A stretch of DNA of 64,000 nt from Octopus vulgaris (lineage: Eukaryota), in the NCBI GenBank assembly GCA_951406725.2, contig OX597814.1:165540001-165604000 (forward strand), given 5' to 3'. Positions 1 through 64,000 of this stretch are shown here, one piece after another. The notes below the pieces were generated by a model. That model was not told the origin of the DNA, did no database searches, and worked only from the letters and a program-made list of their open reading frames with translations. The position numbers and the translations under genes were made by a program. Position 1 is the first letter of the stretch; each line of letters starts with the position of its first letter.

Positions 1-998
1 TGTATTTTATGTGGCACCAGCACAAGTGTATTTTATGTGGCACCAGCACTTGCAAGACAAAGATGGGTGAGGGAGTGGGGGAATGGCCATAATGGACATA
101 CCTGCTTAGCTTGACATGTCTTCTTAAGTGCAGCAAATCCTCAGAAGTCCTGGTCCCTTGTAATCTCTGTGAAGCCCAGCATCTGAATATCCAGAAAGTA
201 ATTTTTTTTTTATTACAGTTGGTTGTGTGACTTTTTTCTGGATCCAGTATAAAGTAACTGCAACATTGTCTCAGTTGTAGCATTAGTATTCCATTGTGGG
301 TCTTACCTGGGCTTTGTAGAGGATCTATAACTGATGTATTTCTTGGCTCTGATGTGAAGGTCAGTCTTTGGGATGCAGTCCTAAATATGTTAGGGATCTG
401 TACTTGCAACAAGAGATATGCAGTATTACTGTGACCTAGCATTGGGGATGATTGCAAGGTTTCTAGTTGCATGCTGCTTCAATGTTCTTCACTTCTTTCA
501 CTTGTAACAACAAAGCTCTAATCTATGTACATATAAGTGTGAGTTTGAGGAAGAAGATGAAACTCTTTAAACAAAGAGAAGAGTTGGCATCATTTTCCAC
601 TAAGCTGTGTATTCAGCCTGGCTGTGAATTGAAACAAAAAAGCTAAAAGAAAAAAACAAAAAACAAAAAAAAAAAAATGGCAAAGTTAGTGGCAGATGGT
701 GATTAAAGTCATGGTGTTACTGACATGGATGATTATTAATATCAATATTCAAAAGCTTCTAAATGTTCTGGCTGATTTATTAAGTGAAATCAGATTCCAA
801 ATGACTCCACCCGAATAATTAATTTATGATAGTAATTTATCATTATTATTATAATAGTTGTTGTAACATGCATGTTTCAAAGCTGCTGTGGGTTGCAGTT
901 AAGTTAATGTTAGCATTACATATTTATACTCATTAATTAACCAGTTGTTCTCAAATTCATAAATCTTCCTCTATAAATTTGCAACCATTCTACATATA

Positions 999-1553
999 CA
1001 GGGTGGACCAAAATGATCTGACACATTTAGAGGCTTAATAAAAGCACAAAATAAGAAATAGTGAAAAGAAAAATTTTATTTTCTGAATGTACATATAATG
1101 CCATTTTATTTCATTAAGTTTTAAAAATTAAATCAGCTAAATGCTTCCCATCATTGTCAACACACTGTTGGAGACGTTCATGGAAGTTATCGATAACTCT
1201 ATGGATCATTTCTTCTGGAATGGTTGCTATTTCTACACAAATTGCACATTTTAATTCATCAACAGATCGAGGGTGATGACTGAATACTTTTGATTTTAAA
1301 TATCCCCGCAAGAAAAAATCACATTTCACCATTCCAGAAGAAATGATCCATAGAGTTATCGATAACTTTCATGAACGTCTCCAACAGTGTGTTGACAATG
1401 ATGGGAAGCATTTAGCTGATTTAATTTTTAAAACTTAAAGAAATAAACTGGCATTATATGTACATTCAGAAAATAAAATTTTTCTTTTCATTATTTCTTA
1501 TTTTGTGCTTTTATTAAGCCTCCAAATGTGTCAGATCATTTTGGTCCACCCTG
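999..1553. mobile_element. Fold-back non-autonomous Tc1/mariner element (226-bp inverted arms, TA TSD)
   Basis: TA|CAGGGTGGACC...GGTCCACCCTG|TA; arms 999-1224 and 1328-1553; minus ORF 1114-1332 is a mariner-type transposase C-terminus (CDFFLRGYLKSKV..ELK). Confidence 0.88.
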
Positions 1554-2022
1554 TATAACAATACATGGCTGTGTATTTAAAAAGTTCACTTCCCAGCCAC
1601 GTATTTTGAGTTCTGTCCTACTCACTGCACAACTTGAATGTCTTCTATTATAGCCCTGTGATTTATAAACTAACTGAAAAAATGTCATCAACTATATATG
1701 TGTGTGTGTACTTGTTTAAATTTACACATTTTTAATTATTGCTGAGCAGCGACATTGTTGTCATTTCTCCTGTCAACAAGTTGTCCACTGGCTTCATATT
1801 TTTGAAGATGTGGGTTAAAAGATCCTTAAAAACCAGGTAAATGTTTGCAAGAGGAAGAACATTCAGCTGTAAAATAATGCCTCAATAGTACATTTGTCTG
1901 ACCCATATAAAGATGATACAAACATTTCCATGAATTGTGATTTATCTTTGTTTTTTTTTTTAATTTCAGCACAACATCCATTCAACTTTTGAGATTAGAA
2001 ATGAAAATTTTACTATGGGAAA

Positions 2023-2457
2023 ATGTCTTCCAGTCCAGAACATGAAAACAAAGTTCGACGTAGGATAATGGTTCCACGAATCAGCCATGAGAGCTCGAGT
2101 GGCATTGCCAGTGAAAAAGATTCCAAGACAGCCCCGTATGATTTAAAATCCAGTCACTCAACTAATATGCCTGAGGAAATTCCTCTGTCAGACTTTAGGA
2201 ATGGGAATGAAAACCTGCATTTAGAAGGTGCAGCCAATAGTCTTCTGTTGGATGAAGACTTGACTAGTGATATAAAAGCACCATTGTTACCATTGCAGGA
2301 AGATGACCATTCCCGTGAAGATGAAATTGAAATAGATGTAAAAACTATATCAGAGAGTGATGAGAGTGCACTTAGTATTTGTCTGCAAGTCTTCATACCA
2401 TTTATCATTGCAGGGTTTGGCACGGTTGGTGCCGGTATGGTGTTAGATATTGTCCAG
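2023..2457 (+). CDS. SLC41A1: SLC41A-like Mg2+ transporter, coding exon 1 (MSSSPEH...LQVFIPFIIAGFGTVGAGMVLDIVQ)
   Basis: Acceptor ttt...ttcag ends at 1969; in-frame TGA at 1990 upstream of the ATG at 2023; donor CAG|gtgagt at 2457; TM1 resembles SLC41A 'LQV..PF..AG.G...AG..LDIVQ'. Paralogue assignment (A1/A2/A3) is uncertain. Confidence 0.9.
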
Positions 2458-2872
2458 GTGAGTCAAATACTTTATTAACATAGCAGAACTTTTCAAGTGT
2501 TTACTCAGGCAAGACAACAATATATTTTTTCAGACATTTGCTTCTTTCTACAATTGTGTGTTTTAAGATGATAGATTATTAACTAGGGTTATTATTTCAA
2601 ATTTTTGTAGAACTATTTGTTTTGTAAACTTTGCTGTAGTACATTGCAGTAATGGTACTTTACTCTAATGTCCTCAGCATCTACTCTGTACAAGTGTGCT
2701 AATAGTAAGATTAACTAGCCATTCCTTTCAGAATTACCTGAATCCAAAGAACTAAATCTGTTTTGTAATATTTAGTAAATGAGAAACAGCTTTTTTTCTG
2801 TCCCCTTTGAATAAGACATTGATCTACCACAGGTAGCTTTTCACATAAGTCCAAACCATGCTAGCATAAAAA

Positions 2873-3310
2873 TCATCATCATCATCATCATTTAACGTCC
2901 GTTTTCCAAACTAGCATAGGTTGGATGGTTCGACCGGGATCTGGTAAGCCATGGAGGCTGCACCAGGCTCCAGTCTGATTTAGCAGTGTTTCTACAGCTG
3001 GATGCCCTTCCTAATGCCAACCACTCCGTGAGTGTAGTGGGTGTTTTTTATGTGCCACCGGCACAGGAGCCAGCGCAGGCTGGCAAACAGCCACGATCGG
3101 TTGGTGCTTTTACATGTCACCAACACGGACGCCAGTCAGGTGACGCTAGTAACTGCTACGCTCGAACGGTGCTTTTACGTGTCACCAGCACTGGTGTCTT
3201 AACTACAATTACCATTCGAATTTTTGATGTTGACGAACTTGTCTCAACAGGTCTCCTCAAGAACAGCGGGTCACTCTACGATCCAAGGTTATCACAGCAG
3301 GCTATCCTGT
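2873..3310 (-). mobile_element. RTE-like LINE 3' end with (ATG)n tail
   Basis: catcatcat-tttaacgtccgttttcca...tctacagctggatgcccttcctaatgccaacc, homologous to the copy at 8867-9770 that is joined to RT C-terminal coding sequence; similar copies at ~4085-4300 (+), 5627-5810, 48630-49050. Confidence 0.75.
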
Positions 3311-6300
3311 GAGCATGAACTCACTACATAAAAAATGGACATTAAATGACGACGACAACAATGATGACTTTCTTGATGATCTTTCAAACTTTTCACATTG
3401 TGTGACAATGTGACTACTATGGACATAAAGATTCTAGACAAAATAATAAGCAACAACTGACTGGTTGGCATGAAATCACTGGCCAACACACACCATCATC
3501 TGCACACAGACATGCTTCTACTGCTATTACTGTGGCCTCTGCTCCTTGGAAATGGTTGATCCTGAACCACTTTCACTCAGGCCCATCTGATTTAAAGCAT
3601 TAAAAAAAAACACATTTACTAATCCCTGCTTACTCTGTTAACTTATACCATCTGCAGTATCTACTTGTAATTAGGTGAACCAATGAGAGAGCTTCTGTAT
3701 GGTTACTTAGCTGCTAGAAATAGCAATCAAATCTTCAATTTACATTTTACCTTCTTAAAAAAAAGAGAAAAGACTTATCAAATAATGTAATCCAGGCTAC
3801 AATATGCTGCCAGAAAAATAAGACATGGAATAGTCTTCAAGAAGAGAGCAACCAATGTTAAAAATCTTTTCTCCAACAATACATGTAATGTCAAAATTTG
3901 TATTTTCATTCTATCAAAATGATTGTCATCCAAGCTAGCTGAGAAAAATGGATGTGAAACAGTAAAATATAAGTTATTAATATTGTCTTTGGTAACTTCC
4001 CATTTGCTTTGTCTTAATATTTTTCAGTTAAAACATTAAAACATAAGCTTGCTGAAATGTTATGAAACAGGATTTTTCACATAAAAAATACCCATGCCGA
4101 TGCCTTGTAAAATGCACCCATGTTGGTGCCACATAAAATACACCCAGTACACTCTGTTTAGTGGTTGGCATTAGGAAGTGCATCCAGCCATAGAAACCAT
4201 GCTAAATAAGACAATTAGAACCTGGTGCGGGTCTTCAACTGGTCAGCTCCTGTCAAATTGTCCAACCTATGCCGGCATGGAAAATGGATGTTAAATGATG
4301 ATAAGATAACAGGCATTGTTTTGACTATACTGATAAGACCCATTTAAAAGTTAAAATCACTTTGTTTACTTGTCAGACCTATACTTTCTCTCTATGGATT
4401 ATAACTCCAAAATGATTGAGGCTCTATGTGGTTACTTGACTGTTAGAAATATCATCTAATTCTCCCTCAAACCACACTTTGCCATCTTAAAAATGAATAC
4501 ATTTGATTATGAAATAGGTATGGTCATGGTTGAAGCATCCTTTGGTCACAGCTATGTCTTCTTCATTAGATTTCTCTTGTGGAACATTAACAAAAACAAC
4601 TTCAAATTTATGAGATGAACTATTATATAGAACACATATCAATTCATATACTTTAATCATTGTCATCAACATTTCATATCTGCTTTTTTTTTTCAACTTT
4701 TCTTTCCATGCTGGCGTAGATTGGATGGGTTGTAATGATTCAAATCAGTTCTTATTCAGACTTACTACCATCTTAAACATGTTGGAGAACCACACCTCAC
4801 ACATATTTTCCCCCATTTTGGCTTGTATTCTATCATTTCCTATCACCAACCACTTTATTGTGTGCTGGGGGCAGTTTATCTTCGCACCAGCACTAGCAAG
4901 GTTGTTAGTCATATCACATCCTTGACATGATAAATTCTGTAGTGCAGGTGCCATAATGATAAGTTACATAATTTCACCTGCTTTATCTACAACACTGGAT
5001 GATTTAACCTAGATATTAACTAATATATACATATTTTGATTGTACTGAATGAGACCAGACTTGGTTGTTATTATTGATACTTATTGATTGGTGTAACTAC
5101 ATATCCTCTATAGGGAATTACAAGCACTTAATTATTTTAGAGCAGAACTAAGTATATATTAGAATGATATTAGATGTTATAAGACACCAATTTTAGACAA
5201 AAGTGACAGGCCCTGTTTTTCTGTTTCATATCAGAGCTTATAATGTTTAATATCATTTTATATTGAAAAATCGTAGTAGTTAATTTCATAGTATTATTAC
5301 TCATCACAAGCATTGAACTCAGGTGGGTGTCTTATGTTGACTATAAGCTGAAACAATATATAATATTTATATATGTAGTTGTTGTTTAGCCCAGGTTAGC
5401 TCTGATTAAAGATATTCCACTCTTGACCATTCCATACCTGTTTTTATTGTATTTGTGGAACTACATTGTACAATGTCCCCTTTCCTAAGACAGTGGGGTG
5501 TGATTTGGAGAAAGTTTGCTTGTTATTTTTAGGAATTCAAGTGATTGTGAAGTTCTCACATTGGCTCATTATATATGTAATTATAACATATCTTGTTAGG
5601 ATAAGTAACTGACTAATAACCTTTGTCATCATCATCATTTAACATAGCTTTTTCCATGCTGACGTGGTTTGGATATTTCAACAAGAACAGACACACTCGA
5701 GGGTTCTGCTAGGTTCTATGTCTGCTTTGGCATGGTTTCTACAGCTGGATGCCCTTCCTGATGCCAACCACTTTTAGAGTGTACTGGTTGCTTTCTACAT
5801 GGTAGCAGCACTGGTGAGGTCATCTAATACTTGAGTGGAGATCATCTAATACTGAGTGGAGTATAGAATGGAGGGATAAGAATCTAGGATAGAGGGACAG
5901 GAACAGGCTGCTTGCTGAAGAGGTGAAGTCATGGCTTGTCTACCAGGAAAGAGAGAGAAGTGAGGTCAAGGTACAAGGGGAATATGAGAGAGAGAATAGG
6001 AAAGAGGAGCAGAAAAGGTGGATGTGTAAGGAAGTGCACTCAGTGAGAAAAGTGAAACAGATGGTTAAAGATAAGGAATGTGTTGGATGCAGAGAGTATC
6101 AATTCAGCAAGAGGTAGTGAAGGAAAGAAATAGGATGACATAGAGGATTGATAGAGGAAGAGTGGGTGTTAGAAGATAAGTTGTTGAGGAAGGCGTGACA
6201 GAACTTCAGCTTGGCTGAGATGGACAGATCTTGTGAAGATAAAAATAGCAAAGAAATAAAAAAAGGATTGTCTACATTTCTTGTTGATACTTAAAGAGTG

Positions 6301-6763
6301 GGGGTGGCAGGTTTTGTTTCGAAATCGGTCATATGGTCATCTGACAAGCAATATTTACATGGTTAGAGTTTAGTCACTGGTCCCATTGTTTCCTGTCTCA
6401 GATTAATGTGTATAATGCTTAATATAAATGTATAGGAAATTCATGTACTCTTTGCAGTGTGTCGTATAATTTATAAGAAATTGTATTGAATTTGGGGAAG
6501 TTCAATACAATTGTGACGGGGTTGTAAAGTACATGATTAAAATAGTTCTTATATTAAAAATGCTGATACTTAATACCTCTCCGAGAAAGCTACTAGCTTT
6601 CACAGCTTCTAATACAATGTAATCGAGCCGCATAGAGCCTCAGTACAAACACTAACAAAAGCTATTGTCTACTCATATACAAATACATTCAAATAAAATT
6701 CCAGTGACTCATTACGCACAGTCACAGACACACTGTCACATGTATGTATATGTAAATAGTGCT

Positions 6764-8206
<1,443 letters not shown>

Positions 8207-8360
8207 TACAAGATAACTTTGTGTGATTAACCACATTATGCAGATTCCATGTTGTTTACTTTGATACACCGAGAGAGTGTAATTGCATGGCTAATCAATG
8301 GAGAATTATACATAAAGAAATGAGAGAAACATGCTGATTCATGTATTTATATATTTAGAC

Positions 8361-8639
8361 CAGGCCTAGCTACTTTAATCAAAGAAAGTTTTTTGAGGGC
8401 CGCTTGTATACTGACAGGATTGAAAGCATTTTGCTTTCTTATTCTTTTATTACAATAATGAATGAATGATCGTTGATTCAACATGAAATATTACTGTTGC
8501 GAAAACAGTAGTATTTTTTTCTTTTTTACTTTTCATTACAATCTTTAATTTTTGATAAAAATTTTAAAATGTTTGTTTCAAGAAAGTATCAAGGGGGCCA
8601 CAGGATGAAAGTCTGCAGGCTTCATGATGGCCAGCCCAG
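8361..8639. mobile_element. hAT-like MITE
   Basis: Perfect 8-bp TSD ATTTAGAC (8353-8360 and 8640-8647); degenerate TIRs CAGGCCTAGCTA / TGGCCAGCCCAG. Confidence 0.65.
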
Positions 8640-8866
8640 ATTTAGACAATTCTCAACAGTAACGTTCTTTTAACTTGGAGAGAATTTGAAGTAAATGAAT
8701 ATGAAGTTATTTTTCATTGCCCCTATATTACTATATTACAGCTCTACTAAAATCAGCTTTGTCTTTCACTCTTTGCACTGGATAAAATTCTGTTGAGTAA
8801 TTTGTAGCTTGTGTCAGTGTAAAAATATATTATTATTGTCAAAATAATAATGATAATGATAATAAT

Positions 8867-9770
8867 CATCATCATCATCATCGTTTAACGTCCGCTTTCC
8901 ATGCTAACATGGGTTGGACGGTTCAACTGGGGTCTGGCAAGCCCGAAGGCTGCACCAGGCCAGTCAGATCTGGCAGTGTTTCTACAGCTGGATGCCCTTC
9001 CTAACGCCAACCACTCCGAGAGTGTAGTGGGTGATCTTATGTGCCACCGACACAGGTGCCAGACGAGGCTGGCAGACGGCCACGCTCTGATGGTGTTTTT
9101 TATGTGCCACCGACACAGATGCCAGACGAGGCTGGCAGACGGCCACGCTCGGATGGTGTTTTTTATGTGCCACCGACACAGGTGCCAGACGAGGCTGGCA
9201 GACGGCCACGCTCAGATGGTGTTTTCGGTGTTTTCTTATGTACCACCGACACAGGTGCCAGACGAGGCTGGTGAACGGCCACGATCGGATGGTGTTTGTT
9301 ACGTGCCCACAGCACGGAGGCCAGTCGATGCGGTACTGGCTACGGTCCCGTTCGGATGGTTTTCTTATGTGCCACCGGCACATAAGGATACAAATTCCAT
9401 TGATGTTCATCTATTTTGATTTGATTTGATTTGATTTTCACTTGCCTCAACAGGTCTTCACAAGTGTCACAAGCAGGAAGGTATGCACAGGTGGACTGAC
9501 AGGTAGGGGCCACGGGTTATGGCTTCACTAGTCTTGCCGGGTCTTCTCACGTACAGCATACTTCCATAGGTCTCGGTCTCTAGTCATTTCCATGGTGAGA
9601 CCTAACGTTCGAAGGTCGTGCTTCACCACCTCGTCCCAGGTTTTCCTGAGTCTACCTCTTCCATGGGTTCCCTCAACTGCTAGGGATTGGCACTTTCTCA
9701 CACACCTATCTTCATCCATTCTTGCCACATGACCATACCAGCGCAATCGTCTCTCTTGCACACCACAATA
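8867..9770 (-). mobile_element. 5'-truncated RTE-clade LINE (RT C-terminus plus 3' UTR with internal tandem repeats and (ATG)n tail)
   Basis: Minus ORF RRLRWYGHVARM...GRGRLRKTW...DRDLW is the characteristic RTE C-terminus; followed by ~62-bp repeats and a cat-repeat tail. Confidence 0.85.
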
Positions 9771-9771
9771 A

Positions 9772-10005
9772 TGTACCCCTGTAATTATAGGTGCATTAGG
9801 AACTATCCCTAAAGAATTGAACAGATGGATAGAAGAAATAGGCATAAAACCTAGTTTAGTACAACTCCAGAAAAGAGTGTTATTAGTGACAGCTATAATA
9901 CTTAGGAGGGTTCTTAGCATCTAAGGTTATTTGTAGCTTGATGTTAGGAATTTTCCTTTTCCAACAGTCTAATCTGTTGTGCGTATATGCAGTAATAATA
10001 ATAAC
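9772..10005 (+). mobile_element. R4/Dong-like (RLE) LINE 3' fragment
   Basis: Translates as PVIIGALGTIPKELNRWIEEIG...LQKRVLLVTAIILRRVLSI*, then a short UTR and (TAA)n. Confidence 0.7.
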
Positions 10006-10258
10006 AATGATGATGATGATGATAATGATTTCAAATTGTGGTACAAGGCCAGCAACTTCAGAGGAAATAAACTGATTATATCAACCTCAGTATTCAACTG
10101 GTGTTTATTTCATTGACCCTGAAAGGATGAAAGGCAAAGCCAACCCTGGCACAGTTTGAACTTGGAACGTAAGGATGGATGAAATGCCACTAAGCATTTT
10201 GATTGGTGTGCTAATGATTCTGCTACCTCACTGCGCTAATAATAATAATAATAATAAT

Positions 10259-10632
10259 CAATACCAGCAGATGACAACGTGTCTCTAAAAGAAATGGAGA
10301 AACTTTCAAAATACAAAGACCTGGAAATAGAGGTAACCATAATGTGGAATCTAAAAACAGAAACAATTCCTATCATAGTAAGTGCATTAGGCATGATAAA
10401 AAAATATTCAGACAAATACATAACAAAAACACCATGACTTACAAACACATATAACATACAGAAAATTGCACTACTAGGCACTGCATACATCCTACGCAGA
10501 ACACTTTCCATACAATAACCATCAGAGTATCACAACAAATCACAGCACATACCCAAGGCACACAGAGCTGCGCTCGGTAGTGAAGTGAAAGCACGCTATA
10601 AAAATAAAACTACTGAATAATAATAATAATAA
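10259..10632 (+). mobile_element. R4/Dong-like (RLE) LINE 3' fragment embedded in (TAA)n
   Basis: IPADDNVSLKEMEKLSKYKDLEIE...IPIIVSALG...QKIALLGTAYILRRTL; (TAA)n on both sides. Confidence 0.8.
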
Positions 10633-11039
10633 TACAGGTTGCCAAGGCGCACTAGACAGAATGCATTAGAGAATTTTGTGTTTTAAGTTCAGATCATTCT
10701 GGAGTTGACTTCTTTTTATTCATTCCCTTAGTTTAATTTTTTTAGTCAGTAGGAAAGACAATGCCATGAACTTTTTCAGGGCTTCTACAGCTGATGAGAG
10801 AAAGGTAGGAAGGTATTCTCAAACCAGAAACCTTGCATATAATGCTTGCAACAGAGTTGTCTCTGCTAAAGGTACCATGTGTGTATCAATAACAGTCTGT
10901 AACAAGCATCTGCAGAATTCATTTGGTCTGTGTCCACTCCCTTGCAAATGTGTAGCTTTTTTCTGATGTTTAGAACTTGTAAACATTAGAGCTAATAGAT
11001 AAAATCCAAGACTAATAAGCTAAACTGCATGCTTTAGTG

Positions 11040-11281
11040 CAGTGGTTCTCAACTGGGATTTATATGGTTCTTGGGGTTCCATATAAGATTTTGTTGTGAA
11101 AATTTATCTACAATAAACTGGTTTTATTTCAACTATACACAAAATATTTCAACATTCTTTATGCAATTCCTAATAATATAAATAGGGGTGTTTAGAAACT
11201 GGATGGCTATGAGGGTCCCTACCTCTGAGTAAAATAAGAATCAAAGGGGTCCATAGGTAAGAAAATGGTTGAGAACCACTT
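11040..11281. mobile_element. hAT (Charlie-like) MITE
   Basis: TIRs CAGTGGTTCTCAAC / GTTGAGAACCACT; 8-bp TSD CTTTAGTG/CTCTAGTG. Confidence 0.75.
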
Positions 11282-12955
11282 CTCTAGTGTATCACTTAAG
11301 TAAAAACTCTGTCTGGAATCATTCTTGCAATAGACTATAAAATACTTGTTAACTGTTGAAATACATGTTAATTGTTGTTGTTTAGTAGGTAAACTGTCAA
11401 ATTCATTCAATGTTATAACTAAGATTAATATCTTTGAACTTGTCTCCTATTAAATGATGTAAAGGGAAATTCATCTATTAAATTAGATGGACGGATGGTG
11501 CAAATATATAGAGCCATGTTAGCTAGTTTATGATCTTATAAATATACTGTTGAATCCCCAAAACACTAACCCAAAAGAAGTCATTTGAACCTTGGAAGTA
11601 AGAAAAATTTGAATTTTTTTTTCAATATACTGATGTTTTCAGAGAAAGCTTAAAACAATTGGAATGTTCTAAAGTTACCAGTATTCGTTCTGGGCAAAGA
11701 AGTAGGTCAGCTGTAATGAACAAGAAATGAAACCTTATACTAAATATCCATACATGTGTTATAATGTTGACAAAATAATCTAATTAGAGACCATTCACTT
11801 CTATGGATACATTTAAAGTCTTAAATATATATATAAAGGAAGTAAAAAATTATTCATATGCACATCATATTGCGTGATAAAAAATCATTTTCTCTTGAGA
11901 TAAAAGTTAACAACATGGAATAATGAAAGTAAGCTTTTTGAAGTCGAAGTCTACTAGTATTATATCCAAATGGACATTCATGCAAATGGGTATACAGGGA
12001 AAAGTAGCCTCAATTCTAAATAAAATGCAGAACATTCGCAAATGATTGTGAATTTTCTTAGTTCAGACTTAAATATTGTATACAATCTATACAAAAAAAC
12101 AAAAACACACATTTTTCTTTTAAAATAATCTTGCGATTAACTCGAGACAAGATTTAGGTCTCATTTAATTTTTGTGTATTCAGAACAATCAAACACTCTA
12201 CACAGCATTTATATATCAAGAGAAATATTCAGAACTAATTATTCAATGCTGAATAAGTATATGAAAGAAATTATGTAGCATAGAAATTCACATCAAAATT
12301 ATGTTCCACATATTTAGTCTCAAGGTTAAAATCATAAACTATCTAGAATTACCGTATTTATTTATGTATAATAGATACATACTTTCTGTCCAGATTTTTA
12401 GACTTTAAATTTTAGGAGCACATTTTATGTAAGAACAAAATTTTATTAATTTTTTCCCCCAACCAAATGATGCAGACATAGATGTATGGTTGAGAAGTTT
12501 GTTTTGTAACTACATAGGATGAGTTCCCTTGCATGACACTTTGGGTGAGTGTCTTCTGCAATAGCTTCGTGCCAACAAAAGCATTGTGAGTAGATTTGGG
12601 AGGCAGAAACAGGAAAAACTGACATCATGTAAAAGTTGTAAGTAGATGACACTGTCATACAAGCAAGGAAATGATGACGACAATGAAATATGTTATCATA
12701 TTTAAGGTGACACGAAGGAATTAAATGTTATTTATTGCCCAAACTAATAGATGTGAGATTAAGAGTTAAGACTATTATAGTAATTTTTTTCATATATTTT
12801 CATTTTTTCCTTGTATTGGCACAAGGCCTGAAATTTGTGAGATTGGGTAGTCCAAAAAGATGAAAAGCAAATTCAGCTTTGGCAGAATTTGAAGTCAGAA
12901 TGGAAAGCTGGAAGAAATGCCACTAAACATTTTTTCTAGCATATTCAGCACAACC

Positions 12956-13359
12956 TATTTCTTTACTACCCACAGGGGGTTAAACACAGAGGGGATAAAC
13001 ACGGACAGACAAACGGATTAAGTCGATTACATCAACCCCAGTGCGTAACTGGTACTTAATTTATTGACCCTGAAAGGATGAAAGGCAAAGTCGACCTCGG
13101 CAGAATTTGAACTCAGAACGTAGCGGCAGACGAAATACCTATTTCTTTACTACCCACAAGGGGCTAACCACAGAGGGGACAAACGGATTAAGTTGATTAC
13201 ATCAACCCCAGTGCGTAACTGGTACTCAATTTATCGACCCCGAAAGGATGAAAGGCAAAGTCAACCTCGGTGGAATTTAAACTCAGAATGTAACAGCAGA
13301 CGAAATACCGCTAAGCATTTCGCCCAGTGTGCTAACGTTTCTGCCAGCTCACTGCCTTA
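12956..13359 (-). mobile_element. tRNA-derived Deu/Nin-domain SINE, head-to-tail dimer
   Basis: Minus strand GGCAGTGAGCTGGCAGAA...GAGTTTAAATT (A/B boxes) and CCTTTCATCCTTTCGGGGTCGATAAA core; 16-bp TSD CATATTCAGCACAACC (12940-12955 and 13360-13375). Confidence 0.85.
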
Positions 13360-14498
13360 CATATTCAGCACAACCAGCAGTTGTGTATCCTGTGGAATTT
13401 CTGTCAACCATTAGTATGGAAGACAAAAATATAATACCTTCATGATCAAAAATACCATTTAAATTATTTCATGTGAAGATTTAATTAATAAATCATTAAT
13501 AAGGATAATACATGGATAGTATAAGGATAATACAAAATCCAGCTGATGTAAATATAAAACCGGAAACAAAATAAAAGTGTCTGTTCCTGAAATACTTCAG
13601 TTATTATCATGAACTATTACTATATAGGTTTCTACTGAAAGAATAAAAATATTTAAGTGGAAGTATTCACATTTTACATTATGTCTTTTATATCTTTCCA
13701 TACTTATTGGCTTTTCATTGCAGATACACTTTTTAGTGTATACCAGTAAAGTTCAAAGGTTAATTTTGAATTTTCTTATTGTTTAGAGTATATGTGAACT
13801 TTTACAATGTTTTGTAAACAGTAATATTAAATCAGTATATGAATGGCTTTTGTACATTATCTTCACTATCACTTTGATGCCTACTTTTTTCCATGCTTGC
13901 TTGGGTCAGACAAAGCTCACTGAGGCAGATTTTCTAGAGCTCCCAGGTTTCTTGGATGGTTATTCATCGGAGTATTAAATAGGCTTGACCTTACTTAACT
14001 TGTGTGATTGAACAAGAACTGGTGCTTTCAACATGCTGTGGTCATAAGCTATACATGACTAGCTTACAGCCACGTATCAGTCTGTCTGTCTGTCCATCCA
14101 TACATCTATCCATCTATCTATCTGTGAGCATATATATTATCTGAAATGTACAGTATTATATATTCATCACGGCTGATGTTACGAATTGGTTTTGTGTAAG
14201 GAATATAATGGAGCATTAGGTAACAATACGATTATATAACCTTACGCTCATCAGAGTTAGTTGATGTGGAAGGAAATATGGCAACTGCTCTCTATTCCTT
14301 GCGCGAATATGACTGGTAAGATCAGCTATGATGGTTATATAATACTGTTCATTTTGGATAATATACTCTATTGACTCTATGAGTGCATCTTTTCCCGGTC
14401 TTATTGTCTCTTAGACAGCTCATGTATGTGTGTGTGTGCATGTATATATATATATATATATATATGCATGCATATATATATATATATATGCATATATA

Positions 14499-15737
14499 AG
14501 GTGTGATGGGTAAATTGTCACCATTTTATATTTTTAATTTCGTGCATTGTTTGTTTTTGACTTTGTTTACTACACAGTATAGTAGTATCAGTTAGGCACC
14601 ATCTGTGAGAAAAACTGCAACATAATGCAATTCGCTCTGACAGAAATTTGGAAATGACATGCTGTACTGCTTGGCATTCATGCCAGAAGCTCCAATATGA
14701 ATATTTCAGAGTGTTTGGGTGTCAATCTGAGGACAGTGTAGAGGATTCAGAAAGAGTTGGATGAGTCTAATGGTGATTACGAAAGTACAGCAGCTCGCAA
14801 AACTCACTCTAATCATTCTGATAAGAAACGAACTCCTGAATTTGTTGGTGAGATCCTGGCTATGATTGATAACAATCCCACCAAGTCAATCAGGTCCATT
14901 GTCAATGACATGGCAGTATCTGAGTTTCTTATCAGGTAGGTAGTGCATGAAGACATTCGATATTCCTCTTACAAGATGAGAAAGGGCCAATTTTTATCCC
15001 AAGCCATCAAGGACAAGAGGGAAGACCATGCTATGAAGCTTTTGAACAAACTCAAGCGTCCCCTCCAACCAAACATGCTTTGGTTTTTCTCAGACAAGAA
15101 AAATTTCTGCCAGGTTCAGCTGGTGATAAAAATCAAACATCCAGTCAACATCATGGTGTTTCAAGTGATCACTAGTGATGGCAATGTTATGCCTCCATCT
15201 TTCCACACGGCCTCAGACTCAACAGAGAGGCCTACACCAAGTTCCTGGAGGAAGTAATGCTGCTCTGGGTCAAGAGGGTTGCTGCTGGAAGACCCAATGT
15301 CTGGCAATAGGATTCTGCACCATGCCACACAAACAGGAATCCCTGTCATGACTGTCAGACAATTTCTGCAACCACATCACCCCTAATATCTGGCCACCTA
15401 AATCCCCAGACTGCAACCCCTTAGGTTATTATGTGTGGGGCGCAGTTGAGCAAGAGGCCAAACAAAATTCCTTGTAATGCCCAAGATAAACTAAAGGCAA
15501 GGATTATGGCAGCATTCACCATCTTAAACAAGGAGACCATCTAGAAGAGTTGCAGGAGGTTCCGGAGTTGTCTGAAGGCCATGGTTGAAGCCAGTGATGA
15601 TTTTATTGAATAAATTTACTCTTTAGTATTTCAAGATATCTCAATGTAATTAATTTTCGTAAATATATCTTAAAATGAAATGTCTGTGTTATTTTCACTT
15701 TTGCATAATTTAGATGACAATTTATTCACCACACCTT
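14499..15737 (+). mobile_element. Decayed mariner/maT-like DNA transposon
   Basis: TIRs AGGTGTGATGGGTAAATTGTCA / TGACAATTTATTCACCACACCT; fragments FFSDKKNF, IMVFQVITSDG, DSAPCH, WPPKSPDCNPL with stops and frameshifts. Confidence 0.82.
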
Positions 15738-17624
15738 TATGTATGTTTGTATTAAAAAACTTATTCCCATCTCTTTTTATTTTTCAATACTGTATCTTCT
15801 ACTCCTATTTCTCTCCCTCTTTCGCAGGACTGTTATTATCTCCAGTATCACTCCCTTATAATAAGCATGTATCTCCTTGGTATCTCATTCTCCTTCCTAC
15901 AGAGACTTTCATTCTTCTTCCAATTTTCTCTCCTTATCTCTATCTCCCTTATTTTAATTATGTTACAGTCAGATCCAGAAAAACTCTCAAACTACTCACC
16001 ATCTTTCACTTTTTTTTTTTTACCTATTCTCCTTCCCCTGCTATACAACTACTTACATTTTTCTCTCTTTTGATCCTCTATTCCTCTTCTTCATTGTCTT
16101 TTTTTCTCTTTCACTCTCTTTCTCTATTCTCTCATAGTGCTTTTATTCTTTCTTGCTTATATACAATGTTTTGTTCAACAGTAATATTTGTTTATATATC
16201 TAAATGTTAGAATATTAATTTTCATAAACCTTGTTTTGAACTAATTTTGTTATTCTACCAATTTGCAAGTTTTTTGTTTGTTTAAATAATGATGTAATGT
16301 TGATTAGAGAATGTATTAACCTGAACCCTGGAGTAATCTACGAGCCTTTATTCTTTTACAGTTAATATTATAATTAGCTCTACATCATGTATTGAGTACT
16401 TTTTCATTGTGTTTTGATAAACACACACACAAGACAAGGGATTATATAGAAAACCTAAATGTTTCACTGAGAGTTATGCTGTTGCTTTCTAGAAGTAGCA
16501 GTTAAATCTCCTTCAGATAATACCTACTGTGTTAAAAAAGAAAAGGGCACATTAAATAATTTGTCCTATGTATCACTAAAAAGGAGAGATGGTCAAAGTT
16601 GGAATGCCTTTTAATTATAGACCTGCTCATTCAGGGTTTTCTTGAGCTTAAATAACAACTACAACAACCACACACACAGGAGGTAAAATAAACAAAGTCA
16701 AACTTACAGAAATATACTCAGACTGTTTATATTTGGCAAACATAAAATAAAACAATATTTATGTACAAACAATACATTAGATCCCTTGTGAATCATGCTA
16801 GCCTTGCTTGGGTCCCCTTAATCTTTGTACAGAAAATCCAAAAAGACAACAAGGTATACAAAATAATGCCATTCACAACCTCACAGGTTATATATAAACT
16901 CCCAAAGACCACCTACTCAACTAAACAAAAATTACAATATATAAAGGACCACTTTGACATGTGAGGGGCCCAGTCTGTGTCTGCAGCAAGTTGCAACCTC
17001 TACAGTTTCTGCCACTAAGTTGACAATCACTGACAAATACTCCAGAACACTATATTTTGCACTCAGTCAAAATACTCAGCTATAACATTAATAGCTTCAT
17101 TTGACCTGAACACCATGTTGAGATTGCATACAAGTGATTGTAAGTGCAAAGTAACAATACCTGTTGAATTTTGTCCAAGTCCATCTTGCCTACTTCTGCT
17201 GCGGCCATCACTAACATTTACAGGCGTATCAACCAACAAAAGTGTCTCTACATGATCACTTGATTTACTAGAAATAGCAGCCTAATATATCTCAGTTCAC
17301 ACTGAACCATCATAGACAAGGAAGACACATGATGAACCTCCGTACGTCTCTGAATGTGCTCGAAATATCAGATCTTCTGCAAACCACATGTTATCATCTT
17401 CAAGAAAGAACATATTATGCATTGTTGCATTAATCTGTAAATCACACTTACTTGTAGTTAGAGTACTTACATGCAATGGGTCTGCTCTCTTACAGCTAAC
17501 CAGGGGTTACATAACAAGTTTTTGCATTATAGAACTTGCTTTATGATTTGGTAAAAATAAAGTCAGAAATTAACTCTTTAAAATATTTTTTGGTAATTCT
17601 TATTTTATTTTTATACTTTTCCAG

Positions 17625-17732
17625 CATTGGAATGTATTCCAGCAAGTTCCTGAAGTATTCATTCTTGTACCAGCTTTGTTAGGTTTGAAAGGCAACCTTG
17701 AAATGACCTTAGCATCTCGGCTTTCTACACAG
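17625..17732 (+). CDS. SLC41A1: SLC41A exon 2 ([36 protein letters not shown])
   Basis: ttttccag| acceptor and |gtaaga donor; contains the MgtE/SLC41 PX6GN motif PALLGLKGN. Confidence 0.95.
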
Positions 17733-18629
17733 GTAAGAGTTATTTTGAAGAAGGTAGAAGTATCCCTTATCAAAACAAGGTCTTACTATATCTCTCACTG
17801 ATAGCTCTGAACTACTCAGACCAGTTGTTTACAATAACTGTGCACCGTCTATAGTTAAGAGTTGTACTGTGATATTTTGATACAAGTTAGAATATGATAA
17901 GATATATTAGAAAAAGTAATTGCATATGTATTGGTGAAATGCAATGTGCATGTCCATCTCTGTTTTAAAACAATTTTAATATACATTTTCCATATAATAA
18001 AACTTTTAAAAAGCTAATGGCATGTTGTAGCAGTTTTAGCTCTTTATTTATTGTACTAGGAACTGAAAAATGTTGAAAATTGCTAAGTCTTGCTTGACTT
18101 TTGTAAACCATTCATTCACCATTCACTTCCTTAGCCCCCACCAGAATGCAAAGTAACTTGATCTTGTTTAATCCTTTAATCCTAATCTGGCCATATCTGG
18201 TCCACATATTGTTTTACATTAAAACTGACCAGATCCAAACTCTCACCCATACCCTACATTCTAAAAATATACAAACACACCATTGGAATCTTGAAGCTAC
18301 AAGATAATGTTTGAATACTTCAAATCAGTGTGAACAAATAAGTAATACATTTATTTGACAAAGAAATCTGAATGCTAAAGAATTAAGAACTAATTTAAGT
18401 TGAAGTTTAAATTTCCCTTCAACAAAGATGAAACACTAAATTCAAGAATAGCAAAATATGTTTGGTTTGTAAAATGAAAATCCTGTGGTACCCTGGGGTA
18501 AAGTTTACATAATAGTTTCAGATCTCCAGAGGAAATCTGAAAGATAAATGTTCTAATGCATGTATTAAGAACCAAATCAGTTATCTGCCTGTGAGTTTGA
18601 ATCCAGGGAAAAAAATCACAGTTACTTTT

Positions 18630-18975
18630 CATCATCATCATCATTATCATCATCGTTTAATATTCACTTTCCATGCTAGCATGGGTTGGACGATTTTGAC
18701 TGAGGGCTGGCGAACCAGATGGCTGCACCAAGCTCCAATCTTGATCTGGCAGAGTTTCTACAGCTGGATGCCCTTCCAAATGCCAACCACCCTGAGAGTG
18801 TAGTGGGTGCTTTTTACGTGCCACCAGCATGGGGGCCAGTCAGGCAGTACTGGCAATGACCACGCTCAAATCTTTTTACACATGCCACTGGCACAGGTGC
18901 CAGTAAGGCGACGTTGGTAATGATCACGCTCGAATGGTGCCCTTTTATGTGCCATGGCATGGGGGCCAGTCAACT
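18630..18975 (-). mobile_element. RTE-like LINE 3' end
   Basis: Same tail and body as 8867-9530. Confidence 0.78.
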
Positions 18976-20189
18976 GATTTAAAGAGGTTTTCCATTTCAT
19001 TGCTTTTATTTAGGTTATAGAATAAACATGATTGTTTTTCACATATATTGTCAGTTAATTAGTAACTTAAAATATTATTTGTTTAATTGCTTTAACTATT
19101 ATTTATGGTATTTAAATAGCATTTAATGTCTTTCCTCATGACTTTATTTTCATTTTCTGCGAGTACAACTAAATTTGACTACCATTACTATAACTATATT
19201 TAAATACTTCTTAAATTAACAAGTGTTTGCCTTTTGGCTTAGTAAAAGCCTTAAAACTATGTAAAATAAAGGCTTGTGAGTTCGGTCCCAGCTGAAGCAC
19301 TTGTACACAGATATCAGGCAACAAGAATAAGCAGTCATATATACCTCAAACATCTTAAAATATGAGGCGATGTAAACCTGACATTGTTCTAAGTTGCATA
19401 CATATGCACTTGCATGTACATTTTGTAATTAGTGCACAAAAGGTTAGTGCCTAAAATAATGTGATAATTAATAATTATACGTTAATTGCAGACAATTTTA
19501 TCATTAGAGAAATTATTCTCGGATTTTAGTAAACATTGACTACTAAAAACATAGGACCTTGATGTATATCAGGCATGGGCAACCTTTTTACAAGAAATGG
19601 GCCACATGGGACGTGGATCATCATCAGGCTGGCCACACTACTAAAAAACTTCAAAGTACTCTTTCATTAGGCATGTCATTCAAAACGTTTTGCTGCTGGC
19701 TGATATATAGAAAGATGAGATGGTCATGGCTAGATTGACCTGGTGTAAATATAATGCCTGTTGTTAAATAAGTATAGATTATACTGTCTAAAGTTTAGTG
19801 TTTCACTTAACAAAGTATGAGGTTAAAAGTCTAAAACTGTTCTACCAGTTCTGTCCTTCAGATTTCAACATTGAAGGCTGAATGTACTTTCCTTTTAAAA
19901 CTAACAATTCCCAACAATGCCATATCTCTGTTGTGCAATATTGTTTCACAATGTCTTGCAATTATTCAATATTAAAAATTTTTTTAAAAAACAGAGCTAT
20001 TATGTTAGGTGCTGTCATACATATTTTTTACATAAATAAGTATAGTTACTAATATTCCAGTAGAATTCTTTATGAATAATATTGAAAACATCATCATTCT
20101 TTAACGTCTGCTTTAAGAAACTCTTAAAAGGTGATGGATCTCCAAAGCTGGAGACTTTTCTGGATTCCATGCACAAAGTCACTGGACTA

Positions 20190-20720
20190 TCATCATCATC
20201 ATCATTTAACATCCGCTTTCCATGCTAGCATGGGTTGGATGATTTGACTGAGGTCTGGCGAACCAGATGGCTGCACCAGGCTCCAATCTGATCTAGCAGA
20301 GTTTCTACAGCTGGATGTCCTTCCTAACGCCAACCACTCTGAGAGTGTAGTGGGTGCTTTTACGTGCCACCGACACAAGGGCCAGTCAGGTGGTACTGGC
20401 AACGGCCACGCTCATATGGTGCTTTTTATGTGCTGCCTGCACAGAAGCCAGTCCAGCAGCACTGGCAACAACCTCGTTTTAATGTTTTTTCACGTGCCAC
20501 CAGCACAAGTGCCAGTAAGGTGACGCAGGTAATGATCACGCTTGAATGGTGCTTTTTATGTGCTACTAGCACAGAAGCCAGTTTGTTGCTCTGGCAACGA
20601 TCACGCTTGGATGGTACTCTTAACGCTCCACTAGCATGGATGCCAGTCATCGAATTTGATTTCGATTTCAATTTCACTTGCCTCAACAGGTCTTCGCAAG
20701 CAGAGTTTAGTGTCCAATGA
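20190..20720 (-). mobile_element. RTE-like LINE 3' end
   Basis: Same family; includes the gatttgatttc...cacttgcctcaacaggtct segment seen at 9415-9460. Confidence 0.8.
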
Positions 20721-21812
20721 GTTTAATTAGAACAAAATCAGTTGTGCAGCATTTATTTATCTATCTATCTATTTATGGTTGTTGACAATCTGAATATCAG
20801 ATTTTTTATGTGTTATGATTTCAGTTTAGGTGATACTATCTCTTGCTTTTATTCTATTTGAGAATATCTCAGCTGGGGCTTGACTTCATTAATTTCTGTT
20901 TATATATGATAAAAGGTTAATGATCACAAATGTTATAGAGGTATGTTATCTGAAGGTCACTTTTTGCAACTTGATATAGAGCTGCTTAGTTTAATAACTG
21001 TAGTAGAGATATTAATTTTGATAAGGTTCAATAGAGTAGAAATGAAATTACGTAAGCGTTGATAAAATTACTTATTTGGAAAATGGTAGTGATTGGCTGT
21101 TTTTAAAAAAAAATATTAGTTGGCGTGTGTAGGTGAGTACTCTTAATTGTTATCTTTATGTAACAACTGTGAGGTCATTTACACTAAGGTGAAAGAGTAA
21201 CACAGAAACTGAAGAGGAATCTTGTTAATGACCCATGTGAATGAATCAGTAAATTAGTTTGCATCAGATAGTGAAGCTGATCTAGTAAGTGTGAGGTTGT
21301 GTAAGCTGAAAGTTGCAACAAGAACAGAGTCCAGTTAATTATGTTGTCAGTCAAATAGTAGCAGAATGGAATAGTCTGTGAAAAAAAAATGTACTTTACT
21401 ACTCAAACTAATATAAAGAATTGTCATAATGATTTTGAAAACTTTATTTACTTTGTTCAAAAGTTGTTATATCAAGTAATTCTGTGCGAGGCAACAGCAT
21501 GACAGCTGTTATGGGTTCCATGGGAAATTTATTAATCCCTCCCAGGTGTTAACTGTTTCTCTTGTCAATTTTTATGAAGTAAAGTATTTAATCTACCACA
21601 GTTAATAGGCCTTCTGTTTCCATCTTGATGTGTTGATTTTATTACTTTCAATATTTGCTTTCCAATGTCTTTTGTGTATTTCATAAACCAAGTATACTTA
21701 TATACTTAGGTATGAGAAACTTACATACTCCGCATACTTAGTGAAATTTTTTTTCACTGAAATTGCTCAACAAATGTTCATATCAATTATGAATTGCTTG
21801 GCGATTCATATA

Positions 21813-22046
21813 AGGCGGCGAGCTGGCAGAAATGTTAGCACGCCGGGCGAGATGCTTAGTGGTATTTCGTCTGCCGTTACATTCTGAGTTCAAATTCCGC
21901 TGAGGTCGACTTTGCCTTTCATCCTTTCAGGGTTGATAAATTAAGTACCAGTTACGCACTGGGGCCGATGTAATCGACTTAATCCCTTTGTCTGTCCTTG
22001 TTTGTCCCCTCTATGTTTAGCCCCTTGTGGGCAATAAAGAAATAAA
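21813..22046 (+). mobile_element. Full-length tRNA-derived Deu/Nin-domain SINE
   Basis: GGCGGCGAGCTGGCAGAA...GAGTTCAAATTCC...AATAAAGAAATAAA; flanking direct repeat TATGAATTGCTTGG (21788-21801 and 22048-22061). Confidence 0.85.
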
Positions 22047-22492
22047 GTATGAATTGCTTGGGCTATGATATATGTCTACACAGTAAAAGAATAAATAGAT
22101 AACTTTAACTTATAGTATAATGGATTTGTGAGATTTTACGTTGTAACAAATCCCTCTCCCATTGCACACATACACCACCCACCTCTTTACACATATCTTT
22201 ATAAAGTGCTTAAGAAGTACAAAGCATTACTTAAATTCTGTCAGCCTATAGTTAAACTCTTGGGAATTTCTAAACACACATGGACATCCGTCTTTGCAGA
22301 TATGAGCATCTACATATGTGTGTTACTTTCTCTAATGTTTCCACTTTGTTACTGGGTTGAAGTAACTTTAGCACCATATATATTTATAGTTAGAAAGTAA
22401 ATTCATATAAAACTGTTTTCACCATATATTTGATACCCCTGATGGTAGATTTATTTCATGCCCCTGGTAGAAGCTCTGTTTCATAACCTTAA

Positions 22493-22706
22493 CCCTTTCA
22501 TTACTGTATTTCTTTTGAGATGCTCTGTGTTTCTTTCAATTACTTTAAATATAACAAAGAATTTAGTAAAATAACTTAGTTATCATTCAGTTAGTGTTAG
22601 GAACATAAATTGTGATTAAGGTTTGGTGGAAGATTTTAATTCAAAACTTATGAAAACAAGACATTTGTACTCAGAGCCGGTTTCAGCCGGGTTGGTAATG
22701 AAAGGG
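22493..22706. mobile_element. piggyBac-like MITE
   Basis: TTAA|CCCTTTCATTAC...GTAATGAAAGGG|TTAA: TTAA TSD and CCC/GGG termini. Confidence 0.8.
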
Positions 22707-23311
22707 TTAAACATATCGGGTAAATCTTCCTGGTATAGAATACCTGTAAAAATATGAGAGCATCACAGGAGTTAAATGAGATGGTTATTTATAACATATA
22801 CTATAATGTGATTTATACCATATACTATAAGGTGAGATATAACATATACCATAACAATTTGATCTCAATTTATGATATTGTTTCCAGGTGTAAAAACAAA
22901 AACAGAAAAGCAATTTTATAGTTAGTATATATTTTAGATTGTATTTTCTCTTTTAAAATACTGTTAATGTGCCTCTAAGTATTCCTTTGCGTTTTTTCAG
23001 ATCTTTAATCGTTTCTTCTGTGAGAACTAATATTTTTATCTCTTGCCTAACTATTTCTTCTTAGTTCATCTTATGTTTGATGTACCTTTTGTCCAGTATC
23101 TTCCATTATCATTTTTTATTACAGTTTCACCTGCATACATCACCTATTAACCTTGTATTCACCTGACATTCCAGCTTTAAAATGGTATCATAAATAATAC
23201 TATTTTATATTAAACCTTGTTCGTTTTGAAGATAAATGCCATTGCTGTAAAAGAATCTCTTTTGATGAAGCACATTTTAAAAAATCTGTCTAAATCTCTG
23301 TTTCGTTTCAG

Positions 23312-23383
23312 TCTAACTTAGGAAACATGGAAACGAAGAAGGAGCAACTGAAGATGATTGGAGGTAACATAGCCTTAACTCAG
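23312..23383 (+). CDS. SLC41A1: SLC41A exon 3 (SNLGNMETKKEQLKMIGGNIALTQ)
   Basis: tttcag| acceptor and |gtaagt donor, phase 0-0; resembles SLC41A 'AN.G.MD.......GN.AL.Q'. Confidence 0.92.
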
Positions 23384-23434
23384 GTAAGTTACAAAGATTT
23401 GTTTGTTTGTTTTCTTTTATCCTTTTATTTGTTT

Positions 23435-23758
23435 AAGTCATTTGACTGCAGCCATGCTGGAGCACCACCTTTAGTTGAACAAATCAACCCCAGGATTTAT
23501 TCTTTGTAAGCTTAGTACTTATTCTATTGGTCTCTTTTGCTGAACCATTAAGTTACAGGGACATAAACACACCAACATAAACACACACACACATACGATG
23601 GGCTTCTTTCAGTTTCTGTCTAACAAATCAACTCACAAAGCTTTGCTTGGCCCAAGGCCATAGTAGAAGACACCTGCCCAAGGTACCATGCAGTGAGACT
23701 GAACCCGGAACCATGTGGTTGGTAAGCCAGCTTCTTACCACACAGCCATGCCTGCACC
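23435..23758 (-). mobile_element. Second tRNA-derived SINE family (CORE/Meta-like CCTTGGGCA core, internal (TG)n)
   Basis: Minus strand GGCATGGCTGTGTGGTAAG...GGTTCAGTC; homologous copies at ~1566-1920, 12480-12630, 39890-40170, 42092-42785. Confidence 0.7.
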
Positions 23759-24850
23759 TATTTTTTTTTTTATGTAATAGATCTTAACGATTCATTGGTA
23801 TGTCTCCATTTTGTCTTCACTTGTGTGCTCAACTGTTAGCAGGTCCTCTTTGATTTCCAAAATTACTTTACATTCTATATCATTTTACATTCAGTTATCA
23901 TTCTACAGTGGCAGAATTTTCAGTTTCTTTGCAGCATTTTATTTTCACAGGATCAAAGTTTCAGCAATTGCATGATTCTCAAGACAATTTTATAGGTAGT
24001 ACATATGCTAGCACCATTTTGCTGATACACCTGCCCACTCTGATCAAATTGCATATGTCCTACCCAAAATATGGTTGTTCTGTATATGCTAGATCAGAAT
24101 GATTAGCTCTAAAATGTCTTATGAAGTTTGGTTTGATAGAACTTTGACACACAGCTTTGCTTTCCAAGTCCTTTCATTCCTTTTTCACATTATTGAAACC
24201 AAATTCTGTTGGGTGTATATTTTAGCTGTTAGTTGACTGATTATACAGGCAGATACTCCAAATTCATCTTGGAGTATTAGAACAGTATTATGCATTACTG
24301 ATCTCATCAAAAATATTTTTTGTTAATCATTTCAGCAGAATTTTTTAACCAATGCACAGAAATTTTATGAAAATATAAGGTTTCATGATGTTCAGAGCTT
24401 GCTGGCTTCTAAAACAAACAAACAAAAAAAAACAATTTGGTAAAGGAAGCAGTCAAAATGGTGAATAGTTATAAATGAATCAAATCCTTTTTAATATACA
24501 GTGATGACACATGACACCTGTATGCCAAGTTTACTAAGACACATGAGTTGGCATTTGACTTGTTGTGATTACTTTGAAATTTCAGTGTTTTTATAAACTA
24601 CATACATTCGCAATTTCTCTTCTATGTTAGGGGTATGAGTAACTTAGTTTGAGAATGCCTGCTCTATAGAGTAAAATGGCAAGTTATCATCATCATCATC
24701 GTTTATGAAAGCTAATTAGTTACTTACTAAGACTAATTAGCATATCTAAAAATGAGAAAGATCATACAATGACATTGCCTAAATGCTGTCTCTGATAATG
24801 TTATTTTTTCATCAGACTACAATTGATAATCTTTATATTTCATTTTCTAG

Positions 24851-24995
24851 GCCCAAGCCATTGTTGTTGGGTTTCTTGCCTCCTTGGTTGCTATGATTAT
24901 GGGATGGATACCTGAAGGTAAATTTAACCCCTACCATGCACTACTGCTGTGTGCTAGCAGCATGCTAACTGCATCTATAGCTAGTTTTATTCTAG
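24851..24995 (+). CDS. SLC41A1: SLC41A exon 4 ([25 protein letters not shown]...ASFIL)
   Basis: ttttctag| acceptor and |gtaagg donor, phase 0-1; conserved QA.VVGFLAS. Confidence 0.93.
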
Positions 24996-25901
24996 GTAAG
25001 GTGATTTTTCATCACTCTTTTTAATTTCTTTTTTACTTGTCTCAATTTTTAAGATAATTTTTATTATTTCTTTTTCTTTAAGTTTTCTTTAACACATGTA
25101 TACACAAATGTATTTATATACATTCACATGTTTCTTGTATTTGTTTGTGCTGTAAATATTTTAAAATCTCTTCCTCCTCCTTTTCTGCTCATATTCAATA
25201 GAAGGGCATAAAGTTTCTATATTTGTACCTGAGAAAGACTATGATACTGTTTCAATTTGAAATATATACACATATACACTGGCACACAAACACATTATAT
25301 AAATACACACACATACTCCAATGAGCATTTCATCAGTGCTACTTATCTTGTTGAGTCATCAAAGACCATTGATAACTTAGTATTGAAATGACTGAAAGAC
25401 ACCAACAAGATATAAAGATTATCACACATGATATGTCAGCAAGCAACATTTATTTAAAAACACTCACACATATAATGTATGATTGTGTTAATGTCCTCTT
25501 TTTCATTTTCAGATGGGTCAGATAATTTTGTCATGCAGAAAATTGCCTTATTTTAATCATGTCTCTCCCAACCTACCTACACAAACCACCCACCTTCCTA
25601 CCTGCAACTTGCCCTTCTATCTCACAGCCTACTGTCACTCATTAGTCTTTCACCCATTGTCCATACCTCCTTCTATGCCCCTATTGTTCATCTTTCAATC
25701 ACTTCCTTCACTGTACTGTACTCTAGATCTCATCTGACCACCAAATATATTTCTTCTAGTGTAACTAAGGATGCTATCATAACTATCAGCTCATATCCAC
25801 TATTCATTGGGGGATGGACAAACAGGGAAAAGTGTAAAAGAACATTGCCAATTACATTAATAAATTATTTGAGTATCACTGCATTTGTATAATACAATCT
25901 A

Positions 25902-27005
25902 CAGGGGTTGGACAAAATAATGGAAACACCTTAAAATTTCAAAAAAATTTATTTTGATATGGAGTAGAACCACCTTTGCAGTAATTACAGCTTGAATTCT
26001 ATGATGTATAGAGTCGCAGAAAGTTTGAATTGTTTCCAAAGGAATTTTTGTCCATTCTTCAGCTAAAACAGTCTCCAGTTTTTGTAGTGATGATGTTGGA
26101 GGAAATCGACTTCTTACATGTTTTTCTAAAATGCACCATAAATGTTCAATAATATTGAGATCTGGGGACTGTGGTGGCCAGATAAGATGTTCAACTTCAC
26201 TACAATGTTCCTCATGCCATTCAGTAACAACTTTAGCTGTGTGAATTGGTGCATTATCATCCTGAAAGATTGCATTTCCCTTCAGAAACAGTTCCACAAG
26301 CATAGGATGAATTTGATCAGATACAATGCTTAAATAGTCTTGACTATTAATTCTGCCAGGAAGGGAAACCAGTGGGCTGGCAGATTTCCAAGATATAGCA
26401 CCCCCCCCCCAGATCATCACAGGTCCTCCATGTTTAACAGTTGGAAGAAGGCAGTCTGGGTCAAATGCTTCTTTTGGCTGTGTCCACACATATACATGGC
26501 CGGTGGTTGGAAATAAGGTAAAGGATGACTCATCCAAGAAAATAACATTCTTCCACTGCTCTAGGGACCAATTCTATTGGTTTTTACTCCACTCTAAATG
26601 CTTTGCAACGTTTGTTTTAGAAAGTAATGGTTTTCTGGTTGCAGCTCTCCTATGAAATCCAGCTTAGTGCAGCTCCCAGTGAACAGTTTTGTGGAAACTG
26701 GGTTCTCGAGGTGGTCATTAAGCTCTGCAGTAATTTTGGGAGGTGTACTTTTGTGATCCTTTCTAACAATTTGCATAAGAGTCCAACGGTCCCTATCTGA
26801 AAGTTTTGGTTTCCTTCTGGAGTTTTGTTTCGACGAGGAGGTTTTTCCTTCTTTCTCAAAGGCTGTCATTACTTTCAAGACAGTACTTCTTGATATACCA
26901 AACATTTCAGCTGTTTTTGTTACACTAGGGCCTGCCATACAAACAATTTAATAGATATTTCAAAATTATGATGCTAGGTGTTTCCATTATTTTGTCCAAC
27001 CCATG
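25902..27005 (-). mobile_element. Tc1-like DNA transposon, frameshifted transposase
   Basis: TA|CAGGGGTTGGACAAAATAATGGAAACACC TIR pair; ORFs 26594-26938 (HTH) and 25899-26537 (DES, QDDNAPIH, SPDLNIIE). Confidence 0.92.
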
Positions 27006-27752
27006 TATTTGTTGATAGCACTATACAAACTTCATGAAGTCCTATAACAATACTACTCTTACTTGAACAATGAACTAGCAATTTCATAAAATTTATGGAG
27101 TTACCATCTCAATTTGCCAAAATATTTCAGTATATTTCCAAAATATTAGTGTTGGAATCAGAATATTAAAATTAACAAGTGAGCCTCCTACAGCTTTGGC
27201 CATTCAAATAACAACCACCAAATCAACCATCTGCTGCTTTTCACGTAAATGTTTGGAATAAATTCTGGGTTATTTTTCCCAACTGTTACCTTGTTCTGTA
27301 ATATAAATAGCTCACTTCTCGATTATTTCAATATTTAATTTTCATTTGAAAGGCTTCTAGAGCAGTTGTATTGTTTAATTAAAACATAGAATGGGAAGCA
27401 AACCTAAAAGTATTTTACTGTCTCTTAATTCATCCTGACTTGAAAATAGTAGTACAATGCTGACATTGATTCAACTGTCTATATCTTTTTCCTATTTCTA
27501 ATCAGTATCCACTCCATAGAAATTCTTTTAAATTTATTTGTATGCAGAGATGTAGCACAAAGTTTTGTCAGTGAACAGGTCATGGTCTCAGAGCGACGAA
27601 AATATTTTGACAAATTAAATTTAAATGTTGAAGTGAATCTAACGGTTTTGTGTGTTTCTTAAATGCCTTATAAACACCTTCTACACTGCAATTGTATCTG
27701 TATGTAATAATCTGCTTACCAACCATAAATATATGCTATTTTTTTCATGCAG

Positions 27753-27899
27753 GGTCTGTAATGGCTGCTTTAATTCTCTTGTCCAAAAAATGTCACATAA
27801 ATCCTGACAATGTCGCCACTCCAATAGCAGCCAGTCTAGGGGATCTTACAACACTGTCTTTATTGTCTACTATTAGTCATCTTCTTTATCATTCAATTG
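27753..27899 (+). CDS. SLC41A1: SLC41A exon 5 (..[20 protein letters not shown]..)
   Basis: catgcag| acceptor and |gtacgt donor, phase 1-1; P(D/A)X4PX6D motif. Confidence 0.95.
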
Positions 27900-28227
27900 G
27901 TACGTCAATATTTCTCTCTTTCTTTGCTTTGTTGTTGTTGATGTTGCTGCTGCAGAAGTGGAGCACCAAATAAAATTAAAACCTTGCATTATTAAGTTTC
28001 ATTCCATGGCATTCTGTACCCAACTTTGCTTTTCATTCCCTTCAGGGTTGCAAAAATAAATACCAATTATACAGAAATACTAGTCATGACTTAATTGATT
28101 ATACTCATTCTCTAAAGTTAAAAATTAATATTAATGGTTCCATTTTAGTGGCAAGGACCATATAGCAGCAGGTTAAGGTTCTTACCTTTCAATTCCCAAT
28201 TGAAGCTATTCCACTTGACTTATATTA

Positions 28228-29516
28228 TCAGGTCATCCCATAAGTTCTGTCCAAATTTTGAATAAAGAAAACAAGTGATCAAATGTTATACTTAATTGAA
28301 ATTTAATCACCAATCTACTTTCCCTGATTATACACGACTTCCTTCCATCTATTTACAAGCTTTTTAATCCCATCAATGTAAAACTCTCTTGGTTTCAAAG
28401 CGAAGAACTCTGAAATGTCAGTTTTGACCTCCTCCTGGTTTGCGAAAGTTATGTCCCCCAAATGATTCTGTAAACTATGAAACAAATGGTAGTCTGAAGG
28501 GGCAAGGTTGGGAGAACAAGGTAGATGATGAATTTTTTCCCAACCAAGCTCTTTGATCTTCTGTGATGCGATTTTTGCAGCATGGGGTCGCACATTGTCC
28601 TGATGAAACATCACTCCTTTTCGATTCATTATAGTGTGTCTTTTTTTCTTCAAAGCTTGGTTCAAATGCTCTAATTGCTGATAGTAGATTGAGCATTGAT
28701 TGTTGCATTAGGTGGTAACAATTCAAGGTGAATTACTCCTTTGCAATCCCACCAGATAGAGAGAAGAATCTTTTTCTCGTGAAGTTCACTTCTTGGTTGT
28801 GGTTGAGCTTTTTCCCTTTTACCAAGCCACTGTTTACAATGTTTAACATTTCGATAGAAGATCTATTTTTTGTCACCAGTCATAAGTCTATCTAAAAAGG
28901 GTGAAATGAGTTCGCGAGAATGGAGAGAGGAGCAGATGTCAACTTGGGATTTGTGGTTGCTTTCAGACAATTCATGAGGCATCCATTTTCCAAGTTTAGG
29001 AACCTTTCCAAGTTGTTGAAGATGACGATGAACAGTTGTATGGTTTGAACTAAGCTTTATTGCCACTTCCTCAACTGATAATGCAGGATTTTTTTCAAGA
29101 AATGCCTCTAGGAGCTTATCATCAAACTCAACTGGACGTCCTGTTCAATCTTCATTTTCAAGGCTGAAATCTCCACTTCTGAATTTTGCAAACCATCTTC
29201 TGCAAGTTCTTTCATTCAAGCATTCTTTCCCATAAACTGAGTGTATGTTTCAAGTCGCTTTGGCTGCAGAGTTTGTTTTATTTTGTACTCATAAAGCATT
29301 ATGTACTTTAAATGCTCTTTGGATACTTCTATGTTAGAAAGGGTTTTAATCAAAGAAATTTTAATTCTGTTATTCTGTAAAATAATATTTGATTAGTTTA
29401 AATGTACACAAATGCATAAAAAGAATTTCAAATTCCATTAGACATTTTAAAATACTATTAAATTTCATTCAATTTAAAAAAAAGTAAAATCGGACAGAAC
29501 TTATGGGATGACCTAA
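28228..29516 (-). mobile_element. Full-length (~1.29 kb) decayed mariner (DD34D-type)
   Basis: TIRs T(C/T)AGGTCATCCCATAAGTTCTGTCC flanked by TA; fragments LGKWMPHEL, MTGDKK, FHQDNVRPH, SPNLAPSDYHLF. Confidence 0.92.
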
Positions 29517-30940
29517 TACTAATTATATTAAGGCAGGGTATGCTTTTCCTACTTTCTCAACTCCTATTGCCTATGTCAGAAATCCTTGTTTTATTCACAG
29601 GGTCGTTGGGACAGTATTAATTAGATGTTTTGTGATATTTGGTCCAGTGATTCATACTTCTGAATGCAGCAGTTAAGCATCCATCATTGCCAAGGCCAAG
29701 GAAGGTCGAAATCACATGATCAGGTAGTCTTGATGCTGGAGGTGGTAGGGATTTATCTCTATGTTAGCAATATAAACAAGAGTGCATTTTGCACCAAAAG
29801 CCAATATTAGAGTTTTTCTTATGGTACTTACCACAGTATGGTTTGTTCTAACAGAACAACAACATTTAAGTGGGGATAAATATTACCCCTTGGTAAACAA
29901 AGAGTCCCAAATCTACTTTTCAGTGTTCTGAAATCAATAAATACACCACAAGTATACAAGAATACATTTACTGGACTATATTGCCCCCACTTCCAATGAG
30001 TGTAGTGAAGTTGATTTGCTGGACTGTATTACATCCATCCATAATGAATACTGAGGTTATATGGAAGAAATCAGCATTTATTCTGTTACCATTTGCTGGT
30101 GCCAATTCAGTTCTTGATAAATCTGCAGCCTCTGTGTCTTTTAAAGGGGTTGTATGAAATCCTTTTTATCACAGTGTACTTAACAGAATGTATATAAACT
30201 GTAATAAGCCAGCTGAGATACTTATGCTACCTTCTTTAGACACCCAAGTTCAAGTTGTCTTTATGTCAAATTTGCTCTTCATCTTACAGTGTCTATAAAG
30301 TAAGTACTGCTAATATATTGGTGTCAATTTCAATTGATGAAATTTTCTCCCCTACAAAACTGTTCTTATATTTAATCGAAATAAATTGCCATCAGCAATA
30401 TCAAGGTGAGGAAGTAGCAGAAAAGGCAGGGTGCAATGTTTAGTTTCATCCCTTTATGTTCTGAGTTCAAAACTTGCCAGTGTCAATTACCTTTTATCAT
30501 CTCTAGTGTTCATGAAATACATACCAGTTGTAGACTGTGATCATTTCTATCACTTTTATCCTCATCTCACAAATTTGTGGCAGGGTTTGAAAGATAGAAC
30601 TCAGACTTATGAGAAGTTTCCTACATAGTCACTTGATTTGCTTTTAACAGCAGCCAAATCTCATAAATTTCATCTTACCATCTTAAAATGGGAATGTCGC
30701 ATTGAATAATATCATCCTGGATACAGTTCTGAAAAAAGATTGGATAGTCATGACTAGAATGCTTTTGATAGGTCTGTATAATCAAAGCTATCTTAATGCT
30801 AAGCATCATCATCATCAGCTGCTGCAGCAGCATTTTCATGCCTCTGTCATTGTGTCAAATGATGCATTTTCAAAAATTGTTTTAATTATTGATTTTTATA
30901 TATTTTTTTTCATCTGATATTTGTTTACTTTTATTTGCAG

Positions 30941-31088
30941 AGAGTCAAATTTGGCTTGGTCCGTTCATTATAACACTTTTCATCTTACTTACGCCATTAT
31001 GGATCTGGGTGTCTAGCAAAAACAAATATACATGTGAAGTACTATATACAGGATGGACACCAGTTATAAGTGCTATGGTTATAAGTAG
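30941..31088 (+). CDS. SLC41A1: SLC41A exon 6 (..LTPLWIWVSSKNKYTCEVLYTGWTPVISAMVIS)
   Basis: tttgcag| acceptor and |gttagt donor, phase 1-2; conserved EVLY.GW.PVI.AM.IS. Confidence 0.93.
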
Positions 31089-32270
31089 GTTAGTATAAGT
31101 AGCACCTTTTTCATTACTACCTGGTTTGTCACTCTTCACTGGTTGCTGAAAAGATTTCAAATATTTCCAGGTAATGTGACTGATTAAAGATTTGCTGACT
31201 TAATCATCTATTGTTTGAGATATTTTGATTATTAATCCCATGGTATGTGAACTTTCAGCAATTTGATTCAAGTCCTATAGCTTGTGAATGATTTAACATT
31301 TAACTCATGAATTATTTCTCACTTACTAAAATAATTGTGACTTGTGACTTGTGACTTTTTAATACCTTCAGAAGTTCCAAAGATTTGGCTTATGTCTTAT
31401 GGCTTTTTAAAGACTTAGTCACCTTGTTTCTAGAGAATTCAGTCAATATCGATGTTTATGAAAGTTCAATCACCTTAGTGTTCTACTACTGCAGAGACTT
31501 AGAAACATCTTGCAAGTGCAGTCAGTCTAAAACTCTGCATACTGGATGCTAGTAGGTTTCAGGAGAGAATGTGCACCATTTTGGGGCCTTCTTCTCAATG
31601 GCTTTACAGTGCACTGGCTCCCATCACTGATGTGTGGCTCTACCTATTGTTTTGACTGACTACTATTCAACCTGAAGTCCATTTCAGGATCATCACCTCT
31701 CCAGCTAGGTTTCATCATTCCTTTTCAGTCATATTCAATGGCTGGTCCTCTCAACTGTCACCTGGGTCTCCTTCAAGATGGGAGGTGGAATAGGGAATGG
31801 TTCACTACCTTGCTTAAAGTCACTTTGCTCTACCAATAATGACAAGATATGATCTTGTACCATATTGTATTGAGTTATTATAAAACCACAAGGAAAAATA
31901 TTACTTTAATTAAAAGATTATCTTTTCCTCCTTCAGCTATTAATGATAATTAAAAGTAGGATTAGTAATTCTACTGTATGTGATTGATTTAAGTGGATTC
32001 TTGATGAAGTTGTTTGGTTCACAGCATCAATTTTAAATCCTGTTGGAAGACTTTCAAGTTTAGCAAATTTTGAAAACTATTTAAGAAATCCTTTGAAAAT
32101 TCTATTTTAATACATGTGGTGACAGTAAGGACTTTTGATTGCAGAATATTATTGTTTCAATAAAATCTATGTACAAGAAATAATTCACATAAAAAAGTGT
32201 CTTGATTAAGATTATAGAAATAAAAAATAAAAGCATCATACTCATCTCTTCTTTTCTTTGTTTATTACAG

Positions 32271-32344
32271 CATTGGTGGTTTAATATTAGACTTTACTGT
32301 ATCTAACTACCATGGTATTGCTGTCTTTCAACCAGTCATCAATG
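32271..32344 (+). CDS. SLC41A1: SLC41A exon 7 (IGGLILDFTVSNYHGIAVFQPVIN)
   Basis: ttacag| acceptor and |gttagt donor, phase 2-1. Confidence 0.93.
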
Positions 32345-33015
32345 GTTAGTAGCTTCTTTATTATTATTATCACTATCGTAAGAATGAATGGATTGGCAGA
32401 GTTGTTTGAATGTTGAATAAAATGCCTAGTAGTATTTGTTCGAGTTCCTTGGGTTCTGAGTTCAGACCTTGTTGAACTTTGCATCTCATCCCTTCACATT
32501 TCATCCCTCCAGATAAAATAAACTACATGCCAAGTACTGGGGTTTATGATACAGACTAACCCCCTTCTACAAAACTATCATTTAAAGTTAGTGAAAGGCA
32601 GAATTATCATTATCATTATCAAGGGTAATTGATATCAGAAAAAATAGAGCAATGCAGTAACTGCCTTGTAGTACTTAGCTATGTTTCTTCATTGAAATCT
32701 CAATAGAGTTGACTTTGCTTTTTATACTTCCAGAGTCAATAAAATAGCACCAGTCTGGAACATAATCCAGTCTTCTTATGATCACATCAATGAGATATAG
32801 GCTTCACTGTACTTATTTTATTACTTAGAAAATAACAAGAACATCTTTCTTGTTAACTTTTTGATATTTCATGCATTTAACTTTTTCTTGCTGATGATGT
32901 ATCTTGAGCAATTTGTATAGAGATAGCTTACAATTGCTGCAAGACTGTTCCACTGTATAATTTTATTTTGCCATCTGAATCTTTGTTTTATTTATTTATT
33001 CTTTTGTTGTTGCAG

Positions 33016-33150
33016 GTGTTGGTGGCAACCTGGTAGCAGTCCAAGCTAGTCGTTTATCTACAGGTTTACACAAAATCAGTACCCCAGGACATTTACCTTC
33101 ACACTTACACAGTGGGTGTCCAAACCCTATTAAGAGTTTTTGTGGGTCTC
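33016..33150 (+). CDS. SLC41A1: SLC41A exon 8 (GVGGNLVAVQASRLSTGLH...CPNPIKSFCGS)
   Basis: ttgcag| acceptor and |gtaagt donor, phase 1-1; completes the second PX6GN motif (PVINGVGGN). Confidence 0.94.
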
Positions 33151-34463
33151 GTAAGTATAACTTGGCTTGCACTTGCTTGCCACTAGATTATCTTACTTTC
33201 ACTGTAATACCTCTCTCATCATTAAATACTAGATGACCTACCATACTTTCCTTACATCACAGTATCTCAAACACACCTGTTGCATTGTCCCACTTTAACA
33301 CCAACAAAAACTCACTGGAAAGTAAGAGCAACTTTTACATGGTTACACAAAGCAGTCAAACCTCCTAATCACACCCTGTCATCTTGAAAGTTGTATACAT
33401 ACATTGGATAATTTAGTTTTAGATACATATACCTGAAGTTAAGATGGAATAGTCATGATGGATCGCCTATGATCATAGATTTCCATGGTTAAGTGACACT
33501 AAACAGCAACAACCAAGAAGGAATCTTCACAAGATCATTCAATCTGTTGGAAATAGCAGTCAAATCTCCCTTCAAATCATACACTACTGACTAAAAAGAA
33601 GCTTAAACTTGAAAGTGTAGTCTTGGATACATTATTCCTGAAAGAAGTAATCAATGGCCACATTTAAAATAACTTTGGTGATAGGTTTGCTTAATCAGGA
33701 CCAATGGCTAAATAACTACACCACCCTTATCACTGCTACCATCACCACACCAGATAATTCCTTAACCTACTAACACACAAGCCACACAACATTCCATTAT
33801 CACCAACAACTATACCACACTACATTATTCTATTATCAACACCATAGACACACATCATATTGTATGACTACCAACATGTATTGCATACCATATCCTACGA
33901 CCAATGCCATGAGTCTCTGCATGGTTGCTGGATGTGCTACAAATAGCAGCCATGTCTCTCTCAAATTACACTCTACCATACAAGAAGAGGACATTGGATA
34001 ATGTGATCCTGAAGGTGCTGTGCCTAGGACGAGATGGGCTGGGTTAGAATATCATTGGTCATGGATCTGCTTGACCAGGGCTAGCATAGGGCTAAACAAC
34101 AACTGGCATACACACATGCAGCTTCACATTACAGGTGCAATAAAATATGGACAACCTTCAAAAACTATAGTGAAGACCCCGATGGAAGACATTAAGTCCA
34201 TGACTGCTGATGAACTTATAATACAAAGAGTGAATTGGACATGTGATGTGTTTGTCATCGTGTCCAGTACAGTTACAAGTTATAGTCAACATATGAGGTT
34301 AATAATGATTTTACAAAGACATGCTCCACTGTCACATTCACATTAATTACTGCCATATATGAAGGAATTATTTGACTTCAGCTCTATCAAGAAACTCTTA
34401 AAAGGTGATGGATGTCCAAAGCTGGAGACTTTTCTGGATTCCATGCACAAAGTCACTGGATTG

Positions 34464-34840
34464 TCATCATCATCATCATAATCATCATCGTTTAACATCC
34501 ACTTTCCATGCTAGCATGGGTTGGACGATTTGACTGAGGATTGGTGAACCAGATGGCTGCGCCAGGCTCCAATCTGATCTGGCAAAGTTTCTACAGCTGG
34601 ATGCCCTTCCTAACGTCAACCACTCTGAGAGTGTAGTGGGTGCTTTTACGCGCCACTGGCATGAGGGCCAGTCAGGCGGTACTGGCAGCGGCCATGCTCA
34701 AATGGTGCATTTTATGTGCCACCTGCACAGGAGCCAGTCCAGTGGCACTGGCAACGACCTCGCTCGAATGTTTTTTCACGTGCCACCAGCACAAGTGCCA
34801 GTAAGGTGACGCAGGTAACGGTCACGCTCGAATGGTGATT
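34464..34840 (-). mobile_element. RTE-like LINE 3' end
   Basis: Closely similar to the copy at 20190-20560. Confidence 0.8.
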
Positions 34841-35033
34841 TTGAAAATATTCTGTGATAAATCAGAGATGATTCAAAGAGCTGTGTTAATGGAAATATCT
34901 TGCCTGATTTTGGAGGTCTTCATCCTGATCTCAATTTAACCTATGCTTCTAACCTCATCAGTGAACATTCTTTTACAGTGTCTCCAGTCTGTTGCAGATT
35001 CACTCTCCTAATTACATATCTTTTTATCTTCAG

Positions 35034-35182
35034 ATGTTGACTCAAAGTCATCCCGGGTGATGCTGTTCCTTGTTATCCCAGGTCATCTGATCTTCATGTA
35101 CACAATATCATTTATGATGGCTGGCCACACAACCATAACTTTCATCTTTGCTTCCATTTATCTTACCACTGCTCTCCTTCAG
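35034..35182 (+). CDS. SLC41A1: SLC41A exon 9 (..SRVMLFLVIPGHLIFMYTISFMMAGHTT...ALLQ)
   Basis: cttcag| acceptor and |gtaagc donor, phase 1-0; conserved LV.PGHL.F.YTI. Confidence 0.93.
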
Positions 35183-35735
35183 GTAAGCTATCCTATTCCA
35201 GTAAGGGAAGTAATCTGCGTTAATGAATTTGTGTAGCATGAGTAGTATTTCAGAATGTTGGGATGCATTGAGATTTAAGCCTTTGTGGAGCTAGTGATTG
35301 TGTTTGGCTTGGTAAACTATTTGAGGTTATGTTGCAAGTGAAGTAGTAACAAGCCAGCTATGTGTTTGTGATGAGTACGTTGGATGTAGTGGTGTGTGGT
35401 AGGAGTTGTGTTGATGTGATGTTTCATGCTTGTAAGCTGGAGATGTTGGAGTATGATGAAGACAGTGGTGTTTGTTTGAAGTAGAAAATAGGGAAGTGGA
35501 TTAAGATTTTTGGAATGTGTGTGTGTGTGTGTTGACCTGAGATTACATACTGAGATTTCACTTGGGTTGCTAGGCCTTGCAACAGTGCATGAGTAATAGT
35601 ATGCTGTGTGGTAAGCATGTCCAACCCATACTGGTCTGATGGCTATAGTGTGTGTGTTTGTGTGTGCACAAGTACACATATAACAAATAGTACTTGTTGC
35701 TAAAACTAACCAAAATCTGCCTTTTATCTTGCCAG

Positions 35736-35921
35736 GTTGCCTTACTGCTCTACATTGCCAACTGGATGGTCATACATATGTGGAAGAATGGAAATGATCC
35801 AGATAACTTTGCTATTCCTTACTTAACAGCTATTGGGGATTTAACAGGGACTGCATTCTTGGCTGTTGCCTTCCACATCCTTTATCTGATTGGTGACCGT
35901 GATGCCGATGTTGGTGATTGA
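35736..35921 (+). CDS. SLC41A1: SLC41A exon 10, terminal (..[15 protein letters not shown]...[10 protein letters not shown])
   Basis: cttgccag| acceptor; second P(D/A)X4PX6D motif; C-terminus [10 protein letters not shown] is typical of SLC41A1/2; summed CDS is 1599 nt in frame. Confidence 0.95.
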
Positions 35922-37120
35922 ACATTCACTTCCTTCTGTTCATATTTTTTTTTTTATCTCCTGATTATATTTTTTTTACTCTTTTCAATGCTTGTTTCAT
36001 ATTTATGTGTGCATTTGTAATGTATGTGTGCATATAATCACACATATATTGCTATCCGTCAAATGCACACAGACGTATACACACAATATATATATATATA
36101 TACATATATGTATATATGTATGTATTAATTGGTAAACATTTGTAAATAATATTATTTTAAGTTAAAAAATATAACAAACTCTAACACTTACAAATATATA
36201 CTGATTAATATTGTTTATATATAAAAACTTTTAGCTGTTAATTTATGTGTGTGTATATATTCAAGACTTCAAGACCATTTGGCCATTGAAACATTGATCT
36301 GACGAGGATTTCTGTAATGGATGCGGAAATATATTTTCCACTTGGTGGTGACCGATTCTATGTTGTATATAAATAACAAAAGAGAAAAAGACATGATATT
36401 TCATATTCATGCTCTTTGCATTTGTTTGTGCATTAATGCATGCAACCATTATTTCAGAGTGTGGCTTGTTATGAATCCTTTCTGGCCATTATTATGGTGT
36501 GTTATCAACTTCTTGCAAATTCTATGGCTAACAATTATTTTCCATGGATTTTGTGAGATATTTTATGTAACCAAGATTATACCACAAAAGTTGAATTTTC
36601 TAAATACTTCAGGACTAAACAGCTGCTAATTCTTTACAAAGTACAAATACATAACACACACTGTGAATTGTATTATCAGAAAAGGCCTTCCTACTGAAAT
36701 CGAAGTCTTCACTTTTAACTAACTACATTAATCTACAGTTGTGTGTGTTCTTTGCCCTTCCTTCTGATATTGTAAAAGCTTCCGCAAGTTTACTAACTAA
36801 GCTCTATTTTATTTAATACATAAAATTTACTTCCTTTTTTTTTACCCCACTTTTCATATCTCACAATGGGTATTTCTTGCCTGTAAAACAGAATCCAAAG
36901 AGACTGGTTAGTTATATTTGTATTATCTTGTGAAACCAACAAAAGGAGTACAGTGAACTTGCCGTAGGAAGTAGAAAATCCAATAGAGAAGTTGACAAGA
37001 GTGAAATTAAAACAAGCGAGCAGAATATCTTTTTCTGACACAAAACTTTCCATTTAGTACATTATTCCAAATAGCACTTTGGGATTGCCATACATACCTA
37101 GTTGGTGTCTTTTGAATATA

Positions 37121-38565
37121 CACCCAGAACCATGCTAATAGCTTAGGAGTGAAATTTAGGATTTCTCAGTTTTCTGTGAATCGATTTTGATAAAACTTTT
37201 CCCAGCTGGTTTGCACACTATGGCAATATCATTGTTATGTTTTCATTATTCTGTGTAATGTCCTTTCTTTTTATTTCAGATTCTTCAGAAAATGAAGGGT
37301 AATGATACATATTAAGCATACATTGAGTATATATTTAACAGAAAACCATAATATTATACCATTTATTGACATGATGAATTATTTAGCCACATGAGTGCCA
37401 TTTCGACAGATAACTTCAAAAATCATATTAGTCATGGAATTTGTCAACTTCTTAATAGTAGCAGGTTGGACTGCCTCTACTGAAGCTTTGATGGTCACCC
37501 ATAAGACATCTTTCAACATAAATTGGTGTCCATTTGGCATAAACATCTTGTTTAATGATGGTCCAAGCATTTTCAATAGGGTTTGAGATCCAGAGATGCT
37601 AGTGGCTACACCATCGACCTTTCACCTTGTGTGCTGTAAGACCCTAGTAATGTTTGGGTGGTTCTAGGAGAGTGGGAGGGAGCATTGTCATGCATAAATA
37701 CGAGATTCCTTAGAAGTGACAGCAGTATGTCATCTAGCCAGGGATCCAAGACCTCCTTCAGGAGATTGCAGTAGGCGGCTGCAGTCACTTTAGCCTCTTC
37801 AGGTACTTTGACTGGGCCAACTAGTCTGTCCCCAATGATACCAGCTCACAACGTGAGTCCTCCACCCTGTTGTTGAGATCGTAAACATTGGTGATGCTCA
37901 TCTCCAAAATAGACCCAACCATCAGGTTCGTCAAGGGTTACCCTGGTTTCGTCAATGAACAGAACACAACTCATGTATAACATTATGTACTTTTGGGCCC
38001 ATTGAAGATTCAAACTCCTGTGTGGAGGTAGTTTCAAGGGTTCTTGCATGGAAGCCATGGTTCTGAAGATGCAATTTCTGGTGGTTTTCAGTACATGAGG
38101 AAGTCCAGAAGCAGTGAAAATGGCTTTGTTTGTTTGTCCAGGTTTCCCACATGACTTGTGGCCTAAACTCCCTAAATTCCTTAAATGCTTAGCTGATACA
38201 ATCATGGAGGTCCCACAATTGGATCATTTCTTCCTTGGCACTCATGTGGCTAAATAATTCATTATGTCAATAAATGTTATAGTATTATTATGGCTTTCTG
38301 TTAAATATAAACTCAATGTATGTTTAATATGTATCATTACTCTTCATTTTCTGAAAAAAATTTCTAGATGGGCTATTAGTGTGGTTCACCCAAAAGCTGA
38401 AGGATCTAAAATAGAAAAGAAAAGACGTTACACAGAATAATGAAAACATAACAATAGTGTTGCCATAGTGTGCAAACCAGCTGGGAAAAGTTTTATCAAA
38501 ATCGATTCACAGAAAACCAAGAAATCCTAAATTTCACTCCTAAGCTATTAGCATGGTTCTGGGTG
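37121..38565 (-). mobile_element. Tc1-like element with ~280-bp inverted arms
   Basis: TA|CACCCAGAACC...GGTTCTGGGTG|TA; arms 37121-37400 and ~38236-38565; fragments FIDETRVTLD, FMHDNAPSH. Confidence 0.88.
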
Positions 38566-41500
38566 TATGTACTAACTGCACCAAAAGTAATCAATTTTAC
38601 TGTGCTTGCCCCACTTCTGCCATGGGGAACCCTCATATGCTATCAGATTTTATCAGCAAAAAACCCTTCTTCCTTCTCCATTCTTACAGAATACTTGCAC
38701 AGTTATGTACACTTCTTGAAATATATTGATTATTTGACAAGAGAAAATGATTAACCAACAGCTCATGTTAACTAAGGTAGAAAAAATTGTTTGTTCAGCT
38801 AATATTTACTTTTCATTTAGAAACCTTATACAACATGCACACACACACATACACACATGAACTTGGCAGCATAATTTCCTTCAACATGCTTTGTTATGTT
38901 TAAAAAATGGATTGCTCATAGCTAGAGTGCCATTCATGATAGGTCATTTTAGTACGTGCTGCCCTTTGGGTTAAATCACACCTATATTGAGTGCTACACT
39001 CAAAATGTTCTACAGTTCATAATGAACGAAAGATATTATTGGAAAATGGGCAGAATGCCACAATATACTTGGTCTATGATTATCTCCATGGATCCACTGA
39101 TTTGGATCATTTTACAGCAATAGACAGAGGAGGCCAAGAGTAGCAAATAGTTTAGTATTGGTCTCCTCTGTCCTTGCCATCTACCACCCATTGTGTTGTC
39201 ATATTTGTATCTTTAGACGGCTGTCGAATTGTTTCAGCCTACACAATGTGAATCAAACCTGATAACTTTTGAAAATCTTATGGATTTAATAGAACTGGTA
39301 ACATAAGAATCTTTGAATTACTCATTTAAGCATAGAGTATCTTTCATGTAATTCTATACTATATTTATGCATTTCTTTATTGGTTAGTCAGTAACTTAAC
39401 AGATTTTATAATATTTCATTACTATCAAAATTTCTACCATAATATTTAATTATGTTATATATTAATGTTTAGTACAATGTTTCTTAAGGTGGGGTATGGA
39501 AACGTTTTGGTGGAGTGTGAGTTACTTCAGAATGGGGTGTAAGTAACAAATGAATAAATCTTGCAATGAAGTTTTAATTAAAACTTCTTTTGTATATATA
39601 TCTATGCTGTAAGTTGGCCATTTACAGTGAGGATCATGTTGTTTTTTGTTTTTTTTTTTAAATTGAAGTGGGATGTGGGACAAAAAATGATTATAAACAT
39701 GGTCTAAAATAATTGATAGTGATGGCGATAACATCAGTTTAGTTAGGTCCCTTACATTCTGAGTTCAAACTGTGCCAGGATCTGTAAGAAGAAATATATT
39801 TGACTGTATCAGTTCTCTATAGATCTGTGATCATGTGTCACTATTTTTTATATTGTATTATATATATTATTCTTTTATTGTGTCAATCATTGGAATGTAG
39901 CCATGCTAAAACTCAATCTTCAAAAGTATCTTGTAGTTTAGTCTGCTGCTGTTTTACCCATCTATATTCTCAAATTCACCTGTTGGATGTAAAAGAAAGT
40001 AACTTCACTTCTGTATCAACACATGCACACACACATGAGCGCGCGCGGTATTACACAGCTTCCATTTATCAAATTTGAAGGTATTGGTCAACATGAAGCA
40101 GTGGAGGAAACACTTGTCCAAGGTGCTATGCAGTGGGATCAAACTTTAAACCACATAGTTGAGAAGCAGATTTCTTTGATGTAGTTCTGTACAATTTGAG
40201 CATCTGTAGGAAAACATCTGTATGAAAAAAAACATGTGAGCTGGGAGAGAAGTTTGCACATCTGAGGCAGAATGACTTGGCAAAGCCAGGAAGTGAAAAT
40301 CAGCAAGGATGCCGATGAGGAGAAAAACAAAAAGCTGTGGTGGAATGGAGTAGAAGTGGTATGCAATTTACTAATTCAGGAAAACAGAGGTGGTGTGTTA
40401 GCTGCAGAATGACAAAGAAGGAAAACAGAGCAACTGAACCAGTTGTTCTAACTTGTTGGGGATTTAGTCTTCATCAATGAATTGGGTGGTTTTGATATGG
40501 TTTAGCATGTTTATGTGTGATATTGCCATCCTAGATATGAAAATAGAATGTTGACAATTGATCAGTGCTCAAGTTTTATCTAGTCATAGAACCAAGTCTT
40601 AATCTATCCTACAAGCTATTTTACTGCATCACTGAAGATTAAGGTGGTCATCTACCAGAATTGTGAAAGTTTGGGACTTACAACTTGAAGTAATTGTTCT
40701 GGCTCTTTGTGTTCTGAGTTAGAATCCATCTGAATCAACTTTGGTTTTCATCCTTCCAGGGTTGATAAAATACCAGTGAAGTACTAAGGTGAATTCTGCT
40801 TTCTTTTTCTCTCCCAGAATTAGCTATTTGAGCTTGAGACTCAAAAATCATACAAAGAAACCTCAGAACTTGGCAGGCATGGATAAACCAAGGTGCTGTA
40901 GAGTACAGAATGGTTCCCTTTCTTCCTCAGAATGGTTTTCTCTTGATTACAGCTAATTCTTTTTTTTTTTAAACAAAAGTCAGGTAATTTGCCATTTGAT
41001 GTACTATAGAAAAATAATAATAGGATGTATTGTTCATTACCCAATCTACACAATTGTTGGATTAATACTGGGCATCTACACAGATTTATACAATCTAGCT
41101 GGAGAGTAGAGCATGCATGGTTGTAGTTTAACTAAAGCAGATTGAACCCCACTACATAAAAATTGTGATCCTATGGTTGTCAAGCTCACAGAACAAAATA
41201 TGTTGGTATAATGTCTCTTTAGAAGGAACTGAGTACTACAGGTAACACAGTTTCCAGCAGTACCATGGAGATCACAAGGTTAAAAGAGAAATACAGAATG
41301 CTTTTAGCAGTAATATTTTCAATTTCTTAGAACAGCTCTCATGAAAATGATCAATAGAGATAACAGCTCAAATGAATTCCACATAATGATTTTGGTTCAC
41401 TTTATCAATATTCATAGATAAATTAATAAATTGGCTTTTATTCATTTGACATCTGATAGACAGAGAGAGAGAGAGATCGGCAATAACATCTGGAGTTGTT

Positions 41501-42091
41501 TTTGCTATTGTCTTTTTATTTATTTTTAGATGTTTCAGCAAATTTTTTTGTTATTAAAAAAAAATCAGAGTATTGACTTGTTTCCATCATGCATATTTGC
41601 ATTCATATGCTCTATTTTAAAACAAATCCCTGCTGTATGTGTAGAGTGTGTATGCTTGCATGTATTTATTTATTCTGTATATATCACATTTCATGAGCAA
41701 TAGTATCATTGGTTACAGGTGTTTAAAAGGTTAGTCACTGGTTCACCATGTTTATGATAGCGAAAGGAAGTATTTGTGCAACTTGAGTGAAACAAATACC
41801 ACATATGTATTTTAGTTTGAAAGCATCGCGGTTATCAGTTTACCGGCCATTGTTTATATCTTTCACTGATATATATTGAACAAAAGACACTCAGACAAAT
41901 ACACATCCATATACATTTATGTATGTATGTATGTGTGTGTGTGTAAATGTGCATTGGAGAATGGGAAAAAGATAATGAATGTATAATAGTTTTCAGTTGT
42001 TCAGTTACTTTGTTTTCATGAGGTAGAGCCTTCATAACAAAGTAAATACTCTATCAAAATGTTTCATGGTATTCTACCAGGAAATATTTCA

Positions 42092-42785
42092 GGTGGCTGT
42101 GTGGTAAGTAGCTTGCTTACCAACCACATGAGGTTCCGGGTTCAGTCCCACTGCATGGCACCTTGGGCAAGTGTCTTCTACTATAACCAAAGCCTTGTGA
42201 GTGGATTTGATAGACAGAAACTGAAAGAAGCCCATCGTATATATATGTATGTGTGTATATATTTGTGTGTCTGAGTTTGTCCCCCCAACATCGCTTGACA
42301 ACCGATGCTGTAACTTAGCAGTTCAGCAAAAGAGACCGATAGAATAAGTACTAGGCTTACATCATCATCATTTAGCGTCCGCTTTCCATGCTAGCATGGG
42401 TTGGACGGTTCAACTGGGGTCTGTGAAGCCAGAAGGCTGCATCAGGCCCAGTCTGATCTGGCAGTGTTTCTACGGCTGGATGCCCTTCCTAATGCCAACC
42501 ACTCCGTGAGTGTAGTGAGAGCTTTTTACGTGCCAGACGGAGCTGGCAAACGGCCACAGACGGATGGAGCTTTTTACGTGCCACCGACACGGGGGCCAGG
42601 CGAGGCTGGCAACGGCCACGATCGGATGGTGCTTTTTACGTGCCACCGGCACGGGGGCCAGGCGAGGCTGGCAACGGCCACAAATGGAGAATAAAAGAAT
42701 AAAAATAGTTTCTGGGGTCTATATGCTTGACTAAAGGCGGTGCTCCAGCATGGCCACAGTCAAATGACTGAAACAAGAGTAAAAG
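42092..42785 (+). mobile_element. Family-2 SINE interrupted by an RTE-like 3' end (42360-42685, - strand)
   Basis: SINE body ...aagtactaggcttac resumes at ...ctggggtc...gtgctccagcatggccacagtcaaatga after the insert. Confidence 0.72.
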
Positions 42786-44465
42786 AGTATGTTCTTTTCA
42801 GATAAACGAAGGCAAGTAGAGTAATTTGTTAATGCAGGGTTATGACAATTTGCAAATTGTTTGGATTGAACAACAAATAATGAGCAGTCCAGCATCTCAA
42901 CCACTCAACTCTCATAAAAGCTATAGCAGTGACATATTTTTTTGATATTTGAAGAAATTTTCCTTAAATGATCACAAAAATTGAAATTGATTTTTTAGAG
43001 AAGGAATCTAAAATTTTGAGATGTTCTTTTGTTATTGACACTGAAGACCAAACCAATTTTGTGGATTCAGACTATCAGTAGAATTTACCCTACTCTGATT
43101 CATTCAGTATTTTCATGTGATTTTTATTCTAATTTCTATAGCTTTATAGTTTTGGTTAACTCGCTGCCTTTCTGATCCTGCTTTAGCTTGTCTGCATAAC
43201 CTAGTTCTTCCTTAGCCTTCTTAATGCTTTACTACCATGTTACAGCACTTTGTACCCAGTTTGCATTTCTGAAACATATCAGGCTTTTTCTAGATTGCTT
43301 AGCTCCACTTCTAATTTCAGATTCCAAGACCTGATGCTAAAGTCATTCCCATTTAACCATTACATATCCTTTACCTCACTTTGAATAAAGAATCACAGAC
43401 ACATTCCAAAGTCTAAATGCTGCTATCACCACTATACTGTAGATACTGGGCTTCATCCTAAATACTTGCCACCTCTATGGATATTGTCCTATAACTGGGA
43501 TTTATCACACCTAATATCACCTTTTAAAGTGGAGCAGTTGAAGAGAAACTGTATTTTTTATATACAACTGAATTAAACAGTGTGATTGTTCAAGATGATG
43601 TTTCAATTCAACTCAAAATTTCAATACACTGACTTTAGGCAATGTCTTTGAGATAATAATTCACTGTGATAGACTAAGAAATGATGTCTTAAAACAGTGT
43701 CTTACAACTGTTGCCTTACACAATTGCTGAAGCATTAAGGATATGATGATGCTTCGTGACTAAGGCCCATGCTGGGGCTTGAAAATGGTGCTGTAAGTGA
43801 CTCTCAGGATATTCATTAGCATACTTAATCTGCTATAAATAAGTTAAAACTACTCAACAGTAGTGGGGAGTTCTTCAATGTTCCTAGATTTACTATATAG
43901 TTCTGTGGTGGCCCATGTTATGATTGTCTGTGCACCATTCGTTTTACTTTAAATGATTTTACAAGCATAGAAGTTCATCTGAATATCAAATACTTTTAAA
44001 ATATAAGTTAAATCATCATTATCATAGTTCTTAGTTCCTACAGCCATGAACAACATGCTTCAGATATGTTTACAGTATGCAATCCAGCTTTGTTATTGAC
44101 TACTAACAAACATATTAAATATATCATTGTGTGAAATTCTAGTTCTTTTACTGACTCTGGAACATTAGAACCTTTTTTACTCATAAAATTTAACTTAACC
44201 TAAATCTTTCATCATTTACAGTAAATTCTATTATTTTTAAAATATTCAAAATGGTAATGATGTTGACTTATGAATTACAAATCTGCTTATGTTTGTTCTA
44301 TACATTGCTTTAAATATATATTTTTACAATAGGAAAAAAAAAAGCTAAAATCTATTGTTTGGGGTGGTGTGTTTAGAAAATGAAAAGAAAAAAATGAATG
44401 TAGAATCTGGGGGTAAAATACCTGTTTTGAATCTGTATTATAATGAGGTGTGAACAGCTGTAAAT

Positions 44466-44471
44466 AATAAA
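44466..44471 (+). terminator. Candidate polyadenylation signal for a long SLC41A 3' UTR
   Basis: AATAAA immediately before the switch from CpG-poor to CpG-retaining DNA; speculative. Confidence 0.25.
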
Positions 44472-44858
44472 ACTTCCAGATGGTTGATGAATCAAGAATG
44501 GGGAAAAAACAAATTAAAAATCAATATTACATGAAATTGTGTTCAGATGAACTTATATGGAATTCTATATGAGGAAAAATAACAGTTAAAATAAATGGGG
44601 AAAAGCGAACAGATTGACCAATCCGACGATTGCTCACATCGATGCAAAATGGGTCAAAACGATCGTTGTGTGCAATAAAATTTCTTGTATATTCCATTTT
44701 TCGTCTCTATCATTTGTTATATACTCAACGAACACTGAGGAATTCCTGAAGCAGATCCAGTGACAATTGTGTAAATATTGTAGATGACGTCAGGTAGTAT
44801 CAGAATTGAACGTGCTTCAGTTAACTGCTCGGTACATTTTCATTGCTTAAATTATATA

Positions 44859-45726
44859 TTGGGTCATCCCATAAATAATGTTTTTTTCTTATTTTTCAAA
44901 ATTAAGATAAAGTTCTTTTTAAATCTAAAATATACTCTCCTTCATTTTCTACAATGCTCTTCCATCTATCTGGCAGGCTTGCAAGGCCCCTCTTCCAAAA
45001 TTCACTTGTCCGTGACGAAAAATACTCCTCCAGTACTGTTCTGACTTTGTCGACAGAATTCATATTTTTTCTGTCCAAATGATTCTGAACACTGCGGAAT
45101 AAATGATAATCAGATTAGGCAATGTCCAGCGAATATGGTGAGTGGAGTATCGTTTCCCGTACAAACTGCTCCAGCCTTTGGAATGTCATCCTTGCTCTAT
45201 GTGGTCAAGTATACAGACTCGGAAAGATTGTAGGAACCCATTGACCCAATTTGTTGTCTTTTTCGATCGCACGCAGGTGACAATGAATAATTGAATAACC
45301 AAATTCAAGTTTCTCTGCTAATTCCTCAACAGTTACGGTGGGATTTTGTCCCACCAGGTTTTGCAAGACATCCTGGTCGAACTTTACAGATCTTCCAGGA
45401 TGAGGTTCGGAATTTCTGGAACCACCGTTGATACTGGCTTACTCTTATTGTCCGATCCCCATAAACTGCATTAATATTCCTCGCATTTTCCGTTGCGTTG
45501 TTGCCTTTATTGAATTCATAAAGCAAAATATGCCGAATATACTCCTTTGTCACTTCCATTGTAGCTTTGAAAAAGTAACTGTTAAAATCGAACCTGCACT
45601 AAGGACACAAGGTAAAATTACTACCTGCTTTTAAAGCAAGTAGATGCAGGTAGTTTATTCCGTCTCCCTCCGACTTTTTGTTCATGCAATTGAAAAAAAA
45701 CCCTCATTATTTATGGGATGACCCAA
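44859..45726 (-). mobile_element. Internally deleted mariner
   Basis: TA|TTGGGTCATCCCATAAATAATG TIR pair; ORF 45326-45559 is a mariner HTH (IRHILLYEF..G.NA...RWFQKF). Confidence 0.9.
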
Positions 45727-46059
45727 TATATATATATATATATGATGTATGAATATATACAACAGAAAGTGGTACGCAACACATTTAGTACGAGTTATAT
45801 ATATTTTTAACAGTTTGACTCAGCTCCATAGGACATAATTTTATGGGCACGTAGGGTGGATCCGTCTCATCAGATTACTGAAAAAGAGTAAGAGATTTAA
45901 GATGGTTTCCATCGATCAGCTCAGGGCATGCGATGTTAATGATGTGGAAGCGACACTAACTCCTCTTTATTCTTAAATTAATTTCACAAGAAGCTGTCGT
46001 CACTTTGGCGGCAAGATGTAGTATAGTATATTTAGTAACATCAGTTCGTTGTATTGTGC

Positions 46060-46318
46060 AGGCACGTGGCCTAGTAGTTAGAGCAGTGATCGCGGGTTCG
46101 AATCTCAGACTGGGCGATGTGTGTTTATGAGTAAAACATCTAAGCTCCACGCGGCTCTAGCAGAAGGTAATGGCGTACTTCTGCTGACTCTCGCCACAAC
46201 TTTCACTCTTTCCTCCTGCATCTAGCAGCTCATATGCGACGGACCGGCATCCCGTCCAGGTGGGGAATCTATACGTCAATGAAACCGGCCCTTATGAGCC
46301 AGGCATGGCTCGAGAAGG
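46060..46318 (+). mobile_element. Third tRNA-derived SINE family (Meta/V-like)
   Basis: GTGGCCTAGTAG A box, GGTTCGAATC B box, GCGACGGACCGGCATCCCGTCCAGG core. Confidence 0.6.
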
Positions 46319-47221
46319 TAGGGTGGGTGAGTTGGCACGGGTCAGTAGATCGGTGGTCGTTCGGTGAAGTATTAACATTAATGGCAGTAGTCTTTATATA
46401 GGAACTGGGTCAAAAATGAGGCTTGATGATCAACATAGTGGGGGCTGTAGTCTATAGAGACGACAGGGATTAAATATCCTGCTCTAGTGTGAGGGACAGT
46501 CAGGCCTAGAATATATCTGAATTATCAGCTGCCAATAGTTTGAAGTTCATTAACAAGGCATACCTCTGGTGGCAACAATAACATAGTTCATTCTTCCTGT
46601 TGATGGATACTGCAGGATTGTGGAATATGTGTCGTTTCTCGCAGAGCAAGGGAGAGAGCTGACAACTGCGAGTTCTAGGTGAGTATAGGGGTGAGGCGCC
46701 CGTTAATACTTTCGAGTAATTGCGTCCCAACATAAGAGCCAGACGGTCTTTAGAGATCTTAGCTAAGAAGGACCAATCTGGCATTCTTTTTCAGGAATGC
46801 TCAGTCACATCCACAATGAAAATTTGCCGATAAATAAAGCTTTTGTCTTCTATAATCTTTGCTATTGTTGCAGGTAACTTGACCACAGCTACTACGTCTG
46901 CCGATGTATATTCGCCTAGGACCCTAACTATATGAAGATTGTGTCGCTGCCAGAATCACCAAAACCATCTTGAACTGGCCTAGAAATTTTCTGTCATGCT
47001 ATTACCCTCTTATGGTTGTTATACAACGAACGCGCTTTCTCTTGAATTATAATCTGGCTTACGGGAGTGTGCTGGTAACTCTGCCGTTCAAACCAAAGAC
47101 AAAGAAGCTGGGGTTTTTTTCCGTGGACGATTTTGCTAATTTTCTTATTGGTTATGGTGATCTTCATCTCCCGAGCAGATGACAATCAAATCCTTTGTTT
47201 ACCATGGATAATAGCGAATAC

Positions 47222-47454
47222 TTATTTCTTTACTACACACAAGGGGCTAAACACAGAGGGGACAAACAAGGACAGACAAACGGATTAAGTCGATTATATC
47301 GACCCCATTGCGTAACTGGTACTTATTTAATCGACCCCGAAAGGATGAAAGGCAAAGTCGACCTCGGCGGAATTTGAACTCAGAACGTAACGGCAGACGA
47401 AATACGGCTACGCATTTCGCCCGGCGTGCTAACGTTTCTGCCAGCTCGCCGCCT
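47222..47454 (-). mobile_element. Young full-length Deu/Nin-domain SINE
   Basis: 19-bp TSD CATGGATAATAGCGAATAC (47203-47221 and 47455-47473). Confidence 0.9.
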
Positions 47455-48668
47455 CATGGATAATAGCGAATACCATCGTTAGACTTAAGCCACAAGCACG
47501 CGCTATCACTACCACCTTTTCTGCGAAGGAATAGTATGGCACTTAATACTACCAGGATTAGATCTGGCAACAGGAGCTTTCTTGTGAGCATAGTGTATGA
47601 AAAAAAGCTCAAATTTATACTCAGTAAGTACAAACACACATTTGAAATTTCTGGTACGAACTACAATGCTACCTCTCCGTGGAATACTGGAACTGTTGCC
47701 CCGTAACTTGTATAAATAAAAGTAAATATTGTAATTATGTACATTAAAAAAAAATTCTTTTATCTATTTTAACAAACGATTTGTACATAGTCTCTACTTC
47801 AGTATTAGTTTTTAGGATTTCCTAAAAAGTTTTATGCTTTCAAATATCTTTGCCGAAACCGGATGCAAAACTGATTGATGTTAAGGTTTCTATTTTTCAT
47901 TGATGTCTTTAAAAAAAACTACAAAAACAAGAACAAAACAAAAAAAAAACCCCGCTGAGTCGGAAACTGAGGTACATGTATATATTCTTTCTCTCAATAA
48001 ACCGGTTTTACGATAAGGGAAATCACTCCCAAAGTACCTTAATACCAAATTTTCAGTTTTTGACAAGGTAAACAATTTACGTTTCGGGGTATCTCAGAAA
48101 CGAGGAAGAAGCGTCTTTGATAGTACTTATAACTACTACAAAATAGAATAGGAAACGAATATAACCTTATATGAGTGCTTAAAGTGATTATTGCGAATTG
48201 CTTTAGTTTGGACGCATGATTTCAGTACCTATCGATAGACAAAGAACACGGAAAATTAGAGTAGTCTCCCTTTCTCCCCCCCACCTCATCACCATAAATG
48301 TGCGTCCAGTCATACTCTGAGTTTTATAGCTGTATTGACTGGAGTCACGTAAACAAAAGCCATTATCATATTCATCATGTCTAGATTAACATATAACAAA
48401 AACAGGAAGAGACATAATTCTTCTAAGTGGATAACTTGGTTGGCATTTGTTTTTTGGTGGGGAGGGGGTCAAAATATTACTGACTTGTAAGTATAAATGT
48501 TAGTTTTTTCATGCAACTCAAATTCACCTGGCATCTTTACAAGATATAGGTGTTACCATAGTCTGTAAATTTAACTGCATTAGAATTCAGATCTCTATTA
48601 TCAATTCATGTTTTTCCTCCTCCTCCTCCTCGTCATCATTTATCGTCCGTTTTCCATCGACAGGAATT

Positions 48669-48891
48669 CTTTTCTACTCTAGGCACAAAGCCCGAAATTT
48701 TGGCAGCGAGAGGGGGGGGGGGGCAATCGATTATATCGACCCCAGTGCATAACTGGTACTTATTTAATCGACCCCGAAAGGATGAAAGGAAAAGTCGACC
48801 TCTGCGGAATTTGAACTCAGAACGTAACGGCAGACGAAATACGACAACGCATTTCGCCCGGCGTGCTAACGTGTCTGCCAGCTCGCCGCCT
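48669..48891 (-). mobile_element. Deu/Nin-domain SINE with a different tail, nested in an RTE 3' fragment
   Basis: 19-bp TSD TTTTCCATCGACAGGAATT (48650-48668 and 48892-48910). Confidence 0.88.
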
Positions 48892-50339
48892 TTTTCCATC
48901 GACAGGAATTAGCAAGTCAGAAAACTGCACCAAACTTTGCTATCTGATTTGACATAGTTTCTACGGCTGGATGCTCTTCCTAACGTCAACCGCTTACAGA
49001 GTGTACTGGGTGCTTTTTATGTGGCATCAGAAGTATTGAGGTCATTAAGTAACTTACAAGACAAGGCCCTTCAAATGTAGTGGGAGTAGTATTGAGGGAC
49101 AGAAACAGATGTTTTGCAGTGGAGAAGGATAATTGCTGCCTCAGAGAGAGAGAGACAGACAGACAGACAGAAGGTCTATGTTATTAGAGAGAGTGATGGA
49201 TAGATAGTTAAATTTGATGATGCAACAATACAAGTTCAAACGTTCAGTTTTTGTCTTTTTCTTAACACCATTGAGGAAGAAATTACGATGTTTTAAAAAC
49301 CGTCATTTATAGTATATTTTTAAAACTGTTGCATAAGCGTCGCTTCAGTATCGTAAAAAAAAAATCTTTCCCTCCAACCTTTCTGTGAATTTTATCTGCA
49401 GTGATACAGTTTTTGAATTCCTAGTGTTTTGTTCTGTTATCGACATATTCATAAAGAATTCAAAGTATAGTATAAATGTATCTGGAGGTGGGAGTTAGCA
49501 GTTATAAATTGATTTGTTTACGTTTTGAAAATATGTCCTCTGATGTATTTCTATGACTATAGTGACTGACAGATGTCACCAGTTCGAATCCAGCCTGTTT
49601 GACGACTTATCTAAATTGCTAAGTACGTGTAGTGGATCTTGCATGCATGAAGTAGATTCGACCCACCGTAGCCAAATTTAAATCAACACTGCTACAGAAC
49701 TTTTCCCACGGTGGAACAATGGTTTTTCTCTGACAGCAGTTTTTACATCTTCCTGATGCCTTTAGCTAGGCCGAAATTAATGTCTTCACCACTTGACCCT
49801 TTCTAACCTCTTCTACTTCACCAAAAGCTAGAATAGATAACAAGACCACCAACTAAATCTATTGATCTCAATGATATATCTATCCTTCTGGATCTTTATA
49901 TAAGCAAGCATACCCCAAGCAAAATTCAGTTAGCCACCGTCGATGACGACTCAACGAGGTCTGGCTGACCAGCTAGAATCTTGGTCAGAGGGAGAAAGCA
50001 ACTGTGAGACAAGACCCTACAATTCTCTCTAGCACCAATTCTGTTCTCTTACATCATTCTATCGCTATCATTCTATTACTACAAACTATTCGTATACGCC
50101 AAACTATGTAATGAAACATTCTACCGCATCAAACTTTACTTTGCATGCTTTTGGATTTATCATAACCTGTCCGTCGAGGCAAGGTATTGTAACGTAACGG
50201 TAAAAAAATACTTTCTTAAAACTTTATGCATTGTCCATCTTTCACAGCTTACAACATGCAATTATAACAACAAATCTTTATCGTCACGCCAGCTGACTCC
50301 CACATATAATATCGTTTACCAATCAATTTAAAACCGTTA

Positions 50340-50730
50340 CATACGCATCGAATTCGTACTACAGCTTACCATCCTGTTGTGTGTAGTTTGGGTTCTAATG
50401 GGATAGACAACCAAATGAAAACCATTGTTATTGTTACGTGTTTATTTTCTATTCGTGATACACGGACTCGACATTCAGCGTAGTAATACATTATATACTT
50501 TACACACAGTTTGTACTATTCACTAACAAAATAGTGCCAAGAGTGGGGATGCACGTATACACATAGATATGAATGTGTAACACATCCCATATCTAACGCA
50601 ATGGTAGAATGTTTTCATCGACAGCTTAAAGCAGCTTTACTAGCACATTCCGATTCGGATAAATGGTTAGAAGCTCCGTCGATTGTGTAACTAGGTTTAC
50701 GTACTACTGTTAAAGAAGCCCTAGGGGATC
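50340..50730 (+). pseudogene. Decayed Gypsy integrase remnants
   Basis: HRIRTTAYHP at ~50345 and HPISNAMVECFHRQLKAAL..W..LGLRTTVKE at ~50583-50720, with stops. Confidence 0.65.
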
Positions 50731-51233
50731 TAGTCTTTCTCATTCGTAAAATCAGTCCCACTTAATTTTGCTCAGATTGCTTTCATTTTTGGTGTATCGC
50801 TACAACTCTGAACTTTGATTACGATCAACCAATTACTTTATCTCGTAAATGAAAGAATCTGATGTTAAAGCTGGGAAATTTAGGTAATTTTAACCAATCA
50901 ACATACAGCGTGGCATTAGCATCTTGTTACCATGTCAACAGGACGCTGTGTTGTGGTTCACTTCGTTGTTGTTTCACTGTTGTCTGCGATTTCGTGGTCC
51001 ACTTCACTGTTGTCTGTGACGCACGTTGTTCGATGTTGATTTTTTTACAATTGATTCTTCACACCACAAGTTTCTTTTCACCTGCGTGTTTTGTTTTAAT
51101 TTTTCTGTGTTAGTATATTACATATTTTTCTGTGTGTTAGTATTTTTCTGTAGTTATTCTTATCGTAGTTTACAAATCCAAACATGAAAACGTTACTCAA
51201 CTTTGGAGTTTTGGAGACAGTCGCCTCCTTTTC

Positions 51234-51246
51234 ACACACACTCACA

Positions 51247-51300
<54 letters not shown>

Positions 51301-51789
51301 CACGCTTGCCGGTAAAATTTCCACTTATTTCTTATTTTTATTTTATTTTATTATTTTTTTATTTATTGATTTATGGCAAAAATGAATTTCATGTCAATGA
51401 TTACTTTACAAAGCTACACCAATATGCCAAATATGAAATGAGTTAGAACAAAATTTGAAGAAATTGAAAAGTGGCATCCAAACAGAAAAGATCCCCCTTC
51501 ACTCCTTCCAGTCTACCTGACAAGATTTGTTGCCTCCGATGTAGGAAACAGCGGATAATATTTTCACTGTTACTTACGAATAGTGGCCTGACTGAATAAC
51601 TAATCCAGCATATGCAACTGAAGCAGTATTAAGTTAAAATAGCCATCTATTCATCATACTTAATGTACATACAGCGTAAGTAGGCCAGTCAATGTAGTAT
51701 TTGTCCTGAGAAAATATATCTTATAGTCTCGCTGTGTTTATAAACATACAACATACATGCATACATACATACATACATACATACATACA

Positions 51790-51842
<53 letters not shown>
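51234..51842. repeat. (AC)n at 51234-51303; (ATAC)n/(AT)n at ~51750-51842
   Basis: Directly visible. Confidence 0.9.
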
Positions 51843-51928
51843 CGGAGTGAGAGGGAAATCGTGGACTGCAGTAATTCGCCTGTCAACAGTGAATATACAT
51901 TTAATACATTTAGTATGACGCATATACA

Positions 51929-51959
<31 letters not shown>

Positions 51960-51999
51960 CTTACAATGGCACCTGTAACAAAACACGTGTCACTAAAGA

Positions 52000-53625
52000 A
52001 TATTACAACCGAATAAAGAAAATTTGGACCTCATAACTCTCTGCATTCAATAAAACAGTGGCCCACAATGTGTTTGCAGTGCCAGTACTCATACCAACAT
52101 TTGGGCTGCTTGATTGGACGTTTGATGAGATCCCAGTCATTGATGTGAAAACCAGGAAGATACTAATAAGCACACATAATTTCCACATAAACAGTAACGT
52201 AGAACCGCCTCTACCTAAAACGAAAACAAGGCGGCAGAGGCTTAACCTCGATCCAAAATGCCTTTGCATGTCGCGTCATATCCCTTCGGCAACATCTTTT
52301 AACCACCAAGTGTCAAAGTGCATCCCTTGACCAAGTTTGCATGCATGAGGCTGATAATTTCATAAGACTTGGAAGGCAGCTCCTTGAGCAACACTCTTTG
52401 TCTGATAACTTAGAATACATGCCCAAAGAAGTCACACGACTCCACCGCAACCTATCATCACATGAAAAGATGAGCCCATATGAGCAGAAGACTATGCATG
52501 GATATATTGGTAGAAAGCTCCGTAATGATAGTAACATCGATCATCAAAGCGGTTTATCATGGACGAATAGCCGGATTACTACCTCCCACATTGAAGGGTA
52601 TGCGTTTGCAATTCAAGAACAGGAAATATCAGCCAAGTACCTGATGCATAAAATGGATAGAGGTGCAAGAAAAGCCGTAAAATGTGACAACTGATTCAGA
52701 CTTTGTGGAGCTCACACTGAAGAATGTCACCCACATCATAAGCAGTTACCCGAAAATGTCATTAATGGTATTATCTACCAATGAAACATGACGTTGTAGC
52801 TAGGATACTCTATAATGAAATCCGTCGGGAGGATAATCCCAAGGACAAAGAAATAAGAACCCACAATATGGTAGAAGCCATAGCCACTCATAATGGTGAC
52901 ATGTACCAGCGAAAAACCTCAAAAAAAATGTAAGCACAATAAATCTCTCTGTATATAAACGGCAGTTTGTCTGTCTGCGTGTCTGTGTGTCTGTTAGGTT
53001 GTACCCTCACCCTGACCACGGCTTTCAACCGATTCTGATGAAACTTGACACACACATAGCCCAATGTCATAATTCAAAACTAACGCAGCGAAAATTTTGA
53101 AAGTTCCCCCAGTTCTGAAAAAAATTGATAAATTCGACATGGGGTCAAGAATCAGAAACACAAACCAGACTGTCTAGGGGACGCAACTCGACCTTTTTAA
53201 CTCTCAAAAAATTTACCATCATTTTTTTCCCATTTTTTTGCTATTTTTTGGCTATAACTCTCTAAAAATGCTTTATAGTTATTTCCCTTACAAATCTGAG
53301 CAACGCCGGGCGATACTGCTAGTCTGATATAATGATTTGGGATAGAGAAGAGAAACTGTGCACAGTTGTGGAAATTAGCTGCCCATAAAGCTGTAGATCA
53401 GTGAAAAAGAGAACACCTATGCTGAACTATTAAGAAATCTGCAGTTATTCTATTCAGATTACAAGTTCAGGTTTATACCTGTAATTATTGGAGCCCTGGG
53501 ATACGTAACACACTGCCTAATACAAATCTCAAAACCAGAAAGTAGAAAGCTAATTCGAAGACTACAGATCCAATCCATCACTGGGACTGTAAAAATCTGT
53601 AAGACTTTCTAAAAGTTTATCATTC
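52000..53625 (+). mobile_element. Decayed R4/Dong-like RLE LINE, split by a Helitron
   Basis: AHNVFAVPVL, KTMHG, EGYAFAIQEQ, HNK|SDIMIWD..VVEISCP and IPVIIGALG motifs with frameshifts. Confidence 0.8.
52944..53322 (+). mobile_element. Non-autonomous Helitron
   Basis: A|TC 5' end, (GTCT)n near the 5' end, 3' imperfect hairpin ctgagcaacgccggg, CTAG|T end, no TSD. Confidence 0.82.
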
Positions 53626-53641
53626 AGATATATATACTAGC

Positions 53642-53643
<2 letters not shown>

Positions 53644-53706
<63 letters not shown>

Positions 53707-53719
53707 ATATATATATATA
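53644..53719. repeat. (TA)n microsatellite
   Basis: Directly visible. Confidence 0.95.
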
Positions 53720-55110
53720 CTAGCGTTGCCCAGGATAACTCTCAATGGAGTAGTCGTTGAAATGAACCGAAAGACTTCTGTCAAGCACGACTATAGAAAT
53801 AACTATTTACAGGTGTTGGCCCTAAAGAGGGCCTTTGAACGTTTACTATGAAAAATCTTTGTGGCGGTGCTGCCAGTAAAGACGAATCCAGTGATAGCAA
53901 TTTGTAGTTGGTGGTCCTGAAGAGGATCTTTTAACGTTCACTTTGAATTATCTCAGCGGCGGTGCCGCCATCAAAGATGAATCCGATGGTACCAATTTAA
54001 TCTTGGTGGCCCTGAAGAAGACCTCGGAGCGGTAGAGTTGTCAGCAAAGACGACTCCGATTAGAGGTAGTGGCCCTTAAGAAGTCCTTCACACCACTTTG
54101 GTGTGTCGTATTTGCTTTGCTTGTTATTTAAGATTGTAACCTAGAAAAGTATGTAAAAGTCGGTGGCCACTTTTGTCTATTGCTGTTAGTTGTACTTCCA
54201 AATGCCTATCATTTATTCTTTTGTACTCAGGGCACAAGGCCCGAAATTTTGGGGGAATTAGATCGCAACTGGTACTTAATTTATTCTCCCTGAAAGGATG
54301 AAAGGCAAAGTCGAATTTGAACTCAGAACGTAAAGACAGATGAAAAATGCCTATCATTTATTGACCTCGTGAAAATTAAGTGTCGTATCTATGGGCATAA
54401 CTCAATTGGAACCCTCCAATCCTTCAGCTTAACACCATATCAACTCTGCTGTTTGCAGTTATCCAGTTGCTGTACTTACTTGATACGATATCATCTCTGT
54501 TCAAGTAGACCTAAAACCGTTCCAACTGTGACCATCTCTTCTTTTCAGGACATACTTTATATCATATTACATTATTCAAATTATTCAATGTTTTTCCTTT
54601 GCTTTTTTATTAGGAAGAGAGTCGGATGTAATATCAGTGAGATTTGGTTGTTATTTCTAGCAGGCCGAGCGTCCACATAGAGGCCCATTCACTCGGTTTA
54701 TGTTAGTTGTTGTCAAAGAATTGTGGCTGAGCTGAGTAAACAAGGAAACAAAAATGATTTGCAACATAAACAGGCATGTTAGAACACGATGACACACAAG
54801 CAGTAAGAAATTAAGCTTGTGATAAAGAAATACTTGAGCAGTTTAAAAATCTTTTAGCAAGACTGTAATAATGGTTGTAAATACGTAGATTGCGAGGGTT
54901 TCTTAACAATAGTATGGGAATGAAATGTCTAATAAAAAGAAATAGTTAGAAATATAAAGTGAAAGAATAAAGATAATTAAATACGAGCTGTACAATACAT
55001 ACGCGCGCGGATTTTTCGGTCAAGTTCTGCGTAATGAAATATATAGAAGAACAGTCAGACAAAAAAAAAAGTATATTGAAATGGCACACCTACACACCTG
55101 TGTCTCTAAT

Positions 55111-55437
55111 TTTGTTTCTTCATAACTTTCAGAGAAATGGGTATTTTTTAATGAATTTTTTTTTCAGGTGGTATAGATTCCAATTACATCGGGATTTAAT
55201 GCGAAAAAAATAATTGATGAACATGAATACATACATACTGACACACATCATATTTATATCTACAAAATGAAACCTAAAAATTTTGAAAAAACAATGTGAT
55301 ATGTGTTATTTTGTACGCGTCTATGTTTTTCTTCATGTTAAATTCCGATATAATCGGAATCATCACTATCTGAAAGGTATTTATAGAAAATGTCATTAAA
55401 AATTACCCATTTTTCACAAAGTTATGTGGAAACAAAG
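55111..55437. mobile_element. Degenerate palindromic MITE
   Basis: tttgtttcttcataactttcagagaaatgggta...taatga matches the reverse complement of tcattaaaaattacccatttttcacaaagttatgtggaaacaaa. Confidence 0.55.
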
Positions 55438-55685
55438 TTGGGGAGGGGACATACTTGTGTCAGAATCCCAGTATAGTAATAATTTATTTTGCCAGATATA
55501 AGACCAGTTTCTTCATGAAAATTGAAAAACTATCGTCAGTTGAATCAACTCCAGTATCTTTGAGGTACTATTGTTTACTAACACTTCATCCATGAGATGG
55601 AGAATGAATTCGATCTTGAACACAAAACCTACAAGCATTAAATAATGCCATAAGGTAACAATTGTCTAAGTGCTGAACTGTTTCT

Positions 55686-56284
55686 TATTTCTTTATTGCC
55701 CACAAGGGGCTAAACATAGAGGGGACAAACAAGGAGAGACACAGGGATTAAGTCGATTACATCGACCCCAGTGCGTAACTGGTACTTAATTTATCGAGCC
55801 CGAAAGGATGAAAGGCAAAGTCGACCTCGGCGGAATTTGAACTCAGAACATAGCGGCCGACGAAATACCTATTTCTTTACTACCCACAAGGGGCTAAATA
55901 CAGAGAGGACAAACAAGGACAGACAAACGGATTAAGTCGATTATATCGATCCCAGTGCGTAACTGGTACTTATTTAATCGACCCCGAAAGGATGAAAGGT
56001 AAAGTCGACCTCGGTGGAATTTGAACTCGGAACGTAACGGCAGACGAAATACCTATTTCTTTACTACCCATAAGAGGCTAAACACAGAGAGGACAAACAA
56101 GAACAGACAGACGGATTAAATCGATTATATCGACCCCAGTGCGTAACTGGTACTTATTTAATCGACCCCGAAAGGATGAAAGGTAAAGTCGACCTCGGTG
56201 GAATTTGAACTCAGAACGTAACGGCAGACGAAATACGGCCTCGCATTTCGCCCGGCGCGCTAACGTTTCTGTCAGCTCGCTGCC
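55686..56284 (-). mobile_element. Deu/Nin-domain SINE head-to-tail trimer (one full head plus two 184-bp headless units)
   Basis: Junctions GAAATACC|TATTTC at 55869/55870 and 56053/56054; possible TSD AACTGTTTCT. Confidence 0.88.
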
Positions 56285-56324
56285 TTAATTGTTTAACTGT
56301 TTCTGTCACACTGAATGTAACAAC

Positions 56325-56599
56325 TGTGGTTGATGAAAGGAGCACAACGGAAACAAGGAAATAGGAAACAGAAGTGCAATAAGGTCTTACCTGACAGGGG
56401 ATGAAGTCGGATGGCCTTCAGCCAACTTGCTCGCGTGTTGTCGTCTCGGTGCCTTGCTGGGGTCTGCCGCAGCCGGTCGATGCCGCACGTGCGTTGAGTC
56501 ACTCGCTTCCGCTTCCGCCGGCGCATGCGCCCTGCAAGACCTGTAAGCATCACTTCCGCTCCCGCCCGTCCCGTCACACTCCTTCATCACCACACCACA
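56325..56599 (-). repeat. 3' LTR (275 bp)
   Basis: Identical to 60249-60523 except for one C/T substitution. Confidence 0.96.
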
Positions 56600-56635
56600 C
56601 GCCCCCCTGATCTATAAATCACTGAGCCGGCTTCC

Positions 56636-59494
56636 TCACTCGCTCCCGCACCCGAAACTGGTTTCATAATCAGCCAGCCAGGGAGGAGGGTGCCGCTCCC
56701 TCTGTGGTCGCAGCGCGACCCTAGGACTTGTTTCTGGTGTGTTGCTGTCGACCTCGTCATCCTGTCGGTTGTTTTCGTCCTGCCCACTGTTGCTTGTCCC
56801 ATCCTCTGGGGCATCGATGGAGATGTTATTCTTCGAATTTACGGAGGTTATTGTCCCTTTTCCCCATTGCGATGTACACCGTGCGTTTGGGGGTTTTACC
56901 CAGACTTCCTCCCCGACCCGCACGAAGGCGTGCTCTTCCTCTGCCCCGGGTTGCATTGATTTAGTACACGGATGCCTCCACTCGTACCTGAATATTGCTC
57001 TGTGTGGCACCGATTCCTCAGCCTGTCCGGATCGGGGAGACAAGTTGTACCAAAAAACTGCTTCAAGCGGCGAAATGTGCCCTCTTTCCGCTATGGCCTT
57101 GACTGTCCGATGGTGCCTCTCCACGATCCCGTTACCGCCCGGCCTATACGCTGCTCTGAACAAGCGTCGCACGTTCCACCGATCAAGCATAACCCTCAAT
57201 GCTTCCGAACGAAATGCCGCCCCGTTGTCCATCAGTAGTTCTTCCACGGGACCTCTCTCTAAAAATATCCCGTTCAGGATCTGCACGATCTCGTCAGCAT
57301 TGCCCGATCTCAACTCCCTCCAAATGGCCAGCCGGCCCGGCCCACAGTCGACCATGGAGAGGTACGTTCGCTGACGGTAGTGTGTCACATCCACAGCTAG
57401 CCTTTTCCAGTTCTGCTCCACGGAAAGGCTTCCCTGTTCATGCCCACACGGAGCAGGGTCGATGGACTGACACCTGTCGCAGCTCCCGACCACCTTCCGG
57501 ACGCTTCTCCTGGTCACGTCAGCATCAATCTTTTTTGCCAGATACAGGGTCCTGTCCACACCCAGGTGATGCATAGCGTGCAATTTCTTCAGCTCGGAGT
57601 CATCCAACCGACACGCCGCAGCTATCCCTCTCCGCGCCTCCTCCGGTTCTTCCAACCACGCCCTTTTCACCCTGGTCAGTACGTCCGCCTTGTTTTTCTC
57701 CGAAGGCACGAAGACCACGTTCAGCTTCAGTCCGAATTCGGCGATCAGTTCACCTAGAACTCCTAGACGGCGCTTCACTAACATCTCCGCAGCACCTTTC
57801 GTCCGCACTCTCCTGTCACCGGTGATCACTGATCCTACCCAGCCAAGCACAGTGGCCGAATCCGTCCGCATTTCAATCGTGCGCAGCCCCCATTTCAAGG
57901 CCAAGTTCACCCCTTTCAGCAGCGCGTCTAGTTCGGCGACATTGATGTGGTTGAAATCATCTGCTTTCCGAAGCCAGGCCGCGTCCTCCACCGCAGTGCC
58001 TTCGATTGCCAACACCACCCCTATCGCTATACTGCTAGCATCACACCAGACAGTCCCGCATTTCGTCCTGGGCACGTACCAGTTCCCCCTGGCCGGGTCT
58101 TCCGCTCTTGTCCTCTCTAGGATCTCCTGCATCATCGCCACCGTCCCTTCTCCCACCTTGTCGCCCCACCTCTCTCCTTCTGCTCGTCTCTTGGTGTAAC
58201 TACACGCCGTGCGCAGCCATCCAGCGATCGGGTAGTGACCGACCAACTTCCCACACACCGAGAACAGCTCTCTCCTGCTGACGCTGGAACTCAGCTCTGG
58301 GATTTCATTTCCTCTCCGGAACACCAATTCACCTGATCTATCTCTTCGCAGCTTCAGCCCCAGCGCGGCTCCCCCTTCAATCGACTCCGGCGGCTTAGCA
58401 ATCAGTCCGAACTTCTCCAGATGTCTCACTACCTCGTCGGCTGCCACTACAGTTTCGTCCACCAAAATGTCGTCAATGTAGGAGCTGGTGGCCTTTCTAA
58501 TCTTGCCGTCTTTCCCTAGGACGGACCTAAGCACTGCCGACATGATCTTCGGAGCAGAATTCAGCCCGAAACCCAGCCTGGTTAGACAGTACGTCCGGCC
58601 CTTGTACCGCACCAGCTGATATCGCCATAGTTTGTCTCTCACATGGAGCTGCAAGTATGCCGATCTCAAGTCGACAATCGTCGCTGCCTCAGTCGACTGT
58701 CTCCACTTGCGTAATGCCTCACCACAAACGTCTGTCGCCTCACCTCCCGTGTGACACGATATGTGCTGGTTTAACTCCCTGAAGTCCAGCACCGGTCTGA
58801 CTTTTCCCTTCGTAGGCTGCACCACCGCCATCAGGGGTAGCACTCCGCCCGCTACCTCCTCCTTCCAAGGGACAAGGATCCCTTCCTCGATCCACCTCTC
58901 CACCTCGTCTTCAAACTCAACCCTGGCGTGGCCTTTCAGAGTATGCTGGTAACAGCTCACCCTGTTCTCCAGTGTCGGGGGCTCGTCCTTCCATTTCCAC
59001 TCTATCGTCCACCGCTGACCATCGAACGCCGCCTGAAAGTCCTTGTCCTCGATGGTGTAAGCGGCGCCGTCCCTCGCGGGGCTCTGTTCCCTCTGGTGAT
59101 CCTGACTCGCAGTGCACGACGCCCCCACGCTTCCGAACGTGACCTTATTTCCCACAACGCTGACGCCACCGAGGCAGTTGATGGCGTCCATCCCCATAAC
59201 CACATCAACTACAATTGCCTGTAGCCTTAGCGTCGCGCCGCGCACCACTATCTCTACCGTGCTGCTGCCTCTGCAACGGATTTCGCTGCCGTCGACCGCC
59301 CGGACACTACACACCCCGTTCCATTCCTTCGTCACCCTCGAAGTCACCAGGGTGGTCGTACAGCCCGTATCCACAAGGGCCTTGAACGTCTCCCCCTCGG
59401 CCTCCACGTCAATCACTGGCAGTGTCTCCAATAGCGCCTCTACTCGTTTGAGGGGAAAGTTCGAGAGGCAGCAACTTCCCCGCGGTCGTTTCCC
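56636..59494 (-). CDS. pol: pol polyprotein (protease, RT, RNase H, DDE integrase), expressed by -1 frameshift
   Basis: LVDTGC protease; DLRSAY, GFGLNSAP, YIDD RT; CDAS..AELD..TDS..NKAD RNase H; HHCC plus D..D(35)E integrase. Confidence 0.95.
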   Translation of the reverse strand, partial: GKRPRGSCCLSNFPLKRVEALLETLPVIDVEAEGETFKALVDTGCTTTLVTSRVTKEWNGVCSVRAVDGSEIRCRGSSTVEIVVRGATLRLQAIVVDVVMGMDAINCLGGVSVVGNKVTFGSVGASCTASQDHQREQSPARDGAAYTIEDKDFQAAFDGQRWTIEWKWKDEPPTLENRVSCYQHTLKGHARVEFEDEVERWIEEGILVPWKEEVAGGVLPLMAVVQPTKGKVRPVLDFRELNQHISCHTGGEATDVCGEALRKWRQSTEAATIVDLRSAYLQLHVRDKLWRYQLVRYKGRTYCLTRLGFGLNSAPKIMSAVLRSVLGKDGKIRKATSSYIDDILVDETVVAADEVVRHLEKFGLIAKPPESIEGGAALGLKLRRDRSGELVFRRGNEIPELSSSVSRRELFSVCGKLVGHYPIAGWLRTACSYTKRRAEGERWGDKVGEGTVAMMQEILERTRAEDPARGNWYVPRTKCGTVWCDASSIAIGVVLAIEGTAVEDAAWLRKADDFNHINVAELDALLKGVNLALKWGLRTIEMRTDSATVLGWVGSVITGDRRVRTKGAAEMLVKRRLGVLGELIAEFGLKLNVVFVPSEKNKADVLTRVKRAWLEEPEEARRGIAAACRLDDSELKKLHAMHHLGVDRTLYLAKKIDADVTRRSVRKVVGSCDRCQSIDPAPCGHEQGSLSVEQNWKRLAVDVTHYRQRTYLSMVDCGPGRLAIWRELRSGNADEIVQILNGIFLERGPVEELLMDNGAAFRSEALRVMLDRWNVRRLFRAAYRPGGNGIVERHHRTVKAIAERGHISPLEAVFWYNLSPRSGQAEESVPHRAIFRYEWRHPCTKSMQPGAEEEHAFVRVGEEVWVKPPNARCTSQWGKGTITSVNSKNNISIDAPEDGTSNSGQDENNRQDDEVDSNTPETSPRVALRPQRERHPPPWLADYETSFGCGSE

Positions 59495-60204
59495 TGGCCG
59501 CAATCACGGGCAATGTGCCCTGTCTGCCTGCATCGATAGCAAACTGGCCCCAGCTGCGTACAGTCCCGCGCCATGTGCGGTCCCTGGCATTTAAAACATC
59601 GTCCTGAGAACGGCCGCTCTCGTTGCACGGTGGGCTTCCGTACCTCTTTCTCGGGACGTCGTCCGTCTTTACGCGCCTCCGTCACCGCCATCGCTATCCC
59701 CTTCCGCCCCGAGTGTCTCGTCAACCCGCGAGCATGAGTTACAAGCTCGCTCAATGGCATCTTTTTGACCCCGGGCAGTTGTTGTAGGTGAATCCCTACA
59801 TCGTCGGGGAACCCATTTACGAATGCCAGTCGGGCTGCTCTCTCCAGTCCTTCTCCGGCAAACCCGGCCAGAGTCGCTAGCCTTCTAGCTTCCGCCGCAA
59901 AATCATCCACCTGGCCTCCCGCCCACCTGATTGCACCCAGCTTAGCGAAAGCTGTGTACTCGCATTCCGTGTATGCGTCACACAAGCGCCGCTCTATATT
60001 CCCATCGCAGAGCCGTTCTTTTTCGTCCATTTCTAGGTAAAGCGACAACGCACTTCCTTCCAAATACAGGGCCATAAGACTCGCCACGTCGCTTATGCCC
60101 TGCAGTCTCGCCACCAGCCTGATTTTCTGAATCCAGGCCACTACATCGCCTTCGCCGTTAAAAGGTCTGACGACGTCACTGGCGATCCTAATTTTTGCCG
60201 ACAT
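59440..60204 (-). CDS. gag: gag (254 aa from MSAKIRIA) with two zinc knuckles
   Basis: CFKCQGPHMARDC and CYRCRQTGHIARDC; first ATG after the LTR/PBS at 60204. Confidence 0.9.
   Translation of the reverse strand: MSAKIRIASDVVRPFNGEGDVVAWIQKIRLVARLQGISDVASLMALYLEGSALSLYLEMDEKERLCDGNIERRLCDAYTECEYTAFAKLGAIRWAGGQVDDFAAEARRLATLAGFAGEGLERAARLAFVNGFPDDVGIHLQQLPGVKKMPLSELVTHARGLTRHSGRKGIAMAVTEARKDGRRPEKEVRKPTVQRERPFSGRCFKCQGPHMARDCTQLGPVCYRCRQTGHIARDCGQGNDRGEVAASRTFPSNE
59488..59494 (-). promoter_or_regulatory. -1 ribosomal frameshift slippery site G_GGA_AAC
   Basis: X XXY YYZ in gag phase (CAG GGA AAC); the -1 frame is pol. Confidence 0.85.
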
Positions 60205-60236
60205 CGTGTTGAAAAAAATGTGAACGCTGACTAAAT

Positions 60237-60248
60237 GCCGAAATAGCT
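60237..60248 (-). promoter_or_regulatory. Putative non-canonical primer-binding site complementary to tRNA-Phe nt 1-12
   Basis: Sense AGCTATTTCGGC abuts the 5' LTR; its complement GCCGAAATAGCT equals the conserved 5' end of metazoan tRNA-Phe(GAA). Confidence 0.65.
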
Positions 60249-60523
60249 TGTGGTTGATGAAAGGAGCACAACGGAAACAAGGAAATAGGAAACAGAAGTG
60301 CAATAAGGTCTTACCTGACAGGGGATGAAGTCGGATGGCCTTCAGCCAACTTGCTCGCGTGTTGTCGTCTCGGTGCCTTGCTGGGGTCTGCCGCAGCCGG
60401 TCGATGCCGCACGTGCGTTGAGTCACTCGCTTCCGCTTCCGCCGGCGCATGCGCCTTGCAAGACCTGTAAGCATCACTTCCGCTCCCGCCCGTCCCGTCA
60501 CACTCCTTCATCACCACACCACA
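60249..60523 (-). repeat. 5' LTR (275 bp)
   Basis: Direct repeat of 56325-56599. Confidence 0.96.
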
Positions 60524-61125
60524 ACAACGTCGAACAGGGAGTGAGGATTACTAAAACAAAAGGTGTCTGTTTCCTTTAAGCCATCATAAAAGACAGAAAT
60601 TTGAAGATCTCTGGAAATGTAACTTCAACAGTTTCTCAGGAGCCCGTTTATTTAAACGAAAGTTTAAATAAAGAAATGGCAACAGTAATAGTGATTTATC
60701 TTATTAGCTACTAGATTCAAAAGATTCAATAAAATACAAAGAACATTAAAGACAATGGGGTTTACAATATGTATGGACATGAACTAAGTCATTTTAAAAG
60801 CTAAACGTTGGGAGGGGTGAAGCCATAATATAATAGACGGATTAAAAATTTAATGGAACATGAAGTAAGTATAAAATAAACTGTTTCTGAGATAGGTTCA
60901 GGGATTGAAATTTGGCAGAAGGATTATCCGGTAAAAGAATGAAACTGAAAGTGACCTCGGCAGGGTTTGAACTCAGATCATAAAATGTTGGATGAAACGA
61001 CCACAAGGCATTCTCCCATCATACTAACGGTTCTGCAAATTCACTACCCTTAAATAAAAAATACATAATATATAAATACACAATAATTAGAATGATTTGA
61101 AACTGAAAACCATGTAAAACATATA

Positions 61126-61360
61126 TATTTCTTTACTACCCACAAGGAGCTAAACACAGAGGGGACAAAGAAGGATAGACAAAGGGATTAAGTCGATTAC
61201 ATCGACCTCAGTGCGTAACTGGTACTTAGTTTATAGACCCCGAAAGGATGAAAGGCAAAGTCGACCTCGGCGGAATTTGAACCCAGAACACTTAACGGCA
61301 GACGAAATACGGCTACGCATTTCGCCCGGCGTGCTAACGTTTCTGCCAGCTCGCCGCCCT
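61126..61360 (-). mobile_element. Young full-length Deu/Nin-domain SINE
   Basis: 18-bp TSD AACCATGTAAAACATATA (61108-61125 and 61361-61378); older copies at ~63060-63260, 63620-63730, 63790-63950. Confidence 0.88.
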
Positions 61361-62091
61361 AACCATGTAAAACATATAGGGCTAGCTGCCCGCACACGGG
61401 TGGGAACTTATGGATTAGGCTGGACTGGAGCTCCCCACAATTCTACCCTAGTCCTTGTACAGAGTTCTGTTGCATCCCAAAATACCGGGTTATGAATATC
61501 CTATTGAATTCGGCTGCTTTTTGTTTCATGCTTTCCTAATTCCACAGTAAGCACTTTATTAATATTCTGCCTTTTACACGTTTATAATTTTTGTCTTTAA
61601 AAGGCTCTTCCAAAACTATTTCGCCTATAAGCTCGTATGACGATGTAATAAATGTACCCAGTACCTCTTCGCTACCAGTCACAATACTGTGAATTCCACG
61701 ATGCTTTAATGGGAAGGTGGAACCTCCACACTTTTTCATCATTTTTTGCATCTTATATTTTCAGCGAGGGTTTGAAATCCTTGGTCTTTTTGCATCCCCT
61801 CATGTTGCTCACAAGACGATAGGATGGTGCTGCTGGTTGCTACGGTCGGGGAACAGGGTATCCGATAACATGTTTTCAAAACTGTATACAGGATAACCTC
61901 CTCCAGCATTTCTGGAGTTGTGACTGAAAGTACCTTCGAAACTATGGTGGGGGTCTGCTGATCTTGTTGCTATCCCAGTTGTTCTCCACTACTTTCCTCT
62001 CTTCTCCGCTTTCTTGTATTTTTTTTTATTTCTTCAGAGCAAAACGTCCTCAAGGCGTTTTTACCACCATATCTATAACAATTAGTCCTTT

Positions 62092-62508
62092 GGATCTTTT
62101 CGGTTTGAACGGCAGTTTTTAACATAATTTCTAGGTAACTAAAAAGTTTTAAACTTCGTATACTGATAGAATGTGTTTATAAAACATCTTTTTCTCTTGG
62201 CTTTATTGAGAAAATTCTATAGTTTGTAAGATATTTGTTGTTTTCTTCTTCAATTTCTGCAATTTCAACCAATCAATTACGTCCATTGAGGTAAAAAAAA
62301 CATTCTGTGCCGTATGAATATGTCCCTCGTTTAAGAAACAGATTGGGTTTATTTACATTTGTGAAGAAAAAAAGATACCCTTCCCCCACCCCTAACCCTA
62401 ACCCTAAAACAGATTGAAATGCAATAGATCGATACTAGGGTCATATTTATGGGTGACAATTTCATATGACACCGCTAAAAAAAATTGCCGTTCAAACCGA
62501 AAATATCC
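62092..62508. mobile_element. MITE with GG...CC TIRs and 8-bp TSD (Merlin-like), containing (CCCTAA)3
   Basis: TIRs GGATCTTTTCGGTTTGAACGGCA / TGCCGTTCAAACCGAAAATATCC; TSD AGTCCTTT (62084-62091 and 62509-62516). Confidence 0.82.
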
Positions 62509-63742
62509 AGTCCTTTTGTTCGGCACCATCAGTCTTATGCTCTTTGTCACTTAACCAAGCAAAGTTCTGGTTTGGCCCTGTAGCTTTCGAAGGTGATTAA
62601 AACTTGCACATTCATTTTCATTTCTCCTAATCACATGTTTCTCTTCGGTACCTCTGCGCTTACCACCCACCCATATTGTAATACGGAAATATAGACCAGC
62701 TAAGGGTGATCAGTTTTTGTTTCAAACATTAATGGTTTCTTTTACAATATTTTTTAATTATTTTCTGTTTTTGTCAGTTTTCTCTGTAATGATCAAGACT
62801 TATATTGGAGAACCGGTTTTTACCAATATTTTGCGTTGAATATCAATTAACAATACTAAAAGTAAACTATATAAATGTCTTTTTTCACGGCCTGACAAAG
62901 GTGGGAGAAAAATTAATAACAAACGACTTAACTTTCTTTAAATCAATTCCAATAATTTAACGAAGAAAATGCCATGAACTTTCGGAACAGTATCACAAAT
63001 ATTAATCCGGAAACGAGAGCACTTTGAGGTACAGCTGGAAAACACATAAGCCAATAATAATGATTTCAAGTTTTGGCATAGAGCCAACAGTCTTAGTCGA
63101 TTACCTCGACCCCAGTGCTTAACTGGTACTTATTTTACTGACTTGAAACGGATTCAAAGCAAAATCGATCTCGGCAGAAATCGAACTCAGAATATAAAGA
63201 GTAGGAAAAAATGTCGCTAAGTATTTTGTCCGATGTGTTAACGATTCTACCAGCTCGCAACAGAGGTGTTGCTAGGTTCTAAAGTTAGTAGGGAGCGAAC
63301 ATATAAAAAAAGGCGCCGTGACAATTTTTAATTCATTTCTCTTATATTGTACGAAATGTTTCATTAGTTATAATATATACAGTTGCATTCTACGTTCATT
63401 AATTTCATGTTTCAGTAACAATGTCATTGCGTATGGAACTTAAAACTACTGAAATAGATGTGCTTTGAAAAAGATGAAACTCCACGGAGTCTTCCAGGTT
63501 ATGACGTCAGGGTTTGTTTTGTTTCTTCAGATATCAGAAGCCTCCGACACAACAAAGAAGATTCAGCAGACGATTAAAAAACATGAAAGGTCAGTCAAAT
63601 AGAGTAATAATTCAATAACTACTTCGACCCCAGTGTTTCTCTGATACTTGATTTATCAACCTCGAAAGGATGAAAAGTAAAGTCGACCGCGGTGGAATTT
63701 GAACTCAGAACGTAAAGACGAACGAAATGCTAACCCGTCGTC

Positions 63743-63778
<36 letters not shown>

Positions 63779-64000
63779 TTAATAATAGTTTCTACTAAGG
63801 GGCTAGTTAATTACATAGAACACCAGTACTTGACTGGTACTTATTTTATCGAACCGAAAGGGTGAAAGGCAAAGTTGATCCCGGTGGAATTTGAACACAC
63901 GCTAAACATTTCTTCAGACACGCTAATGATTCTGCCAGCTCGTCACCTTTATAATAAAAACGGCTTCTAATTTAGGGACAAGGAAATGAGTTTACTAGAT

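What the first reader, a model, noticed from the sequence alone, without database searches (positions are those of the whole stretch)
60237..60248. Primer-binding site complementary to the 5' END of tRNA-Phe: possible priming by a 5' tRNA fragment
Seen: directly after the 5' LTR the sense strand reads AGCTATTTCGGC with no TGG, and no complement of it was seen in the LTR (so not Tf1-type self-priming). Established: metazoan tRNA-Phe(GAA) begins GCCGAAATAGCTCAG, giving a 12/12 match to nt 1-12 that extends beyond the acceptor stem. Normal PBSs pair with the tRNA 3'-CCA end; copia and Ty5 use tRNA-iMet cut in the anticodon arm. Inference: this apparently functional element primes minus-strand synthesis from a short 5' tRF or a tRNA-Phe cleaved in the D arm, perhaps by its unusual RNase H. 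I know of no described precedent but cannot search the literature.
Basis: partly seen in the sequence, partly recalled or inferred. Interest (0 to 1): 0.85.

Follow-up and report, generated by a model that had tools for sequence, protein, structure and literature searches.

The report
Retrotransposon primed by tRNA's 5' end
A widespread invertebrate lineage of LTR retrotransposons carries, right after its left terminal repeat, 12 bases complementary to the first 12 bases of a tRNA rather than to its tail, so it likely starts copying itself from a 12-base tRNA piece, probably cut by its own RNase H, which would be a fourth kind of primer for these elements.

Summary
Confirmed and much wider than one copy. 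The 12-mer abuts the 5' LTR of a young 4.2-kb element and pairs 12/12 with nt 1-12 of the host's tRNA-Phe(GAA) genes. The LTR-plus-12-mer junction occurs 287 times in this genome (control 14) and persists in families with only 51-61% Gag identity. In 44 distant metagenome relatives, 41 carry a site in the same register: 11 exact, 22 changed only opposite tRNA nt 5-6 (the two commonest variants match real tRNA-Phe genes), 3 other Phe-like variants, and 5 switched to the 5' ends of tRNA-Lys or elongator tRNA-Met. No other tRNA-Phe window, no TGG site and no self-primer fit. Priming itself is inferred, not shown: likely a 12-nt 5' tRNA fragment, probably cut by the element's RNase H, whose predicted fold is closest to archaeal RNase HI. 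Host-by-host covariation could not be tested. Ten literature searches and five look-ups in this scan found no earlier description; Repbase and subscription journals were not searchable.

The parts
60524..60528 (-). 5-bp target-site duplication, upstream copy
   Evidence: 5-bp duplications also in L065, L066, L067, L073
60249..60523 (-). 5' LTR, 275 bp, TG...CA
   Evidence: 99.6% identical to the 3' LTR
60237..60248 (-). 12-nt primer-binding site complementary to tRNA-Phe(GAA) nt 1-12, directly after the LTR's CA
59440..60204 (-). gag ORF, 254 aa, two CCHC zinc knuckles
59488..59494 (-). predicted -1 frameshift slippery heptamer followed by a hairpin (gag-pol junction)
   Evidence: in-phase heptamer in 53 of 66 zinc-knuckle contexts examined
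56636..59503 (-). pol frame, 955 codons: protease, RT (YIDD), DUF7047, RNase H, integrase
58106..58279 (-). DUF7047 (PF23088), helical region between RT palm and RNase H, marker of the lineage; likely the thumb
   Evidence: (E 7e-23)
57668..58066 (-). RNase H domain, D-E-D-D intact; predicted fold closest to archaeal RNase HI
56600..56622 (-). polypurine tract with a short hairpin just upstream and two bases before the LTR's TG
56325..56599 (-). 3' LTR
56320..56324 (-). 5-bp target-site duplication, downstream copy

Best explanation
This is the primer-binding site of an LTR retrotransposon lineage whose site is complementary to nucleotides 1-12 of a host tRNA (mostly Phe, sometimes Lys or elongator Met), and minus-strand DNA synthesis likely starts from a 12-nt 5' tRNA fragment that is probably released by the element's own RNase H. 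Shown: the site, its position against the LTR end, its conservation, its register and the tRNA switches. Inferred steps: (1) Gag nucleocapsid would anneal the site to the 5' strand of the acceptor and D stems, opening the tRNA; (2) the tRNA would be cut after nt 12, at the edge of the 12-bp RNA duplex, leaving a 3'-OH next to the LTR's terminal A, as Tf1 RNase H does to its own mRNA, but here in trans on a tRNA; (3) RT would extend from nt 12 into U5; (4) plus-strand synthesis may copy the fragment to its first base, which would explain why the match stops exactly at nt 1 and tracks tRNA variants.
For: Geometry: antiparallel pairing puts nt 12 against the LTR end, the orientation a primer needs; the CCA end lies at the far side. 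Own genome: 41 of 50 copies examined exact, 9 with 1-2 mismatches, across families at 51-100% Gag identity with unrelated flanks; host tRNA-Phe has one nt 5 type only and so do the junctions (287 against 3). Metagenome relatives (26-60% Gag identity where tblastn aligned): complement of tRNA-Phe nt 1-12 within 2 mismatches in 35 of 44; windows 2 and 3 overlap it (12, 11); the other 62 windows at most 3; the CCA window 0. Conservation falls to background at the base after nt 1 (0.19 bits; motif-anchored, so in-site values are inflated). Variants opposite nt 5-6: CG 10, TG 9, GG 3; real tRNA-Phe(GAA) genes with AA, CG and TG were found. Types recur on separate branches. Switches: L133 matches tRNA-Lys(CUU) nt 1-12, L100 and L129 match a host tRNA-Lys variant, L136 matches elongator tRNA-Met, all 12/12. 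L136 is the only one of 40 junctions with C after the LTR, and tRNA-Met is the one with G12, which argues that nt 12 is paired. RNase H: catalytic residues kept in 69, 70, 70 and 59 of 71; best fold matches are Halobacterium RNase H1 (Z 16.8, rmsd 2.1, 123 aligned) and S. tokodaii RNase HI (Z 14.4, rmsd 3.3, 125 aligned), against Ty3 RT Z 8.9 (rmsd 2.0, 91 aligned). Archaeal RNase HI can cut dsRNA and RNase H leaves a 3'-OH (passage of PMC5603734). Tf1 RNase H cleaves an RNA duplex to make its primer (title in the reference list of PMC4600332).
Against: No primer, cDNA end or cleavage was observed. Element site and tRNA gene could be paired in only one host. GG at nt 5-6 was not among the tRNA-Phe genes found. 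CG and TG types can interconvert by CpG decay or G-U wobble: L139 and L151 look like one family yet differ. Three of 44 relatives (L120, L148, L152) fit poorly at the nt 1-4 end. The RNase H has Ser (59 of 71) where archaeal-type enzymes have Arg (position assigned from recalled motif), and a shared fold shows no function. Two bases lie between the PPT G-run and the LTR's TG in this genome's families, which could mean 2-nt end processing and a shorter primer. Ty1 and Ty3 inherit their site rather than recopying the tRNA (passage of PMC7472051), so step 4 is not automatic. The Met switch is a single event.
Confidence: 0.62

Rival explanations
1. Same primer, different cutter: a host nuclease makes a short 5' tRNA fragment (D-loop cut) that is captured and trimmed to nt 12.
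For: Short 5' tRFs of about 14-16 nt are known (recalled); nothing here shows the RNase H cutting RNA:RNA; it lacks the archaeal-type Arg.
Against: nt 13-14 cannot pair with the LTR end, so exact trimming is still needed; the same register across three tRNA species suits a cut set by the duplex edge; many host tRNA nucleases leave a cyclic phosphate that RT cannot extend (recalled).
Confidence: 0.2
2. The primer is shorter (nt 1-10 or 1-11): the cut falls inside the duplex and the first one or two bases after CA are integrase-removed overhang.
For: Two bases separate the PPT G-run from TG in this genome's families, as in elements with 2-nt end processing.
Against: The base right after CA changes with the tRNA (L136); the PPT spacer differs among relatives.
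Confidence: 0.09
3. Intact tRNA binds the site only as a scaffold or packaging signal, and priming comes from its CCA end elsewhere, from another RNA, or from protein.
For: Ty1 and Ty3 use extra tRNA contacts outside the 3' end (recalled).
Against: The LTR end is set by the primer's 3' end and abuts nt 12; no site complementary to the CCA window in 44 of 44 upstream regions; no conserved extended pairing with U5 (mean z -0.11).
Confidence: 0.06
4. The motif is a conserved cis element (integrase or Gag site, or self-priming) that resembles tRNA ends by chance.
For: A 12-mer is short; one genome's copies share ancestry.
Against: Exact matches to the first 12 nt of Phe, Lys and Met tRNA genes, variation concentrated where tRNA-Phe genes vary, and no complement in the LTR.
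Confidence: 0.03

Closest known systems
Half-tRNA priming of Ty1/copia elements (Drosophila copia, yeast Ty5; plant Osser, Bryco, Bianca; fungal Helenus)
   Same: Primer is a 5' piece of a tRNA with a new 3' end; site lies at the LTR end.
   Different: Known cases pair with and end in the anticodon arm and were found only in Ty1/copia (passages of PMC6317226, and PMC10886601). Here the site pairs with nt 1-12 (acceptor and D stems) and pol has the PR-RT-RH-IN order.
Tf1/Sushi self-priming (Tf1, Tj1, Tcn1)
   Same: Short site beside the LTR; the primer is the 5' end of an RNA released by a cut beside an RNA duplex; RNase H needed. Closest working analogy.
   Different: The Tf1 primer is the element's own mRNA 5' end. 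Here the LTR holds no complement and the partner is a tRNA; no chromodomain was detected.
Canonical tRNA 3'-CCA priming (retroviruses, most Ty3/gypsy; tRNA-Phe in mouse IAP)
   Same: Host tRNA, including tRNA-Phe, Lys and Met, as primer source; lineage switches of tRNA.
   Different: No TGG; the opposite end of the tRNA is used; a cut is required.
Ty3/gypsy (Metaviridae) LTR retrotransposons
   Same: TG...CA LTRs, 5-bp duplication, PPT, gag with CCHC, predicted -1 frameshift, PR-RT-RH-IN order.
   Different: RT scores only about 18-22 bits against this genome's Gypsy RTs and RNase H scores nothing; RNase H hits RVT_3, not RT_RNaseH; carries DUF7047.
Retrotransposons with archaeal-type RNase H (plant Tat; oomycete Chronos, Archon)
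   Same: RNase H hits RVT_3 and folds closest to archaeal RNase HI.
   Different: Single RNase H, no active-site Arg, animal hosts; those reported from Repbase v20.08 were in plants and oomycetes (passage of PMC5348765).

Membership tests
LTR retrotransposon | Direct LTRs TG...CA, target duplication, PPT, gag and pol with PR, RT, RNase H, DDE integrase | tested here: met
Canonical tRNA-primed LTR elements | Site starts with TGG and pairs with the tRNA 3'-CCA end | tested here: not met
   CCA window 0 of 44 (tRNA-Phe; no TGG at any junction printed)
Half-tRNA-primed Ty1/copia | Site pairs with the anticodon arm | tested here: not met
   anticodon-arm windows of tRNA-Phe at most 3 of 44
Half-tRNA-primed Ty1/copia | Integrase upstream of RT | tested here: not met
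   integrase follows RNase H
Half-tRNA-primed Ty1/copia | Primer is a 3'-truncated tRNA | not testable with these tools
   inferred from geometry only
Tf1/Sushi self-priming | Site complementary to the 5' end of the element's own transcript in the LTR | tested here: not met
   no 6-nt complement in the LTR; 1 of 40 contigs with a 2-mismatch complement, 3 kb away
Tf1/Sushi self-priming | RNase H cleaves next to an RNA duplex to make the primer | not testable with these tools
   catalytic residues intact; activity untested
Ty3/gypsy | Domain order PR-RT-RH-IN | tested here: met
Ty3/gypsy | RT groups with Ty3/gypsy RTs | tested here: inconclusive
   weak scores to host Gypsy RTs, none to two degraded BEL copies; no reference set of DIRS, copia or named Gypsy clades was available for a rooted tree
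Ty3/gypsy | Gypsy-type RNase H (PF17917/PF17919) | tested here: not met
   absent from the Pfam columns of the 120 + 120 relatives listed; no profile hit to host Gypsy RNase H
Archaeal-type RNase H (aRNH) | D-E-D-D core with conserved Arg before the last Asp | tested here: not met
   D-E-D-D kept, Ser in 59 of 71 at the position; definition from PMC4408406 passages; position assigned from recalled motif
Archaeal-type RNase H (aRNH) | Fold closest to archaeal RNase HI | tested here: met
   on a model with mean pLDDT 91
Named mollusc/annelid clades (MolGy, PolGy, CsRN1, Mag) | RT/RNase H clusters with the clade's references | not testable with these tools
   reference sequences not in the readable supplements

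The most novel reading that the evidence does not exclude
An undescribed, deep-branching lineage of LTR retrotransposons, marked by DUF7047 and spread from cnidarians and nematodes to molluscs and arthropods, uses a fourth priming mode: its RNase H acts as a duplex-guided tRNA endonuclease that cuts host tRNA-Phe, Lys or Met after nt 12 and uses the 12-nt 5' piece as primer.
Probability: 0.5. Interest if true: 0.92.

Novelty: new variant of a known kind. Interest (0 to 1): 0.84.

Why it matters
LTR-element primers are classed as three kinds: whole tRNA, half tRNA cut in the anticodon stem, and self-primer (PMC6317226). A 12-nt 5' tRNA primer would be a fourth, linking half-tRNA priming and Tf1 self-priming, and it makes the open question of who cuts truncated tRNA primers testable with one small enzyme and two RNAs. 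Standard searches use only tRNA 3' ends (e.g. the method of PMC13524379), so this lineage would be scored as having no primer site. Such elements would also be exposed to 5' rather than 3' tRNA fragments in host control, and an RT-RNase H that cuts and extends an annealed RNA could be a useful tool.

Tried and rejected
Extended pairing of the tRNA D-loop with U5: suggested by one co-fold, not above shuffles over 39 junctions (mean z -0.11, 2 below -2). Self-priming: rejected. Viral contigs: no relative; the tRNA pattern there gave only Thr/Val genes. Fifteen assemblies that held tRNA-Phe variants were searched for the element to pair host and site: only weak integrase/RT hits. Expression: no RNA holder listed on record; contigs cannot map ends. 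ESM Atlas: nearest clusters unnamed or generic RT, uninformative. Whole-pol Foldseek: generic retroviral RT matches. The one own-genome junction of TG type is not an element (L200). Literature: searches found no report of this site or of DUF7047; the exact 12-mers occur only in unrelated papers by their listings. Mollusc and annelid clade surveys do not mention primer sites (five supplements searched, one scanned PDF unreadable). Levin 1996, Ohtani 2004 and one review were not held. This scan's notes: only unrelated half-tRNA copia and LTR-internal site findings.

Full report
Observation. On the - strand the window holds a 4,199-bp LTR element: LTRs at 60523-60249 and 56599-56325 (274 of 275 identical), a 5-bp target duplication, a PPT, a 254-aa gag with two zinc knuckles, and a 955-codon pol frame with protease, RT, DUF7047, RNase H and integrase. 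The 12-mer follows the LTR's CA with no spacer. The host genome (2.8 Gb; likely an octopus, inferred from the closest named relatives) has 94 matches to the tRNA-Phe 5' 15-mer against 0 for the control. All 18 loci checked, of 30 fetched, are tRNA-Phe(GAA) genes starting at the match. Pairing is nt 1-12 and stops at nt 13. In the window alone the motif is not rare (13 of 100 shuffles), so the case rests on conservation.

Own genome. The LTR-end-plus-12-mer junction occurs 287 times (control 14). I examined 50 copies: the 30 best Gag hits and 20 picked by hand from lower ranks. Of these, 41 are exact and 9 have 1-2 mismatches, in families from 51 to 100% Gag identity whose LTR ends and leaders are unrelated. 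Where both LTRs could be aligned to their ends, the site abuts the LTR. The host has no tRNA-Phe with another base at nt 5 (4 hits, control 2, none a tRNA). Only 3 junction-like matches of the C type exist: two single-base variants and one not an element. Contigs of three other public runs cross the junction.

Relatives. Pol has at least 654 relatives, and 1,084 clusters score E below 1e-30 against a profile (some may be outside the lineage). Named hosts include Octopus, Argonauta, Aplysia, Plakobranchus, five crustacean genera, Nymphon, Watersipora, Hydra and Trichuris. A metagenome scan gave 76 loci; 46 had a detectable gag start, and 44 of those had 40 nt or more upstream. Sliding all 65 12-nt windows of mature tRNA-Phe over these regions, the complement of nt 1-12 matched 35 of 44 within 2 mismatches, the two overlapping windows 12 and 11, all others at most 3, and the CCA window 0. 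By class: 11 exact; 22 differing only opposite nt 5-6 (CG 10, TG 9, GG 3); 3 other Phe-like variants; 4 Lys-type; 1 Met-type; 3 poor fits (L120, L148, L152). These are not fully independent (e.g. L096/L097, L093/L095). Conservation drops at the base after nt 1. In L098 both LTRs are present and the site again abuts the LTR.

Are the variants real tRNA ends? A scan of prokaryote assemblies for a eukaryote-like tRNA-Phe pattern gave 62 loci: 36 archaeal (all TG) and 26 others, probably eukaryotic contaminant contigs (inferred). ARAGORN calls tRNA-Phe(GAA) in 22 of those 26. Their 28 matches have AA 12, CG 8, TG 5, GA 2, CT 1 and GG 0 at nt 5-6. So the three commonest site types correspond to real tRNA-Phe 5' ends; GG was not found. 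The host's own tRNA-Lys(CUU), a tRNA-Lys variant and intron-containing elongator tRNA-Met begin with the exact complements of the L133, L100/L129 and L136 sites (the script slice for the Lys variant was off by one, and the match is read). L136 is the only one of 40 distinct junctions with C directly after the LTR, matching G12 of tRNA-Met. On a pol tree of 49 rows (39 loci dropped for no site or under 200 aligned residues) the types recur on separate branches: L098 (AA) is sister to L109 (CG), and L090 (GG) sits with AA-type families. Caveats: CG and TG can interconvert by CpG decay or G-U wobble (L139 and L151), and host-matched covariation was possible in one host only; 15 assemblies holding variant tRNAs had no element.

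Mechanism. Antiparallel pairing places nt 12 against the LTR's last base, where a primer's 3' end must be, while the CCA end lies at the far side. The 12-bp duplex is predicted at -18.7 kcal/mol. A cut after nt 12 is therefore needed (inference). All matched tRNAs have A at position 9, not G; G9 is often N1-methylated, which would block pairing (recalled). The RNase H keeps D-E-D-D. Its model (pLDDT 91) is closest to Halobacterium RNase H1 (Z 16.8) and S. tokodaii RNase HI (Z 14.4), well above Ty3 RT (Z 8.9). A review passage states that archaeal RNase HI can cleave dsRNA and that RNase H leaves a 3'-OH (PMC5603734; original not held). Tf1's RNase H is needed to cleave an RNA duplex for self-priming (reference title in PMC4600332; original not held). 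Against this, the Arg that defines archaeal-type RNase H (PMC4408406 passages) is Ser here, and fold is not function. I put priming by a short 5' tRNA fragment at about 0.9, and the specific version with a cut after nt 12 by the element's RNase H at about 0.62. Self-priming and extended U5 pairing were tested and rejected.

Comparison. Neumann et al. list three primer kinds and found half-tRNA primers only in Ty1/copia, cut in the anticodon stem (PMC6317226 passages); Kojima says the same (PMC10886601 passages). This element meets neither definition nor Tf1's, but likely works like a hybrid: a truncated tRNA made the way Tf1 makes its primer. Its gene order is Gypsy-like, but RT scores only about 18-22 bits to host Gypsy RTs, the RNase H does not match theirs, and two degraded BEL copies give nothing. 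Its placement is unresolved for lack of reference sequences.

Novelty. Ten searches of the open library (listings and abstract starts seen) found no description of this site or of DUF7047. Passages of two invertebrate clade surveys do not mention primer sites (PMC6238403, PMC8556966; five supplements of the first searched, one unreadable). A recent survey searched only tRNA 3' 12-mers (PMC13524379 passages). Repbase Reports, subscription journals and bioRxiv supplements could not be seen and may hold a prior note. Five look-ups in this scan's findings showed nothing on this lineage.

Verdict. A real, lineage-wide, non-canonical primer-binding site; a new variant of truncated-tRNA priming; interest 0.84.

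Noticed in passing
window 56600-56622 (-); L065, L066, L090, L098, L103, L107, L108, L126: A short hairpin directly upstream of the PPT G-run is kept in this genome's families and in 6 of 76 metagenome loci from distant families; it may help set the plus-strand primer.
   Followed up: partly
window 59488-59494 (-) and relatives: In-phase -1 slippery heptamer followed by a hairpin after the last zinc knuckle in 53 of 66 contexts; a different heptamer marks the branch holding most Lys-type sites.
   Followed up: partly
window 58106-58279 (-): DUF7047 (PF23088) marks this lineage: over the cut-off in all 150 listed own-genome hits (521 candidates) and in all 240 rows of relatives listed; no paper names it. 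Likely the RT thumb.
   Followed up: partly
L120, L148, L152: Three relatives whose site starts like the others but departs at the tRNA nt 1-4 end; decayed copies or other tRNAs.
   Followed up: no
L168, L189, L192 (G000 C2, C5, C8): Host elongator tRNA-Met genes carry a 21-22-nt intron with variable sequence.
   Followed up: no
G000:C18:30147732-30157146: Tandem array of over 40 tRNA-Phe 5'-end matches at a 200-bp period.
   Followed up: no
L198 (G000:C10:86275800-86276200): tRNA-Lys gene with a CTT anticodon but the 5' end recalled for tRNA-Lys(UUU).
   Followed up: partly
window 55680-56300, 61120-61371 and other copies: A dispersed ~240-bp SINE-like repeat with 9-13 copies in the window; three tandem copies end just beside the element's 3' LTR; very deep in public runs.
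   Followed up: no
window 25899-26573 (-): 224-aa frame resembling a Tc1/mariner DDE transposase fragment (by eye).
   Followed up: no
window 52203-52694 (+): 163-aa frame resembling a non-LTR retrotransposon fragment (by eye).
   Followed up: no
window 995-1224 and 1328-1557: 230-bp inverted repeat, 98% complementary, 103 nt apart; MITE-like.
   Followed up: no
L236-L287 (non-archaeal rows): Several bacterial MAGs hold eukaryote-type tRNA-Phe genes, some in tandem arrays: probable host contamination.
   Followed up: partly
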